NCBI GenBank assembly: GCA_951406725.2
Contig: OX597820.1
Location: forward strand, 55,428,001-55,492,000
Length of the DNA stretch: 64,000 nucleotides
Source: Octopus vulgaris
Taxonomy: Eukaryota
Direction: 5' to 3'
The notes under the pieces were generated by a model. The model worked only from the letters and a program-made list of their open reading frames with translations, ran no database searches and was not told where the DNA came from. This document shows, one piece after another, positions 1 through 64,000 of this stretch. The position numbers and the translations under genes are program-made. The number at the start of each line of letters is the position of its first letter. Within the stretch, counting starts at the first letter, position 1.

Positions 1-335
1 CTGTTCCTTGTTATCAATTATGTCCTTAGCATGTCTTTGTACTAAACAAAATCTATTTTGTTTTTGTTAGAGTCATTGTTTTTAATAAAACACATTCATA
101 CACAGGCCTATCACTTTGAGCCCTTTATTGTAAATAGTCTATGTTTTTATACTAGTAACCACAACGCAGACAGACCAAACAAAATTGGACTGGATCTACC
201 TATTTAACAACCTACACACACGTAGATATATTTATATATTGTTTATTTATTATGGTAGTTTTGACTTTAAGAGTCCCTCCTAGCATGAGGCATTTATGTA
301 TAGTAATGCCCTTAATATAAGTAGATATATTTATA

Positions 336-536
336 TGGCATGTCTGTGCCGGTGGCACGTAAAAAGCACACACTACACTCACGGAGTGGTTGGCATTAGG
401 AAGGGCATCTAGCTGTAGAAACACTGCCAGATCAGACTGGGCCTGGTGCAGCCTTCTGGCTTCCCAGACCCCAGTTGAACCGTCCAACCCATGCTAGCAT
501 GGAAAGCGGACGGTAAACTATGATGATGATGATGAT
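336..536 (+). mobile_element. RTE-clade LINE 3' UTR/tail (5'-truncated copy)
   Basis: GTGCCGGTGGCACGTAAAAAGCAC...GGTTGGCATTAGGAAGGGCATC...CCAACCCATGCTAGCATGGAAAGCGGAC, then a (GAT)n tail. The same sequence directly follows RTE C-terminal coding remnants at 22503-22993. Confidence 0.75.
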
Positions 537-599
537 ATATACCTACACATATACATCTGTATATACATATATACACACACACACATACATATATGTATA

Positions 600-636
<37 letters not shown>

Positions 637-712
637 TCATCATCATCATCATTTAGCGTCCGTTCTCCATGCTAGCATATATATATATATATATATATAC
701 ACATGCACACAT

Positions 713-746
<34 letters not shown>

Positions 747-749
<3 letters not shown>

Positions 750-1020
750 GGTTGTTGTGCACATCAAGAAATTGTAAATATATACACAGACAATTTGCAA
801 TAATTTTATTAGTTTTACAGATACATACAACACATGTACATATATATGCCTGCACTCAGTTTTGGGATAGTGGAGGTAAAGACAGATGTGTAAAAATAGA
901 GGCTGCACAGTTATCGAGTTAATATCAGTTGAAATAAAACTATGTAGAAAACTAATAAAATTATTGCAGACTGCTGGTGTAAATATATTTACAACTTCCT
1001 CTTGTACACAACAAACCACT
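747..1020. mobile_element. MITE-like fold-back element with ~75 bp imperfect TIRs
   Basis: Perfect 21-bp inverted repeat TGCAATAATTTTATTAGTTTT (796-816) / AAAACTAATAAAATTATTGCA (948-968), extending imperfectly out to AGTGGTTG...AACCACT. Confidence 0.6.
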
Positions 1021-1167
1021 ATTGATTTTCATTGCACTCTGCAACACAGTGAATATGTTACCATACTGTGACACATGACGCATATATTATGTTAATGCAA
1101 AATATCAACATAGGGCATATTTCTGACAATGTGTGTGTGTGTGTGTGTGTGTATGTGAGAGAGAGCG

Positions 1168-1462
1168 AGCGCTGAGAGATAAACTGGATATAAAGGATAT
1201 TAAATGCAGTGTGCTGATATGGACATGAAATATGAAATGCATATAGAGGATGACAGCTGTATAAAGCAGTGCAGGACACTCAAAGAAGACATAACTTGTG
1301 GATGTGAAAGAGAGAGAGACCTAGAGAGACAGGGACTGGTGGTGAAGACTGGCCTTAGTATGTTGAATTGCATAAAAGAGCTGACCAATGACTGCAATGA
1401 TAAGCAGTATACAGAGCTGGATAAAATCTGTCCACTGGTGCAAGCATGGCTAAACAAATGAT
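1168..1462 (+). mobile_element. Degenerate RTE LINE C-terminal coding fragment
   Basis: Translation MHIEDDSCIKQCRTL...LVVKTGLSMLN..KELTND resembles the RTE C-terminus seen more clearly at 22850-22990. Confidence 0.5.
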
Positions 1463-1489
1463 GAATTAACGCTAGTGGTCGATACTGAT

Positions 1490-1571
<82 letters not shown>

Positions 1572-1576
<5 letters not shown>

Positions 1577-1800
1577 CGTAAAAAGCACCATCCAATCGTG
1601 GCCGTTTGCCAGCCTCGTCTGGCACGTAAAAAGCACCCACTACACTCATGGAGTGGTTGGCATTAGGAAGGGCATCCAGCCGTAGAAACATTGCCAGATC
1701 AGACTGGGCCTGGTGCAGCCTTCTGGCTTCCCAGACCTCAGTTGCACTGCCCAACCCATGCCAGCATGGAAAGCAGACGCTAAACGATGATGATGATGAT
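1572..1800 (+). mobile_element. RTE LINE 3' tail
   Basis: Same family as 336-536, with duplicated GGCACGTAAAAAGCACC units and a (GAT)n end. Confidence 0.75.
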
Positions 1801-3276
1801 ATATATCCACTGTTGGTGCTCTTACCTAATTCGTCTCTATGAAGCCTGCATCCAATGCTCCACAATGCCTCTTTGGAACCTGTCATCTCTTTATCATTCA
1901 TTGCTGTTACTCATACTTTCTGTTACTATCATTTATCTCTATTACACACATTTCCTCATCACTCACACCCTCTGTACTACTCTCTCTCCAATTCACATCA
2001 TTATTCTGTCTATGCAGCCAGGAATAGCACTGATCTGTCTAGCCCTTTCATCTCTCTGACACCTTCCTTTCAATACTTGTTGCTCACCAATGTATCAAAA
2101 GAATGGTGTGCAGGCTACCATCTACTTTTATTACCACTTAAAAAGAACTCCAATGGCTCAGTTCATAACTGATACATGCAACTACCTTTCTGTATTGCCA
2201 GACATCACTCCCTCTCCCCTCACATAAGCCATCCACTACTGACATCCATCACTCTCACTCTCTTTCATCATTGCATATCTCTATTATCATCCATCACCTG
2301 CTCAATCACATTCTCACACCTGCAAACATGTAGCTGCCATTACTGTCTTGCCTCCATTACTCCACCTACCAGCAGTATCACCCTCACACATCAATCACTC
2401 TGTTTCATCTCCTTGCTACTCTCATCTTGACCCTCCAGTCCTTGTTCACCTTTGTCCACCCTCTCTAAGCCACACTACCTTGAACTGAGACAATAAGAGA
2501 GTCCCTTTGATATTATCAAGGAAATGATAACTCCTTTAGTTTTGGTACCATGATCAAATGCCCATGGTGTACTCAGTAAGAAAGCCGCTGTTAGGAAATG
2601 CATCCTTAGAACCCTTACAAAAAGTGTGATGTATGAGTGCAACAGACTCTCTCAACTCATGCTAAAGGACAGTAATTCTAAAAGAGAACTGATTTGAACT
2701 GGGGCAACATGTGTTGTGTGTGTGGCGGGGAGTGAGAGGCATAGCCATGAGGATTTGGGTTTAGTTCCACTGCATGACATCTTGTGCATGTGTCTTCTTT
2801 TATAATCATGTACTGGCCAATGCATTGAGTGCAATTGGTATATGGAATTTAAGCAGAAACCCATTGTATGTGTGTGTATGGTATAGCTGTTGGGCTTCAT
2901 GGCCAAGGGTAGACTTGTAAAACTTGGAAATTTTTTAAATAACATTCATCATCATATTTTTAAAACCACTTTAAAAAGAACTCATAAATGCACTATTTGT
3001 TTGTAATGCCCTGTGTTGTCCCATATATATATGTCTTGCAAACAACTTGCACATGCAAGTGCTACCAGTCAAAAGTTCCGTATACCGGAAGCCAGCAAGT
3101 GTATGGGGTCATCAGGAGAGAATGCGTGCCGTTTCAGGGCCTACCTCTCGACGTCATCAATGCGCACCGGCCCCCCTCACTGATATGAGGCCCTGCTTGC
3201 TAGATCAGTAATTATTGTAATAAAGAATATAATATGATATATAATTATTGTAATAAAGAATCATCTCTTAGGTACA

Positions 3277-3321
3277 TCTCATCGATAAGAGTCAATAAAC
3301 TTGAAACATCAATGTCTGAGA
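3277..3321 (+). ncRNA. Degenerate type I hammerhead ribozyme motif, U3:A8 core variant
   Basis: TCTCA-TCGATAA-GAGT caataa ACTT-GAAA-CATCAATG-TC-TGAGA: stems I, II and III can all be drawn. A second copy lies at 5950-5996. Confidence 0.55.
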
Positions 3322-3492
3322 CTCTCAAGAGAGGGTGACACTGAATGAATCGGGTGTTTTCACACCTTTTTACCACAAGAGAGATTTTTTCTCCATGGTA
3401 ACTTTAGCAGTTGAAGTGTGTGACAAACATATTTGAACTAACCTAAATTGTGATTATACATAAACACTGCTTTTGTGCCATTACTTTGTTAA

Positions 3493-3963
3493 ATATATAT
3501 ATGAAAGATGGTTTGAAAATGCAATTTTAAAGTTGTTTATTCACTTGACAGGTTTCACTTTTTGAGAAAAAGATTGTGAAAAGTAAAATGCAAAGGTTTG
3601 TATAAGCTTTGTTGTGTTAAGTACTGGTTGTCACAAAATTATTAAAATACATATATACATTCTTTGATAATAATAACATAATGTGAAAAACAGTTTTCAA
3701 GAAAGTATTTAAGAAAATATTCAACAAAAAAAAGTATTAGGAGTTCAATATAAATCATGTTTGTTTGACAGTATATATATACATACACAGAATAAGTATT
3801 TGGAGTTCAATAAAAATCATGTTTGATAGTATATATATACACAGAAGGAGATATGTTTAAGAATTTACAAAAAATTGGAGAGAAACCAACCTGCGTTTTT
3901 GTCATTTTTTCTACACAGGTTGGTTTCTCTCCAATTTTTTGTAAATTCTTAAATATGTCTCCT

Positions 3964-3995
<32 letters not shown>

Positions 3996-4272
3996 CTACC
4001 AAGCAAACATGATTTATATTGAACTCCTAATACTTTTTTTGTTGAATATTTTCTTAAATACTTTCTTGAAAACTGTTTTTCACATTATGTTATTATTATC
4101 AAAGAATGTATATATGTATTTTAATAATTTTGTGACAACCAGTACTTAACACAACAAAGCTTATACAAAGCTTTACATTTTACTTTTCACAATCTTTTTC
4201 TAAAAAAGCGAAATCAGTCAAGTGAATAAACATCTTTAAAATTGCATTTTCAAACCTTCTTTCATATATATT
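3493..4272. repeat. Long inverted repeat (~360-400 bp arms, ~22 nt spacer)
   Basis: 3493-3893 is the near-perfect reverse complement of 3916-4272. The left arm carries an extra ~55 bp internal duplication. Confidence 0.92.
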
Positions 4273-4309
4273 TCCACTCGTGTGTTATCTTACAACTTTA
4301 CTTTGTTAT

Positions 4310-4357
<48 letters not shown>

Positions 4358-4412
4358 CATTCAAAGGAATTCCAAGTCTGTTTTTCTATGTTTTATATAT
4401 ATATATATATAT

Positions 4413-4743
4413 ACAATTGCAGCGTGGAAGGTGTTTATAAGCCATTTAAGAAACACACAAAAGCTGTTCGATTCACTTCAACATTTAAGTTTAATTTGTC
4501 AAAATATTTTCGTCGCTAAAATCCGCGACCTGTTCACTGACAAAAATCCGTGCTGCATTTTGTCAGTGAACAGGTCGCGGATTTTAGCGACGAAAATATT
4601 TTGACAAATTAAACTTAAATGTTGAAGTGAATCGAACGGCTTTTGTGTGTTTCTTAAATGGCTTATAAACACCTTCCACGCTGCAATAGTTTTCGTTTCA
4701 GCACACGATCTCAGATCAAATTACTTGCTATGCGAGTACATCT

Positions 4744-4746
<3 letters not shown>
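4413..4746 (+). mobile_element. Penelope-like pLTR with 5' inverted partial copy, inserted in (TA)n
   Basis: 130-bp arms 4416-4545 / 4558-4687 with one mismatch and a 12-nt loop. The right arm continues to CTCCC|(TA)n. (TA)n lies on both flanks, and the arms contain a hammerhead fold. Confidence 0.7.
4559..4608 (+). ncRNA. Minimal type I hammerhead ribozyme motif, G3:C8 core variant (mirror copy 4495-4544, minus)
   Basis: TTTGTCA-GTGAACA-G-GTCGC ggatttta GCGAC-GAA-AATATT-T^TGACAAA: 7-bp stem I, 5-bp stem II and palindromic stem III. Confidence 0.65.
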
Positions 4747-4792
<46 letters not shown>

Positions 4793-5758
4793 CATACATA
4801 TATATATATGAACATATTTGTCTGTATGTGCATAAAGAGAACAAAAGTATTGTATGTTAACTATGTTCAATAAATCTCTCTCTCTCTTCCTTTCTTTCTC
4901 CCTCCCTCATCCTCCCGTTCGTCCCTTTTTGTCCTCTCTCTCCTTTTCTTATTCTTTTTATCTATAAGTTAATATTCTTACTCTTTTTATTTAACATGTG
5001 GAGGAGGGGCCCCCCATTGCCAAAAAGTACTGTCACCAAAACAGTCTGAATGTCCATTTAGCCATGCCTAATCATCAGTGTCCAAGCAGCTTCACCCAAT
5101 CAGATCATTCTGCTTGCACACAAGACATTAAAAAATACTTTTGTCTTACTAACCACTTATAACTTATGAAACGATATTATAATTTTCAATTTATTCAAAA
5201 ATCTTCATGAACTCATTTTATTTCTGGGTTAACCAATATCAGTCAATGTACATGCGGAGTAATTTTCAGTTAAAAAACAATGATATGACTATTTCAGTTT
5301 TACATAACCTCTGTGTATGAGATATCTGACAGAGATAAGAAAAATGTGTCTTTGTCTTTTCTCACTTGTTAATTATGACCGAGTATTACGAGTTTTTAAT
5401 TTATTCATTAATTTCTTTGTGGACATTGTGCTTGAAAAGACATGTCAAGTGAAGTAAAAGTGTGGTTGTCTTTACATACAGGCTTATCCCCTGCATCCCT
5501 CTCCAACTGAGAATTCTTAATCTTTTGGGCTTGTAGATGTTGGTGCCATGTAAAAAGTACCTGGTAGTCCCTGTAAAGTGGTTAGCATTAGGAAGGGCAT
5601 CCAGCTGTAGAAACCAAGCCAAAACAAACATGAAACCTGGGCAGCCTGTATGTATGGATGACAGTGATTTTACTTAACACATTGACTGATTTACGCTAGT
5701 AGATTGCCTGATTGAGAAAAATATCGGAGTAATGGTGCTAAGCAGTGTTTACACATAA

Positions 5759-6142
5759 TCAGTGTATTTGCCTTTAGCAGTTGAAATATATAACAAACAT
5801 ATTTCAACTAACCGAAATTGTGATTATACATAAACACTGTTTTTTCTCGATTGGGCAATCTACTAGTGTAAATAAGTCTATGTGTTGGCTGAATTATATA
5901 TAAGACTATAAGCTTTATCAGTTCATTCAGAGTTGCCTCTCTTAGGTACATCTCATTGATAAGAGTCAATAAACTCAAAACATCAATGTCTGAGATTCCC
6001 AAGAGAGGGTGACACTGAACGAATGGAGTGTTTTCACGGCTTTTTAACATAAGAGAGATTTTCCTCTACAGTAAGTGCAGTGTATTTACCTTCAGCAGTT
6101 GAAATACGTAACAAACATATTTCAGCTAACCTAAATTGTGAA
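5759..6142 (+). mobile_element. Penelope-like pLTR remnant in partial tandem
   Basis: ~5760-5825 is repeated at ~6078-6142 and is homologous to 3262-3470. It ends in (TA)n and contains a hammerhead-like motif at 5950-5996. Confidence 0.55.
5950..5996 (+). ncRNA. Degenerate hammerhead motif, U3:A8 variant
   Basis: ATCTCA-TTGATAA-GAGT caataa ACTC-aAAA-CATCAATG-TC-TGAGAT. The G12->A change is consistent with CpG decay and probably inactivates this copy. Confidence 0.55.
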
Positions 6143-6385
6143 TATATATATATATATTGTCCACAGGGGGCTAAACATAGAGGGGACAAACAAAGTGATT
6201 AAGTCACTTTGCGGTTTCCAGTTTCCATGCCATGTAGCTAGGTTCAGCTGAACCCAGTCTGACTCATTCAAAAGAGAGCCTGAATGATGAAGAACTCAAG
6301 AGAAACAGGTCCCTAGACCAGCCCAAATAAATTACTGCACTCTATATCCATAGTGAGTGCTTCTTCTCCAGTTTGTTACCTAACA

Positions 6386-6416
<31 letters not shown>

Positions 6417-7659
6417 CAGGTATATGTAACAGTTACATGATGGAAGAGTAATGTTAGTTAAAAACACATGGAAATCTTTCATTTTCATTTATTTAAAGAT
6501 TTGATCCTCCTTATTTTTAGAGGGCGTTAGTGGAGGTATTGGTGAAGGAGTTTGATTCCCAACCACATGGTTCTGGGTTCAGTACTACTGCATGGCATCT
6601 TGAGCAAGTATCTCTTTCTTCAGCTCTGGGCCAACCAAAGTCTTGTGAAAGGATTTGGGAGACAAAAACTGAAACTCAATTGTATAAATAAATGTGTGTG
6701 TGTGTGTGTGTGTGTGAGTACATGTGTGTTACTGTCTCCTTGCTTTGATATCATGTAATAGTTGTAAATGAGTGTCCCTGTCATACAAGCAGTGTCCTTT
6801 GTTTTTAATCTTCTATGGAAACATGGCCAGCCAAGAGGAAATATTACCTTACTTGGAAACAGGTGAGGGCTGACCACAGGAGGAATATCCAGCTGAATAA
6901 ATCTGCCTAAACAAATTTTGTCTGACCTAAATAAGCATGGTAAAGTGAATGTTACGTGACAATGATGTTGATGATCATGGTGACTGTATACCATTAGAAT
7001 GTCAAGTTGTTTTGTTGCACTTCTGTGACAAAGTCATTAATTTGTGCAGTGAATTTGGTTCAGTAACCAGGTCATAAGTATGCAACAAAACGTGATGCTA
7101 TACAAAACTATTAAGAAATATAAAAATTTGTTTTTAAAGTTGAATATGACTTGACTCATCACAATGGTGTGTGTCTGTGTGAGTGTATGTGAGAGAGAGT
7201 GAGAGAGAGAGAGAATTCCAAAATATTGTTTATTGTAGAGAATGTATATTTCATTCAAATATGTATGCATAGAAAGTAATCATGCATACAACAGTTGAGG
7301 ATCGTCATATACAAAGTAATATATATAAATAGTACCAATGGAAATTCTAGTTATTTTGAAAACTGGGGTACATGAAGAACAGTGAGAATTCAAAGAATAA
7401 CATAGCCATTCATTATTAATATGTTCTAACAAATTCAAACATATACGATTGTTGCTTTTTGGTCATAAGAGAAACCTTCTTTCTCTTAGGTGATGTGTGT
7501 TCATAACACACATGATTGACTAGTTTAAAGGGACCTTGAAAGACTTAAGTGTTTCAACCTCATTGCATGTCTCCACAGTTGAAACAATCCAATATTGAAA
7601 CATCTGATTCTTTTGATGGTGTAAAATTTCACATAGATAGTATTGAATGTACAGTCTTA

Positions 7660-7952
7660 GGAGACAGGAAGACCCCCTTCGGTCATGAATGACCATTGGA
7701 CTGCACCTAGAAAGTTACCCTCTGAGATTGTTTATGGAAGGCCAGCAGTCACCCATGCATACCAGCCTCCCCTCTCCACACCATTGATGTTATCCAGTGA
7801 TGTCGCAACTTATTTCTACAGCTGAGTGAACTGGAGCAACATGAAATAAAGTGTCTTGCTCAAGAACACAACATGCAGCCCGGTCTAGGAATTGAACTTA
7901 CAACCTCACGATCGTAAGCTCGATGCTCTGACCACTGAGCCGTGTGCCTTCA
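7660..7952 (-). mobile_element. tRNA-derived SINE (GTGTYCTTGAGCAAGACACTT central-domain family)
   Basis: Minus strand reads GGCTCAGTGG (A box)...AGTTCAATTCC (B box)...GTGTTCTTGAGCAAGACACTT. Relatives at ~9476-9690 (+), 30392-30692 (-), 41935-42235 (+) and 52285-52545 (-). Confidence 0.7.
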
Positions 7953-9145
7953 CTTAGGAGACAACATCTCTGAAAGTCATAGTCCTTGTTATACACATGT
8001 CACCTCTTCTTTCACGAAGGTGTTATCTATTATTTTTCACTTCACATCAAGAAGTAAACCATCTAACAATGGAATAAAATTGAAGACATAATCTATCTCA
8101 TAATATAATTTTCCTGCCGTTTGACCACATAGCTAAAGCTTTAACCCTTTAGTGTTTAAACTGACCATATACTGCCCAAATTTTCTACCTTTTTTTTTTT
8201 TGGTTCAAACTAGCCAGTTCTTGCCTCTCACACTGACACAACAATGTCATTCTAAAAATAAAAAAGTCACATCATTGAAATTTCAAACCAATGAGATCAT
8301 GCATGATTAGCTTAAAATACTGTAACTAAATAAGCATTACACTTGACTGAGCAATCTGTCTTTACATTCTGAGTTCAAATTCCGCTAAGGTTGACTTCGC
8401 CTTTCATCCTTTCAGGATCGATAAATTAAGTACCAGTTGCATATGGGGGTCAATCTAATCAACTGGCCCCCTCCCACAAAATTCTAGGCCTTGTGCCTAG
8501 AGTAGAAAAGGATATCTTTTTTATCGACCTTGAAAGGATGAAAAGTGAAGATGACCCCAGACAAAATACAAACTTAGAACATAAAGCCAGAAGAAATTCT
8601 GCTAAGCATTTTCTTCAGAATGTTAACAATTCTCTCAGTTCACCACCTTTGCCGCTTAATAATATAATAGTGTATCTATATCTGTCATCTGGTTAATTTC
8701 AATGCAGACAATATAATAAACACATTAGCTTCTCTCTTTTTTTTATTTATTTCATGTCTGTAGACTAGACTATTCTGAAACAACATTATTAGAGCTAATC
8801 TATTTCCAAATTTTCTTCACCAGACACAATCTGCTTTAAAACTCGGTGGCTCTTTCTTAATATTGTTATATTCTTCAAGACAGACTGGTAGCTACTATAT
8901 TTCTCTCTCTCTCTCTCTCTCTTTCTCATTCTGTCACACATACATAAAACACAAGATACATGAAGAAACACAAAAATACATAAAGGAGATATGCCACATT
9001 GCAGACCAGTCCATTCAAAGCCATTGTTGATAAGTAGAATCTAAAAACAATAATGATTATGATCAATAGGACTCATGGAAACTCTGCATTTCATTAGCTT
9101 TCTTATTTCTATTTTGATTTATAGACATTAACAATCCGGTCTAAT

Positions 9146-9362
9146 AATCTTTTCTACTCTAGGCACAAGGCCCGAAATTTTGGGGAAGGGGGCCAGTCGA
9201 TTAGATCGATCCCAGTGCTCAACTGGCACTTAATTTATCGACTCTGAAAGGATGAAAGGCAATGTCAACCTTGGCGGAATTTGAACTCAGGACATAAAGA
9301 CAGACAAAATACCGCTAAGCATTTTGCCTGGTGTGCTAATGTCTCTGCCAGCTCGTTGCCTT
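9146..9362 (-). mobile_element. tRNA-derived SINE with Meta-domain-like core
   Basis: Minus strand GGCAACGAGCTGGCAGA...GAGTTCAAATTCC...GCCTTTCATCCTTTCAGAGTCGATAAATTAAGT...(ATT)n. Relatives at 8357-8515, 19270-19460, 31476-31690, 34575-34790, 44544-44800 and 51506-51716. Confidence 0.75.
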
Positions 9363-9698
9363 AATCTGCTCTAATAATGTTAAGGGTTTAAATTATATTT
9401 TTGATTTAGTTCAGTAGTTAAAACTGCCCGAAGAGTAATAAAACTTGAACTTATTCCATTATCTTAAATGTTTCATGAAGGCACATGGCTTAGTTGTTAG
9501 GGCATTCAGCTCATGATCGCAAGGTCGTGAGTTCAACTCCAGGCAATACGTTGTGTCCTTCAGCAAGACACTATATTTCACATTGCTCCAGTCCACTCAG
9601 CTGGCAAAAATGAGTAGTACCTGTAATTCAAAGAATCAGCCTTGTTACAATCAGTGTCACTCTGACTCTCCCTGAGAACTACATTAAGGGTACTCCTA

Positions 9699-9867
9699 GG
9701 CGTAGGAGTGGCTGTGTGGTAAGTAGCTTGCTTACGATCCACATGGTCCCGGGTTCAGTCCCACTGCATGGTACCTTGGGCAAGTGTCTTCTACTATAGC
9801 CTCGGGCTGACCAAAGCTTTGTGAGTGGATTTGGTAGATGGAAACTGAAGGAAGCCCGTCGTGTATA

Positions 9868-9908
<41 letters not shown>

Positions 9909-10113
9909 ATGTGTGTGTTTGTTTGTCCCCCCAGCATTACTTGACAACCAATGCTGGTGTGTTCATGTACCTGTAACTTAGCGGTTCGGCAAAAGAGACC
10001 GATAGAATAAGTACTAGGCTTACAAAGAATAAGTCCTGGGGTAGATTTGGTCGACTAAAGGTGGTGCTCCAGCATGGCCACAGTCAAATGACTGAAACAA
10101 GTAAAAAAGTAAA
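9699..10113 (+). mobile_element. Abundant octopus-type tRNA-derived SINE (full length)
   Basis: GGCGTAGGAGTGGCTGTGTGG (A box)...GGTTCAGTCCC (B box), an internal (TA)n/(TG)n tract, and the end ACTGAAACAAGTAAAA. Many copies in the window. Confidence 0.85.
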
Positions 10114-10329
10114 AGGGTATGTCTGTGGAGTGTTCAACCCCTTGCATGTTAATTTCATGAGTTGATTGTTCTATTGACTGGAGCAACTGGGACATTCGCT
10201 GCCATAACGGACGAAGTGCCAGTTTTTAATAAACTTTTCGATTATGTTTTCCATCCTATTTTGATAGTTAAGGTTGTTAACAGTGTAACACTCAAACACA
10301 TGCGACAAGCAGAATAATATTAACAAGTG

Positions 10330-10588
10330 ACATAAAAAGCACCCATGTTGGTGCCACCTGAAAAGTACCCATGCTGTTGCCATGTAAAAAGCTTTCATGC
10401 TAGTGCCACATAAAAAACATCCAGTACGATCTGTAAAGTTATTGACGTTAGGAAGGACATCCAGCCATAGAAATCATACTAAAACAGACAATTGGAGCTC
10501 AGGGAAGCTCTCCAACTTACCAGCTCCAATCAAACTGTACAGCCCATGTCAGAATGGAAAACGGATGTTAAATGATGATGATGATGAT
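10330..10588 (+). mobile_element. Older RTE LINE 3' tail
   Basis: Repeated GTGCCACATAAAAAGCACC units, TTAGGAAGGACATCCAGC, and a (GAT)n end. Confidence 0.65.
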
Positions 10589-10884
10589 GTGTGTATATTT
10601 ATTACAGGCACTTAAGTTATTTGGATGAAAAGTTTTTCTCTTTCTCTTACCTACACACAAACTATAAAGTTAAGATGACAATAGGCACAATTAAAATAAC
10701 AATAAATTAATATAGGTGCAGGTACAGCTGTGTGGTTAAGAAGCTTGCTTTACAACAATGTGGTTTCAGGTTCAGTCCCACTGCATGGCATCTTGGGCAA
10801 GTGTCTTCTACTAAACCCCAGGCTTACCTGGGATTTAGTAGATAGAAACTGTCACCAAGCCCATTATATATATATATATATATA

Positions 10885-11333
10885 CATCAAAAATAAGCAA
10901 CAAGAATGACTCCGGTAATTTGGTACAATTGTTTCGCACTACATCATTTTATCAAAAGTTGTAAGTAGTACAGCAGATTTAAGATGCTGAGTGCTCATCA
11001 GCCAATTATATAGGTTTTCCAATAATACAAAAGCTTTCAAATCAAGTAGTAACATTATAGAGAAGGTAGATATACAGATAAAGATGTAGATTTAAATTTT
11101 AAGAACATATGAGGTTGTGAAGTCCAGCCACTGACTGACCAAGCTATGGCTGTATCCAACCCGCTATAAGATTAGAAGTAATAAAGATTTTTAGTTGTAG
11201 GAATGGGGTAAGAGAGGTTTCAGAATACCATAAAAGGAGTTGCCACTAACAAAATGCCAATTACTGCTATTTGGTGAGAGGAACTAGGTCAATGTCAAAT
11301 GGTCATTCATTAATCCCCTTTACAGAGAATATA
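10885..11333 (-). mobile_element. Penelope-like element 3' fragment
   Basis: Abuts (TA)n and contains a canonical hammerhead. The minus strand reads ...KGINE* near 11305-11325, similar to the GLN ending of PLE ORFs (weak evidence). Confidence 0.55.
10920..11005 (-). ncRNA. Type I hammerhead ribozyme, canonical core
   Basis: Minus strand: TTGG-CTGATGA-GCAC...(long loop II)...GTGC-GAA-ACAATTGT-A^CCAA. Palindromic stem III and a GUA cleavage triplet. Confidence 0.8.
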
Positions 11334-11335
11334 TA

Positions 11336-11557
11336 TGAGTGGGTGCTGAAAGGTTCTTTTCCTGGCTTCAAAGGGTATCATGAAAGATCTGGTTGGAGGC
11401 CCAACCTTCCAAGTTCTTTCACAGGGCTTAGAAAAACTGAAGGACCACTGCAATAAGTGTGTGAATCTGAGAGAGGAATATGTTGAATAAAATCATAATT
11501 AACTGATCCTCCTGTATTTTCTTTAACCCGAAACCTGGAACTTTTCAGCACCCTTCG
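11336..11557. mobile_element. Tc1/mariner-type MITE
   Basis: TA-flanked TIRs of consensus CGAGGGGGTGCTGAAAAGTTCC. Family members at 16742-16958, 30064-30145 (partial) and 30753-30945. Confidence 0.75.
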
Positions 11558-11563
11558 TATATA

Positions 11564-11628
<65 letters not shown>

Positions 11629-14171
11629 TGTGTGTGTGTGTGTGTTCTTGTTTGTTTGTTTCCACCTTCACTGCTTGATAACTAGTGTTGGTTTGTTCAT
11701 ATCCTCTGTAAAATAGTGGCTTGGTAATAAAGACCAAATAAGTACTGGGTGTGATTTATTCAACTAAAACCCTTAAATGTGGTGCCCCAGTATGGCCACA
11801 GTCCAATGGCTGAATCAAGTCAAAGTAAAAGATATAATCACACCGTCACCACAGTTTTTGTTGCCACTGCTGCACAGTAACAACAAAAACATCACTTGTA
11901 CAATCATTACTAGTATGAATCAGTGGGAAGCCTCTGTCCTGTTGCCTGTTCTGCTAGAAATAGTAACTAAACCCTCCATAAATCAAACCGCTCCATCTCA
12001 GATGAAGAATACAATAGACAATATAGCAATGTTTGATAAACATAGAAGAAAATAGAATGGTCAAAGCTGCAATAGCTTTGATCATGGTTTCGTTCAATGA
12101 AATGAATGGTGACATTGGCATCATCATTTAATGTTTGTTTTCCATGCTGGCATGGGTTGGATGGTTTGATAGGAGCTGGCCAGCCAGAGATCTGCACCAA
12201 TCTGTTTTGACTTGGTTTCTACAGCTGGATGCCCTTCCAACTGCCAACCACTTTACAGAGCATACTGGGTGCTTTTTATGTGGCACCAGCACCAGTGCTT
12301 TTTATGTAGCACCCCAGCACAAGTGTTTGTATGTGGCACCAGCATAGGTGCATTTATGTGGCACCTGCAAAGTGGTGAAATGTTAATATTTACACAGACA
12401 TAGATGTTGGGGTGGGGAGACTTTGATCATAGATCTGCTTGATTAATGCAGACCTGGAGCTAAACTACAACCATCACAAATTCAGCCGACCTCAGCAATG
12501 CTAGCACCAAACACTATGAGACCCCATGAGCAACCAAAGACACTTCTGCATGGGTATCTGGCCGACTAGAAATAGCAGCCAAATACTCACAAATCACACT
12601 TTACCACCATAACCAAGTAAGGACCCAGTGGATAACATAATCCTAAATGTAGAAGATGGGATGTAACCTGCATTGCCTTCTTTGATGAGAGGTCTGCTTG
12701 ATTAGAAATTACCTGAAGCCAAACAACTAAAAGAATGCTATAACTATCACTGCCACCACTGCTATCCCAACCATAAGGAACATCATCTTCCAACTTAGAG
12801 CCAACGAAAGAGAGCTTCTGTGTAATCATTCAAGCTGCTAGAAACAACAGCTAAATTTCCCTCAACTGACACACCACCATCTTAAATATAGTTAGGACAC
12901 ATTAAATAATGTAATAGTAGGACTACATTATTCAATCCTAGATAAGATTATCTGGGATTAAATAAGGGCAAGGTTGGGAATGCCTTTGATTATATATTCA
13001 CTAAATCAGAGCTGTCTTGTAACTAAACATTTTTCAACCACCACAACATTAGTATTATGAGCTAACAAGTGAACATCTCAGTGGTCAGTCAATCAGCTAG
13101 AAATAACAGTCTTAACTTCCTCAAATCATACCCAACCATTTTTGAAAAGGCTGCCTTGTATAATGTGGTGTTAGACCACTCATGCATGAGAAAAAGACAG
13201 GATGGTCATAAGTGGAATATCTTTGCTCAATTAAGGCCAACCTGAGGCTAAACAACAACAATGATCAGGATTCACCTGGGGTTAAACATCCCCAACATGT
13301 AAACAAGGGAGCCTCTATGTGGTCATGAAACTTGCTAGAAATAGCAGCCCAATCTCCCTAAAAGTCAAACCCTTCTGTCTTATATAAGAAAGCCTATTGG
13401 ATAATGTGGTCTTACATACACAGAAAAAAGTGGGGTGGTCATGACCAGATTGCCTTTAATAATAGATCACAGCTGCAGCCATTAACTCCACCTCTGGCAC
13501 CATCACAAGAACCACCATCTTGATAAACAACAGTGTAAACAATAGCAATAACAACACCAGCAGGTCACTATAACCATGGCCTCAACCAATAACAACAACA
13601 TTGCCACGACGACGACGACAACCACCACCACCACCACCACTACCTCCTCAACAACAATAACAACAGCAGCAGCAGCGCAATAACAAAAACTATATGTCAT
13701 CAATGATCAATAACAAAAATCAGGAGATATGGATGCATATACTGAGATGGGAGAAAGTGAAAGGAAGAGATGGCAAGAGGGGGAACAGGGGGAATATGCC
13801 TAGATTTAGACCAATCAGAGCTGGAACTTGCTTCCTACTGCGTCAAACTGCAGAGCAAGAGCCAGATGACAATGTCTAGAGGCAGCAGTGATTTTTTTTC
13901 TACAGCTTGTAGAGTTTCTAGATATGTTGATAAATAAATGGAGTTGACTCCACAGGGTTGTATCAGATTGATGTTTCATGGACAATGTACAAATTAGAGG
14001 ACAAGCATTTTGTGCATGTATAAATCTCTGTTTCACTGAGTTCTTATGCATACATACATGCAGACACACACACAATAATTAATAATTAATAATTAATTGC
14101 ATGCAAATATATGATGATATGGTTCATTGTGTATGCATGTGTGTGCATATACACATGTATCTCTCTTTCTT

Positions 14172-14230
<59 letters not shown>

Positions 14231-14962
14231 AGATAAATAGATATGTATATATATGTGTGTGTTTACATGTGCGTGTGTGTTTACATATGTGTACGTGTTT
14301 ATGTGTGTGTGTGCATATATATACACACACACATATAAGTGAAGGCATATGAGCGTGCATGCACGCATCGATTTATGTACAGATATTTATCTATGCATAT
14401 CTATTTATAATAGTAAATATCTTTTTAAATGCATAAGATTTATTCAACAAGAAACAGAAGCACTGCAATTGATAGACGTCACTCCAACCATTCCCTATAT
14501 ATACAAGAATAATATACATTGAATGTTATTCAACACTTAATGGATCAAATCATAACATGAATACATAATTAGACAGGGTTGATGGAGGGGAAGAAGAAAT
14601 AAAGAAAGAGAAAGAGAGATATCCTAGAAAACACAGAACTGTCTTGACTGGTTCAATGTTTTTTTTTATTATTAAAATTGAAGCAAACATGTGATTATCA
14701 TGTCTTGTGTAAACACATGCATGCATATCTGTGAATGTTTGTGAGTATATGCACCTGAATGTGTATGTGTGTATGCATGCCCACACACACACATGTATAT
14801 TTACTCCAAATGTACAGATACGGTAACTGGATCTGAACAAATATCAACACTGCTCCAGTGAAAAACAAGCTGCAAATATTCATGCTTTCCTATAGGTGTA
14901 TACGTGTGTGTGAACACATGCATGTGTGTGCATATGAGTGTGTGTTTATATATGTAAACATA

Positions 14963-15455
14963 CATCATCATCATCATCATCGTTTAACATTCGTTTTCCG
15001 CGCTAGCATGGGTTGGACGGTTCGACCAGGGTCTGGGAAGCCAGGGGCTGCTCCAGGCTCCAGTCTGATCTGGCAGAGTTTCTACAGCTGGATGCCCTTC
15101 CTAACGCCAACCACTCCGCGAGTGTAGTGGGAGCTTTTTACGTGCCACCTGCACAGGTGCCAGGGGGCGTCCGGCATTGGTCACGATCGGTTAGAGCTTT
15201 TAACGTGCCAGCGGCATGGAAGCCAGCCAAGGCGGCGCTGGCAACGTTCAGATGGTCTTTTTATGTGCCACCGGCACAGGAGCCAGTCGGGGTGGTGCTG
15301 GCATCGGCCACGTTCAGATGGTGCTTTTTATGTGCCACCGGCATGGGCATCACAACTACTATTTCCATTGATATTTATTTCGACGTTCATGTTCATGTTC
15401 ATGTACTTGACTCAACAGGTCTCCTCAAGCACAGCGGGATGATCTGGGATCCGGG
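14963..15455 (-). mobile_element. RTE LINE 3' UTR, longer copy
   Basis: (CAT)n start on the plus strand and 4-5 internal TTTTAYGTGCCACC units. Near-identical organisation at 41515-41920. Shorter copies at 12118-12365 (-), 15745-16017 (+) and 53910-54055 (-). Confidence 0.75.
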
Positions 15456-16741
15456 GTATATATATATATATGGAAAATAGGGATGAAACGTTCTTCCCAA
15501 GTCATAAGACTCATTTCTTGGATTCAGTGACATATATATCTCCCACCAGACCAGATGCCAGTCTGGTGCCACATTATTCTTCTTTGCCAGCTAAGTGAAC
15601 TGGAACAATGAAGTGTTTTGCTCAAGAATACGATGCATTTCTCATTCCAGGAATGTTCTTATAATTATGAAAGCTACACTCTAACCACTAAGCCATGTGC
15701 CTCAGGACCACAAAAAAAAAAAAACCTGTGCTAGTCTACATGAAACCGTGCCAGTCCATGTAAAATATACAAAGCATGCATGCTAGTCCACATAAAAACC
15801 ATCTGTGACAGTATATGTAAAAACCACCAGTGCTGGTACCACGTAAAAAGTACCCAGCACACTCTGTAAGGTGGTTGGTGTTAGGAAGGGCATTCAGACG
15901 TAGACACCAACCCAAACCAGACTGGAACCAGGTGCAGCTTTCCAGCATGCCAGCTCTGGTCAAACCATCCAACCCATGCCAGCATAGAAAACAGACGTTA
16001 AATGATGATGATGATGATAATGATTTACACATGCATACAAATACATACACACACACTTCCTTGCACAGGCAAGGCTGTGTGGTCAAGAAATTTGTTTTTT
16101 CAACCATATGGTTTCAGGTTCAGTCCCACTGTACAGCACCTGAGCAAAATGTCTTCTACTATAGCTCCAGATTCTGAGTGGATTTGGTACAGACAGACAG
16201 ACTGACTGTGTGTATGTATGTATGTATGTCATTATTCAGTTTTATTTCAAGATTTCTTGCCAATAGAGAATGAGCCAATTTCTAACCTAAATCTAAGGCC
16301 CCTTCATTGGAATTTAAACAACAGGGTATTTTTGCATGTTTATATATGTACAGATTTGAATGCTTTGTTGTATGTATGTATGTATTTACACATGTATGAA
16401 AGTATGTATGTATGCATATGCATGTGTATGCATGCATGTGTGTATGTGTGTGTTACTGTCTCCTTGCCTTGACATCACATAATAGTTGTAAACAAATGTC
16501 TCTGTCATGTGAATAGTGTCCTTCATTCTCAATCTTCCACAAAAACACATCTAGTCATGGCGAAATTTTACATAACTTGGAAACAGGAGCAGTCTGGCAA
16601 CAGGATGGCATCTGACTCAACAAAATTCTGTCTGACCCATGCAAGCAAGAAGAAGGGGATGTTAAAACAATGATAATAATTATATATATATATATATATA
16701 ATTATATATATATATATAATACACACACACACACGCAGGCA

Positions 16742-16958
16742 TGAGGTGGGTACTGAAAAGTTCCTGGCTTTTGGTAAAAGAAAATACAGGAAGATCAGTT
16801 AATTACGATTTTATTACACATATTCCCCTCTCAGATTCACACACTTATTGCAGTGGTCCTTCAGTTTTTCTAAGCCCTGTAAAAGAACTCAGAAGGTTGG
16901 GCCTCCAACCAGGCCTTTTGCAAAACCCTTAAAGCCAGAAACTTTTCAGCACCCCTCG
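16742..16958. mobile_element. Tc1/mariner-type MITE
   Basis: TGAGGTGGGTACTGAAAAGTTCCTGG ... CCAGAAACTTTTCAGCACCCCTCG; same family as 11336-11557. Confidence 0.75.
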
Positions 16959-17289
16959 TGTATATATACACATACACATGTGTGGTGAACAGCCAACAGT
17001 GTTGGAAAGCATAAGGATTAAGGTGGTAGTTGAGAAAAACCTGGCTGACATGGAGGACTGAAAGTCATCTGAATATTGGAAAAGAGTTACCTGTGTCATG
17101 ATGATTCCCACCATGTATCAAAATGCCAATGATATGACTGCTGTTCAATGCTCTGTGCATACTGTAAAGGTTGTAAGGTTTGATATGGACAGCTGCTATA
17201 GAGACTAGGAAGCTGTGGCCAACATGAAGGGACACAGCAGGCATTCTGACTGTGTGAACATGCTGGAATTCATTCAATAATTGATGAAC

Positions 17290-17545
17290 AAGGCTTTAGG
17301 CTCAATTCAGACAACAGCTATGTGTATCTGCCTGAAAATGTAGTCAATCCCTGGCTGCAGAGGATTGCTGCTGGAAGGTCATATGTGTGGCAGCAGGTCT
17401 CAGCTCTTTGCCATACCTCTGGAAAGAGTCAAGAGTGGTTGTTAGAGAATTCCTATGACTTCACCAGCTCCAATTTCTGGCCTCCTAATACCCCCAATTG
17501 TAATCTCGTGGAATATTGTGTGGAGCACAATTAGGAAAGATACCA
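17290..17545 (+). pseudogene. Decayed Tc1/mariner-superfamily transposase fragment (maT/DD37D-like)
   Basis: PWLQRIAAGRSYVWQQ[V]SALCHTSGKSQEWL...FWPPNTPNCNLV[E]Y matches QQDSAPxH...WPPNSPDxNPxDY, with 37 residues between the two catalytic positions. Confidence 0.7.
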
Positions 17546-18034
17546 TAAATGATGATGAAGATGACACTTTTCAAAATACTGAAGCATTTGTATGAAGTGT
17601 CTAAAAATCTTAAATTATATCTTAATAAGTTTACACCTGGTGTGATAATTCATTTGAGAACTACAGTATCAAGTGAATGAAAGACAGATCTCCTTTTGGT
17701 TGAAGTAATATTCCAAACAGATTTGATATAACATTCCTGATAGCTAGATGAACTGGTGAAATAGATGAGAGATAAATCTCTTCTTAGTTAAGGTGCCAGT
17801 CGATCACAGGTAATATCACTCAGATATCTGCCAGCTATTCTCAACAGCCCTGTGACCTGATCAAGGTTCTGTCCTCCAATAACACAAAATGCTTGCAGTA
17901 GATTCAAACTCAGAGTTCAGTAAGGCCAGTTGTTGTGAGGAAAGTAGAATAATATGTTTCTGGGACTCGTGTGTGTGTGTGTGAAGTAGAGAGAGAGATG
18001 CTGGCATTCATTTGTCAAATACAGGCCACATTGT

Positions 18035-18182
18035 CACATGGACTGTATTAGACAAATAAATACCTGTAGCTCAAGTGATCTCACACTATATTCTTCTATA
18101 CTCTACTATATTCACATGGACTGTATTAGACAAATAAATACCTGTAGCTCAAGTGATCTCACACTATATTCTTCTATACTCT
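18035..18182. repeat. Tandem duplication, 78-bp period
   Basis: CACATGGACTGTATTAGACAAATAAATACC...CTTCTATACTCT is present twice, identical. Confidence 0.9.
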
Positions 18183-18639
18183 TCATGGAAATTGAACTTG
18201 TTCACTGAGAGAATTCCTACAACTTCACCAGCCCCAATTTCTGGCCTCCTAATTCTTATAGATCTTCATTGACTTCCTTAGATTTCAGAGTTTATTCTAT
18301 GAATAGCTTGCTCATTACCTTACCCACTGGGTCAAATTACATTTCAAATACAAGAATGTCTCTTGCTGTTTTCCTAAGCGTCTTGGTTGGGATTTTGTGG
18401 AGGAGTCTTCAGTTGATTTGCGTTGGGCACGATGCCAGACATACCACACACATCCTGTTACATATAAGACTGGTGTGGCAGCATTCTATGATTATGGTTT
18501 TCTAACATAATTATATCGCCAGTCACTTCTTACCGGAATACTGTGGCCTTTGGAATTAACACCTGATTCATCCTTAAAGCTTAAGCTGCATTAACAAGAT
18601 TAATTTAGCTTCTCAGCTATAGTCACTGATTGGAGAAAA

Positions 18640-18941
18640 TTAGAAACCAATTGCAGTACTTTATAGATCATGGAAGGATAAAAGACAAAGTTGATTTCAA
18701 AATGTAAGAAGCTGGAACTAAATACTTCAAGGCATAGTGTTTGGCCTTCTCACAGTTCTGGCATTGGAAGTTATTGTGTTAATTTTGAATTAATATATCA
18801 TTTGCCCTAATTCACACAAACACACCTTTTAAAGAGACATAAATATGAGTCAATGAAAAGACCTCAACACGATTTCTTTGCCTGTCATAAACAGCAGGCA
18901 AATCATTCTCAAAATACACCTTACAGCCATTTAAAATTATA
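18640..18941. repeat. ~300-bp direct repeat, partner at ~20186-20472
   Basis: TTAGAAACCAA.TGCAGTACTTTA...CACCTTACAGC.A.TTAAAATTATAG occurs at both sites with scattered substitutions and one indel. Confidence 0.85.
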
Positions 18942-19201
18942 GGAAAACATATTGCATAATGTAGTTCTAGATATACAATACATGACAAAAAATGGGAAGG
19001 GTTGGCTGTCGCTAGTATACTTTTGCTTATAAAAGTCTGTTTGATCAGAACTGACCTGAAACTAAGCATACAACATACCAAGAAATCATATAAAAGAAAA
19101 AGAAACAAAGAACAATAGATATAAAATAAGTGTATCAGCATCAATGAGTATTTGACATGGGGGAAAAACCGTAGCTTAACGTCACTAACCACACCAACAA
19201 A

Positions 19202-19269
<68 letters not shown>

Positions 19270-19479
19270 TCCTGTCTACCAAAGGCACAAGGCTAGAAAA
19301 TGTTTGTGGGGTGGGGACTAGTTGATTGCATTGACTCCTGGTGTTTCACTGGTACTTAATTTATCGAACCCCGAAAGGATGAAAGGCAAAGTTGATGTCA
19401 GAGGAATTTGAACTCAGCACATAGAGACAGACAAAATGCTTAGTGGCATTTTATCCAGCATGCTAATAATAATAATAAT

Positions 19480-20087
19480 TAATTCTTTTATTGGCCACAA
19501 GGGCTGACAAAAATTAATTATAACAAAAAAGGGACAAAACAGGATGAAAGGTTACAAAGGGATTTGTCCGTTTGTAAAAAAAACCATGTAAAAACAGTGT
19601 AACAATCGAAAAGTATAACAACGAAAAACTCCCAATAGGGGGAGGCGCTTCGAAAGGTTCCTGGTGGAAAAACCCATAAAAGCCAACGGGATTCTGGTCA
19701 AAAGTGGAGTAGAGAGCCCCTTTCTCCTTTTATATTACCTTTTTAAATCACAGGTGTAACCTCAGAATGGCTCTTTTCATACTAGCCATTCTTGCGACAT
19801 TTATCCACCTTTCAGTAAACTTGCAATCGGACAGCACTTCCCTCTCTACTCTCATCTTCCTTTTCAAGTGAAACTTGAAAAAGTTGATGAGGCCTGGGCC
19901 AAAGAGGAAAGTGTCTGACCTTAGCCTTTTCAAACGGGTCCACCATACCACCCCTTTCGCTACAGCCACTAGGCAAAGGAAAACTGCCTTGCCCTCCCGG
20001 TTAAAGGAGGTCGGCGGGGCAATCCTCACTATGGATTCAGCTGATAGCCTGATCCGTCCTATACGCGACAGTAGCTGTTCGACATAA
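19480..20087 (-). mobile_element. 5'-truncated Tx1/L1-type LINE (ORF2 C-terminus and 3' UTR) with TSD
   Basis: Minus-strand YVEQLLSRIG...AVAKGVVWWTRLK...FTERWINVAR, then a T-rich UTR ending GCCCTTGTGGCCAATAAAAGAA. Flanked by ATGCTAATAATAATAATAAT at 19460-19479 and 20088-20107. Confidence 0.8.
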
Positions 20088-20550
20088 ATGCTAATAATAA
20101 TAATAATAATGTCTTTCTTCCCCTTTTTCTCTATCACATGGCTTTGCAAATGGACAATTTGGTGTGGTTATTTTAATGGCCTCCATTAGAAACCAACTGC
20201 AGTACTTTACGGATCACTGAAAGATGAAAGGTAAAGTTGATTTCAAAATGTAACAAGCTGGAACTAAATACTTCAAGGCATTGTGTTTGGCCTTCTCACA
20301 GTTCTGATATTGGAGGGTATTGTATCAATTCTGAATTAATATATCATGTGCCCTAATTCAAACAAACACACCTTTTAAAGACACATAAAGACCTCAACAC
20401 GATTTCCGTGCCTGTCATAAATAGCAGGAAAATCTTTCTCAAAACACACCTTACAGCTACTTAAAATTATAGTTTCTCTGCCCTAGGTGTCAGGAAGACA
20501 CGTGGCAAGAAATGGAAACAGAATAGAAAGAAGATGATAATGAAAATAAT

Positions 20551-20920
20551 AAGAGCACACAGAGAGCGCTGACCTCCACCAAGTTAACACCAACGTCCTC
20601 TCAACGATTAGCCGGACATGATTTTTAAAATAAGAATATCTGAAATAAACTTGACCGCTCTCACAAACGAGAATACTAAAAATGAACCCGACCACTCTAA
20701 AAAATTAAGTAAAAAAAACAGAAAAATAATCCAGAATCCTTGTCTGGTACCAGATTGATTCCAAAATATAATCAGTTTGTGCCAGTCATGTGGCCAAACA
20801 TCCCTGAAAGTTTCATCCAAATCCATCCAGTGGTTCTTGAGATATCTTGTCCACGGACAGACAAACAAACAAACACAACTGAAAAACAATACCTCCGCTT
20901 TCACTAAAGCGGAGGTAATA
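20551..20920 (-). mobile_element. Non-autonomous Helentron (HINE/DINE-1-like)
   Basis: Minus strand starts TTACCTCCGC-tttagtgaaa-GCGGAGGT (5' sub-TIR hairpin), has a (GTTT/GTCT)n tract, and ends CTTGGTGGAGGTC (3' sub-TIR) plus the stem-loop AGCGCTCTCTGTGTGCT. Confidence 0.8.
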
Positions 20921-22502
20921 ATAATAATTGTTTCAAATTTTGGCACAATTTTTTAGGAGGGGTGGGTTAGTTGGTTACATGGACCCCAGTACTTTATTTT
21001 ATCAACCCTGAAATAATAACAAATCTTCCTTTGGATACTACTAACAATTTTTTATAAAGGGTACAAAACTATACATGTTTAAGGGGGAGGATACAGTCAC
21101 TATTAGTCACCCCAAGTATTTGACTGGTCATTATTTTATTGACCCTGGAACAATGTAAGACGAACTTACAAAAGAAAGGGATACTACAACAAAGTCTTTT
21201 GTTTACAGTTCCACTGATTTTGCAATCCACTGCCCTTATACAATGTACTAAACTATACAGCACCCATGATAATTTCCATGAGAAGACAAAAGTTATGCTT
21301 AAAGTTCATCTTGCTATTACCAGGACCTAATAAATGACTCCCTACATGGTTGTCTGATCTAAACTAAAGGGACACAACAGATAACCCTTTAACATTTAAA
21401 CCAACCGTATCCAGCCCAAATATTGTATCTGTTTGATGTTCAAATCAACCACAGCTGGCCTTTCATAACTTTCATAACTTACCCTACCATGTCATTCTAA
21501 AATGACACAATAACTTAGCGGTTCGGCAAAAGAGACCAATAGAATAAGTACTAGGCTTACAAAGAATAAATCCTGGGGTCTATTTGTTTGACTAAAGGCG
21601 GTGCTTCAGCATGGCTGCAGTGAAATGACTGAAACAAGTAAAAGAGTATAGGATTTTTTTAACATCGAATGACTAATAGGACTCAAATAGGAATAAAATA
21701 GGAATCAAAGGTGGAAAATGGTTGAGAAACACTGCATTAGGCAATGCAGTTCTAAATACAGTACATCTTAAACCTTTTGTTTCCATGATTTGGTGGAAAT
21801 AGACTTTGTTTCAATTAATTTTGAAAATAATGAAGAATTTAATAAAATAGCTTTGTCACTATTAAGCTTGTGTCTTGAACTTAAATTAACACGAAATTTT
21901 GATGGGAAGTTTAAAGCAAAAGTTTGTATAATAGAACCAGGGCCAGTTTTAGGCAAACTGGTATCAAAAGCGTTAAACAGACGGAATGGTCATGGCTAGA
22001 ATATCTTTGATTATAAGCCTTTGATCGAGGATGACTTGGTGCAAAACAAGTTTACAGCAAAAAAAAAAAGAAAAAGAAAAAGAAAAAAACCCAAAGATAG
22101 TGAAGAAAATGCAACGTGTACATACTTCTACATTGCATCATATAATATATAATAATAAACCACAGCTTGTTAGAATGACAAGATGGTTCTTAACCAGACA
22201 CAGGCAAACTTTGTCAAGTAAAAGACATGAATTACATTTGGTTTTGCAAATGAACAGATATATCTTTTATCCTTTTCCCCATCACTTGTTTCAGTCATTG
22301 GATTGCAGCTTTGCACTTCCACAAAGGGGTTTCAGTAAAAAAAAATTAACGCTATTATTTTCTTTTTTTTAAAGTCTGGTACTTTTTCTTACGGTCTCTT
22401 TTACCAAACTGCTAAATTACAGGAATGTAAACAAACACTGGCTGTCAGATGGTCAGGGGACAAGACAATCACAAACACACATACATATATACGTTTACAT
22501 TA

Positions 22503-22993
22503 TCATCATCATCATCATCGTTTACCGTCCGCTTTCCATGCTGGCATGGGTTAGAGGGTTTGACTGAGGTCTGGAGAGCCAGCAGCTGCACCAGGCTCCA
22601 ATCTGATCTGGCAAGGTTTCTACAGCTTGATGCCCTTCCTAATGCCAATCACTCCGAGAGTGTAGTGGGTGCTTCTTACATGCCATCGGCACAGGAGCCA
22701 GTCAGGTGGGCCTGGCATCAATCCCATTCAGATAGTGCTTTTTTTGGTTTTACTTGACTCAACCAGTCTTCTCAAGCGTATCATATTGCCTGACACATCA
22801 AGGGTACTTTTAAATGGGTCGAACATACAATACTGGCATCGGCCATGACAGCAATCTCACTTTAGTTGCCGAGTATTCTCAATCACAACATACCTTCACA
22901 GGTCTTGGTCTCCTGTCATTGCCTCTGTGAGGCCCAACATTCGAAGGTCATGCTTCACTACCTCATCCCATGTCTTCCTGGGTTTATCTCTTC
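22503..22993 (-). mobile_element. 5'-truncated RTE LINE: ORF C-terminus, 3' UTR and (GAT)n
   Basis: Minus strand DKPRKTWDEVVKHDLRMLGLTEAMTGDQDL (the RTE RGRPRKTW...DR..WR motif) is contiguous with the abundant (GAT)n-tailed repeat. Confidence 0.8.
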
Positions 22994-23282
22994 TACACAC
23001 ACACACATTGTTTTATTTGTTTCAGTCATTTGACTGTGGCCATGCTGGAGCACCGCCTTAAAGGGTTTTTAGTCAAAGAAATTGACTCCAGGAATTATTC
23101 TCCAGGACATGTCTGTTTGGTTAGGGATGCAACAGGGGAATAAAATAATGGTAACTATCACAAATGCCATTCTAGTAAGGATAAAAACAATCATCATTAC
23201 TCATACTATCACCATAACAACAACAACAACAACAACCAGATGATTTTACTAAACTCCTCCACCACAACAATCACTACTACTA

Positions 23283-23568
23283 CTACTACTACTGGTGCTG
23301 CTGTTGCGGTCACAAGTATACCACTACTAACCCAATGAAAAATAAACACTACTACTACTACTACTACTACTAACACAAGTTTTTCACTACAACCCCAATG
23401 ACAAATAACCACCAACCCCACTACTACTGGTGCTGCTGTTGCGGTCACAAGTATACCACTACTAACCCAATGAAAAATAAACACTACTACTACTACTACT
23501 ACTACTACTAACACAAGTTTTTTCACTACAACCCCGATGACAAATAACCACCAACCCCACTACTACTG
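23283..23568. repeat. Tandem duplication (~140 bp) inside a (TAC/AAC)n low-complexity tract
   Basis: GGTGCTGCTGTTGCGGTCACAAGTATACC...GACAAATAACCACCAACCC occurs twice. Confidence 0.85.
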
Positions 23569-24246
23569 CTGCTGACTACAAGAAATAACTACTAGAAGTG
23601 CTACTACCACACCACAATAAGGACAACAGCTACTACTACCATAAAAAACAACTGTTATTATAATAATTGTTTACTACTGGCACCAACACCTCAATACCAC
23701 TGCTACCACCACTGCCATCACAACAACACAGTAACCAACTCTGATCAAGAAGCTGATATATATTTACTTTTGTCAGTAAAATAACTGGTTCCATACACTT
23801 GGCCTGATTCTACCCACCTTGCCAGAACTGTAATTAGAACACTGGAAACAATGGAGCAACAAAACAAGACAAAAATGGTATGAGAAGTCCCCCACTACAT
23901 GCCACACCAAACACCACTCAATTAGCAAACAGAATACTTTGGGATTAAATACCTGGCTCTGGAAATCTTCCAGAGTTGGTTGGAATTAAACAGATCGGGA
24001 ATCTTTGTCAGCATTACTTTTGTTTTTAAATTTATATTGTACATTTATACTGCAATTGGAGGGCAATAGTTAGATGAATGCTTCAACTTACTGAGTTTAT
24101 TCAACCATGCACCCTCTTCTTGTTGTTAATAAGATTATAATTTTTCAAACTGGCTAATTTCTATGGGCTGGAAGCAAGCTAAACATCTGAAATATTTGCT
24201 TTCTCACTTGCTGGACGGAAACTACTGCCCTTCACATAATTATATA

Positions 24247-24637
24247 CTAGCAATATCGTCCGGTGTTGCTCGGGTTTGTTTCAACCTTTTAGAATTGGAA
24301 TTTTTGAAAAGTAAAAATTTTGCATTATGTAGCTTGTTATTCTCTTTAAGTGAACATTTTTCTGGTTGAAATACACTGAAAAATGGTGATGCGGCAGTAA
24401 AAAAATTGTAAAAAATAGGGATTTTCATAGAAAAAAAAGCACCTTTTTGATGTAAATAATTTTTGGTCTTAATATGGTACGATTTGAATTTTTTCTTCTA
24501 CAGAAGGAAGAGCAAGTCTTCTTCCATCATACTCTCAATTTTGGTCAACTTGCGCTGCAGGGTCTCAGAGGAGATAGTGTTAGTTGAAGGCTACCAAACC
24601 TGCTATACACAGACAACTTCAGCTTTATATATATAGA
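24247..24637 (-). mobile_element. Non-autonomous Helitron (complete, ~390 bp)
   Basis: Minus strand begins TCTATATATATAAAGCTG and ends CCCGAGCAACACCGGACGATATTG-CTAG followed by T: 5' TC, subterminal hairpin and 3' CTAG. Confidence 0.8.
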
Positions 24638-24989
24638 GGTAAATATCCTCATCAACATCATGGTCATAATGATGACATCATCATTTTACATTTATTTTAT
24701 CATGCTTGCATATGTTGAATGGAACTTTTGCAGCACAGTGTCTCACTCTTTGCCATGATCCCTTGTCAAATCCTTTGTGAGTTTCAGCAAGCCAGCAAAA
24801 CACAGATTTATAGCTGCTTGCTTATTCATTCATTTATTTATTTGCTGAGCCTGGAAGATGGAACAGACAGTGCTCTTGATCTCTGCAGGAATTCCAAGAC
24901 CTGTGAGACAGATGCTGTGAATGGTCTTCTTGAATCATTGCAAGTCAATACCTGTGTGAAAACACTAGTGGAGAGTGACTTTTAAAGAG

Positions 24990-26720
24990 TTGATGTTCTG
25001 GGAAGGAAGTAGTGGTTAATGTGGATGGGTTCTGGTAAGGGATTAGAATAGCAATTGGACACAACATGGGTGATGGAAGGAGGAGAGACATATGAATTAG
25101 AAACACCTGAGTAGAACAGCATGAGCTCAGCCAGATCCAAAGAACAGAAGTTGTTATAGTTATGATAGAAAAGGCAGAGAAAAGACAGTATATACACCCT
25201 ATGGCCTAGAGGCTGGAGCATGTCTGTGAGTAATTTTATGCTAATCATTTGAATGGCTCTTGTCTAAATGTGATGAAGCATGTCCATGTGTACAGCAGCA
25301 GCAACACTGTTTCTGGTGAGGGGTCACTACTCCATTGTAGGCCTTACATAAGCTTTATAGAGTGTTACTGACTGTTGAGGAATGTAGTATCTTCTGGCTC
25401 TGAAGAGAAGAGTCAGTTGGGATGAAGTAATCCTAGCTTTGTTGAGGATATGCTTTTGTCAAGAGAGATCTTCCTTAATTGAAGCCCAACTTTTGAAGGG
25501 TTTTAGTTGTGTGTTTCTTATTTTTCAGGAGATATGTCGTGTGATGAAGTTTCCTTGAAGGGCTATTTGCTGTTGAACAAAACAAGAGTGGCACATCTTC
25601 ACTGGAAGATGTTTTCACAGTCTCTGTTCATCGAATCTGTGAAGGCTTGATATAGATATCTAGGTTTCATGTGGATGATGCATGGTTGGGGCAGTTTAGG
25701 GAATGATAAAGAGTAGTTTTATATATATATAAGAGAAGGAGTTGTTGGATAAGACAGCAAGTTTTCTCCAATGCTTATGTTTGTTTATTTATTTATTTAC
25801 CTATTTATTTCTACTGTAACAATAATTTTTCAAAGTGGTAATGAAAGCACCTGCTGTTTAGTAGTTCATTTCTGAGTTTAAAAGATAAGTTTATGTAATT
25901 TTCACTGATAATATTTACCAAATTGTCTACAGCAATAATACGATGAGCTAAAGTGTTTATGGCTTATTTAAATTGTATAGAAGTTACTATGGAATTTTTG
26001 TTAAAAAAATTACTGTCTTAGAAACCAATATTGTTCCATGATGTCACTAGAAATTGTGAAAGTCTATATGAATTTCTTGAAGACTCTTAAGTAAAAGATT
26101 TAATATAGCTTAAACGTCATTGATATACAGAAAAAAGCTAGTGGGGTAAAACTGGTTTCTGGGAGATACCAGAGTTGATAGAATGAAAAACTGAAAGAGA
26201 TTCATTAACACATGCCACAATACGATGATCTTAAAGGAAGCTACCAAACCAAAAGACATGTGGATCACATAGAAGCGAAGGATTGAGAGGATAATTGCAT
26301 GTCAGACATGGTCAAAAGATTTGCTGGTGTTGAGAGTGACAATGCTGCTCTCACTGACATAGGAGAGTAGGTAAACTTTGGATTTGGTTTTATGGAAGCC
26401 ATAGTAACGGTCATTCAGGAGGAAAAGAGAGATTTAAAGTGTTGGAAGATGTCATTGCTAATGGTTATCTCCATTACCTTAGAGATACTGGAAGTGGAGG
26501 TGATAGAATAATAATTGACAAGATTGGAGAGGTTGTTTTCTTGGGAATGGGACACAATGTAATATATTTCCAAACATTAGGATATGTCCCAGAAAAGAAG
26601 GAATGAAAGTTTAGTAAGTATAAGGGCTGACTCTGGGGTACAGTATTTGAGGGTAAAAGAAAGCTATGGTGGTCTTGTTGGGTTGAAGTGACCAGACATA
26701 CTTCTGTAATTGCTGTATGT
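24990..26720 (-). pseudogene. Fragmented old CR1/Jockey-group LINE reverse transcriptase
   Basis: Minus-strand remnants PNVWK...PIPKK...TSSISKVME...YYGF (26390-26585) and RAIQMI..LLTDMLQPLGHR...LCLFY (25140-25270). A plus-strand 3' piece of the same type lies at ~26830-27240. Confidence 0.6.
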
Positions 26721-27261
26721 ATTCAAGATGAGGTGTCAAGATGAAGGTGTGTGTGTGTTACATCAGTTACTTCTAACAATTTGCACACATGCTAGTGTTT
26801 CTACTACACATATTAACATCTGAGAGAAAAAGAATGATACTCATTTGAATAGTAAAGACCCACTAACAGATACCAACCAGTGGCTCACAGACATTGTTTT
26901 AACTCTGTTTCCACTTCCATACTATAACATCTACTCCTCAAAGCTAAGCTAGCAAGGTATGTACTATGCCTACCCCAATCAAACTCTATATACTTTTGTG
27001 TTAGCACCCAAATCCAAACACTTTTTTTCCAATCCTTACTCCCCTAGAACTACACCCTCTGGAATTCTCATATTGTTCACATTTTTGCCTATAGGCAACA
27101 TTCAATGAAAGTCCAAGTAGCATAATCTCTCAGGTTACATGTAAATCTCATAGCAACAACATTACCAAAACTGTATCAACCACACCAGTTTTGGCTAGTT
27201 TGGATACAGCATGGGTGCTGCTTCTCTTCCACCAATACTTAACAAAGAAAAAATTATTTAA

Positions 27262-27483
27262 CCCTTTTGTTACCACATTTCTGTTGAGATGCTCTGTGTT
27301 TCTTTCAATTAATTTGAAATATAACAAAGAATTTAGTAAAATAACTTAGTTATCATTAAGCTAGTGTTAGGAACATTGATTGTGATTAAGGTTTGGTGGA
27401 AGATTTTAATTCAAAACTTATGTAAACAAGACATTTGTACTACAGAGCCAGAGGCGGTTTCAGGTAGGTTGGTAACAAAAGGG
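27262..27483. mobile_element. piggyBac-type MITE
   Basis: TTAA|CCCTTTTGTTACCA ... TGGTAACAAAAGGG|TTAA: perfect 14-bp TIR and TTAA TSD. Confidence 0.88.
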
Positions 27484-27954
27484 TTAAAACTTGGTTATAC
27501 TGGTGTTTTAACAATCTCCCTCCTCACATTTTTTTTTAACTGACTGGCAGACTTTACTTTCTGTTGTATTCAAGAAAGTATGTGCAAACACTGAATATAT
27601 ACATATTTACACAACACTGGACAATGTTGTGTAAATATTTTCAAACATTGTTGAATTTTATTGGGTAAATATTTTACTATGTTGTGCAAATATTTTCCAA
27701 TCTTGTGTAAATACTGTCCAGTATCAGGTAAAGTAATTGGTTCTTACATAAGCACAGGTGATGAATAAAATTGATTAAACTGATCCTAGTAGTATCTCAC
27801 TGGTATTTTTTTTTATTGAGCTTTACCCTACCCCATGGGATGAAAAATAATGTCTCTACAGGTGCTGAATAAAGAATACCATGGAACAAAACCAAATACA
27901 TTAAAAGGTACTTCACTTGGTGTTCTGCTGTTTCTGCCATGCTACTCTCTTTAA

Positions 27955-28127
27955 CACTTTAGCATTCAGATTACTGTCAAATATAATGTTTATTTAATCA
28001 GATTGTTTGACAGTTTATTTTTAGGTTGGCATTGTAGGGTGGGTGTGAAAGGTTTGATCAGGCCAGTTTGTACAATAAAAGAGGTAAATTATTTTGGCTG
28101 GCTATTGCTGGTTTAAATGCTAAAGGG
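27955..28127. mobile_element. piggyBac-type MITE (CCCTTTAGCATT family)
   Basis: TTAA|CACTTTAGCATT ... AATGCTAAAGGG|TTAA. Relatives at 8145-8357, 31234-31452, ~40355-40573 and 53159-53377. Confidence 0.8.
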
Positions 28128-28381
28128 TTAATGTGAAGTTATCCAAGGGTACCTCAAGGGTATTCCACTTAATTTCAAAGCTTTTCTTTCAGGGTATTTT
28201 TCAATTTGATCCCAAATACTTATAGAATCATTGAGTTAACCTAGTGAGAGCACTAAGCAGCAACACCCACTATCCTAAAATTACTATAAACATTAACACA
28301 ATCATATCATATGCTATTAAAGAGAAATAGATCTACCAGAGTATATGCTTATATATGCAGCCAACCAGGGAGACTCTAGAT

Positions 28382-29040
28382 CAATGGTTCTTAACTGGGG
28401 TCTTTATAAGATTTTGTTAGAATTCATCACCAACAAATTTGTTATATGTCTACAATACACAATATATTTTAACAATTATTTTTATACAATTCCTAATAAT
28501 ATTTACTCTTTTACTTGTTTCAGTCATTTGACTGTGGCCATGCTGGAGCAGCACCTTTAGTCGAAGAAATTGACCCCAGGACTTATTCTTTGTAAGCCTA
28601 GTACTTATTCTAAGAACCACTAAGTTACGGGGGACGTAAACATACCAGCATTGGTTGTCAAGCAATGCTGGGGGACAAACACAGACACACAAACATATAC
28701 ACACACATACATATATACGACAGGCTTCTTTCAGTTTCCGTCTTCAAAATCTACTTACAAGGCTTTGGTTGGCCCGAGGCTATAGTAGAAGACACTTGCC
28801 AAGGTACCACGCAATGGGACTGAACCCAGAACCATGTGGTTGGTAAGCAAGGTACTTACCACATAGCCACCCCCGTGCCCATATGTACTTACCACACAGC
28901 CACTCCTGCGCTCATATTTAATTAATATTTAATTATAAAAATCCAATAGGATTTTTAAAACTTCAAATGGTTATGAGGGTCCACTTGAGTAAAATAGGAA
29001 TCAAAGGGGTCCACAGACAAAAAATGGTTGAAAACCACTG
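28382..29040. mobile_element. hAT (Charlie-type) MITE interrupted by a SINE
   Basis: CAATGGTTCTTAAC ... GTTGAAAACCACTG TIRs with an 8-bp TSD CTCTAGAT/CTCTTGAT. A SINE is nested at ~28504-28912. Confidence 0.78.
28504..28912 (-). mobile_element. Octopus-type tRNA-derived SINE
   Basis: Reverse complement of the 9699-10113 family, with a small duplicated 5' end. Confidence 0.85.
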
Positions 29041-29567
29041 CTCTTGATACAGCAGCTGATTCTCCCTCAAATCTGATTTTACCATATTGAATAAAAGAAA
29101 GATACATTTGATAAGGTAATCCAAGCCATAAATTAGAAAGAAAGAAAAAAAAAAAACAGGATCGTTATGGATTGAATATCTTTGATTACAAGCTTGATCA
29201 ATCAGAATTGACCTGTGGCTAAACAACAGCACATAATGCTATGCAATCTCCCCATCCATCCACATACATCTAACCACAACATTAACAGAACTAATTTGTT
29301 ATTCAAACATTTACAGAAGCACCACATTATGCCAACAAAGCATGAAACATTAACATAACCTCAGAATTACGCAACAAAAACAATGGTTAAATCAACAGAA
29401 AAGAAATACCAGGTTATCCTAACATCGCATTAAAATACCCCCCCCCCCCCCCTTGACCGCCGTCACTGCTGAATAAGACACGTGTACCTTTTTCAAGAGG
29501 TAAGGGATTATATTTGATTCTATCAACTGAATTAACAGCTGATATACTTTACTTTACTTTTACATTT

Positions 29568-29978
29568 TACTTTTTACTCGTTTCAGTCATTTGGCTGCGG
29601 CCATGCTGGAGCACTGCCTTTAGTCGAGCAAATCGACTCCAGGACTTATTCTTTGTAAGTCTAGTACTTATTCTATCGGTCTCTTTTGCTGAACCACTAA
29701 GTTACGGGGATGTAAACACACCAGCATCGGTTGTCAAGCGATGTTGGGGGGACAAACGCAGACACACACACACAGACATATATATATACATATATATATA
29801 TATATACAATGTACACACATATATACGACGGGCTTCTTTCAGTTTCCGCCTACCAAATCCACTCACAAGGCTTTGGTCGGCCTGAGGCTATAGTAGAAGA
29901 CACTTGCCCAAGGTGCCACGCAGTGGGACTGAACCCGGAACCATGTGGTTGGTAAACAAGCTACTTACCACACAGCCT
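29568..29978 (-). mobile_element. Octopus-type tRNA-derived SINE
   Basis: Same family as 9699-10113. Confidence 0.85.
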
Positions 29979-30351
29979 TTAATTAAAAAAATTTTTTTTT
30001 AGAGAAAGGGACAAGCAAAGTAAACAGCTTTGAAGCATAAAACTGAAAATGTGTTATTATTCTACAAGGGGGTGCTGAAAAGTTCCTGGTTTTAAGGGTG
30101 TTGCAAAAGGCCTAGTTGGAGGCCCAAACTTCCAAGTTCTTTTACCGTGTGTATGTGTGTGTGTGAAAAGTGTATTAAGAAGTTCAATTATATATATTTG
30201 AGTCTGGTAAGTTGCCTATACTGCTAAGCACTTTATAGGTGCAAAACCAATGGTCACTCTATGACTGGCCAGAACTTTAGACTTCCTAAAAAATACATTA
30301 CTGCTCTAATGCTTTAGAGTATGCTTCTTTTTTGGCTATATGAACTACTGA

Positions 30352-30394
<43 letters not shown>

Positions 30395-30689
30395 CGTGAC
30401 CGACCAGGCTATCAGATGTTGCTACACATCGCTGGTCACAATGCGCTTTGCATTGTTATAGCCTTCAAATGATGCCACCCCACTGGCTAAGCGAGCAGGC
30501 CTACAGAAGAAAGAGTGAGAGAAAGCTGTGGCGAAAGAGTACAGCAGGGATCGCCACCACCCCCTGCCAGAGCCTCGTGGAGCTTTAGGTGTTTTCGCTC
30601 AATAAACACTCACAACGCCTGGTCTGGGAATCGAAACCGTGATCCTACAACTGCGAGTCCACTGCCCTAATCACTGAGCCATTGTGCCT

Positions 30690-30742
<53 letters not shown>

Positions 30743-30752
30743 CACACACATA

Positions 30753-30945
30753 CGAGGGGATGCTGAAAAGTTCCTGGTTTTAAGAATGTTGCAATAGTCC
30801 TGATTTTACAGAGCTTAGAAAAACTGAAGGACCGCAGCAATAAGTGTAAAAATCTGAGTGAGGAATATATTGAATAAAATCATAATTAACTAATCCTTCT
30901 GTATTTTTCTTTTACTCATAGCCAAGAACTTTTCAATACCCCTTG
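30753..30945. mobile_element. Tc1/mariner-type MITE
   Basis: TA|CGAGGGGATGCTGAAAAGTTCCTGG ... CCAAGAACTTTTCAATACCCCTTG|TA. Confidence 0.75.
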
Positions 30946-31233
30946 TACAAAGCTAGCGTGGGTTGAACAGGTCTGCAATAAAAGATATTGGGTTTTATAA
31001 ACAGGATGATACAGGATTTTGTGTTATCTTCTTTCCATCACTTCCTCTGTCAAAAATGCTTTCCATTATCAACATGTTGCACCTTTTCATTTATTTGCAT
31101 CACATATACATTGCCAGTACAGTTGTCTACTATGAATATATCATCAAATATAATGCCCAGCTACTTTCTTGTCTTGCTTGCATACCCAACAGATAATGCA
31201 CAACTTCTTTCTCTGCAAGGTCTCTGTATTTGA

Positions 31234-31452
31234 CCCTGTAGCATTTAAGCCAGCTATATCCGGCCAAAATATTCAACTTGTTTTATGTTCAAAGTGGCTA
31301 GATCTGGCCTCTCACACCTACTCTACAAAGTCAATCTAAAAATAAACAATCACAAAATCAAAATCTCAAAGCTATGAGATAATGCAGGATTAATATAAAA
31401 CAATTGAATAAATAAGCATAATATTTGATAGATTAATCTGAATGCTAAAGGG
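31234..31452. mobile_element. piggyBac-type MITE
   Basis: TTGA|CCCTGTAGCATT ... AATGCTAAAGGG|TTAA. Confidence 0.75.
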
Positions 31453-31799
31453 TTAATATTACCATGTTGTTTAAGGTGGGAAAGCTAGCAGAATTGTTAG
31501 CATGTTGGCCAAAATGCTTAGTGGCATATCATCCATCTGTATGTTTTGAGTTTAAATTCTGCTGGGGTCAACTTTGCCTTTCATCCTTTCGGGGTTGATA
31601 AAATAAACACCAGTTGCACACTGGGGAGATATAATCAAATTACCCCATCCCCTGAAATTGCTGGCCTTGTGTGCCAAAATTTGAAACTAATATCACTATT
31701 TTGAACCACACATTTTATGTAGAGATCATACTAACAGAGAAATCTCTTTTTGAGGAAAGCCATTTTCAACTTGATTTTTTGTTTTAAACACTCTCTTTC

Positions 31800-32215
31800 T
31801 CTTTACTCTTTTACTTGTTTCAGTCTTTTGACTGCGGCCATGCTGGAGCACCGCCTTTAATCGAGCAACTCGACCCCGGAACTTATTCCTTTTGTAAGCC
31901 TAGTACTTATTCTATTGGTCTCTTTTGCCAAACTGCTAAGTATCGGGGACATAAACACACCAGCATCGGTTGTCAAGCAATGCTAGGGGGACAAACACAG
32001 ACACACAAACACACAGAACGCCATGTTGAATCGTTAGCTCCTGCACGCATTTTTTTTCTCTCCTTGTTTCTTTTCTGTGTATCTTTCTGTTGAAGAGCGT
32101 AGGCTCGAAACGTAAAAGACTTGTTTTATTTCTATTCCTGAGCGCCATACAAATACAATTGTTTGTTTGTACTCCACCTGCCTTCGTCTTTTGTTTATTT
32201 TTGTAAACCTTCCCG

Positions 32216-32274
<59 letters not shown>

Positions 32275-32440
32275 TACGACAGGCTTCTTTTCAGTTTCCG
32301 TCTACCAAATCCACTCACAAGGCTTTGGTTGGCCTGAGGCTATAGTGGAAGATACTTGCCCAAGATGCCACGTAGTGGGACTGAACCTGGAACCATGTGG
32401 TTGGTAAACAAGCTACTTACAACACAGCCACTCCTGCGCC
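31800..32440 (-). mobile_element. Octopus-type SINE with a ~200-bp hammerhead-bearing insert in its microsatellite
   Basis: SINE halves at 31800-32015 and 32270-32440; foreign segment at 32016-32215 followed by (TA)n. Confidence 0.85.
32082..32119 (+). ncRNA. Ultra-minimal hammerhead-like motif (A6U variant)
   Basis: TCTTT-CTGTTGA-A-GAGC gtag GCTC-GAA-ACGT-A^AAAGA. Confidence 0.55.
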
Positions 32441-33166
32441 TATAATTTCTCTACTATAATTTCACAGTGATATCCTGCACTAATTAAGCTATCTAGGTAA
32501 CAGAAACCACCTACACCTTCAAGCAAGCTTTCTGAGTAATTCTTTGAGATTTAATTTCATAGCTGCCCTACAACTAACTACTTGGGTACATGCTGAAATT
32601 CTTATTTCTCCTGTTAATCTGCCAGAAATTCCATACACTTTTGAGTATGCAGTGCTCTGAATGGTGCACACATTAATAAGTTCTTTCACACTGAGCAACC
32701 CAGATGTTATTCCAATTTTGTAACTTGTTACTATTACTAACTTTTATACATGTGAAAGTACAGTAGCTGAAGCTGTTCACAGGATATATTGATTAAAATT
32801 TGTGCATAGAAGATTTATAGTGATCACTGTTTATACCACAAATACTATTAACACTGCAATTGATATTTCACAGTATGTAAAATAGTATCTTACATTACTA
32901 AGTCAAAATACAGCTAGAAGGAGTGACAATTCTAATTTCCTCATCTCCCTGGTATTTGATGGTTACTTCATGTTACATAGGTTGTCAGTTGATGATACAC
33001 ACATATACCTGTCTGTCTATATTTATTTATATACACACATGTTAAAAATTAATTATAATTATGTAATAACTCATGTTCAGAAAAAGAATTGAACTAATAA
33101 ACTATAAACTTTAATGTGACAGCTTTTCTTTTGTATAACACTGCATTTCTAATAAATAATAAGTTG

Positions 33167-33238
33167 GGTCCTATAGTGTAATGGCTAGCACTCTGGACTC
33201 TGAATCCAGCAATCTGAGTTCAAATGTCAGTAGAATCT
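33167..33238 (+). tRNA. tRNA-Gln(CTG), probably pseudogene
   Basis: GGTCCTATAGTGTAATGGCTAGCACTCTGGACTCTGAATCCAGCAATCTGAGTTCAAATGTCAGTAGAATCT aligns over its full length with metazoan tRNA-Gln(CTG). The anticodon arm is intact; there is a C.A mismatch in the acceptor stem and a G.G mismatch in the T stem. Confidence 0.85.
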
Positions 33239-33834
33239 GAATTCTTTACTCTTTCAACAGTGGTGCCCCCAGCATGACCATAACGTTAAAGATGAAACAA
33301 GTTAAAGAGTTATACTAGTTATATACACTTGGATGGCAATAAAGGCTCTGGCAGGGCTGTGTGGTTAGGAATTATACTTTACAACCACATAGTCCAGTAT
33401 TCAATCCACTTGTGTAGGACCTTTGACAAATATCTCCTATCGCAGCTTCAGTTTAACCAACGTTTTGCAAGTGAAATTTTAGAAACTGCGGATGCCCATG
33501 CATACCCACTGAAAACTATCTTCCGATGAGAAATGTAAATATCATTGAGAAAATTGAGAAATATAAACCTGTGCTTTTGAAAGAGAATTTAATGTGGTGC
33601 TACTATTTCTGCTCAAGTTGCACTCTTGGCATTATAACTGTTCATTGGAAACCTGTAACCAACAATACTACTGATCACAAAATACAATATAAAATAAATC
33701 ATATACAGGTTATGATGACATGTAAAACTTACTGGGTTATTTATGTCGAGGATAAGTAACTAAAAGAGTTGTAGCACAACTCATTAGTAAAAAAATTAAA
33801 TGAGAATCAGTTCAGGTTTCTGCTATAATAGAGT

Positions 33835-34012
33835 ACCACTAATACTTTATTCCTATTGAGAGATGTACAAGAAGTTCTTAGCAATGAGCAAGCCACTAAG
33901 CCCCTAAGCCTGGCTTTTGTTGATTTGGCGAAGGTCTCTAATAAGATATCATGCTCTGTAGCCTGGTGGTCATTAAAAAACAATGTAAATGAATGACTTG
34001 TAAGAACCATGT
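33835..34012 (+). pseudogene. Degenerate RTE RT fragment
   Basis: KPLSLAFVDLAKVSNKISCSVAWWSLK, homologous to the VD.EKAFDRVP...WW region at 58500-58557. Confidence 0.55.
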
Positions 34013-35485
34013 GAGCTACACTTATTTCTGTCTATTATAATTCTCCAGGGCATAACAAAGTTTAAAACCAGTCAATGGTGGGAACTTCTGTTTATTAACA
34101 ATGTAGTTTCTATAACTGAATCTGTTGCAAACCAACAAAAAATTTCCAAATTTGGAAGCAAAAATCTAGACTCAAGAGATCAAAGGCCCGATGAAAATGA
34201 AAACTTTAATTAAAAACTGAAAAGGAGAGATGGAATTGTACAGCCATTTAGAAGTGTAAGTGTGTGTTTGTATGTACACACACACATGCAAAAATAAATT
34301 TTTTTAAATGTAAGAATACCATACAATGTATCCAATATTTAAACTAGGTGCACAAAAGATGCAAAGGTATCACAGGCAGGGTGGCAGAGGGTCTCAATGT
34401 AGTAAACAACAGCAAGAGCACATAATCATCATCATCATCATCATCATCATCGTTATGCTCACTCTTCCACACTTGCATAAATTAGAAGGAATTTGTTGAA
34501 GCAGATTTCCTATGGCTAGATGCCCTTCTTATCACCAATATTACTTTTCAAGCATGGTAATATTTCCTCATAGTAAGGTGGCGAGCTGGCAGAATCAATA
34601 GCACTCTGGGCAAAATGCTGACTGGCCTGTCATCTATCTTAATGCTCTGAGCTCAAATTCTGCCAAGATTGACTTTGCCTTTTATCCTTTTGGGGTTGAT
34701 AAAATAAGCACCAATTGAGCACTGGGGTTGATGTAAATGACTTAACCTTCCCCAGGAATTGCTGGCTTTGTGCCAAAATTTGGAACAAATATTTCCTCAT
34801 AACCAAACATATTTATACAGAAGACTGGAAACAGAGGACACTGATTGAATGATAGTGAAACTTGCTTACAACAATCACATAATGTCAAGACAAGGAGACA
34901 CAAACATACAGCAGGCTTCACTCAGTTTCCATCTACCATTTCTACTCACAGTCCTTTGGTTGGTTCAGGGCTATAGTAGAAGACACTTACCCTTGGTGCC
35001 ACACAGTAGGACTGAACATGAAACAATGTAGTTGGGAAGCAAATTTAACTTCACAGCACACGTGAAACAAATTCTTTCACATACTCAACAGAAGCAGATC
35101 TCAACAGAAGCAGAAGATAGTTTCCATTACCTCAATAACCAAATTAGCAGTGGAGGTGAGATAGGTGATTCGAAAGTATAATAATCAAAGTAAGAAAAGG
35201 GATGGAAGAGTTCAGAGAGCTAATATTTCTGCCAGCAACAAAGAGGTTCTCTTTCTGAGTGAAGAGAGATTCCTTGATGCTTGTGTACAAAGTATGATGC
35301 TATGTAGTAGAAAAAGTATGGGTACTGAGTACAAAAGATATTCAAAGGTTAGAATGAAATGAAACTAGCAGCCTTCACTGGATAGGTAATATTAGTGCAC
35401 ATGCATGATGGAACGCAAATGAACTGAGAGAAAAGAATATAATAGGAAAAAGATATAAAAGTATCCAGATGTCTAATGCTAGGGT

Positions 35486-35688
35486 ACTCTCTTACTTATT
35501 TCAGTCATGTGACTGTGGCCATCTTGGAGCACCGCCTTTAGTCGAGCAAATCAACCCCAGGACTTATTCTTTGTAAGCCTAGTACATATTCTATCGGTCT
35601 CTTTTGCTGAACCGCTAAGTTACGGGGACGCAAACACACCAGCATCGGTTGTCAAGTGATGTTGGGGGACAAACACAGATGCACACAG

Positions 35689-35743
<55 letters not shown>

Positions 35744-35912
35744 TATACACGACAGGCTTCTTTCAGCTTTCGTACACCAAATCCACCCACAAGGCCTTGG
35801 TTGGCCTGAGGCTATAGTAGAAGACACTTGCCCAAGGTGCCATGCAGTAGGACTGAACCCGGAAACATGTGGTTTGTAATCAAGCTACTTACCACACAGC
35901 CTCTCCTACGCC
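35486..35912 (-). mobile_element. Octopus-type tRNA-derived SINE
   Basis: Same family as 9699-10113. Confidence 0.85.
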
Positions 35913-36132
35913 TACAGATATGTTTTGTGTAAAGAAGTGTTAAGGTGATCTAAGTGATAAGACTCAGTAGAAGAGGATGATTAAGGAAGACATAATAAGC
36001 AATGTAAGCTGATCTCATGAGGCTGAACTTCCTGAAGGAGAGAACAGGAGTGACACAAGTTATGAGATACTGTATAGGAGAAGACCCATTTAATCACGAC
36101 AAAAGGAATATAAAATCATATGTATATGTGTG

Positions 36133-36212
<80 letters not shown>

Positions 36213-36416
36213 AAATAGAAAGATGAATAATCTTGTAGTAGATTAATCAAAAGTTTAACCGATACCTTAGTAGCAAAAATCACAGCAGTAAAACAGCACG
36301 GTTGGAGGTACAACCATATGGTGTTGCAACTGTGCGTTGGTGCGGATAATTGAAATTAGAACATTATTGGTGAATTGAAGAAATGGAGCTGAACGCAGAT
36401 TGAACAGAAATCGTTT

Positions 36417-36510
36417 TATTTCATTCTACACGTGTTTCGAAAGGCACAAATTACCAAAATCCGAAGGAATAATGGGACCATATTGTGTCTTTCTCTTCAG
36501 GAAGAAAATA
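36417..36510 (-). ncRNA. Type I hammerhead ribozyme in pLTR
   Basis: Minus strand: TATTTTCTTC-CTGAAGA-GAAAGACACAA...TTGTGCCTTTC-GAA-ACACGTGT-A^GAATGAAATA. Intact core, 10/11-bp stem II and palindromic stem III. Confidence 0.85.
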
Positions 36511-37113
36511 GGAAATCCGTTGGAAAAACAAAAACAGAACAGAGGCGGAGCAAAAACAAATCGAACTATGCTCCTAAGAGCCCATGGCGAAACTGTTTAT
36601 CAGTGTATGTTGAGAACCGGTGGCTGAAGAATTCAACGGGTCAGGCATCGGTCAATCATGTGGGTGAGGGGGCGTAGATGTTCTTTGTGACCGAGAATAA
36701 AGTTCTGACTATTTAAGGAATATTGGATGTTTTATAAGGGGCGAGAAAAAAATCTACTTAGAGACGTGTGTGTGTGTATACTGTTCTATATATGTGTGTG
36801 TTGGCGTAGGGGTAGAAAACATTTTTTGTGTACGTATGTGCGTTTGATCGTTCGGCTGTCAGTGGCTACTGCCGTGATGACCGTTGGGTGGCAGAAAAAA
36901 AAAAAAAAAAAAAAAAAAAGTATATATATCATGTTTTATGTGTGTGTGTGTTCATCTAAGCCTGCCTTATCAAGGAAACCCCCCGCTGTGAAAAAACCAA
37001 GCCCCGTTTGTCTTACAGGAGTAATTCCCTTGCAGTGGTTAATCGTAGATATCTTAAAGGCTATTTCAGAATTTGTTACCAAGGGCTATGGGTGCCGGTA
37101 TTATTTATAAACG

Positions 37114-38263
37114 CTATTTAAAAGCCAGATAAGTGTAACGCCGCCAATGGGGGCATCGAAAAGCCGACTGTAAAAGCCCGTTTACCATCCGGCCTCTGGC
37201 AAACAAAATATGGAAGAGTTCGGAGACACAAAGGTTGCACTGCCTTCTGCCCCTATCAAATGGGAGGGCCACCGACAAAATTGACCATTCCAGCCTGTAG
37301 CTTAAGTTCATATCCTTCAGTCGCCATATTAGCTTACTGAGTCCCGTGGTCTGGCGCTTGTTCATGTCCCGAAAAGTTGCGTAATGGTTGGAGACACGCA
37401 AAGACAATCTTGAGGATGAGGCCCCTACATAAGTGAAGACATCTGAGTCCGTGTAAACCTTGCATTGGTAGACGGCGTTTTTGATCTTGGAGTTCGCCGA
37501 CGTGAATCTAATTCTGCTAGGATTAGTTTCTGAAATTAGAACTGCGTTCCTGTCACTATATTCGTTCCGAGACCTGCAGCCGCTTACTACTCTATTTTCC
37601 ACTACGTCACTATTAACTATAGGAATAACCCCTGATTCTCCACTATCTATCAAAGTGCTGTCATTGCTACTGCCCGTGGTGCTGCTATTGCGGGAAATGA
37701 TGCTGGGGATGCTATTGGGGCTCTCTACCCTACTCCCATTGTTACCGTCAACCACAACACCCCTATTTATAACTATACCCCTAGTGGGTACTCCCTGGCT
37801 GGAGCTGAGATTATGTGTCACTGTACTGGCTCTCATATCATTATTACTACTATAATTATTCCTACTGAGCATTAAACCGGGAGCGGAAGAGGCTGTGCCT
37901 CCGGAAAAAGGTGATAGGGTCTTAGTAAGTAGCCTATTATTATGGGAGGCGATTATCTGGGCGAGGTTTTTAGTGTTGGAGAAAGCTATCCTAACTTTAT
38001 GCGAGTTAACCGTGGAGTAATATTTGGAATTTCTGGGGAAGTTATTGGCGATGGCTTGTCTAAACATGAGGGGGAGGTTAGTTCTAATCTGCTTACCAAA
38101 GGGGATTACAAACCATATATGCTTATTCCTATCAGTGTGATGGATCGGGACGCCAGCTCTCGCATTCGGGTGGGTGATTCTCGGATGAATAACGGGTCTT
38201 GGGTTAGTGTAAGACCTCCCGGACCGATAATTATCCTTGTTCGCTAAATTAAATGCGGGAGCG
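37114..38263 (-). CDS. PLE protein C-terminal half: post-RT linker and GIY-YIG endonuclease (5'-truncated, no native start)
   Basis: IWFVIPFGKQIRTNL...FPRNSKYY...VRIAFSNTKNLAQIIASHNNRLL, then NAVYQCKV...TYVGAS...RVSNH...TGLSKLIWRLK...WSIL...CNLCVSE...CPH. The frame is uninterrupted. Confidence 0.85.
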
Positions 38264-38383
38264 ACAGTTTCGCCATGGGCTCTTAGGAGCATAGTTCGAT
38301 TTGTTTTTGCTCCGCCTCTGTTCTGTTTTTGTTTTTCCAACGGATTTCCTATTTTCTTCCTGAAGAGAAAGACACAATATGGT

Positions 38384-38422
<39 letters not shown>

Positions 38423-41400
38423 ACAAAATACAAGCACTTTATTCTACCATTATGCATTGCATGGAGCATTATCTCTTCTGGTTGATAATCATTGAATGGG
38501 GGTTTGAAACATAATATTTTGCCACCTTTATTTAGACACACACCCTCGTACATACAACAACTTAAAGATGAACTTTCTCTGTGGTTGTCTGATCAACTGG
38601 AAACCACATCTTTATGTTATCTGTCTATGTAGATGGAACCTCTACAGGGTTGCTTAATCTACTAGAAATAGCAGCCAAATCTTCATCAGATCACATTGCT
38701 GAAATATAATGTCTATGTTTGAATTAATTTTTTAATATAAGGAAGAATTTAATTAAATAACTTTGTAATTATTAAACAGGTGTTTGGAAGATAAAGTAAC
38801 ATGAAGGTTTGATGACAGGTTTTAATTAAGATAACTTTAAGAAAAAACAAGTTTGTATAATAGAACCAAGGGTAGTCTTGCAGGGGTTTGATATGAAAAG
38901 GGTTAAAGGAAGCAAGAAGTATTAAATAATGTGACACTAGACACACTGTATGAATAAAAGATGGATAGTCATGAGTTTGGTGATCAGGGGTTCACCTAGT
39001 GTAAAACAACAAAAAACTCCAACTGTTTGTATAAGTTTAGATTTTAAGTCAAGTGTAGATACAGTCACAAAGGAGTCAAATGTTAGAAAATCTGAGCAAA
39101 TTGCTTTCAAGACTGAAGTGTAACTAAACATGATTCTGAAGAGTTATTAGCAGGATACCTACACAAAATAAGTTACTGTAATGAGAGTTGTCTTCCCTTA
39201 ATTAGTTCTATCAACTTAGAAATTAAAATATGAATAATGTAGTCTGAACTACATTAAATTGAAGCCCCATAAAAAAAAATTACTATTAGAAGTCACCAGT
39301 GACTCCCGTGCTAGGCATATTGTTAAAGTACAATCATATACATTTAATCCTGTAATGATTCCCGAATTTTTCATTATACATACATGCCAAATGTGATGCT
39401 TTGTATCTCATGTGTGCGTGTGTACTGTATATTATATACTTTTTTTTATTAAAGCTGCAAAACATTACAAAGCAGTTTTGTGATGGTTTTGCAGCTTTAA
39501 CAAAAAAGCATATTACTCTATATTCAGTATGCGAGTACTATTCTTTTCCACCATGTTTTGCATCTATGTACTTACTCATGTATGCATGTGTGTATGTATA
39601 TATAGAAATAAATATATATATATATATTGTATACACACACACACATGAATAGCAAAGCAAGAGGAAATTGTGAAGGTTTATGTTGATAAATAGTAATAGA
39701 AGAGTGTTTATAGAGTGGAATGAATTTCATGTAATAAGAAACAAAAGAAGTCTTGAGTAGAACTCATAATCAGAGAACAATGAAACATTTGTTGGTATGA
39801 TGAGAAACATTTAAATTCTCATTATCAGGTCATAAAATTTATCCAACTATTTGAATTTAACATGGCACATACCTTTTTCCTACAGGAGAAAACCCTCCCT
39901 CAATTCCACCCAATGCCATCTATTTGGAGTTGGGCTTTGTTTAAAGGATTTGCCTTATCTGTCATGCTTGGCCTGCAGACTGGCAAGGGTTCTATTGGTT
40001 TACTAATTTATTTGTATATAAGTATATAAGGTACAAAGTTTCACATTCTGTGTGTACAATAAATATGTTGGGGATCAATGCAAAATTAATAGAAAATATG
40101 ACTATATTTTATTCTAAGTGCTGGTGCAGACACAAGCATTACACATTCCAGTTCTTGGCTCTATTGCAGATAACCCAAGCAAATGAAATTCCAATGATGG
40201 AACACATACCAAAAGGCATCCACCTTAGATTGGTACCTTTTTTTTTTATCAACCCCAAAAGAATGGAAAGGTAGCATTGATTTCGGCAGGATTTGATGTC
40301 CTGAGTGCTGATAGTTATAACAATCACTGCAAACATTCAATCCAAAACCTGAATTCTTTGGCATTTCAATCAGCCATATCTGGCCAAAATATTCTACCAG
40401 TTTTATGTTGGAACTGGTCGGATCTGCCTCTCACACCTACCCTACAGTATCATTCTAAACATTTATAGTTACCTTATCAAAATATCATACCTACAAGATA
40501 CTGCATGATTAATTCAAAACAATGTGAATAAATAAGCATTACTTTTGACAGAATAATGCAAATGCTAAAAGGTTAGAGACTCTGCTAATTTGTCACTGAT
40601 TGGATACAAATAAATACAGACTTGAGAGTATTGCAGACATTTTAAGCTACCATCTCACAAGTTTTTGAGCCAAGTGAGAAAATGACATAATATATATATA
40701 CAGAAAGCTTGACTGTTTTTAATGCACTGCAGCAATGCATGTGTTCCTTTGCAACAAAGTGTAATACAGGAACCTATTTGTTTAAAAAAAACATCTTTGT
40801 ACAAATATTCACTTACATGTTTTAGTCAATAAATTGTGGCCATGAGCTTAAATTGTTTAGCAGATCACATCAACATCAATATTTCTCAGACACAGACATA
40901 CACCCATTTATATGTATGTATAAACATACAGACACAGAGGTTCTCCATACAGTTTCCAAATTCACTCATAAGTCATGAGTAGGTACAATGAGATTGAACC
41001 TGAAATCATGACAAACTTAACCACACAGCCATGTCTATATATGTGTGTGTGTGTGTGGTGCATGTATGTTCACTATATACATAAGCATAGTGCATGAAAG
41101 AGGAAATGTGAGGAAGAGAATAGATATAGTTTGTTTGTTGGGGAAGTGTGTGAAAAGTTTTATTGTTACATGTAGGTGATGTGTATGTGAGTGTGTGTAT
41201 TATAAAAGTATATAAAAAATGTGTTTGAGTCTACATTATAAAACTTACAAAAGTTGAAGTGTTGCACAACTTGTAAATTGAAAAAGGTGTGCCACTTTGA
41301 GGACACTAATGATATTGTAGTTTACATGTTTAAACAAGAGTAAGGTGGTTACCAGTTCAATATTAGGGCATGGTCACTCAGTTAAGTGTAAACCATTTCA

Positions 41401-42643
41401 AGTTCTAGATACAAAGGTGTGTGTGTAATTGGTTTTACTTGAATAAACTTATTACAGTATGATAAAAATGATTAGAATAAGATATCTGTATCTGTGTGTA
41501 TACATATAATACATATCATCACTATCATTTAATGTCCGTTTTCCATGCTAGTATGGGTTGGATGGTTTGACTGGGATCTGGGAAGTCATGAGGCTGCACC
41601 AGGCTCAGTTTGATCTGGCAGTGTTTCTACAGCTGGATGCCCTTCCTAACGCCAACCATTCCATGAGTTTAGTGGGTACTTTTTACGTGCCACTGGCACA
41701 GGGGCCAAGCAATGGCCATGATTAATTGGTGCTTTTTATGTGCCACCGGCAAGGAAGCCAGTCAAGGCAGCACTGACATTGGCCACGTTCGGATGGTGCT
41801 TTTTACGTGCCACCGGCACAGGTATCACAACTACAATTTCCATTTGATTTTTATTTTGATGTTGATGTACTTGACTCAATAGGTCTCCTCAAGCACAGTA
41901 GGTTGCTCTACAATCCAAGGTATATGTATGTGTAGTGATGGTGCATAGCCTAGTGATTAGAGAGCTGCATTCATGATCACAAGATCAAGGTTTCGATTCC
42001 TAGACATGGTGATACATAGTGTTGATCAAAACACTTTATCTCATATTGCTCTGCAATTACTTCAACATCTGACTATTGGCACACTGTACACCTGTGTAGG
42101 CAATGTTGATTTGATGGGTGGAGCAAGCCAATGTACAACACAAACAACTGACCACTATAAACAAATTATTAGTGCGGGTTGTTTACCAAGAAATTACAGA
42201 ACCCTCATTTGTTGTTTATGTCAGGCGAGATCATGATACATATATTATCCTGCTTACGATGAAACTACTAAACATTGAGACATTCAGCTTCCAAATATGC
42301 ACAACAAAATTGTAATTCCACTAATGTATAGAGCCCTCTTTTTCTTTGAGGTAGTTGCACCTAGTACGCTATACTTAGAAACAAAAACACACCCAATATA
42401 AATCAAAGCAGGTACACATTTTATGACATCAAACAGTACTGGTTTTTTTTGCATATAACATTTCAGAATGTTACATTGTTTTTTTGCGTTGAATATATTG
42501 ATGTCTCCTCCGATATGCTGACTGGAAGTTTCTAACCAAATATCGGAAGAAACATCAATATTGTCTAGTGACGATATTCAATGCAAGATTGATAGTAACA
42601 TTCTGTCATAATCTGTAATATATTGTTTGACAACATAAATATC

Positions 42644-42710
<67 letters not shown>

Positions 42711-43025
42711 TATATACATGTGTATTATAAATTTTAAGGGTAGCAATTGATGAAACAAGTTCTTGAAACAAAGAAAGTGTTATTGTTTAGTTCAAGGTCA
42801 ACCCTAATTGAGTAGATTTGTGATTAAAGCCATTTAAGCTGTGTCCAGTTCATTTCGTCTTCAAGGCATAGTGAAACAAGGACCACATCAGCCAATATGT
42901 CATTTCTTGTTATTGGAGGTCAAGTGAAGTCGCATTTTAGGGCAACTATTTTTCTATTTAAGCACATAGCAATGACTAATAAGTTGAAAGAAGTTAAATT
43001 TACAGAACGTATTTGTATCCTTTAG

Positions 43026-43150
43026 AAATGAAAGTTCCATAGAAATCAAAGAACACAATTAGGTGGTCTGAGAGAATCAACATCCTCTATTCCATCTCAC
43101 AAAAGAAAAAAGCTGTCATGATTGGTTATGTTAGGTAACATTATATGTAC
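43026..43150. repeat. ~125-bp direct repeat, partner at ~43597-43721
   Basis: AAATGAAAGTTCCATAGAAATCAAAG...GGTAACATTATATGTAC occurs twice with about 3 substitutions. Confidence 0.9.
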
Positions 43151-45111
43151 AACGTATTTGCATCCTTTAGAAATTACATTAGAGATTACCATTCCTTGTA
43201 CATAAGATGTTGCAGACTGATAAATCAGGTGCCTTTCACATTAATTTCTGATAATTCTTTTCCATTCGTAGTTAATCATTCTATGTATCTTATTCAAAAC
43301 ATCTACAGTATATATATAGTTTTATCTATAAATGTAAATAATTTAAACTTATAAAAAATTACGTGCTTCTTTTATTCAATAAATGCAGCATAATTATCAA
43401 GATTTTATATTTAGAATTTCAGTTTATATTTTTCAAATTTTAAAAATATTTTATTTTTGTAGCCCATTAATTGTAGCTACTGGAGAAGTTCTCTTAGAGG
43501 TAGAAATTAATTGGTGCTACCCTGTGTGATGGTTGACAATGAAATTAGTAACATACTAATGCAAATTCCAAGTGTCAATTATTATGGATGGGTTTTAAAT
43601 GAAAGTTCCATAGAAATCAAAGAACACAATTAGGTGGTCTGAGAGAATCAACATCCTCTATTCTATCTCACAAAGGAAAAAAGCTGTCATGATCGGTTAT
43701 GTTAGGTAACATTATATGTACTTATAGGTAGGAAATACAATAATTTCTTGTTCACTTCTGTTTAGGAAATATTGTTGAACAAATAAACAAAGAATATAGT
43801 AGTTTAAAAATGCATATATTGAAGTATATATTTTAGTTTTTCTTTGGAAAACCAGATATCCATAACGAGTCCTTATATTTTTGTAAAGAAAGCTAAGGTC
43901 ACAAATAATACATATTGGATTGATATTCTTTTTTGCTGTCAAATTAATGAACCTGTAAAATACACAACTTAAACAGCATTTGAATACTTAGGTATTCTGA
44001 AAGGACACCTTTTGATCACTATAGCTCAGGTCAGCCCTGAACGAGCAGGCTATGCTCAGAGACGTTCAAACTATGGTCACCCTCATTTTCTTTCAGAGTC
44101 TAGGTTCACATCATCAAATGCATTTTTTGTTGGTGTTAAAGGCTGTATCTGTTGATTTGATAAACAGAAGAATTGGCTGATATTCCCCTGACTGTACAAC
44201 ACTTCTCAGGTCAGTGTCAGAAATTCAAGAATCCTAAATACAAAGCCTTGACGTGATCGTTCAACCTGCTTGAAATAGAAGCCAACTTTCCTTCAAATCA
44301 AATTCTATTGTCTTAAAAATAAAAACAACACATTAGCTGGTGTAGTCAGGAGGGCACTATACATTGAAAAGATGCAGGATAATCATAACCAGAACACCTT
44401 TGATAAGGTTGTGCAGGTGTCACTAAAGCCAAAAAGGATTAGCATAACAGACACATAAATAAGATACTGCTTTCACATAGCAACATCTTTTGAATATAGT
44501 TAGTTAATAGATTTAATGCAGAGAACCAAACCAAAATAATAATAATCCTTTCTACAAAAGCACAAGGCCTGAAGTTTGTGGGGAGGGGAGTAGTCGATTA
44601 CACCGACCCCAGTCTTTCACTGGTACTTAATTTATCGACCCTGAAAGGATGAAAGGCAAAGTCGACCTCGGCAGAATTTGAACTCAGTATGTTGAGATAA
44701 TATAATAGTCTTTTCTACTCTAGGCATAAAGTCTGAAATTTTGGGGGAAGAGTTAAGTCAATTACATCGACCCCAGTACTCAATTTATCGACCCCGAAAG
44801 GAATAATAATAATTATTATTATAATTATAATACAACAGTAGGTTCCAACAACAAAAGGCAATAGTTAGTATAAATGCATTAAAAAAAATTTCGTTTGTCC
44901 TGTTAAAACAAAATTTTTTTTAACTCGCAACTCATTTTTACGAGTTTTCTCAATAAACAATGAGAAAAAGAAACTGAAAAAATACTCTGACTTATTTAAA
45001 TATATTTATTTGAAAGATAAATGTTTCAAAGGCAAAAAGTGATGGGTAAAATAATAATAATGATGGTGATGATGTTAAGATGATTTATTACATAAGACGA
45101 ATTTTTTTATG

Positions 45112-45158
<47 letters not shown>

Positions 45159-46357
45159 GTGTGTATGTTTGGGTCTTGCCGAAAGAGCAAGGTAATATAA
45201 TAAATAAATAATTTACTATAAAGCCTTGATTTTGTAAGGACTGGGTCGGGTATAGTCGATTGAACCAACTTCAGTACTAGACCGATTCTTATTTTATCGA
45301 CCCCGAACAACGAAGAAACGAAAGACAGAACTGACGAGACTAAAATACTTAAAGCATGTCATTCCATCAACCTGATATCTTTTTTCTTGGATTACCCTGA
45401 AGAAAAAGGATCTCAGCGAAGCGGAAACGCGAGTCTGAGGCGTTCTGACTTTTCTTTGAAGACATTAGCAAAATAATGATGCTCAAAGTATCAAAATTAT
45501 GTAATAAATAATGATGAAAAGTAAACAGTTGAAACTCCAGGCTTCAATTGTTTAGCAAAAAAAAAAAAAAAAATTATAAAGATAAATTAAAAAATGATTA
45601 AAAAAAAACAAAATAGGTGAGATGAGATGAAAGCATAATTATGAAACAGATCCATATATCACAAAAGTCCTCCTATAAAGAAATTAATTAATGTAATTAA
45701 AACAGAGGAGTTTAAACGAGCTAAGTGTCTATTAGCTGTGTCAGATTAATTTCATAATAAAAACTTAAGAGAAGTTATTTTCATACTCAGGAATATTTTT
45801 TCAACTTACAGAAAGCTTCCTATATTCTTTCGTATGTTTATATATTTGTATATAGCTTTTTTTTTTTCAACGTGATATCGTAAAAGTAATGATAAATATC
45901 ACCATTATGCTATTGACATAACATTTTGCATAACATTTCAATGGGATCGCAGACACAATAATAGCAAGTTTTGCTATTATACAGTAGCAAGTGACTCAAA
46001 TGTAGAACTACAGTTCGATGTTACATCAAGGTGAGCACTTTCTCCAGATCAATAAATGAAGAGAGAGTTTACATCACAGTAAAAATTTTAGTCTGTAATT
46101 GAACTTTTTTTTTCCTGTCACTTGTTTTGTTTTCTTTTTTTTTTCCGCAATTTATTCTTTGCTGTCTGTTTTGAATTCTTAGAAGAGCTGGTTCCTTCAT
46201 TATCAGCATCAGTAAAAATTGTCCAAACGCGTAGTTCTCCAACGGACAGCGAATTCACGTGTCGAGTGGACAAACGGGAACAAAGAAGGAGAAATACTCA
46301 CTCCAGGGTATATGAGTAAATAAGTAAGTGGTCAACAACTCCTTTAGAATGCCAGGT

Positions 46358-47098
46358 TCATGCTTTACACTCGTGGAAGTTTATCATGGGTCCCTGAGTT
46401 AAATCAGAGAAAGACGACCTGAAAGAATAAGACTGAGATGACTGATACAACATTTTCAGATTCTGACGATCTTCTTCGGTTAACGTTTCCAGCAAATCGT
46501 GCAAAGCATTTCGTCGGGTACGACACCTGGAGAAATTATTATGGTCCGGAGATAACAGCTCTGGTGTAGGGTCGTCGGGAAAATTTATAGTTAACATTTC
46601 AGCAGATGGTGATAAGTTGGAAGAATCGAAGTTGGGAGAAGAAATTAACTGGCAGCTGGAAGTCGATGAAGTTGCCGCTGTACAGATGTTTGTTAAACAA
46701 CTTGGTCGATTAGCATCTCGGCAAAGGGGTAAGCTGCTTCCACCAAGTCTTTCCTCCCGACTAATTTGCAGGGATAGTACTTTCGTAGTTTCTTTACAGC
46801 CTGTTGTACCACGATTTGGCAAGTTTTCTGAACTTTGCGACAGTTCTTGATCCGTATTTTCGGTACATTGTCTCAGATCTTCAGTTCCAAACTCGTCCAA
46901 GTCGTCATCCGACATGCTATCCACTTCACCATCACTATTCAAATTAGATTCATTTCTGTGTAATAAAAAATCTCTGACGAATTTTTGGCGATTTTCTATA
47001 CTTTCAAAGATATCAGCCATACCATTTCGTCGCATTCTACGAGGGTAAGATTTTAATGAAACCGACTCCCTTTTTTCTTGCTGTTCACCACCAGTCAT
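46358..47098 (-). CDS. Putative intronless host gene: 246-aa acidic/Ser-rich protein with two PKI-like PKA pseudosubstrate motifs
   Basis: The only long non-repeat, non-TE ORF in the window. First ATG in an ACAATGA context. Motifs RRMRRNGMADI (core 47012-47032) and RCRTRRNALHDL (core 46496-46516) resemble PKI-alpha GRTGRRNAIHD. Promoter motifs lie immediately upstream. Confidence 0.7.
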   Translation of the reverse strand: MTGGEQQEKRESVSLKSYPRRMRRNGMADIFESIENRQKFVRDFLLHRNESNLNSDGEVDSMSDDDLDEFGTEDLRQCTENTDQELSQSSENLPNRGTTGCKETTKVLSLQISREERLGGSSLPLCRDANRPSCLTNICTAATSSTSSCQLISSPNFDSSNLSPSAEMLTINFPDDPTPELLSPDHNNFSRCRTRRNALHDLLETLTEEDRQNLKMLYQSSQSYSFRSSFSDLTQGPMINFHECKA

Positions 47099-47254
47099 TG
47101 TGTAATATGTATTAAAATATAAAATCAGTTCGGTTGAAAAGTATCTTCGGTTCAATCCTGTTGATGTTTGAGTGAAATAATTGAACAAGCTTCTGTTAGT
47201 TTGTTTGTATGAGAGAGATTTCTTAGCGTCAATACAGAACGAAGGCTTTTGTAG

Positions 47255-47385
47255 CACTAGACAGCTCACCTCAAGTAATTGCTTAATAACTAGTCAGTAA
47301 GAATACCAATCGATTAAAAGCTTCGACTACCGGTTATCAGCCAATCAAAACGCTCGTGTGCACCAGAAAACGTGACGTCAGCATA
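47255..47385 (-). promoter_or_regulatory. Candidate promoter: CRE, two CCAAT boxes and TATA-like element
   Basis: TGACGTCA at 47373-47380; AGCCAATCA at 47339-47347 and ACCAATC at 47305-47311; minus-strand TATTAA at 47283-47288; locally CpG-rich. Confidence 0.65.
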
Positions 47386-48123
47386 GAAGCGGGTTTTCCT
47401 CCCCACTTCACCTCCCGTATTAACGGACTTCTTCTTTTTTCCCCAGTAGTTTCATTTTATTCATGAGAAAAGAAAAAGAAATCACATTTTGACTGCGACC
47501 TCACCCATGTCTTAGTGATTCTGTTTAGAAATTCACGCCTGAATGAACAATTCTAAATAAAGTCTGCCGAGATGCAAACCAACCAGAATACTAAGAAAGT
47601 GGTGGTACTGGTGGAAGGGAAAACCGAGAATAAACGTGACGAGCAATTAATGACACATGTTTGACAAGCTCGTCATTAATTGCTCACCAATACCGCTGGC
47701 TAACTAGATAGTTTTCTCATTAGCTCGGTCTGGTTACGACGTTGGAATCAAGGTCAGGAAATCGCTGCTTGTTAGTGGTTTTAGGATGGATATTAGAACC
47801 AAACATATATGCAAATGTTTATACTGGCGAACCACATATACGGAAATGTTTACACACGCAACACGTGAATATTTATTTATATACACATAAGAACACACAC
47901 ACATGCTCGTGATGTATTATAGATATGTTTTCATATAAACACAAACAATTCACTTTCTGTTGCAGACATGCATACATTCCGATATCTTTGTTAATTTTAC
48001 GCATGTCATCTTAAAATAAAACCCAAAAGTGATATAGATGCACACGTACATATATTTATGCATAAATTAAAATGCGTATAGATGCATACACGATAATTGT
48101 ACACACATATACACACACACACC

Positions 48124-48176
<53 letters not shown>

Positions 48177-48222
48177 ACAATTTGAACGGTAAGTTAATGA
48201 ATAAATAATGTGGTATATCTGA

Positions 48223-48328
48223 ATAAGGCTGGCACACTACAGCAAGGTGTAGCCCTGGATATTTCCCCCGTTTAGCAGCAGAAAATACCGCTACGCCAAC
48301 GCTAGCTGCATGATAATGATTTGTTTAT
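48223..48328. repeat. ~100-bp direct repeat, partner at ~49488-49586
   Basis: TAAGGCTGGCA.ACTACAGCAAGG...AGAAAATACCGCTACGCCAAC...TGCATGATAA.GATTTGTTTA occurs at both sites. Confidence 0.88.
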
Positions 48329-48961
48329 TGTCGATTTCATTGATCTCGTTAATTGGTATGGCCATGGAAGGATTTGAACTCAGAAAGTAAACGGACATAA
48401 CTTGATACAAGACTTTGTTAATTCTGCAAATCACCACCCTTAGCAGATGCACAACAATAATTTGTTGGTGTCAGGAATATTACTCGTACAAGTTTTGAGT
48501 AGAGGACCTGCAGTACGCATTAGTAATGCAAAGTACCCAATGTGATGCGTTATCGTCTGCGGGGTCATACCCGTTCTAGGTGTTTGCATAATATTGACTT
48601 CTTACATAGAAACAGTTTTATATTTATAAGTGGCGAATACGCATATTAGTGGCGGTAATTCTATGCCTTTTTCAAAAGGATGAACAACATAAATGAAATT
48701 ATCTACAAAGATTCGAAACCGAGACATGGCACCAGTTCACCACGAGCATATTTCCGCTGCATAAAAGTAAATCTAATGATTTTTAGTATTGGCACAAGAT
48801 CACGTATTACGGGAGTGCCGCTTTTACCGGCACAGAATGAAAAGGGGGTGGGGGTCTTATTTTATTGATCTCAGGAGGACGAAAGGCAGGGTTGGCTGAT
48901 CGTAATATGAACTCAGATCCTAAAAGCATTTTGCCCTGCATCCGAATATCTGTATGTATAG

Positions 48962-49315
48962 GCGCAGGAGTGGCTGTGTGGTAAGTAGCTTGTTTACCAA
49001 CTACACGGTTCTGGGTTCAGTCCCACTGCGTGGCATCTACTATAGCCTCGGGCCGACCAAGGCCTTGTGAGTGGATTTGGTAGACGGAAACTGAAAGAAG
49101 CCCGTCGTGTGTGTATATATATATATATATATATGTGCGTGTGTTTGTCCCACTAGCATTGCTTGACAACCGATGCTGGTGTGTTTATGTCCCCGGCAAA
49201 AGAGACCGATAGAATAAGTACTAGGCTTACAAAAGAATAAGTCCCGGGGTCGAGTTGCTCGATTAAAGGCGGTGCTCCAGCATGGCCGCAGTCAAATGGC
49301 TGAAACAAGTAAAAG
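48962..49315 (+). mobile_element. Octopus-type tRNA-derived SINE (CpG-retaining)
   Basis: Same family as 9699-10113, with small deletions. Further copies at ~50380-50750 and ~50966-51355. Confidence 0.85.
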
Positions 49316-49726
49316 TATATATATATGATCAGGCGAACGAAAATTTTACTAATTTTTTTACTAATGAGTTATTTAAAGCATTCTTTCGTGGACCTACGTG
49401 GTCAGCCGGCATATAAAACAGATTTAAGAGGTAACACGGTAACTGCCAGGACTATATTATCCCTTAGTACTCCTTTATATATATATGTAAGGCTGGCAAA
49501 CTACAGCAAGGTTGTAGCCCTGGATATTTCCTCCGTTTAGCAGCAGAAAATACCGCTACGCCAACTGCATGATAACGATTTGTTTATATGCACACACACA
49601 AGGATTTGAATGTCTTAAGTATATTTCAACTGGTAAATTTGCATTTATACACATCGCTGCTTAGCGTTGTCACCCAGTGTGTACACACGATACGCACATT
49701 TCAAAAGTTATGAAACACAATTTAAT

Positions 49727-50202
49727 CCCAGAAAAAGGGAAACCTATAATATTTTTTTTTTTAATTTTATTTTTCTTCTTAACGAGGGTGGAGTCATCGA
49801 CTTGGCCTGAGCATGGACTCAAACTCAAATGAAATGAGGACGAAAGTTCAAATCCCACCCCTGCTGAGGGGGTGAAACGTAGTAACAAAGCCTGCAACGT
49901 TCGAAATAAATTTTTTTTTTTTCACACAATAATATAATATAGAATCCCCCCCAAACGGGAAACCTATAATATTTTTTTCCTCACAACGAGGACAACAGTT
50001 CAAATCTCGCCAACGCTAGTGGCGGATGCCACAATAGAGCCTACAACGGCTAAAATTTAATTTTCTTTTTTTCCGCAATAGTAAATTGTTTATCCCCCAA
50101 AACGGGAAACCTATAATATTTTTTCCCCCTCTTAATAAGGATAACAGTTCAAATCCCACCCTCGCTGGGGGGGGGGCGACGACAATAAAGCCTACAACGG
50201 CT
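49727..50202. repeat. Diverged tandem array, three ~150-220 bp units
   Basis: Each unit contains GGGAAACCTATAATATTTTTT...AGTTCAAATCYC...AGCCTRCAACG; units start at ~49727, ~49946 and ~50094. Confidence 0.8.
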
Positions 50203-51894
50203 TTAATAAGTTCAATATTAATAATATTTCAACAATTACTTTCTCCCGTCACCGGGGAAAAAGCACAAAAATTTTCAAAGTTCACGAAAATATTCAACAA
50301 TAGAAAAATTATCCACGTGCAACAAAACGTTTGACTCACCGCCAAAAAAAGACGTCCGTCTACGACAAACGTAAGCAAGCTAAAGTAACTTGCTTATCAA
50401 CCACATGGTTCCGGGTTCAGTCCCACTGTGTGGCACCTTGGGCATGTGTCTTCTACTATAGCCTCGGGCCGACCAAAGCCTTGAGTGGATTTGGTAGACG
50501 GAAACTGAAAGAAGCCCGTTGCATATATATGTGAGTGTGTTTGTGTTTGCCCCCCCCCCCCCCCACCATCATCACTTGACAACAGATGCTGGTATGTTTA
50601 CGTTCGTGTAACTTAGGGGTTCGGCAAAAGAGACCGATAGAACAAGTACTAGGCTTACAAAGAATAAGTCTTGGGGTCGATTTGCTTGACTAAAGACGGT
50701 GCTCCAGCCTGGCTGCCGACAAATGACTGAAACAAGTAAAAGAATAAAAGAATATCTACAGAAAAACTGTGTGCGCACATGCATGCACACACCTATGTAT
50801 AATGTGTACATATATATGTTATGGTAGTGTGAGTGTACAAAAATACATGTATTCTCTCACTATGTATGCATGTATGTTTATATACGTGTGTGTGTGTGTG
50901 TGTGCATGTGCACATTGTTTATATATATATATATATATATATAAATAAAATAAATAATAAATGTGCCGGAGTGACTGTGTGGTAAGTAGCTTGCTTACCA
51001 TCCACATGGTTCCGAGTTCAGTCCCACTGCGTGGCATCTTGGGCAAGCATCTTCTGCTATAGCCCCGGGCCGACCAATGCCTTGTGAGTGGATTTGGTAG
51101 ATGGAAACTGAAAGAAGCCTGTCATATATATATATATATATATATATGTGTTTGTGTGTCTGTGTTTGTCCCCCTAGCATTGCTTGACAACCGATGCTGG
51201 TGTGTTTACGTTCGTGTAACTTAGCGGTTCAGCAAAAGAGACCGACAGAATAAGTACTGGGCTTACAAAAAATAAGTCCCAGGGTCGATTTGCTTGACTA
51301 AAGGCAGTGCTCCAGCATGGCCGCAGTCAAATGACTGAAACAAGCAAAAAGAGAAAAGAGAAAGAGAGTGTCATTTTAAAGCCTAGAGAGAGAGAAAGAG
51401 AGAGAGTGAAATCAGTAAAGCTTGATTCAGCACTCTGGTGGCAGAAGGTACAAGGCAAATATATAAAAGAAGAGAAAGAGAAGATGGATACACACGCCGA
51501 TACATCTTCTTTTCTACTTTAGGCACAAGGCCTGGAAATTTGGGAGATGGAGCCAGTCGATTAGATCGACCCAGTAAGCAACTGGTACTTAATTTATCAA
51601 CCCCGAAAGGATGAAAGGCAAAGTCGACCTCAGCGGAATTTGAATTCAGAACATAAAGACAGACAAAATACTGCTAAGCATTTTGCCTGGCATGCTAACG
51701 TTTCTGCCAGCTTGCCGATATATATTACACACAAACACACACATCATCCTCATCGTTATTATCTTAACATCCACTTTTCTATGCTTGCATGGATTAGACA
51801 GAATTCACTGAGGTAGATTTTTTAAGGCTAGATGTCCTCCCTGTTACCAACTCTAACCTGCTTCTAAGGCAATGAGCAATAGTAGGAATGTTAA

Positions 51895-52201
51895 CCACTT
51901 ACCCGGCAGAAACGAATATATGCGTTTTGATCGAAATCGTTTTTTTCTATCTCTGGCGAGTTAACTCGTCAAAAGATAGACTCGCCAAAATCGACAGCAA
52001 ACGAGTTCCTTCGTCTAAAAACGGGTTAACTCGTTTCTGCCCAAAGCGGTAATTTAAAATCAATATTATTGAATTAAAATTTATAATAAATAAGGTTTGA
52101 AATATACCTCGAAATCACCATTCAAAACATAGTAAAATAAACAATTAAAAAATATATCTGAAAAAATACATTTATTTTCAAAATAATTGTTGGGTAAGGG
52201 G
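51895..52201. mobile_element. piggyBac-type MITE
   Basis: TTAA|CCACTTACCC ... GGGTAAGGGG|TTAA; CpG-rich interior with repeated GTTAACTCG. Confidence 0.75.
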
Positions 52202-52639
52202 TTAATAAATAGTGAGGGGGTGGGGGTGAAGTGTGACACACCGACACACAGAAATTAGTTTTCGCATTTATTATATTAGATATCTCATGTGATCACATGA
52301 CTGACCTGACTATCAGATGCTGTTATACATCGCTGATCACAATGTGCTTTGTATTGTTTTAGCCTTTGGATGACACCACACTGCTGGCCAGGTGAGCAGG
52401 TCAACATTCCCCACTGACCAAAAGAGTGACTGGAGCAACGTGAAATGAAGTGTTTTCCTTCAGAAAACAATGTACCACCAGGCCTGGAAATCAAATGCAT
52501 AATCTAGCAACTGTGAGCGCAACAGTCTAAACACTAAGCTACATGTGTATCTGTATGAATGTGTATGTGAGTGAATGTAATGTGAAGATTTATCAAAGCA
52601 AATTGAAATGAAAAGAGCGACTAGAGCAACACAAAGCAT

Positions 52640-53130
52640 CTGGCACTACCCAGGGGCCAAGATCTGGGAGTATTAACACTGCTTGTCAATTAGAGGAGGA
52701 GCAGAGTTCAGAGGCAAACCAAGGTACTCAGGGCCTCTCAGCTCAATGCACAAGAAAAGTAGATGAAGCCAAAGGCCCCAAGGGATTTGATAAAAAGAAA
52801 CCATAGCTGAATTTGCCACTAGCAACAGATCTGAGATGGGCTCAGTTGGACAAGGACTTGAACATTGTCCTGGACAATATTCTGAAGGGTGACACTACCA
52901 GGAAGGTACAAACTATAGCACATGTGGTATACCAGGCATGCCAAGATACCGTTAGCATGAAAGAAAGTAAAAGTAACAAGCAGAATGGTTCCAGTATGAG
53001 GCAATGCCAGATGGCAGGATTGAGGAAAGAGCTAAGGCAATGGAAGAAAAGTGTCTTCAAAGCAACTTAGCTCAGATTTAGAAGAGCTTGCAAAGCCACT
53101 GAGTAGCTCTTGAAGTTTCTGCACAAGGCA
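52640..53130 (+). pseudogene. Fragment of R2-superfamily (HERO-like) non-LTR retrotransposon, pre-RT region
   Basis: LPLATDLRWAQLDKDLNIVLDNILKGDTTRKVQTIAHVVYQAC...RQCQMAGLRKELRQWKK fits the W..LD.DL..IL...L.G....K......Y..C pattern, recalled from memory rather than searched. Confidence 0.55.
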
Positions 53131-53158
53131 AAGTATCTCTGGTGTTTATTTCACTTAA

Positions 53159-53377
53159 CCCTTTAGTATTTAAACCGTCCATATCCGGTCAAAATAGTTA
53201 ATCTGTTTTATGTTCAAACTGACCAGATCCAGGCTCTCACACCTACCCTACAATGTTATTCTACATTAAGTAAATACACCATCAAGATCTTGAAGATATG
53301 AGATAATGCATGATTAATTCAAATCAATGGGAATCAATAAGCATTATGTTTGATAGAATAATCTGAACACTAAAGGG
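53159..53377. mobile_element. piggyBac-type MITE
   Basis: TTAA|CCCTTTAGT ... ACTAAAGGG|TTAA. Confidence 0.82.
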
Positions 53378-54140
53378 TTAAATATGTATGTATTATATAA
53401 ATATATCTTTTATCTTTTAGTTGTTTCAATCATTAGACTGTGGCTATGTTGGGGCATCACTTTGAAGAATTTTAGTCGAGTGAACTGAACCTAATGTTTT
53501 AAAGCCTGGAGCCTGGTAGTTATTCTAAGAGTCTCTTTTGCTGAACTGCTAAGTCATAGGGACATAAAAACAATAACACCAGTTTTCAAGTGGTGGTGGG
53601 AGACAAGCACACACATATATTAGAGAGACCATGCCACAACAGACACCTGGAGTCTGGACAGCCCCCTTCCTGCCCTCTGGCTGGCCAGCTCCTGTCAAAT
53701 CATTCAACCCATGGCAGCATAGAAGACAAATATTAAGTGATGATGATGACATGAAGTCTTCTTTCAGTTTCTGTCTACCAAAACCACTCACAAAGCTCTG
53801 GTCAGCCTGAGTCTACAGCAGAAGACACTTGCCCAAGGTGCCACACAGTAGGACTGAACCTGGAACCAGGTGGTTGAGAAGTAATCTTCATACTACACAA
53901 CTATGCCTGCGCATCATCATCATCATCATTTAATGTCTGTTGTCCATGCTGGCTTGGATTGGATGGTTTGACCAGGGCTGGCAAGCTGGAAGGCTGCACC
54001 AGACTCCAGTCTGTTTTAGCATGGTTTCTATGGATAGATGCCCTTCCTAGTGCCGAAGTGTTTAGCTTTCTGGAAACCCAGGGTATTCCCATAAACTGGC
54101 CTTATCTAACTTATCTATATTATATATAAATACACACACT

Positions 54141-54184
<44 letters not shown>

Positions 54185-54356
54185 GGGAGAGTTTATGAAA
54201 AATACAAAAAAACGAAGACAGGTGGTGTACAAAACAAACAGATGTATTAGTATAATGCTCAGGAATAGAAAAAGTCTTATGTTTCGAGCCTACGCTCTTC
54301 TACAGAAAGGGACACAGAAAAAACAAGGAGAGAAAAAATGTGTGTAGTGGCTAACG

Positions 54357-54358
<2 letters not shown>
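54185..54358 (-). mobile_element. Short hammerhead-bearing element between microsatellites (homolog of 32016-32215)
   Basis: Minus strand CTTT-CTGTAGA-A-GAGC gtag GCTC-GAAAC...TTCCTGAGC...CACCTGTCTTCGT...CTCCC|(TA)n. Confidence 0.65.
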
Positions 54359-54444
<86 letters not shown>

Positions 54445-54627
54445 CCATCCAACCCATGCAAGCATGGAAAATGGACATTTAGTAATGATGATATATATTT
54501 ATCTACCTATATGTATTTGTATGTGTGTATAGATAAATGTATATGCATGTATGAGTATACAGATGTGTGTGTGTGTGTATGCATGTATACATACATGTGT
54601 GTGTGTATGTATATATATATATGTATG

Positions 54628-54833
54628 TGATCTCTTGAGCACCACCATCAAAAATATTTTTTTCCTCTGTCTTCCGTTCTTGGGATCTTTCCTTCTCCTT
54701 GTTTCCGACGAAGAGCTCCGCTCGAAACGTTAAACCCTCCTTCCCTTCTTTCCTGAGCGTCAAATAATACTTTAATTGTTCCACGTCCTCGCGTTGCTGT
54801 TTTTTTCTGTGTTTTCTTGTTTGGATTAACTTT
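54628..54833 (+). mobile_element. Short hammerhead-bearing element, related subfamily
   Basis: GTTT-CCGACGA-A-GAGC tcc GCTC-GAA-ACGT-T^AAAC at 54701-54735, followed by the shared TTCCTGAGCG; ends in (TA)n. Confidence 0.6.
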
Positions 54834-55940
54834 ATATATATATATATGCACACAGGGTTGGGCAAAAGTCACCCTACAGTAAATCCACAGTTTGTGAATG
54901 AACTTCTTGGAGAAATGTGACTAAATAAGTCATACAGTGTGGGAGTGTGTTTACAAAATGGTGTTAATGATGGTGTACTGTAGAATCAAAGTTAGGTGGG
55001 CGTTCATCCATTGATGGAAAGCAGTAGCATATTCTACATGTATGATGATGATGCTGGTTGTAGTGGTGGTGATTATGGCAGTAGTTGAAGCAACAGAACA
55101 GATACTCATTGGTGGTGGTGGTGGCAGTGATGAAGATGATGTAGACAGCGATGATGTAGGTAATGTAGTGATAATTTTCATGGTAATACTATTAGTATTG
55201 GTAAGTAGAAATATAGCTGTTGGTGGCAAGGATGATGTGATTATATCAGTGATAACCGAAATGCTGAGAGAATGAAGGTGACAGAAACAGCTTTGTTAAT
55301 AGAGGTGGGGTTTCCTTGTGCTGATGAAATCAACATAAAGCTATGAGGTGATCCGGATAACGACGATGGTGATGATGGAATTGGTAATAGTGGCAATATT
55401 CTTATTGGCTGAGCCGGTTAACACCTCTCACTTGTAATGTCTTCCTGTCCTACCAAACAAGGAAGGAAAAATTATTTGTTTTCTTTGCACATTATTTCAA
55501 CCTCACCCCCTCCCCAGTTACAGTAAAAAGGGGACAGGAAGGAAAATGAACAGATACTATTTGCAGCAATGTGGTACAAGCAAATCCAAAGACCAAGTCT
55601 TCTGTGATGTGACAGTACCAATAATGATGGTGAAGGTGGAGGTGATGGGTGGTTGTTAGCTTTAAGTCAGTGCTGACTGAGGCAACACATGAAGAAAGAG
55701 ATTCCAGTTTTGACCATCAAGTTTTCTTTTCTTCTTTTTACACCTTATGCTACATTGTTAAACACTTACTTCCTTTCATAAAACAATTAGATCAGATTCA
55801 AGAGAATTTGATTGCTGTTTCTAGGAACCACACAGAAAAACCTTTGTTGGCTTAAAACAGTCATGGTATAGAAACCATGGACAGCACAATTTATTTGTAC
55901 TAATATATCGTTAATAAAAACGCAGTATAAATATTATATA

Positions 55941-56508
55941 GTGGGTTGTCTGGAAAGTTTGTACCGATTTTTAAAGGAAATAAAAAGTTCAATAAATACT
56001 TGCCATTACATTTTTAATCAACCAAATATGAACCATTTTGTTGCACAATGCATCTCCATCTTTCCTTTAACTTGAAAATACTCTCTTTCCAGAATTGAGG
56101 TGGTTTCATGGCAAAGAATTCATCAAGGTATCTTTTTACGTCATCCAAGGAATTGAAATTTTTACCATTAAGACTATTCTGTAGAGACCTGAATAAGTGG
56201 AAATCCGAAGGAGCAATATCTGGTGAATATGGAGGGTGGGGTAACACATCCCAGCCGAGCTGCAACAATTTTTGTCTGGTTCCCAAAGCATCAAGTGCCG
56301 AAAATGAACTGTCTCATCTTCCATTTTAAAGGGTTACAGAATTAACACAGGTTATAGAGGAACATAAATCTTCTTCCACGAAAAGATAGCTTAAACTGTG
56401 CTCTAAATGGAGGTGTAGTTAAATCCTATTTTATGAACTCAACCATGTTCTAAAATAAGTCGAAAGGTAAGCTACTATAAATCGGCACAAACTTTCCGGA
56501 CAACCCAA
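55941..56508 (-). mobile_element. Internally deleted mariner element
   Basis: TA TSD and ~30-bp TIR TTGGGTTGTCCGGAAAGTTTGTGCCGATTT. The transposase N-terminus MEDETVHFRHLML is fused near 56285 to the C-terminus LGWDVLPHPPYSPDIAPSDFHLFRSLQN...NGSY. Confidence 0.92.
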
Positions 56509-57029
56509 TACTTTAATGATGCATAGTTGTTATTAAAATTTCCTTAAAATTTTAATTTTTCATCAGTAAACTTGTATTGTATGTTAATATTGTGTAACAT
56601 ACAGTATAATATTGTTAATACAGTACTATTGCGTGTTACTGGATAAGTCAGTAACACGCAATAAGATATTGACAGTGTCAATGATATTCAGAAAGTTGAT
56701 TATTTTTTAGGTTGGTCTATACTCTATTTATTTTATTCATATCAATTTATGATATCACTGGTATAATTTGAGATGAAGTGAATTAAGGACAGCAGTGCAG
56801 CATTTTGGAAAAAAAGAAAAACAAAAGAAGAAAGATGAAATGAAGGTGCCATAATTATATTTCTCATCAGACAGGACAATCCAGATGAAACTGGTATTAC
56901 TGTAGAAGGTCATGGAGATGATGTTGTTAATGAAGTGCAACTTGAAAAGGAGATAGAAGATGAAGTTGATGATGCTGATCCACCATAAACTAATAACAAA
57001 ACTCTAATATTAATTTGAAAGATATTGGG

Positions 57030-57660
57030 GTGTGACCGGCTAAGTTTAATCACGGTGATGGTATTCAGGAAATAACAATCGAAGGATGTGCAAAATATTG
57101 ACTGTGAATTCAAAGAAGTTGTATGTCCAGAACAAATAACAAAACTGAATGGGTAGACTAGAAGACTGTCAAGAAACTGGTTTTTCTGAACTTTACAAGA
57201 TGGGAAAAAAATCTTGAGAACTTGGATGACGTACTCTCTATCGAAAGAAGTCGTATTTTGTTTTGGTTGTAAGTTATTTTCAAGTGAAAACTCAAAATTT
57301 TGCTCAGTTGATGGTTTCAAATATTGGTGGAAGTTGAATCCTAAGATATATAAACATGAATCTAGTCCTGTGCATGAGAAGGCGTTCATTCCGTGGAAAG
57401 AGCTAGAAATTTGCCTTTCCAAAGGCAAGGTAATAGACAAAAAACAAAAAAGCTCTTGTTGAAAATGAAACAAAGAAATAGAAGTAAATCCTAATTAGAT
57501 TCTTGGACATAATTATGTTTCTTGCTAAATGAAACCTAGCTTTACGAGGCCAAAGAGAAGACATTTGTGTTGAGGAGGCTCATGAAAATAAAGGAAATTT
57601 TATGATTGGAAAATTTGACCCAGTGCTATGTGAACATTTGGTGGAAGTAAAAAAGCACAG
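57030..57660 (+). pseudogene. Fossil hAT (Tip100/ZMYM1-like) transposase N-terminal region
   Basis: TTF zinc finger RTWMTYSLSKEVVFCFGCKLF...GFKYW...KHESSPVH, followed by DUF4371-like FLAK*NLALRGQRE...NKGNF; stops present. Confidence 0.8.
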
Positions 57661-57664
57661 ATAT

Positions 57665-58557
57665 TACACATCCAGCAGAGCATACCAGCTTCATTCATTG
57701 CATGCTTATGCATGTCCTCAGCAGTCACAGCCTATGTTTCACTGCTATGTAGCATGGCTGTTCGCACACATACATCATACAGTCTACCTTTTACTCTGAG
57801 TGAGAGGCCCTTTATTACCAGCAGAGGTAGGAGCTCTCTGAACTTTGCCCAGACTATGCTTATTCTACCACCTACACTTTCAGCGCATCTATCCCCACTA
57901 CTGACTTAGTCACCTAGGTAATGGAAGCTATCAACTACTTCTAGTTTTTCTCCCTGGAATATGATGGAGGCTGTTTTCTGTGCATTTTCAGTGTTTATTG
58001 CCCCTGAGCATTTGGCACACACAAAAGCTATCTTCCCAGTTAGCCTTCCTTTGATATTGCTGCACCTCTTATGTGTCCATAGCTTACACCGGGTACATTT
58101 TATGGTGTTTCTACCTATGCCTTGTCTACAGATCGAGCAGAGCCATCTACCTTAAAGGATTTGTGGTTTGTCTTGTCTTCCTACTTATTAAGACTTTGGT
58201 TCTTGCTAGATTGACTATAAGGCCCTTCGATTCTAGGCCTTGCTTCCACACCTGAAACTTCTCCTCTAGGATCAGATACTGACTCAGCTATTGGAGCAAG
58301 GTCATCAGCATAGAAGAGCTCCCAGGGGCATCCTGTCTTCAATTCCTGTTATTGCCTGGAGGACTATGATAAATAAGAGGGGGCTGAGGACTACCCAGAA
58401 TTCTTCCCTGTGCTCGTTGCCAACCTTCACCTTACTGACAGCATCCCTGTACATGGCTTCTACAGCTCTCACTAATCACTCATCTATCCCTAGTTTGCAC
58501 ACTGACCACCAGATAAAGGATCAGGGGACCCTGTCAAAGGCTTTCTATATGTCAACT
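57665..58557 (-). pseudogene. Degenerate RTE LINE reverse transcriptase fragment
   Basis: Minus strand VD.KAFDRVP..IWW...LGIDE.LVRAVEAMY...VLSPLLFIIVL...PWELFYADDL. Confidence 0.85.
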
Positions 58558-59236
58558 ATATCCTCTATTGCGTTTTTGTTTCATTTTTTATATCTATATA
58601 TACATATAGTGGCATATGTACACACTTGTCCTCACCTTATACTAGGTATGTATCCAAATTTTGTATGACTCTTACTCTACCTTTTAGTCCCCCTCATACT
58701 TTCTTCCTCTTTCCTTTTTCTCGCTCCCCCTCTCTCTCACATTTCTTAGCTCTCTCTTTCTTTAACTCTTACTTTTCCCCCTTGAGTACCTTTCTCTTTG
58801 TCTCTGATTTTTTTTTTCTAAACCTTCAATCCTGCAGCCCCCTAATCCTCTCTTCTTCCATGTGACCAGTGTCTGGCCAGCCATGATCTCTCTTTCTTGG
58901 CCTGACTGCCAACCGCTTACACCTCTTATGTCCATCTTCTATGTTCCTGCTTTTAGGCTTTCACTTCATACAAGCCAGCTCAATTTGATTCATACTCAGT
59001 TGAAAGACACTTGTTGTTATTTCTTGTTTGTATTTGTAATTGTGTACCATGTTCTCCGTTTTTTGTCTTTGTTGCCATACACATCCGCTAGCTTTCTTAC
59101 AAAAAAATATAATCTTCTTAGCTTAGACTTTTTGTGGGGCAACCGGATCGAACTGTCTCAACTGTCCAAAACAGTAAGGACTTCTGGTAACTTGACTGAG
59201 GAAATATGTATATATATATGTATATGTATATATATG

Positions 59237-59268
<32 letters not shown>

Positions 59269-59271
<3 letters not shown>

Positions 59272-59780
59272 TTATATATATAAAACTGAGAATGTGTGCC
59301 TGTCTGTCTGTGTGTTTCCCTAAAACTTGAGAACTACACAACCAATTTCATTCAAATTTTACACATACCTTACTTAGGGTCCATGTAGTTTCATGGACAA
59401 AAAAAATGTTCAACTTCTTGCCTGGAGCGAGCCCATAGCAATATCATATCTTCTCCACTATTTCAGTATTACGTGTTAAAATAAAACAAAAACATTTCTC
59501 TATTTTATGTCAGATACTTTCACTTTAACAATAAAAATAATAATAACAATTGAATTATATGTAGTAAGTAATAATTAAAATCAAACTAAAGTATAATATA
59601 ATCGTAACATAACAAAAGTAAAAATAGCAATTGGTATAAAATTGCATCAATGACTTGAACTTGAATAAGTGGTTTCACATGAATGGGAATAAATTAAAAA
59701 TAAAATTAGCGTGCAGAAATGGAATAGTCCAGATGGATAATAAAAAATTAAATTAAAGAAAAGACTATTGTCTATAAAGT
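59269..59780 (+). mobile_element. Non-autonomous Helitron 5' portion
   Basis: A|TCTTTATATATAAAACTGAGAATGTG, a (CTGT)n tract and ACCAATTTCATTCAAATTTT, as at the 5' end of 24247-24637. No 3' CTAG end seen before the LINE. Confidence 0.55.
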
Positions 59781-59799
59781 ATACAATGTAGAGAAAAAA

Positions 59800-61480
59800 G
59801 GTCGTGGTTTTTTCGGCTCCTGAAATTCGGTAAAAAAGAACAAAAAGCGTTGTTGTTGTTGTGGAAATTCTGAACGGCGTTGACGCGGTTTCGCGTTTCG
59901 CTCGTTCAGCGCGTTACACTTTTTCTGTTTTGGCGGCCGTTTTTCGGTCGGAGGCGACTATGAGCCGCCTCCATCAAGCGGAGGAGATGGAAGGGAGAAT
60001 TTACTCTGAAATTTCGACGGAAGTATCGACATCTGAGGAGGAGTTGGCGGTGAAAAAGATGGAAGGCACCTACGCAGGTGTAACGAAGAAGTCAACGGAA
60101 AGAGAGATAGACCTGGCTAAGTTGGCGGGCCTCCAGGAGTTTGTGAAGGAGGACGAGAACGGTGAAGTCGAGCTGCTGCATCCAGTAGGGCGCGGAGACT
60201 GGTTCCATCGTAGAACCATTAAATATAAAGTATTTATGAATGGAGGTAGAAAGATGGAAGTAATCAACATGGAAGCAATTGAAGAGGCTCTCAAGCAGAC
60301 AGGAGAGGAAATTGTGTACATGACAAAAGGATTACAATACGGAACGATAACGGTGCAATTTAAAAGCGAAAAAGCAGCCAGGAATGTAGCAGCCAAGGTG
60401 GTGAGTACAGAAAAGATTTACTTGTTACCCTCGTATCTGAATAGGCGGACAACCAGAATTAGGGTGGAGGGAATACCTCCACACCTAGAGGGCGAATTAA
60501 TAACGGCTGCGGTTATAAAAGGAAATGAAGATAAAGTGGACATCCTCCACGCCATTATGAAGTATGAAGGCGTGAGAGGTGCCACACTAGTTATGAACAT
60601 TCAAGCGGAGGCGGATGTTATAGAGAGGATTACGGACAGCATAAAAACTGGAAATATTATTATGAGAGTGTGGGTGGAGGGTAGGGCGCCCAGGTGCTAC
60701 AAGTGTGGCCAAAGGGGTCACATAAGAGCCTACTGCCCTCCCCCACCAAAGGAAAAAGAAAAGGAAAGCGTTGAGGAAGCCTCAGGAGAGGAAGAAAATA
60801 AACAGAAACAAACAGAGAAGGAAACGACAGAAGAAGAGGAGATGCAACAAGAGTGGAAAGAAGGGGGAACAAAGAGAAAAAGAAGGAAAAAGAAAAACTG
60901 TGCGAAGCCCCAACCCACCCCGACACCACCCATACCCTTGGAGTCCCATCCTTCCCCTGCAGACAGTGAACCCACCCGCTCCCCTCCAACAAGAAAACAA
61001 AAGAAAAATAATAATACAGACAGACAAGAGTTTGAAAACGAACCCAGGCCGAACATTTATATTGTGACGGAACAGAAAGAGGTTGAAAGGGTAATGGAGG
61101 AGTATGAATGGTATGAAATGGATGGGACCAGATATGCAGTGCTGGAAAAGAAGAATATAGATGAGTTTGTGTTGAGGTGTGAAAGGGAGAATTGGGAGGT
61201 GAAAGATACAAGAATGAGCGATGAATTCGTGGAATATATGGAGGACAGTTTCGGAGTAAGAATGGATATGGATGGTCTTCGTATTGGGAATGAACATTCA
61301 GGTGACAGTGAAATCAAAAGGACAGGTAAGTGATGCTGGCGGAGGGGGCCGTTAGCATCGCTTTCATATTATCATTTTTCATTTTCATTTGCTCATAAAT
61401 TTAATCATATTGTTCTATGTCCCCCATGTTTTGTTATGTCCGCCATTCTTCGTAGCCCCTGGTGGGTAATAAAGAAATAA
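59800..61480 (+). mobile_element. ORF1-only (HAL1-like) non-autonomous LINE unit
   Basis: CpG-rich 5' UTR, ORF1 and a T-rich UTR ending GCCCCTGGTGGGTAATAAAGAAATAA, resembling the LINE 3' end at 19483-19504. Confidence 0.6.
59960..61333 (+). CDS. LINE ORF1 (gag-like, CCHC zinc knuckle), unit A
   Basis: Intact 457-codon ORF from the first ATG; YGTITVQF, RIRVEGIPP and EGRAPRCYKCGQRGHIRAYC; basic/acidic tail. Confidence 0.88.
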   Translation: MSRLHQAEEMEGRIYSEISTEVSTSEEELAVKKMEGTYAGVTKKSTEREIDLAKLAGLQEFVKEDENGEVELLHPVGRGDWFHRRTIKYKVFMNGGRKMEVINMEAIEEALKQTGEEIVYMTKGLQYGTITVQFKSEKAARNVAAKVVSTEKIYLLPSYLNRRTTRIRVEGIPPHLEGELITAAVIKGNEDKVDILHAIMKYEGVRGATLVMNIQAEADVIERITDSIKTGNIIMRVWVEGRAPRCYKCGQRGHIRAYCPPPPKEKEKESVEEASGEEENKQKQTEKETTEEEEMQQEWKEGGTKRKRRKKKNCAKPQPTPTPPIPLESHPSPADSEPTRSPPTRKQKKNNNTDRQEFENEPRPNIYIVTEQKEVERVMEEYEWYEMDGTRYAVLEKKNIDEFVLRCERENWEVKDTRMSDEFVEYMEDSFGVRMDMDGLRIGNEHSGDSEIKRTGK

Positions 61481-61709
61481 CATGGAGGAAATCAATTTAT
61501 TGCGTTATTAGTAAGTTGATATATATTTTTGCTCTCATACTACTTATCTCTGTTATTATATACTGTTGGTCTACCTTTTTTTGTCCATTGTTGTCTAACG
61601 GACGAAGTCAACCTTCGCGCGAAGACTTCGCGTTGGTGTTCCCCCCTCAGTGGGGGAAAACTACAATCAATTTAGATTACCAAAGGCTTGTTAAAGCCAT
61701 TTGTTCAAA

Positions 61710-63097
61710 ATGGAGTCCCCCATCACTTATTCGCCCGTGACGAGCGAGGAGGAATACCCGGCGTTGTCGCCAAGTAAAAAAGAGGCGTTGTCGCCAAGAA
61801 AAAAAGAGGCGCTGTCGCCGAAGAAAAAAGAGGCGGCGTCGCCCAAGAAAATGGTAAAACCAGTACCAGCATCAACTCCAGCAAAAAAATTCGCTGAAGT
61901 GGCTGGGAAGAAAATTAAAAAAATTAACGTGGACAACCTGGGAAAACATGCAGACTGTGTGTCAAAAGAGGGCACGGAAGTAACCGTGGCTTCAAACGCC
62001 AAAATACAGGAGGATATTTCGAATAGGAGAATAATCTATAAGACATTCAGTATAACAAACAGAGCAATCCAAAAAATAGAGGAAAAAAAGATTGAAAACT
62101 GCTTAAAGCCAATAATGGACAAAATTACGTATATCAATCGAGGGAAGAAATACGGCACAGTGGAGGTGAGATTCACGTCAGAGGAGGTAGCAAAGAAGCT
62201 ATCCATGGAACCCATAAAAGCAGAGGATTTTGTTCTCCTACCCCTGTATAAAGGCAAGAGAACTTCCAAAATCACTATGAACAACATCCCGCCAGAAGCG
62301 GATGCCGAAGTCCTAGTGGCAGCAGTTATGGTAGGCCTGGAGGAAAAAATAAACATCCTCCAGGCCACCGTAGAAGAAGAAGAATTCTGGAAAGGGCAAA
62401 AGATAATAATAGCCATACAAGCAGAAGTACAAACCCTGGAAGAGATCCCAGAGACTCTTAGGATAAGCGAAGATGAAAGAGTCACAGTCTTCGTAGAGGG
62501 CAGAAAGCCGAGGTGCTTCGGCTGCGGTAAGAAGGGGCATGTAAGGGCGGAATGCCAGCCCCAACCCAAACCGCAGGAAGCACCTAAGCCAAAAGGAAAA
62601 GAAGACAATGTGTCACCAGAAGCAGCGTCAGACGGCCCAGAAGGGAAGACTGAAGGTGTGGAGGTGATGGTAACAGCAGAACCAGCGGCGGAAAAAAAAA
62701 AGAGCGAGGAAAAGATAAATGAGGAGGGGTGGGCAAAAATTATCGGAAAAAAAAAAGAAAAACGGAAACCACCCCTCCCAGAGTAATTTTAAAAAAGAAA
62801 AAAGAGTCAATAAACTCATATATGGCCGTAAAAGCATCAAATAGCAGACTCGGAAACGTGTTGGCAGCCATGGCCAATGTGAAGAGAGTAGAGAAAAAAA
62901 TGACTTTGCAATTTACAAAATAGACCGGAAGGATTACGGGCGGATAAAGTCAGATTTCTTCCATGACGTAGGCCCACTTAGGTTGGATGTAACATCTCCA
63001 CATATATTCGAGGGCCTACGTCAGACTCCCCCACGAGGCCCAGAAAAAGAGAAGGAAGAAGAAGAAAAACCGAACCACTGATATAAAAGGTAAGTAA
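61710..63097 (+). CDS. LINE ORF1, unit B (paralog of unit A; C-terminus frameshifted in A-runs)
   Basis: YGTVEVRF, KITMNNIPP and EGRKPRCFGCGKKGHVRAEC. Open to 62786; coding-like sequence continues in other frames across A homopolymers at ~62750, ~62895 and ~63066. Confidence 0.8.
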
Positions 63098-64000
63098 TGG
63101 ATTACATTTATGTTGGTTGTTTAAATGTGCGCGGCCTGGGAGCAGGCTGGAAGCAAGGTCGCTTCCTGCATGATATCAGGTCGCGTAATTTAGATGTTAT
63201 TGTTGCTACAGAAACCCGGCTAGAGGGGCCAAGAGGTCTACTCCCGCTGTTTGACGGCTACGAGAGTTTTTTCTCTCCTGGCAGTCCTACAGGCGGGAGT
63301 GGGGTGTTGGTCCTATTAAAAAGAAACCGGGTTTCTGAGAAAAAGTTAATTTTTGCAGATCCAGAAGGTAGGCTGGTCGTCATGGATTTGACGTTCAGTA
63401 ATGGTAAAGTTATCAGACTGGTTGCAATTTACGCACCCAACCATACAGGGCAAAGTGATTATTTTCGTGAACTAGAAAACTTTCTTGGTACTTCGCATTC
63501 ATTAGTGGTGCTAGGAGACTTTAACACAATTTGCAAAGCGGATGTAGATTATGTTGGCTCGTGTCCAGATAGAAAAGGCAACAGTGGCTTCATGGAACTG
63601 CTAAGCCGCTTTGAGCTAGCAGATCCTTATAGGCTGGAATTTCCGAACGCTCCATTGTGGACATGGTCAAACAGCGACGGATCTTCCAGGTCGTATCTAG
63701 ATAGAATACTAATTAGAAAAGTAGACAGTAAAATAGCTAAGTGTCCACAGTTTTACCCGATCAGCTACAGTGATCATAAAATGGTCACTTGTAAGCTTGA
63801 CATAGATAAGGTTAAAAATAGAGGATCCGGTTACTGGAAACTTAATACGTCCCTTTTGGCGATTAAGGAGTACAAAGACCGGATTAGGAATATAATTCAG
63901 AGGGCACTATCTGGTACCATCATTAATAACAAATGGTGGTACGCCCTCAAACGAGCCATCAAGTTTGAGTCTATTAGATATAGCATAGGAGTAGTGGCTA
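63097..64000 (+). CDS. Tx1/L1-type LINE ORF2, APE endonuclease domain (runs off window)
   Basis: Open frame MDYIYVGCLNVRGL...ATETRL...DPEGR...IYAPN...LGDFN...SYLDRI...SDHK...GYWKLN. Absent from the ORF track because it has no stop in the window. Confidence 0.93.
   Translation, partial: MDYIYVGCLNVRGLGAGWKQGRFLHDIRSRNLDVIVATETRLEGPRGLLPLFDGYESFFSPGSPTGGSGVLVLLKRNRVSEKKLIFADPEGRLVVMDLTFSNGKVIRLVAIYAPNHTGQSDYFRELENFLGTSHSLVVLGDFNTICKADVDYVGSCPDRKGNSGFMELLSRFELADPYRLEFPNAPLWTWSNSDGSSRSYLDRILIRKVDSKIAKCPQFYPISYSDHKMVTCKLDIDKVKNRGSGYWKLNTSLLAIKEYKDRIRNIIQRALSGTIINNKWWYALKRAIKFESIRYSIGVVA

Follow-up and report, generated by a model that had tools for sequence, protein, structure and literature searches.

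The window, a 64,000-nucleotide stretch of the Octopus vulgaris genome (contig OX597820.1), holds an inverted-repeat insertion between two (TA)n runs, and each arm of the repeat carries a copy of a hammerhead motif. The features are given below in window coordinates; the hammerhead parts from stem I to the helix III palindrome were assigned by sequence.

4394..4413, no strand: (TA)n run, left insertion boundary
4413..4558, minus strand: inverted arm, another short copy, without the tail, whose start is the 5' end common to copies, 58 nt ahead of the cut
4495..4544, minus strand: identical second copy of the hammerhead, within the inverted arm (U17 at 4502, position 3 at 4537)
4559..4745, plus strand: main arm, a 5'-truncated pLTR or 5' end of a Penelope-like element (blastn, 97-98% to both pLTRs of locus L253)
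4559..4608, plus strand: minimal type I hammerhead fold (from sequence, fold, alignment and pair counts with relatives)
4559-4565/4602-4608, plus strand: hammerhead stem I
4566-4572, plus strand: core GUGAACA, positions 3-9, with G3 and C8
4573, plus strand: extra G after position 9
4574-4578/4587-4591, plus strand: stem II with an 8-nt loop
4592-4594, plus strand: GAA
4595-4600, plus strand: helix III palindrome AAUAUU
4601, plus strand: U17, with the predicted cut at 4601/4602
4658..4745, plus strand: the opening 29 codons (MAYKHLP...) of the element's frame, which begins 56 nt past the predicted cut; in L253 and L254 the frame runs on into RT and GIY-YIG
4691..4745, plus strand: 'tail', on one arm only
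4747..4809, no strand: (TA)n run, right insertion boundary

The 133-nt arms of the repeat (4413-4545/4558-4690) are 98% identical, and 4495-4608, its centre, forms a single hairpin of 51 bp without mismatch (-84.5 kcal/mol). A sequence-only reading of this DNA had assigned that entire interval to one hammerhead; the right-hand part holds, with the plus-strand motif at 4559-4608, and 4495-4544 proves to be its minus-strand mirror copy. Within the hairpin, neither strand is computed to form stem I or stem II (probability 0.0), so the window copy is predicted not to cut. The dimer cleavage proposed earlier is not supported for this locus either, because the two copies lie on opposite strands, form no cis dimer and mask each other. 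Fold calculations thus predict an inert inverted fragment of a Penelope-like retrotransposon. Another long inverted repeat lies just upstream (3495-4271, arms of about 400 nt, 22-nt loop); parts of it match L147 and L142, and no hammerhead was found within it.

Folded alone, 4558-4612 adopts stems I and II (-15.4 kcal/mol, z -3.47, with 0 of 200 shuffles as good), and in the full-length context without the inverted arm the computed stem I and II probabilities are 0.93-1.0. Sequence and isolated fold agree with the earlier description of a minimal type I hammerhead in which positions 3 and 8 have both changed, and its stems, core, extra G, GAA, palindrome and U17 were each found where they had been placed. 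The motif has U4, G5, A6, A9, G12, A13, A14, the pairs A15.1:U16.1 and G10.1:C11.1, and an NUH triplet (UUU). The literal CUGANGA box is absent, the window reading GUGAACA, and the motif is therefore filed as a hammerhead variant; Watson-Crick pairing remains available between positions 3 and 8, as G:C. In the monomer, G3 is computed to pair with U17 at a probability of 0.67. Rfam returned no hammerhead match in window positions 1-12000 or in L253, giving sub-threshold microRNA-type matches only, and it also missed the canonical-core relatives L289 and L292.

The motif is the pLTR hammerhead of a Penelope-like retrotransposon and stands at both ends of its RT/GIY-YIG frame. Two near full-length loci, L253 and L254, share the order hammerhead, MAYKHLP frame, RT, CX3CxxC linker, GIY-YIG, repetitive 3' UTR of about 1 kb, hammerhead and tail. 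The L253 hammerheads, at 2242 and 6503, flank the frame 4.26 kb apart, and about 900 nt of 3' UTR precedes the 5' one, so that this copy exceeds one unit. RT motifs SMDVVSLYPS and RYVDD and the endonuclease motif VY..YIG share one frame, and the linker CQSNCAVC, read in L215, is of the CX2-5CxxC type before the endonuclease, which points to placement toward the Neptune or Nematis groups. Pfam gave a weak RVT_1 match in 5 of 30 aligned relatives and GIY-YIG in 2, with none in the family's own row; look-alike clusters with RVT_1 and GIY-YIG were found, and a PDB sequence search gave one weak RT match. Among named proteins the closest, labelled Octopus vulgaris, matched 31% of the query at 96% identity. 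The commonest recorded phylum of one look-alike cluster is Nematoda, a lead only. The marks described for Penelope-like elements (PMC8557442) are all present: pLTR direct repeats (in L253, L254, L220 and L222), an inverted 5'-truncated copy, a one-sided tail and a (TA)n target.

The GIY-YIG end was traced from longer copies to L142, and among the 20 loci picked by it, 11 have the hammerhead unit further downstream, oriented the same way. Three other candidate links were rejected. L139, which joins the unit to a GIY-YIG end, is a fusion with a different family: its endonuclease has 39 other matches, of which 39 cease at the junction, and those among the matches listed run into their own 3' end. 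The coding-like flank in L041 belongs to an older element (68-86% matches) struck by an insertion, the unit being found in 0 of 19 other loci, and the RT frame 5 kb upstream in L063 was assigned to a sister family. L139 and L041 are thus family copies fused with or inserted into other Penelope-like families.

An exact search of the 2.8 Gb genome with a 19-mer that covers the core from G3 to C8 gave 5,888 matches (control 0), and a looser G3:C8 descriptor has 8,581 against 145 for the reversed pattern, an excess that argues against a chance hammerhead likeness. When positions 3 and 8 were both forced to differ, 18 matches remained, none of them C3:G8; six were A3:U8 and were excluded from the covariation analysis, as two transitions by decay give the same result. 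Conservation was assessed on 163 arm copies from BLAST-picked loci, a set of 138 distinct sequences in which some duplicates remain and which leaves out loci picked by the core pattern. G3 and C8 occur together in 142 of the 163 (G3 in 161, C8 in 143), which makes G3:C8 the family consensus, as the sequence-only reading had anticipated. C8 is the least conserved core position (7 deletions, 13 substitutions), and the other core or invariant positions (U4, G5, A6, A9, G12-A14, A15.1:U16.1, G10.1:C11.1 and the triplet) are each kept in at least 156 copies. The share of minority letters is 22.8% in loop II, against 2.2% in the core, 3.4% in the downstream sequence, 0.7-1.7% in stem I and 3.2-7.0% in stem II, which is rich in CpG; subfamily changes gather in loop II rather than in the core. 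The earlier expectation that CUGANGA-based searches would miss the family is likewise borne out, the literal box being absent and G3:C8 the norm.

Some copies are arranged in other ways. Short tandem arrays of the hammerhead unit, with (TA)n between units, occur at L088 and L052. Seven copies on contig C1 (L395, L431, L432, L434, L435, L440 and L457) share both junction and flanks and therefore represent one hairpin insertion carried as a passenger in another repeat (at least seven copies on C1); a self-copying hairpin was rejected for them, given the shared flanks.

A sister family in the same genome, L262 (G000:C17:6331579-6336951), has in the same place the hammerhead CUGAUGC-G-GUCAC..GUGAC-GAA-AGAACU-U, that is C3:G8, and its stems I, II and III show compensatory changes relative to the G3:C8 family. 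We ran a descriptor that leaves positions 3, 7, 8 and 9 free on 50 loci, namely L262, L253 and the first 48 of 78 loci from a metagenome scan (the other 30, L335-L364, weak distant matches, were left out). The 12 hits reduce to 10 distinct motifs. Each lies in a terminal repeat adjoining the frame, on the coding strand, and all 10 are Watson-Crick at 3:8 (C:G in 5, U:A in 3, A:U in 1 and G:C in 1, the last seen in one family only) under a descriptor shaped after two scans that required a 3:8 pair. Fifty shuffles gave 0.32 hits per pass, of which 0.22, or two thirds, were unpaired at 3:8. In the motif alignment 90.9% of cells are paired, against 59.5% when shuffled, and the covariation score is 0.84 against 0.22 (0 of 500 shuffles), with slid controls reaching at most 0.18. 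Since all 10 distinct motifs keep a Watson-Crick pair, we regard the 3:8 swap as true covariation; together with the G3:C8 consensus, this upholds the covariant ribozyme family postulated from the window alone. The palindromic helix III is kept in 9 of the 10 aligned motifs, the tenth (L289) having a shorter palindrome out of register; the extra nucleotide is G in all 10 and U17 is present in 6. A tree of 21 rows, built from this analysis's loci only and with broken frames read with X, makes the two octopus families sisters (100/99) beside a C:G relative (82/84), in a group that also includes U:A. By parsimony, this placement indicates that G3:C8 is likely derived from C:G on the octopus family's own branch.

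The sister family (L262 and L257-L286) is very young, with copies about 99% alike and open frames near 1,310 codons that contain an Asn-rich insert; position 9 is C in its hammerhead and also in L288. A candidate natural A3:U8 motif lies behind a related frame at L302:2810-2840, with no clear stem I and a weak fold.

The ends of the copies bear on which RNA was copied into DNA. In a sample of 100 consecutive matches on contig C1 to a pattern 48 nt past the cut (8,811 matches in all), 46 of the 5' ends lie 55-64 nt before the cut (about 58) and 1 lies within 3 nt of it; 15 are slightly nearer than the main group (7 of these being one insertion), 19 fall inside the hammerhead, 12 after the cut and 7 further upstream. 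The 3' ends are bimodal: 45 of 100 stop near +90 and lack the tail, and the other 55 reach about +147 or continue into the TA run, keeping the tail in part or in full. The pile-up of 5' ends upstream of the cut, with 1 in 100 at the cut, suggests that the copied RNA mostly carried an uncut hammerhead. Reverse transcriptases can copy the cap as an extra G. Of 33 junctions at the common start, 17 show a G in place of the parent's C or T, compared with 1-4 of 33 at three sites further upstream; one locus enters this count twice, and at about six of the junctions the G may instead derive from the inverted arm or from a tandem piece. These extra Gs suggest a capped RNA that starts from a pLTR promoter about 60 nt before the cut, and Penelope itself has a pLTR promoter (PMC2377424). 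In L142:7640-7670 and L253:2195-2225 the common start directly follows ACUAAC, a pyrimidine run and YAG; in sequence it looks like both a splice acceptor and an initiator. For ACUAAC...UUCUCAG/AUG as an intron end, no splice joint was present there in contigs of 4 possible RNA runs, which by their nature cannot show ends, strand or cleavage.

With moderate confidence, we favour a Penelope-like pLTR hammerhead whose 3:8 pair has been swapped from C:G to G:C and which likely cuts slowly, as a dimer or aided by protein, the window copy being an inverted fragment predicted unable to fold. Under this reading, the pLTR promoter would yield a capped RNA beginning about 60 nt ahead of the cut. Nicks in (TA)n would let the RT prime at two positions a short way into the frame, about +90 and +147, and extend to the RNA 5' end. 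Such priming would leave thousands of 150-210-nt insertions, and two such cDNAs joined back to back would give hairpins like the window locus. The two hammerheads of a full-length RNA, separated by 4.26 kb, could pair through AAUAUU or be folded by a protein, and a minority of transcripts would then be cut, either removing the leader or releasing unit-length or circular RNA; the G3-U17 wobble would keep most molecules uncut. Energy does not favour the dimer: the computed double hammerhead has -28.8 kcal/mol, compared with -30.8 for two monomers at their best fold (-28.2 without G3-U17), tertiary contacts being uncounted, and the best co-fold, at -32.7 kcal/mol, is a different structure. Also counting against this reading are the single copy start near the cut, the G3-U17 pairing, the weak conservation of C8 and the likeness of the common start to a splice acceptor. 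By analogy, dimer cleavage fits the published behaviour of the class (PMC4209133, PMC6765202). G3-C8 is reported as less active with C17 than with G17 (PMC3884650), and U17 may therefore have permitted the 3:8 swap. More tentatively, we see a possible extension, itself doubtful, in which one Penelope-like clade samples all four Watson-Crick pairs at 3:8 (natural G3:C8 and A3:U8 included) and octopus G3:C8 with U17 acts as a built-in brake, so that capped, uncut RNA is reverse-transcribed and cutting awaits the opening of the ribozyme by the element's own protein or by a second copy.

The predominance of uncut templates would also be expected if the hammerhead were vestigial, silenced by the swap or by G3-U17, with its fold kept as a promoter, leader or protein-binding site. 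Insertion of the anole element in vitro is unimpaired by catalytic mutants (PMC11167929), Naiad elements are described as multiplying without canonical hammerheads (PMC8557442), and C8 is the most variable core position. A dead core, however, is not expected to swap both partners to a new Watson-Crick pair, and here U4, G5, A6, G12-A14 and the helix III palindrome are retained, with subfamily changes falling in loop II; we hold loss of function to be rather unlikely. At the other extreme stands efficient dimer cleavage that sets the ends of a unit-length or circular RNA serving as the normal template, as Cervera and de la Pena have modelled it; the sequence-only reading had likewise suggested cleavage as a dimer. 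The 3' UTR stretch ahead of the 5' hammerhead in long copies such as L253 is what a circular or read-through template would give, and the palindrome is widely kept, but copy ends show no pile-up at the cut site, the dimer energy is marginal and the class has low activity in vitro (PMC4209133), which leaves efficient dimer cleavage a distinctly unlikely account.

A 133-bp inverted repeat that is near-perfect, sits in (TA)n and is dispersed in many copies could also suggest a MITE or fold-back DNA element, or, with the sub-threshold microRNA matches and no hammerhead in Rfam, a microRNA-like hairpin, with the hammerhead there by chance. Yet Rfam also misses the canonical-core relatives L289 and L292, the ends are asymmetric, with the tail on one arm, and the junctions vary. 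Most copies are not symmetric hairpins, an inverted hammerhead copy being present in 8 of 27 loci, and the unit is a pLTR belonging to an RT element. The full-length L253 and L254 contradict a fold-back origin, which we consider highly improbable.

The octopus hammerhead resembles the minimal type I hammerheads of metazoan Penelope-like elements in Cervera and de la Pena 2014 (PMC4209133), described as dimeric, with an extra nucleotide, a palindromic helix III, low in vitro activity and a natural U3-A8 variant. Common to both are pLTRs at both ends of the RT-EN frame, the extra nucleotide between 9 and 10.1, G10.1:C11.1, the palindromic helix III, a common U17, thousands of solitary copies and some close pairs on opposite strands. 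The octopus family differs in having G3:C8 where theirs have C3:G8, G3 appearing in 0 of 56 rows of their figure S3, and in the extra nucleotide, G in every motif here and A, C or U in their consensus. Natural 3:8 covariation is shared with the U3:A8 hammerheads (Perreault 2011, PMC3088659; Schistosoma Cercyon, PMC4209133), a pair also carried by three relatives in this analysis; those types keep pyrimidine 3 : purine 8, whereas the octopus family has purine 3 : pyrimidine 8, and U3:A8 is the only natural 3:8 variant in the available part of Perreault 2011 (PMC3088659).

The same core pair has been made in the laboratory. An engineered C3G/G8C hammerhead is partly active (PMC8495972), and C3G/G8C partly restores cleavage in the anole Penelope-like hammerhead PAc (Frangieh 2024, PMC11167929). 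PAc cuts only with protein and is dispensable for insertion in vitro, where uncut RNA is used, and two internal start sites of its RT set the tail (PMC11167929). The octopus family shares with PAc the core pair of its mutant, a hammerhead at the frame start and AT-rich targets; the copy ends suggest that two internal RT starts and an uncut template may be shared as well. PAc, a Poseidon element, has the pair as a lab rescue mutant, in contrast to the natural G3:C8 of the octopus family, whose linker is CX3CxxC. The PAc start codon precedes the cut by 26 nt, and that of the octopus family follows it by 56 nt. By analogy, the octopus position recalls viral 5' UTR hammerheads tied to translation (PMC13725137). 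The C-terminal GIY-YIG, CX2-5CxxC linker, pLTRs, inverted 5'-truncated copy, tail at one end and (TA)n targets resemble Neptune/Nematis-type elements (Craig 2021, PMC8557442), whereas the octopus tail, at about 55 nt, exceeds the described 30-40 bp; two Octopus rows in the table of that paper, both Naiads, do not include this family.

Natural G3:C8 was not found in the part of the literature searched, which gave engineered cases only; the available portions of PMC8782182, PMC6155905, PMC2920678 and PMC11014351 contain nothing on it, and broader literature searches gave no octopus report of such a hammerhead. Provisionally, natural G3:C8 is new, the ribozyme type and the kind of host retrotransposon being already known. 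On comparative sequence evidence, the assignment as a naturally occurring core variant is well supported for this ribozyme, which is of an established type, is predicted to self-cleave and resides in a retrotransposon of an established kind.

Through its purine-pyrimidine inversion, the family lends evolutionary support to the 3:8 tertiary pair, known first from a crystal structure and probed by mutants. CUGANGA or YUGANRA descriptors overlook whole families, with about 8,500 matches in the octopus genome alone, and statements that elements 'lack' hammerheads therefore merit re-examination. Sister C3:G8 and G3:C8 families in one genome form a natural pair for comparing rates, and the pile-up of copy ends upstream of the cut offers genomic evidence on whether Penelope-like hammerheads process the transposition template. 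Several other hammerhead-like motifs occur in the same genome (L178/L207/L458, L192/L221, L098, L108, L208/L219 and L120), most of them U3:A8 without the extra nucleotide and one C3:G8.

What the first reader, a model, noticed from the sequence alone, without database searches (positions are those of the whole stretch)
46358..47385. Candidate cAMP-inducible PKA inhibitor: double pseudosubstrate protein under a CRE promoter
Seen in sequence: an intronless 246-aa ORF, mostly low-complexity acidic/Ser-rich, with two similar modules near its ends, YPRRMRRNGMADIFESIE and FSRCRTRRNALHDLLETLT. About 280 bp upstream of the ATG is a perfect TGACGTCA, plus two CCAAT boxes and a TATA-like element. Established: PKI-alpha inhibits PKA through GRTGRRNAIHD; type I PKA regulatory subunits use RRxA/RRxG pseudosubstrates; TGACGTCA is the CREB site. 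Inference: a bivalent PKI-like protein about three times the size of vertebrate PKI, forming a PKA-CREB-inhibitor negative feedback loop as an immediate-early gene. Caveat: motif 2 has Phe at P-9 and Arg at P-5/P-7, not the P-11 and P-6 positions of PKI.
Basis: partly seen in the sequence, partly recalled or inferred. Interest (0 to 1): 0.82.

Follow-up and report, generated by a model that had tools for sequence, protein, structure and literature searches.

The report
Octopus double-motif PKA inhibitor candidate
An intact, uncharacterised octopus gene, with relatives in other octopods and cuttlefish, encodes a mostly unstructured protein whose two conserved decoy motifs likely block protein kinase A; a cAMP-response element upstream suggests, untested, that the kinase switches on its own brake.

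Summary
In detail: ORF 46358-47098 (-), 246 aa, both motifs, CRE 275 bp upstream, two CCAAT boxes. The gene is real: O. bimaculoides holds an 85-89% identical protein, and a second paralogue group occurs in Octopus, Argonauta and Sepia. Both RRN[AG]-hydrophobic modules persist while the linker decays to 9-22% identity in distant relatives. Unnamed relatives carry two or three modules in 114-189 aa. The module profile's best PDB hit is PKI-alpha (E 0.019). Three relatives carry PKI's Phe(P-11), Ser(P-8) and Arg(P-6) together; the window protein does not. Best reading: a tandem PKI-like pseudosubstrate inhibitor of PKA-C (about 0.7), CRE-induced (about 0.5). It fails formal PKI membership (Pfam 14-21 bits against 25, size, no NES). 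Binding, induction and CRE conservation are untested, and two probable RNA contigs run through the CRE. A weak match to the TC1 domain (TCIM/AVPI1, cAMP-induced in mammals) is the boldest lead. Invertebrate PKIs and tandem pseudosubstrates (Inka1) are already known. Verdict: new variant of a known kind, interest 0.6.

The parts
46358..47098 (-). Single-exon ORF, 246 aa, disordered protein with two pseudosubstrate-like modules
   Evidence: end-to-end alignment with O. bimaculoides A0A0L8HSK0 and five more proteins; one contig of run X1 spans it without a joint, no indel listed inside it; AlphaFold2 pTM 0.17 twice
46949..47059 (-). Module 1 (residues 14-50): Arg P-6/P-5, RRNG-M core (47018-47032), D-I-F-E, predicted helix 26-50
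   Evidence: Ala at the P-site in 12 of the 14 rows of A6 that have module 1, Gly in the window and P0040
46436..46543 (-). Module 2 (residues 186-221): Phe P-9, Ser P-8, Arg P-5, RRNA-L core (46502-46516), HDLLETLT, predicted helix-turn-helix 198-204/208-221
   Evidence: RRNAL invariant in 15 of 15 rows; Pfam PKI E 0.058 on residues 193-208; pLDDT 74-83 in residues 201-220
46544..46948 (-). Acidic Ser/Thr-rich linker, predicted disordered, holding a short conserved RPSCL motif (46694-46708)
   Evidence: RPSCL invariant in 7 of 7 group-1 proteins
46361..46378 (-). FHECKA motif ending the protein, invariant in group-1 proteins; function unknown, possibly a docking or localisation tail (inferred)
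47373..47380 (.). Full palindromic CRE TGACGTCA
47341..47345 (+). CCAAT box 1 (GCCAATCA), inverted relative to the gene
47306..47310 (+). CCAAT box 2 (ACCAATCG), inverted relative to the gene, 35 bp from box 1
47283..47288 (-). TATA-like TATTAA; a start about 30 nt downstream (near 47258) is predicted, giving a 160-nt leader without upstream ATG
   Evidence: start position inferred from spacing
45170..46357 (-). Probable 3' UTR, at least 1.19 kb, 7 ATTTA pentamers; next sense AATAAA signals at 45089 and 45010
   Evidence: contigs of X1, X7, X12 cover most of it; motif scan

Best explanation
The gene encodes a largely disordered protein with two conserved RRN[AG]-hydrophobic modules, each of which likely sits in the active-site cleft of the PKA catalytic subunit as a non-phosphorylatable decoy and would inhibit it as PKI does, and the upstream CRE would likely let PKA/CREB induce it as a delayed brake. 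Shown: the ORF, the two modules, their selective conservation, the resemblance to PKI-alpha, the promoter elements. Inferred: P-3/P-2 Arg pair with the acidic cleft, Ala or Gly fills the P-site, Leu or Met fills the P+1 pocket. The 140-residue acidic linker would let two catalytic subunits bind one chain, or raise avidity. Affinity in this species is probably below PKI-alpha's, because neither module has both P-11 aromatic and P-6 Arg. The helices that follow each P-site are predicted to add a second contact or a docking site that PKI lacks. Odds: about 0.7 for PKA-C inhibition, about 0.5 for CRE-driven induction.
For: Selective conservation: against P0003/P0004/P0008 module 2 is 74% identical, module 1 36-46%, linker 20-22%; against the six paralogue-2 rows module 2 is 59-67% and linker 9-11%. 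No Ser/Thr at the aligned P-sites in 15 of 15 rows. Best PDB hit of the module profile is PKI-alpha (1cmk_I, E 0.019 among 177,635 sequences, 12 aligned residues); the match extends to Asn P-1 and His-Asp-aliphatic at P+2..P+4. Pfam PKI below threshold in the window protein (E 0.058) and in 12 of 15 relatives, best P0003 E 5.4e-4 over profile positions 6-27. Of 31 modules in 15 proteins, 12 have an aromatic at P-11 (background 6.6%), 16 Ser at P-8, 11 Arg at P-6, and 3 have aromatic P-11 plus Arg P-6 (related sequences, not independent). RRx[A/G] is the conserved metazoan RI pseudosubstrate (PMC12608923 passage). An RRGAV peptide of ARHGAP36 suffices to inhibit PKA-C (PMC5059767 passages). Inka1 shows that two inhibitory boxes in otherwise unconserved sequence work for another kinase (PMC4674680 passages). 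CRE, two CCAAT and a TATA-like box lie in canonical order within 100 bp, with an ATG-free leader below them and 8 ATGs above.
Against: The window protein lacks the combined P-11 aromatic and P-6 Arg in both modules; loss of the P-6 salt bridge is linked to about 1,000-fold weaker binding in SMO (PMC13186710 passage). All Pfam PKI scores are under the 25-bit cut-off, and 3 of 15 relatives show no PKI hit. No NES pattern in the window protein; among five group-1 relatives only one stray linker match. Arg/Lys at P-5 (24 of 31 modules) is commoner than Arg at P-6 (11 of 31), which suits other basophilic kinases. The best-conserved stretch lies C-terminal to the P-site, where PKI has no such helix pair. 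Contigs of X1 and X7 cross the CRE to 47681 and 47704, so the CRE can lie inside transcribed sequence. The two window modules give no BLASTP alignment with each other.
Confidence: 0.6

Rival explanations
1. The protein inhibits PKA as above, but the gene is constitutive or driven by another start site; the CRE is incidental or serves a divergent upstream transcript, so there is no feedback loop. This rival shares the protein mechanism with the best explanation.
For: X1 and X7 contigs bridge the CRE. One CRE per 64 kb is expected in 35 of 100 shuffles. The TATA is non-consensus. A second cluster of half-CREs and CCAAT lies at 47635-47691, and plus-strand AATAAA at 47556 and 47629. Conservation of the CRE is untested.
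Against: Tight CRE-CCAAT-CCAAT-TATA order next to a gene whose product looks like a PKA decoy (0.09% in the dinucleotide model, post hoc). Longer leaders would carry 7-8 upstream ATGs.
Confidence: 0.3
2. The modules are decoys mainly for another basophilic kinase (Akt, SGK, RSK, S6K, PKG or PRKX), whose R-x-R-x-x-S/T-hydrophobic consensus (recalled) the R-x-R-R-N-A-L pattern also fits.
For: Arg/Lys at P-5 in 24 of 31 modules against Arg at P-6 in 11 of 31; both window modules have Arg at P-5.
Against: Module 2 of all six paralogue-2 rows lacks P-5 Arg yet keeps RRNAL, five of them with His-Asp/Asn-Leu after an aromatic at P-12 to P-10. Arg at P-2 is kept throughout. The best structural-database hit is PKI.
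Confidence: 0.14
3. The module is a TC1-type helical docking motif for a non-kinase partner (as TCIM binds Chibby); the RRNA letters are the helix's basic lead-in, and the protein is an inducible adaptor rather than a kinase inhibitor.
For: Three-module relative P0039 scores 25.7 bits on Pfam TC1 (E 1.2e-5, cut-off 27). Window module 1 scores E 0.09, P0001 0.15, P0002 0.054. TC-1 is single-exon and disordered (PMC5349172 passage; listings). Tcim and Avpi1 appear in cAMP-induced gene tables (PMC9346484; PMC12073449). Conservation peaks C-terminal to the P-site.
Against: The TC1 match covers only about 20-30 of 75 profile positions. P0039's score is summed over repeats, none passing alone. In short-linker relatives P0037 and P0040 the helices after module 2 are lost while RRNAL stays. 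PKI-type upstream residues recur.
Confidence: 0.12
4. The ORF is a chance frame or part of a repeat, with no protein function.
For: No annotation, no Pfam hit above threshold, low Atlas recognition, repeat-rich window.
Against: End-to-end relatives at 36-89% identity with motif-focused conservation; single in the window; frame intact in laid contigs.
Confidence: 0.02

Closest known systems
PKI family (PKIA/PKIB/PKIG; Pfam PF02827), including invertebrate PKIs such as C. elegans K09E9.4 and coral pdam_00011290
   Same: RRNA-hydrophobic-His-Asp core; disordered chain; aromatic P-11, Ser P-8 and Arg P-6 in some family members.
   Different: Two or three modules in 114-251 aa instead of one in under 100 aa (PMC4674680); conserved helices after the P-site; no NES pattern in the window's group; Pfam score below cut-off.
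Inka1/Inka2 (FAM212), PAK4 inhibitors
   Same: Two pseudosubstrate boxes in otherwise unconserved sequence (PMC4674680 passages). FAM212 also appeared as a weak Atlas look-alike (0.76), a lead only.
   Different: Different kinase and motif (Pro at the P-site); no sequence homology found.
ARHGAP36 and Smoothened PKI-like motifs; PKA-RI autoinhibitory site
   Same: RRx[A/G]-hydrophobic decoy outside the PKI family that inhibits PKA-C.
   Different: Single motifs inside large folded proteins. The octopus protein is almost only motifs and linker and shares Asn P-1 and His-Asp with PKI.
TC1 domain proteins TCIM (C8orf4) and AVPI1 (Pfam PF15063)
   Same: Weak profile match of the module to TC1 positions 19-38; TC-1 is single-exon and disordered; both genes appear in cAMP-induced lists.
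   Different: The remaining TC1 positions do not match; TC-1 orthologues are reported only in jawed vertebrates; no kinase-inhibitor role found in the searches.

Membership tests
PKI (PF02827) | Arg at P-3 and P-2, non-phosphorylatable P-site, hydrophobic P+1 | tested here: met
   RRNG-M and RRNA-L; RRNAL invariant in 15 of 15 rows at module 2; criteria from 10.1101/2021.07.05.451193 passages
PKI (PF02827) | Aromatic at P-11 together with Arg at P-6 (high-affinity determinants) | tested here: not met
   Window module 1: Leu P-11, Arg P-6; module 2: Asn P-11, Cys P-6. Both present in 3 of 31 family modules (P0003, P0004, P0008 module 1)
PKI (PF02827) | Pfam gathering score of 25 bits | tested here: not met
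   14.2 bits; best relative 20.7 bits
PKI (PF02827) | Under 100 residues with one N-terminal inhibitory region | tested here: not met
   246 aa, two modules; definition from PMC4674680 passage
PKI (PF02827) | Leucine-rich nuclear export signal after the inhibitory region | tested here: not met
   No match to seven recalled NES patterns in the window protein; class 1a/1b-like matches after module 2 in 6 of 6 paralogue-2 proteins; pattern scans are crude
PKI (PF02827) | Amphipathic helix N-terminal to the pseudosubstrate | tested here: inconclusive
   Helix 188-204 in one model at low confidence, none before the P-site in the second; such helices form on binding
PKI (PF02827) | ATP-dependent binding to and inhibition of PKA-C | not testable with these tools
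TC1 domain (PF15063) | Match over the 75-position domain at 27 bits | tested here: not met
   Window module 1: 13.2 bits on positions 19-38; no TC1 hit for the whole window protein; P0039 25.7 bits summed
CREB-target immediate-early gene | Full CRE about 50-150 bp above a TATA-linked start (recalled rule) | tested here: inconclusive
   CRE is 115 bp above the predicted start, but the start is not mapped and two contigs cross the CRE
CREB-target immediate-early gene | Short single-exon gene with AU-rich 3' UTR | tested here: inconclusive
   Single exon over the ORF; 7 ATTTA in 1.19 kb against about 2.9 at the window rate, not corrected for the local AT richness
CREB-target immediate-early gene | Rapid induction by cAMP without new protein synthesis | not testable with these tools
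   Only contigs without condition labels were available

The most novel reading that the evidence does not exclude
An undescribed invertebrate family of cAMP-induced, multivalent PKA sinks (two to three PKI modules per chain) is the missing transcriptional brake on PKA in molluscan neurons, and its module is the common ancestor of PKI and of the first helix of the TC1 domain, so the cAMP-induced human proteins TCIM and AVPI1 would be unrecognised pseudosubstrate regulators of PKA or a sister kinase.
Probability: 0.12. Interest if true: 0.88.

Novelty: new variant of a known kind. Interest (0 to 1): 0.6.

Why it matters
PKA-CREB signalling is the core pathway of long-term memory in molluscs (established knowledge), and creb and egr1 are only now being used as activity markers in octopus (10.1101/2025.10.16.682951, passages). 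A CRE-driven PKA inhibitor would be a built-in timer on that pathway and a ready activity marker. A chain with two or three PKI modules is an architecture the ten literature searches did not find for PKA; it could hold two catalytic subunits or work as a stoichiometric sink. The claim is cheap to test with two 25-residue peptides. The TC1 resemblance gives a testable function for two poorly understood human cAMP-induced proteins.

Tried and rejected
Whole-genome search: no genome held, so copy number and a canonical short PKI in this species are untested. Relatives' promoters: the metagenome scan matched 596 stretches, none confirmed, so CRE conservation is untested. No RNA holder listed: 20 of 24 rows in 9 studies hold the stretch, 14 guessed RNA, none on record as RNA. 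Contig ends are not counted as evidence: X12 stops at 47256, 2 nt from the predicted start, but X1 and X7 stop at 47681/47877 and 47704, and the presumed DNA run X18 has little cover there. Monomer folding gave no fold (pLDDT 41 and 50, pTM 0.17) and Foldseek found nothing. PDB sequence search with the single protein found 0 hits, with profile A2 one chance hit (LytB, E 0.61). ESM Atlas: best 0.78, no usable hit; none for P0039. The 50%-cluster search with the single protein found only 3 proteins. Death-effector-domain reading of the module-2 helices rejected: one weak hit (P0003, E 0.09, 28 of 82 positions). DUF3678 hit (E 0.009) lies in the low-complexity linker and was dismissed. The family tree was too weak to fix orthology (2 of 11 branches supported). 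Rfam: 0 hits in 44000-50000. The promoter scan tool is bacterial and was uninformative. Earlier findings of the scan: none.

Full report
1. Observation. The ORF lies at 46358-47098 on the minus strand and gives 246 aa from an ATG; the frame opens at 47293 with no earlier ATG. The two motifs are as quoted, with P-sites Gly26 (RRNG-M) and Ala198 (RRNA-L). The linker is acidic and Ser/Thr-rich (net -17). TGACGTCA at 47373-47380 is the only copy in the window and lies 275 bp from the ATG; inverted CCAAT boxes lie at 47341-47345 and 47306-47310, and TATTAA at 47288-47283. Two RRx[AG]-hydrophobic motifs arose in 0.0155% of 200,000 shuffles. A CRE anywhere in the window is unremarkable (35 of 100 shuffles); a CRE with two CCAAT in a given 400 bp arose in 0.09% of 20,000 simulated sequences (post hoc). 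The module occurs in one of 2,176 six-frame segments of the window. No whole genome is held.

2. A real gene in a small family. The first search gave 6 proteins among 312 candidates, led by O. bimaculoides A0A0L8HSK0 (85% by BLASTP, 89% in the alignment), so the window is an octopod (inferred). P0003-P0006 are about 37% identical, unnamed, and share the MTGE start, an internal RPSCL and the FHECKA motif; I take them for orthologues, probably from squid or cuttlefish (inferred; the tree supported only 2 of 11 branches). A profile search gave 12 proteins among 8,000 scored and revealed a second paralogue group with the same two modules, named in Sepia pharaonis (CAE1234015.1), Argonauta hians (GAB1602774.1), O. 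bimaculoides (A0A0L8HRC2) and O. vulgaris (CAI9717243.1). A module-only profile gave 17 proteins among 7,999 scored, adding unnamed ENA proteins with two modules and short linkers (P0037, 114 aa; P0040, 124 aa) and one with three modules (P0039, 189 aa). That search was seeded with the motif, so finding the motif there is partly circular, and both capped searches can miss relatives. Every name given by a source says 'uncharacterized', 'hypothetical' or 'unnamed'.

3. Conservation falls on the modules. On alignment A6 (15 rows) RRNAL of module 2 is invariant and RRN of module 1 is kept in all 14 rows that have it; no row has Ser or Thr at a P-site. Against P0003/P0004/P0008, identity is 74% in module 2, 36-46% in module 1 and 20-22% in the linker; against paralogue 2 it is 59-67%, 29-32% (five rows with module 1) and 9-11%. 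Linker length varies from about 45 to 170 residues. Two AlphaFold2 runs gave no fold (pTM 0.17), only helices that start at each P-site (26-50; 198-204 and 208-221, pLDDT 74-83 for residues 201-220).

4. Resemblance to PKI. The module profile's best hit among 177,635 PDB sequences is PKI-alpha (E 0.019). Pfam PKI appears below its 25-bit cut-off in the window protein (14.2 bits, E 0.058) and in 12 of 15 relatives scanned (best 20.7 bits, E 5.4e-4; none for P0036, P0039, P0040 or the fragment P0038 would make 11, so the count is 5 of 5 and 6 of 10, 11 of 15 in all). Numbered on PKI(5-24) as printed in PMC5059767, PKI has Phe at P-11, Ser at P-8 and Arg at P-6. Of 31 modules in 15 proteins (near-duplicates, read-through forms and the partial P0026 left out), 12 have an aromatic at P-11, 16 Ser at P-8, 11 Arg at P-6, and module 1 of P0003, P0004 and P0008 has all three. 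These rows are related, so the counts are not independent. The window protein is a degenerate member here: module 1 has Leu P-11 and Arg P-6, module 2 has Phe P-9 and no P-6 Arg. Arg/Lys at P-5 is commoner (24 of 31). No NES pattern was found in the window protein; paralogue 2 has one after module 2 in 6 of 6 proteins.

5. Transcription and promoter. 20 of 24 listed runs in 9 studies hold the stretch; none is on record as RNA, 14 are guessed RNA. Four were laid. One contig of X1 covers 45588-47681 without a joint, one of X12 covers 45670-47256, X7 covers 45858-46995 and 47042-47704. No indel is listed inside the ORF. These three runs are small assemblies (31-94 Mb) that laid 2-4 near-identical records each, against 237 mostly repeat-like records for X18, which fits RNA but does not prove it. 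X1 and X7 cross the CRE, which counts against a single start below it; low-level upstream or divergent transcription could explain it (inferred). A start near 47258 is predicted from the TATA spacing; it gives a 160-nt leader with no ATG, while 8 ATGs lie between 47384 and 47720. No relative's promoter was obtainable.

6. Mechanism. Most likely each module is a PKA-C pseudosubstrate: Arg P-3/P-2 in the acidic cleft, Ala or Gly at the P-site, Leu or Met at P+1 (criteria: 10.1101/2021.07.05.451193; RRx[A/G] in metazoan RI: PMC12608923). ARHGAP36 shows that such a motif outside the PKI family can inhibit with PKI-like potency; SMO shows that losing the P-6 contact can cost about 1,000-fold (PMC13186710). 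The long acidic linker would allow two kinases per chain. CRE-driven induction would close a negative loop. Odds about 0.7 for PKA inhibition and 0.5 for induction. Rivals: same protein without the loop (0.3, overlapping), another basophilic kinase (0.14), TC1-type adaptor (0.12), artefact (0.02).

7. The TC1 lead. P0039 scores 25.7 bits on Pfam TC1 (E 1.2e-5; cut-off 27), summed over its repeats with none passing alone; window module 1 gives E 0.09 on the same profile positions 19-38. TC-1 is single-exon and reported only in jawed vertebrates (PMC5349172). Tcim and Avpi1 appear in cAMP-induced gene lists (PMC9346484; PMC12073449). I recall that this TC1 stretch opens with basic-basic-x-Ala-hydrophobic before N-I-F, in register with the module; no call showed it. 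The link is a lead, not a result.

8. What is known. PKIs are under 100 residues and occur in many invertebrates (PMC4674680; coral table in PMC10838073), so an invertebrate PKI-like protein is not new. Two inhibitory boxes in one chain are known for Inka1 and PAK4. The protein works like PKI but fails four of the tested membership features, so I do not file it as a PKI member. Ten full-text searches found no description of this family, of a multi-module PKA inhibitor, or of TCIM/AVPI1 as pseudosubstrates; the library lacks most subscription papers. For all papers cited I saw term-matched passages only (also PMC11083500; PMC2724707; PMC9712504; 10.1101/2025.10.16.682951); no supplements were opened, and marker tables of the octopus brain atlas could bear on expression.

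9. Verdict. Observation confirmed, interpretation partly supported. A new variant of a known kind: a tandem PKI-like family of cephalopods and unnamed relatives, easy to test. Correction to the short fields: where they say Pfam PKI appears in 12 of 15 relatives, the count is 11 of 15, with 4 lacking a hit.

Noticed in passing
P0039 (unnamed ENA protein): 189-aa protein with three RR[NH][AG]L-A-[ND]-I-F modules; scores 25.7 bits on Pfam TC1 and has no PKI hit, bridging the two families.
   Followed up: partly
window 45483: T>C (A>G in the gene's sense) in contigs of X1 and X7 but not X18, in the probable 3' UTR: A-to-I editing candidate or allele; needs DNA of the same animal. 47432 shows the same change in X1 only.
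   Followed up: no
window 47556-47691: Second cluster upstream: half-CREs near 47641 and 47675, CCAAT near 47691, and plus-strand AATAAA at 47556 and 47629; could be an upstream promoter or the end of a divergent transcript.
   Followed up: partly
window 45000-48700: CpG observed/expected is 0.7-1.5 across the whole locus against 0.43 for the window (microsatellites lower the window figure), consistent with an unmethylated locus.
   Followed up: no
window 46694-46708 and 46361-46378: RPSCL and terminal FHECKA are invariant in group-1 proteins but absent from paralogue 2, which ends in a different conserved tail and has an NES-like pattern; the paralogues may differ in localisation.
   Followed up: partly
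window 37114-38385 (-): 423-aa open frame whose end resembles a GIY-YIG endonuclease of Penelope-like elements (recalled resemblance); no Pfam hit at E 0.01.
   Followed up: partly
window 59834-61333 (+) and 61695-62786 (+): Two adjacent gag-like open frames with a CCHC zinc knuckle (PF00098 E 0.0015 for the first, by eye for the second), likely retroelement ORF1 copies.
   Followed up: partly
P0005, P0006, P0009-P0021: Database forms extended past FHECKA with Trp, and short ORFs from the same downstream sequence, look like stop-codon read-through artefacts of gene calling; P0008 (230 aa, 109 contigs) is the natural form.
   Followed up: yes
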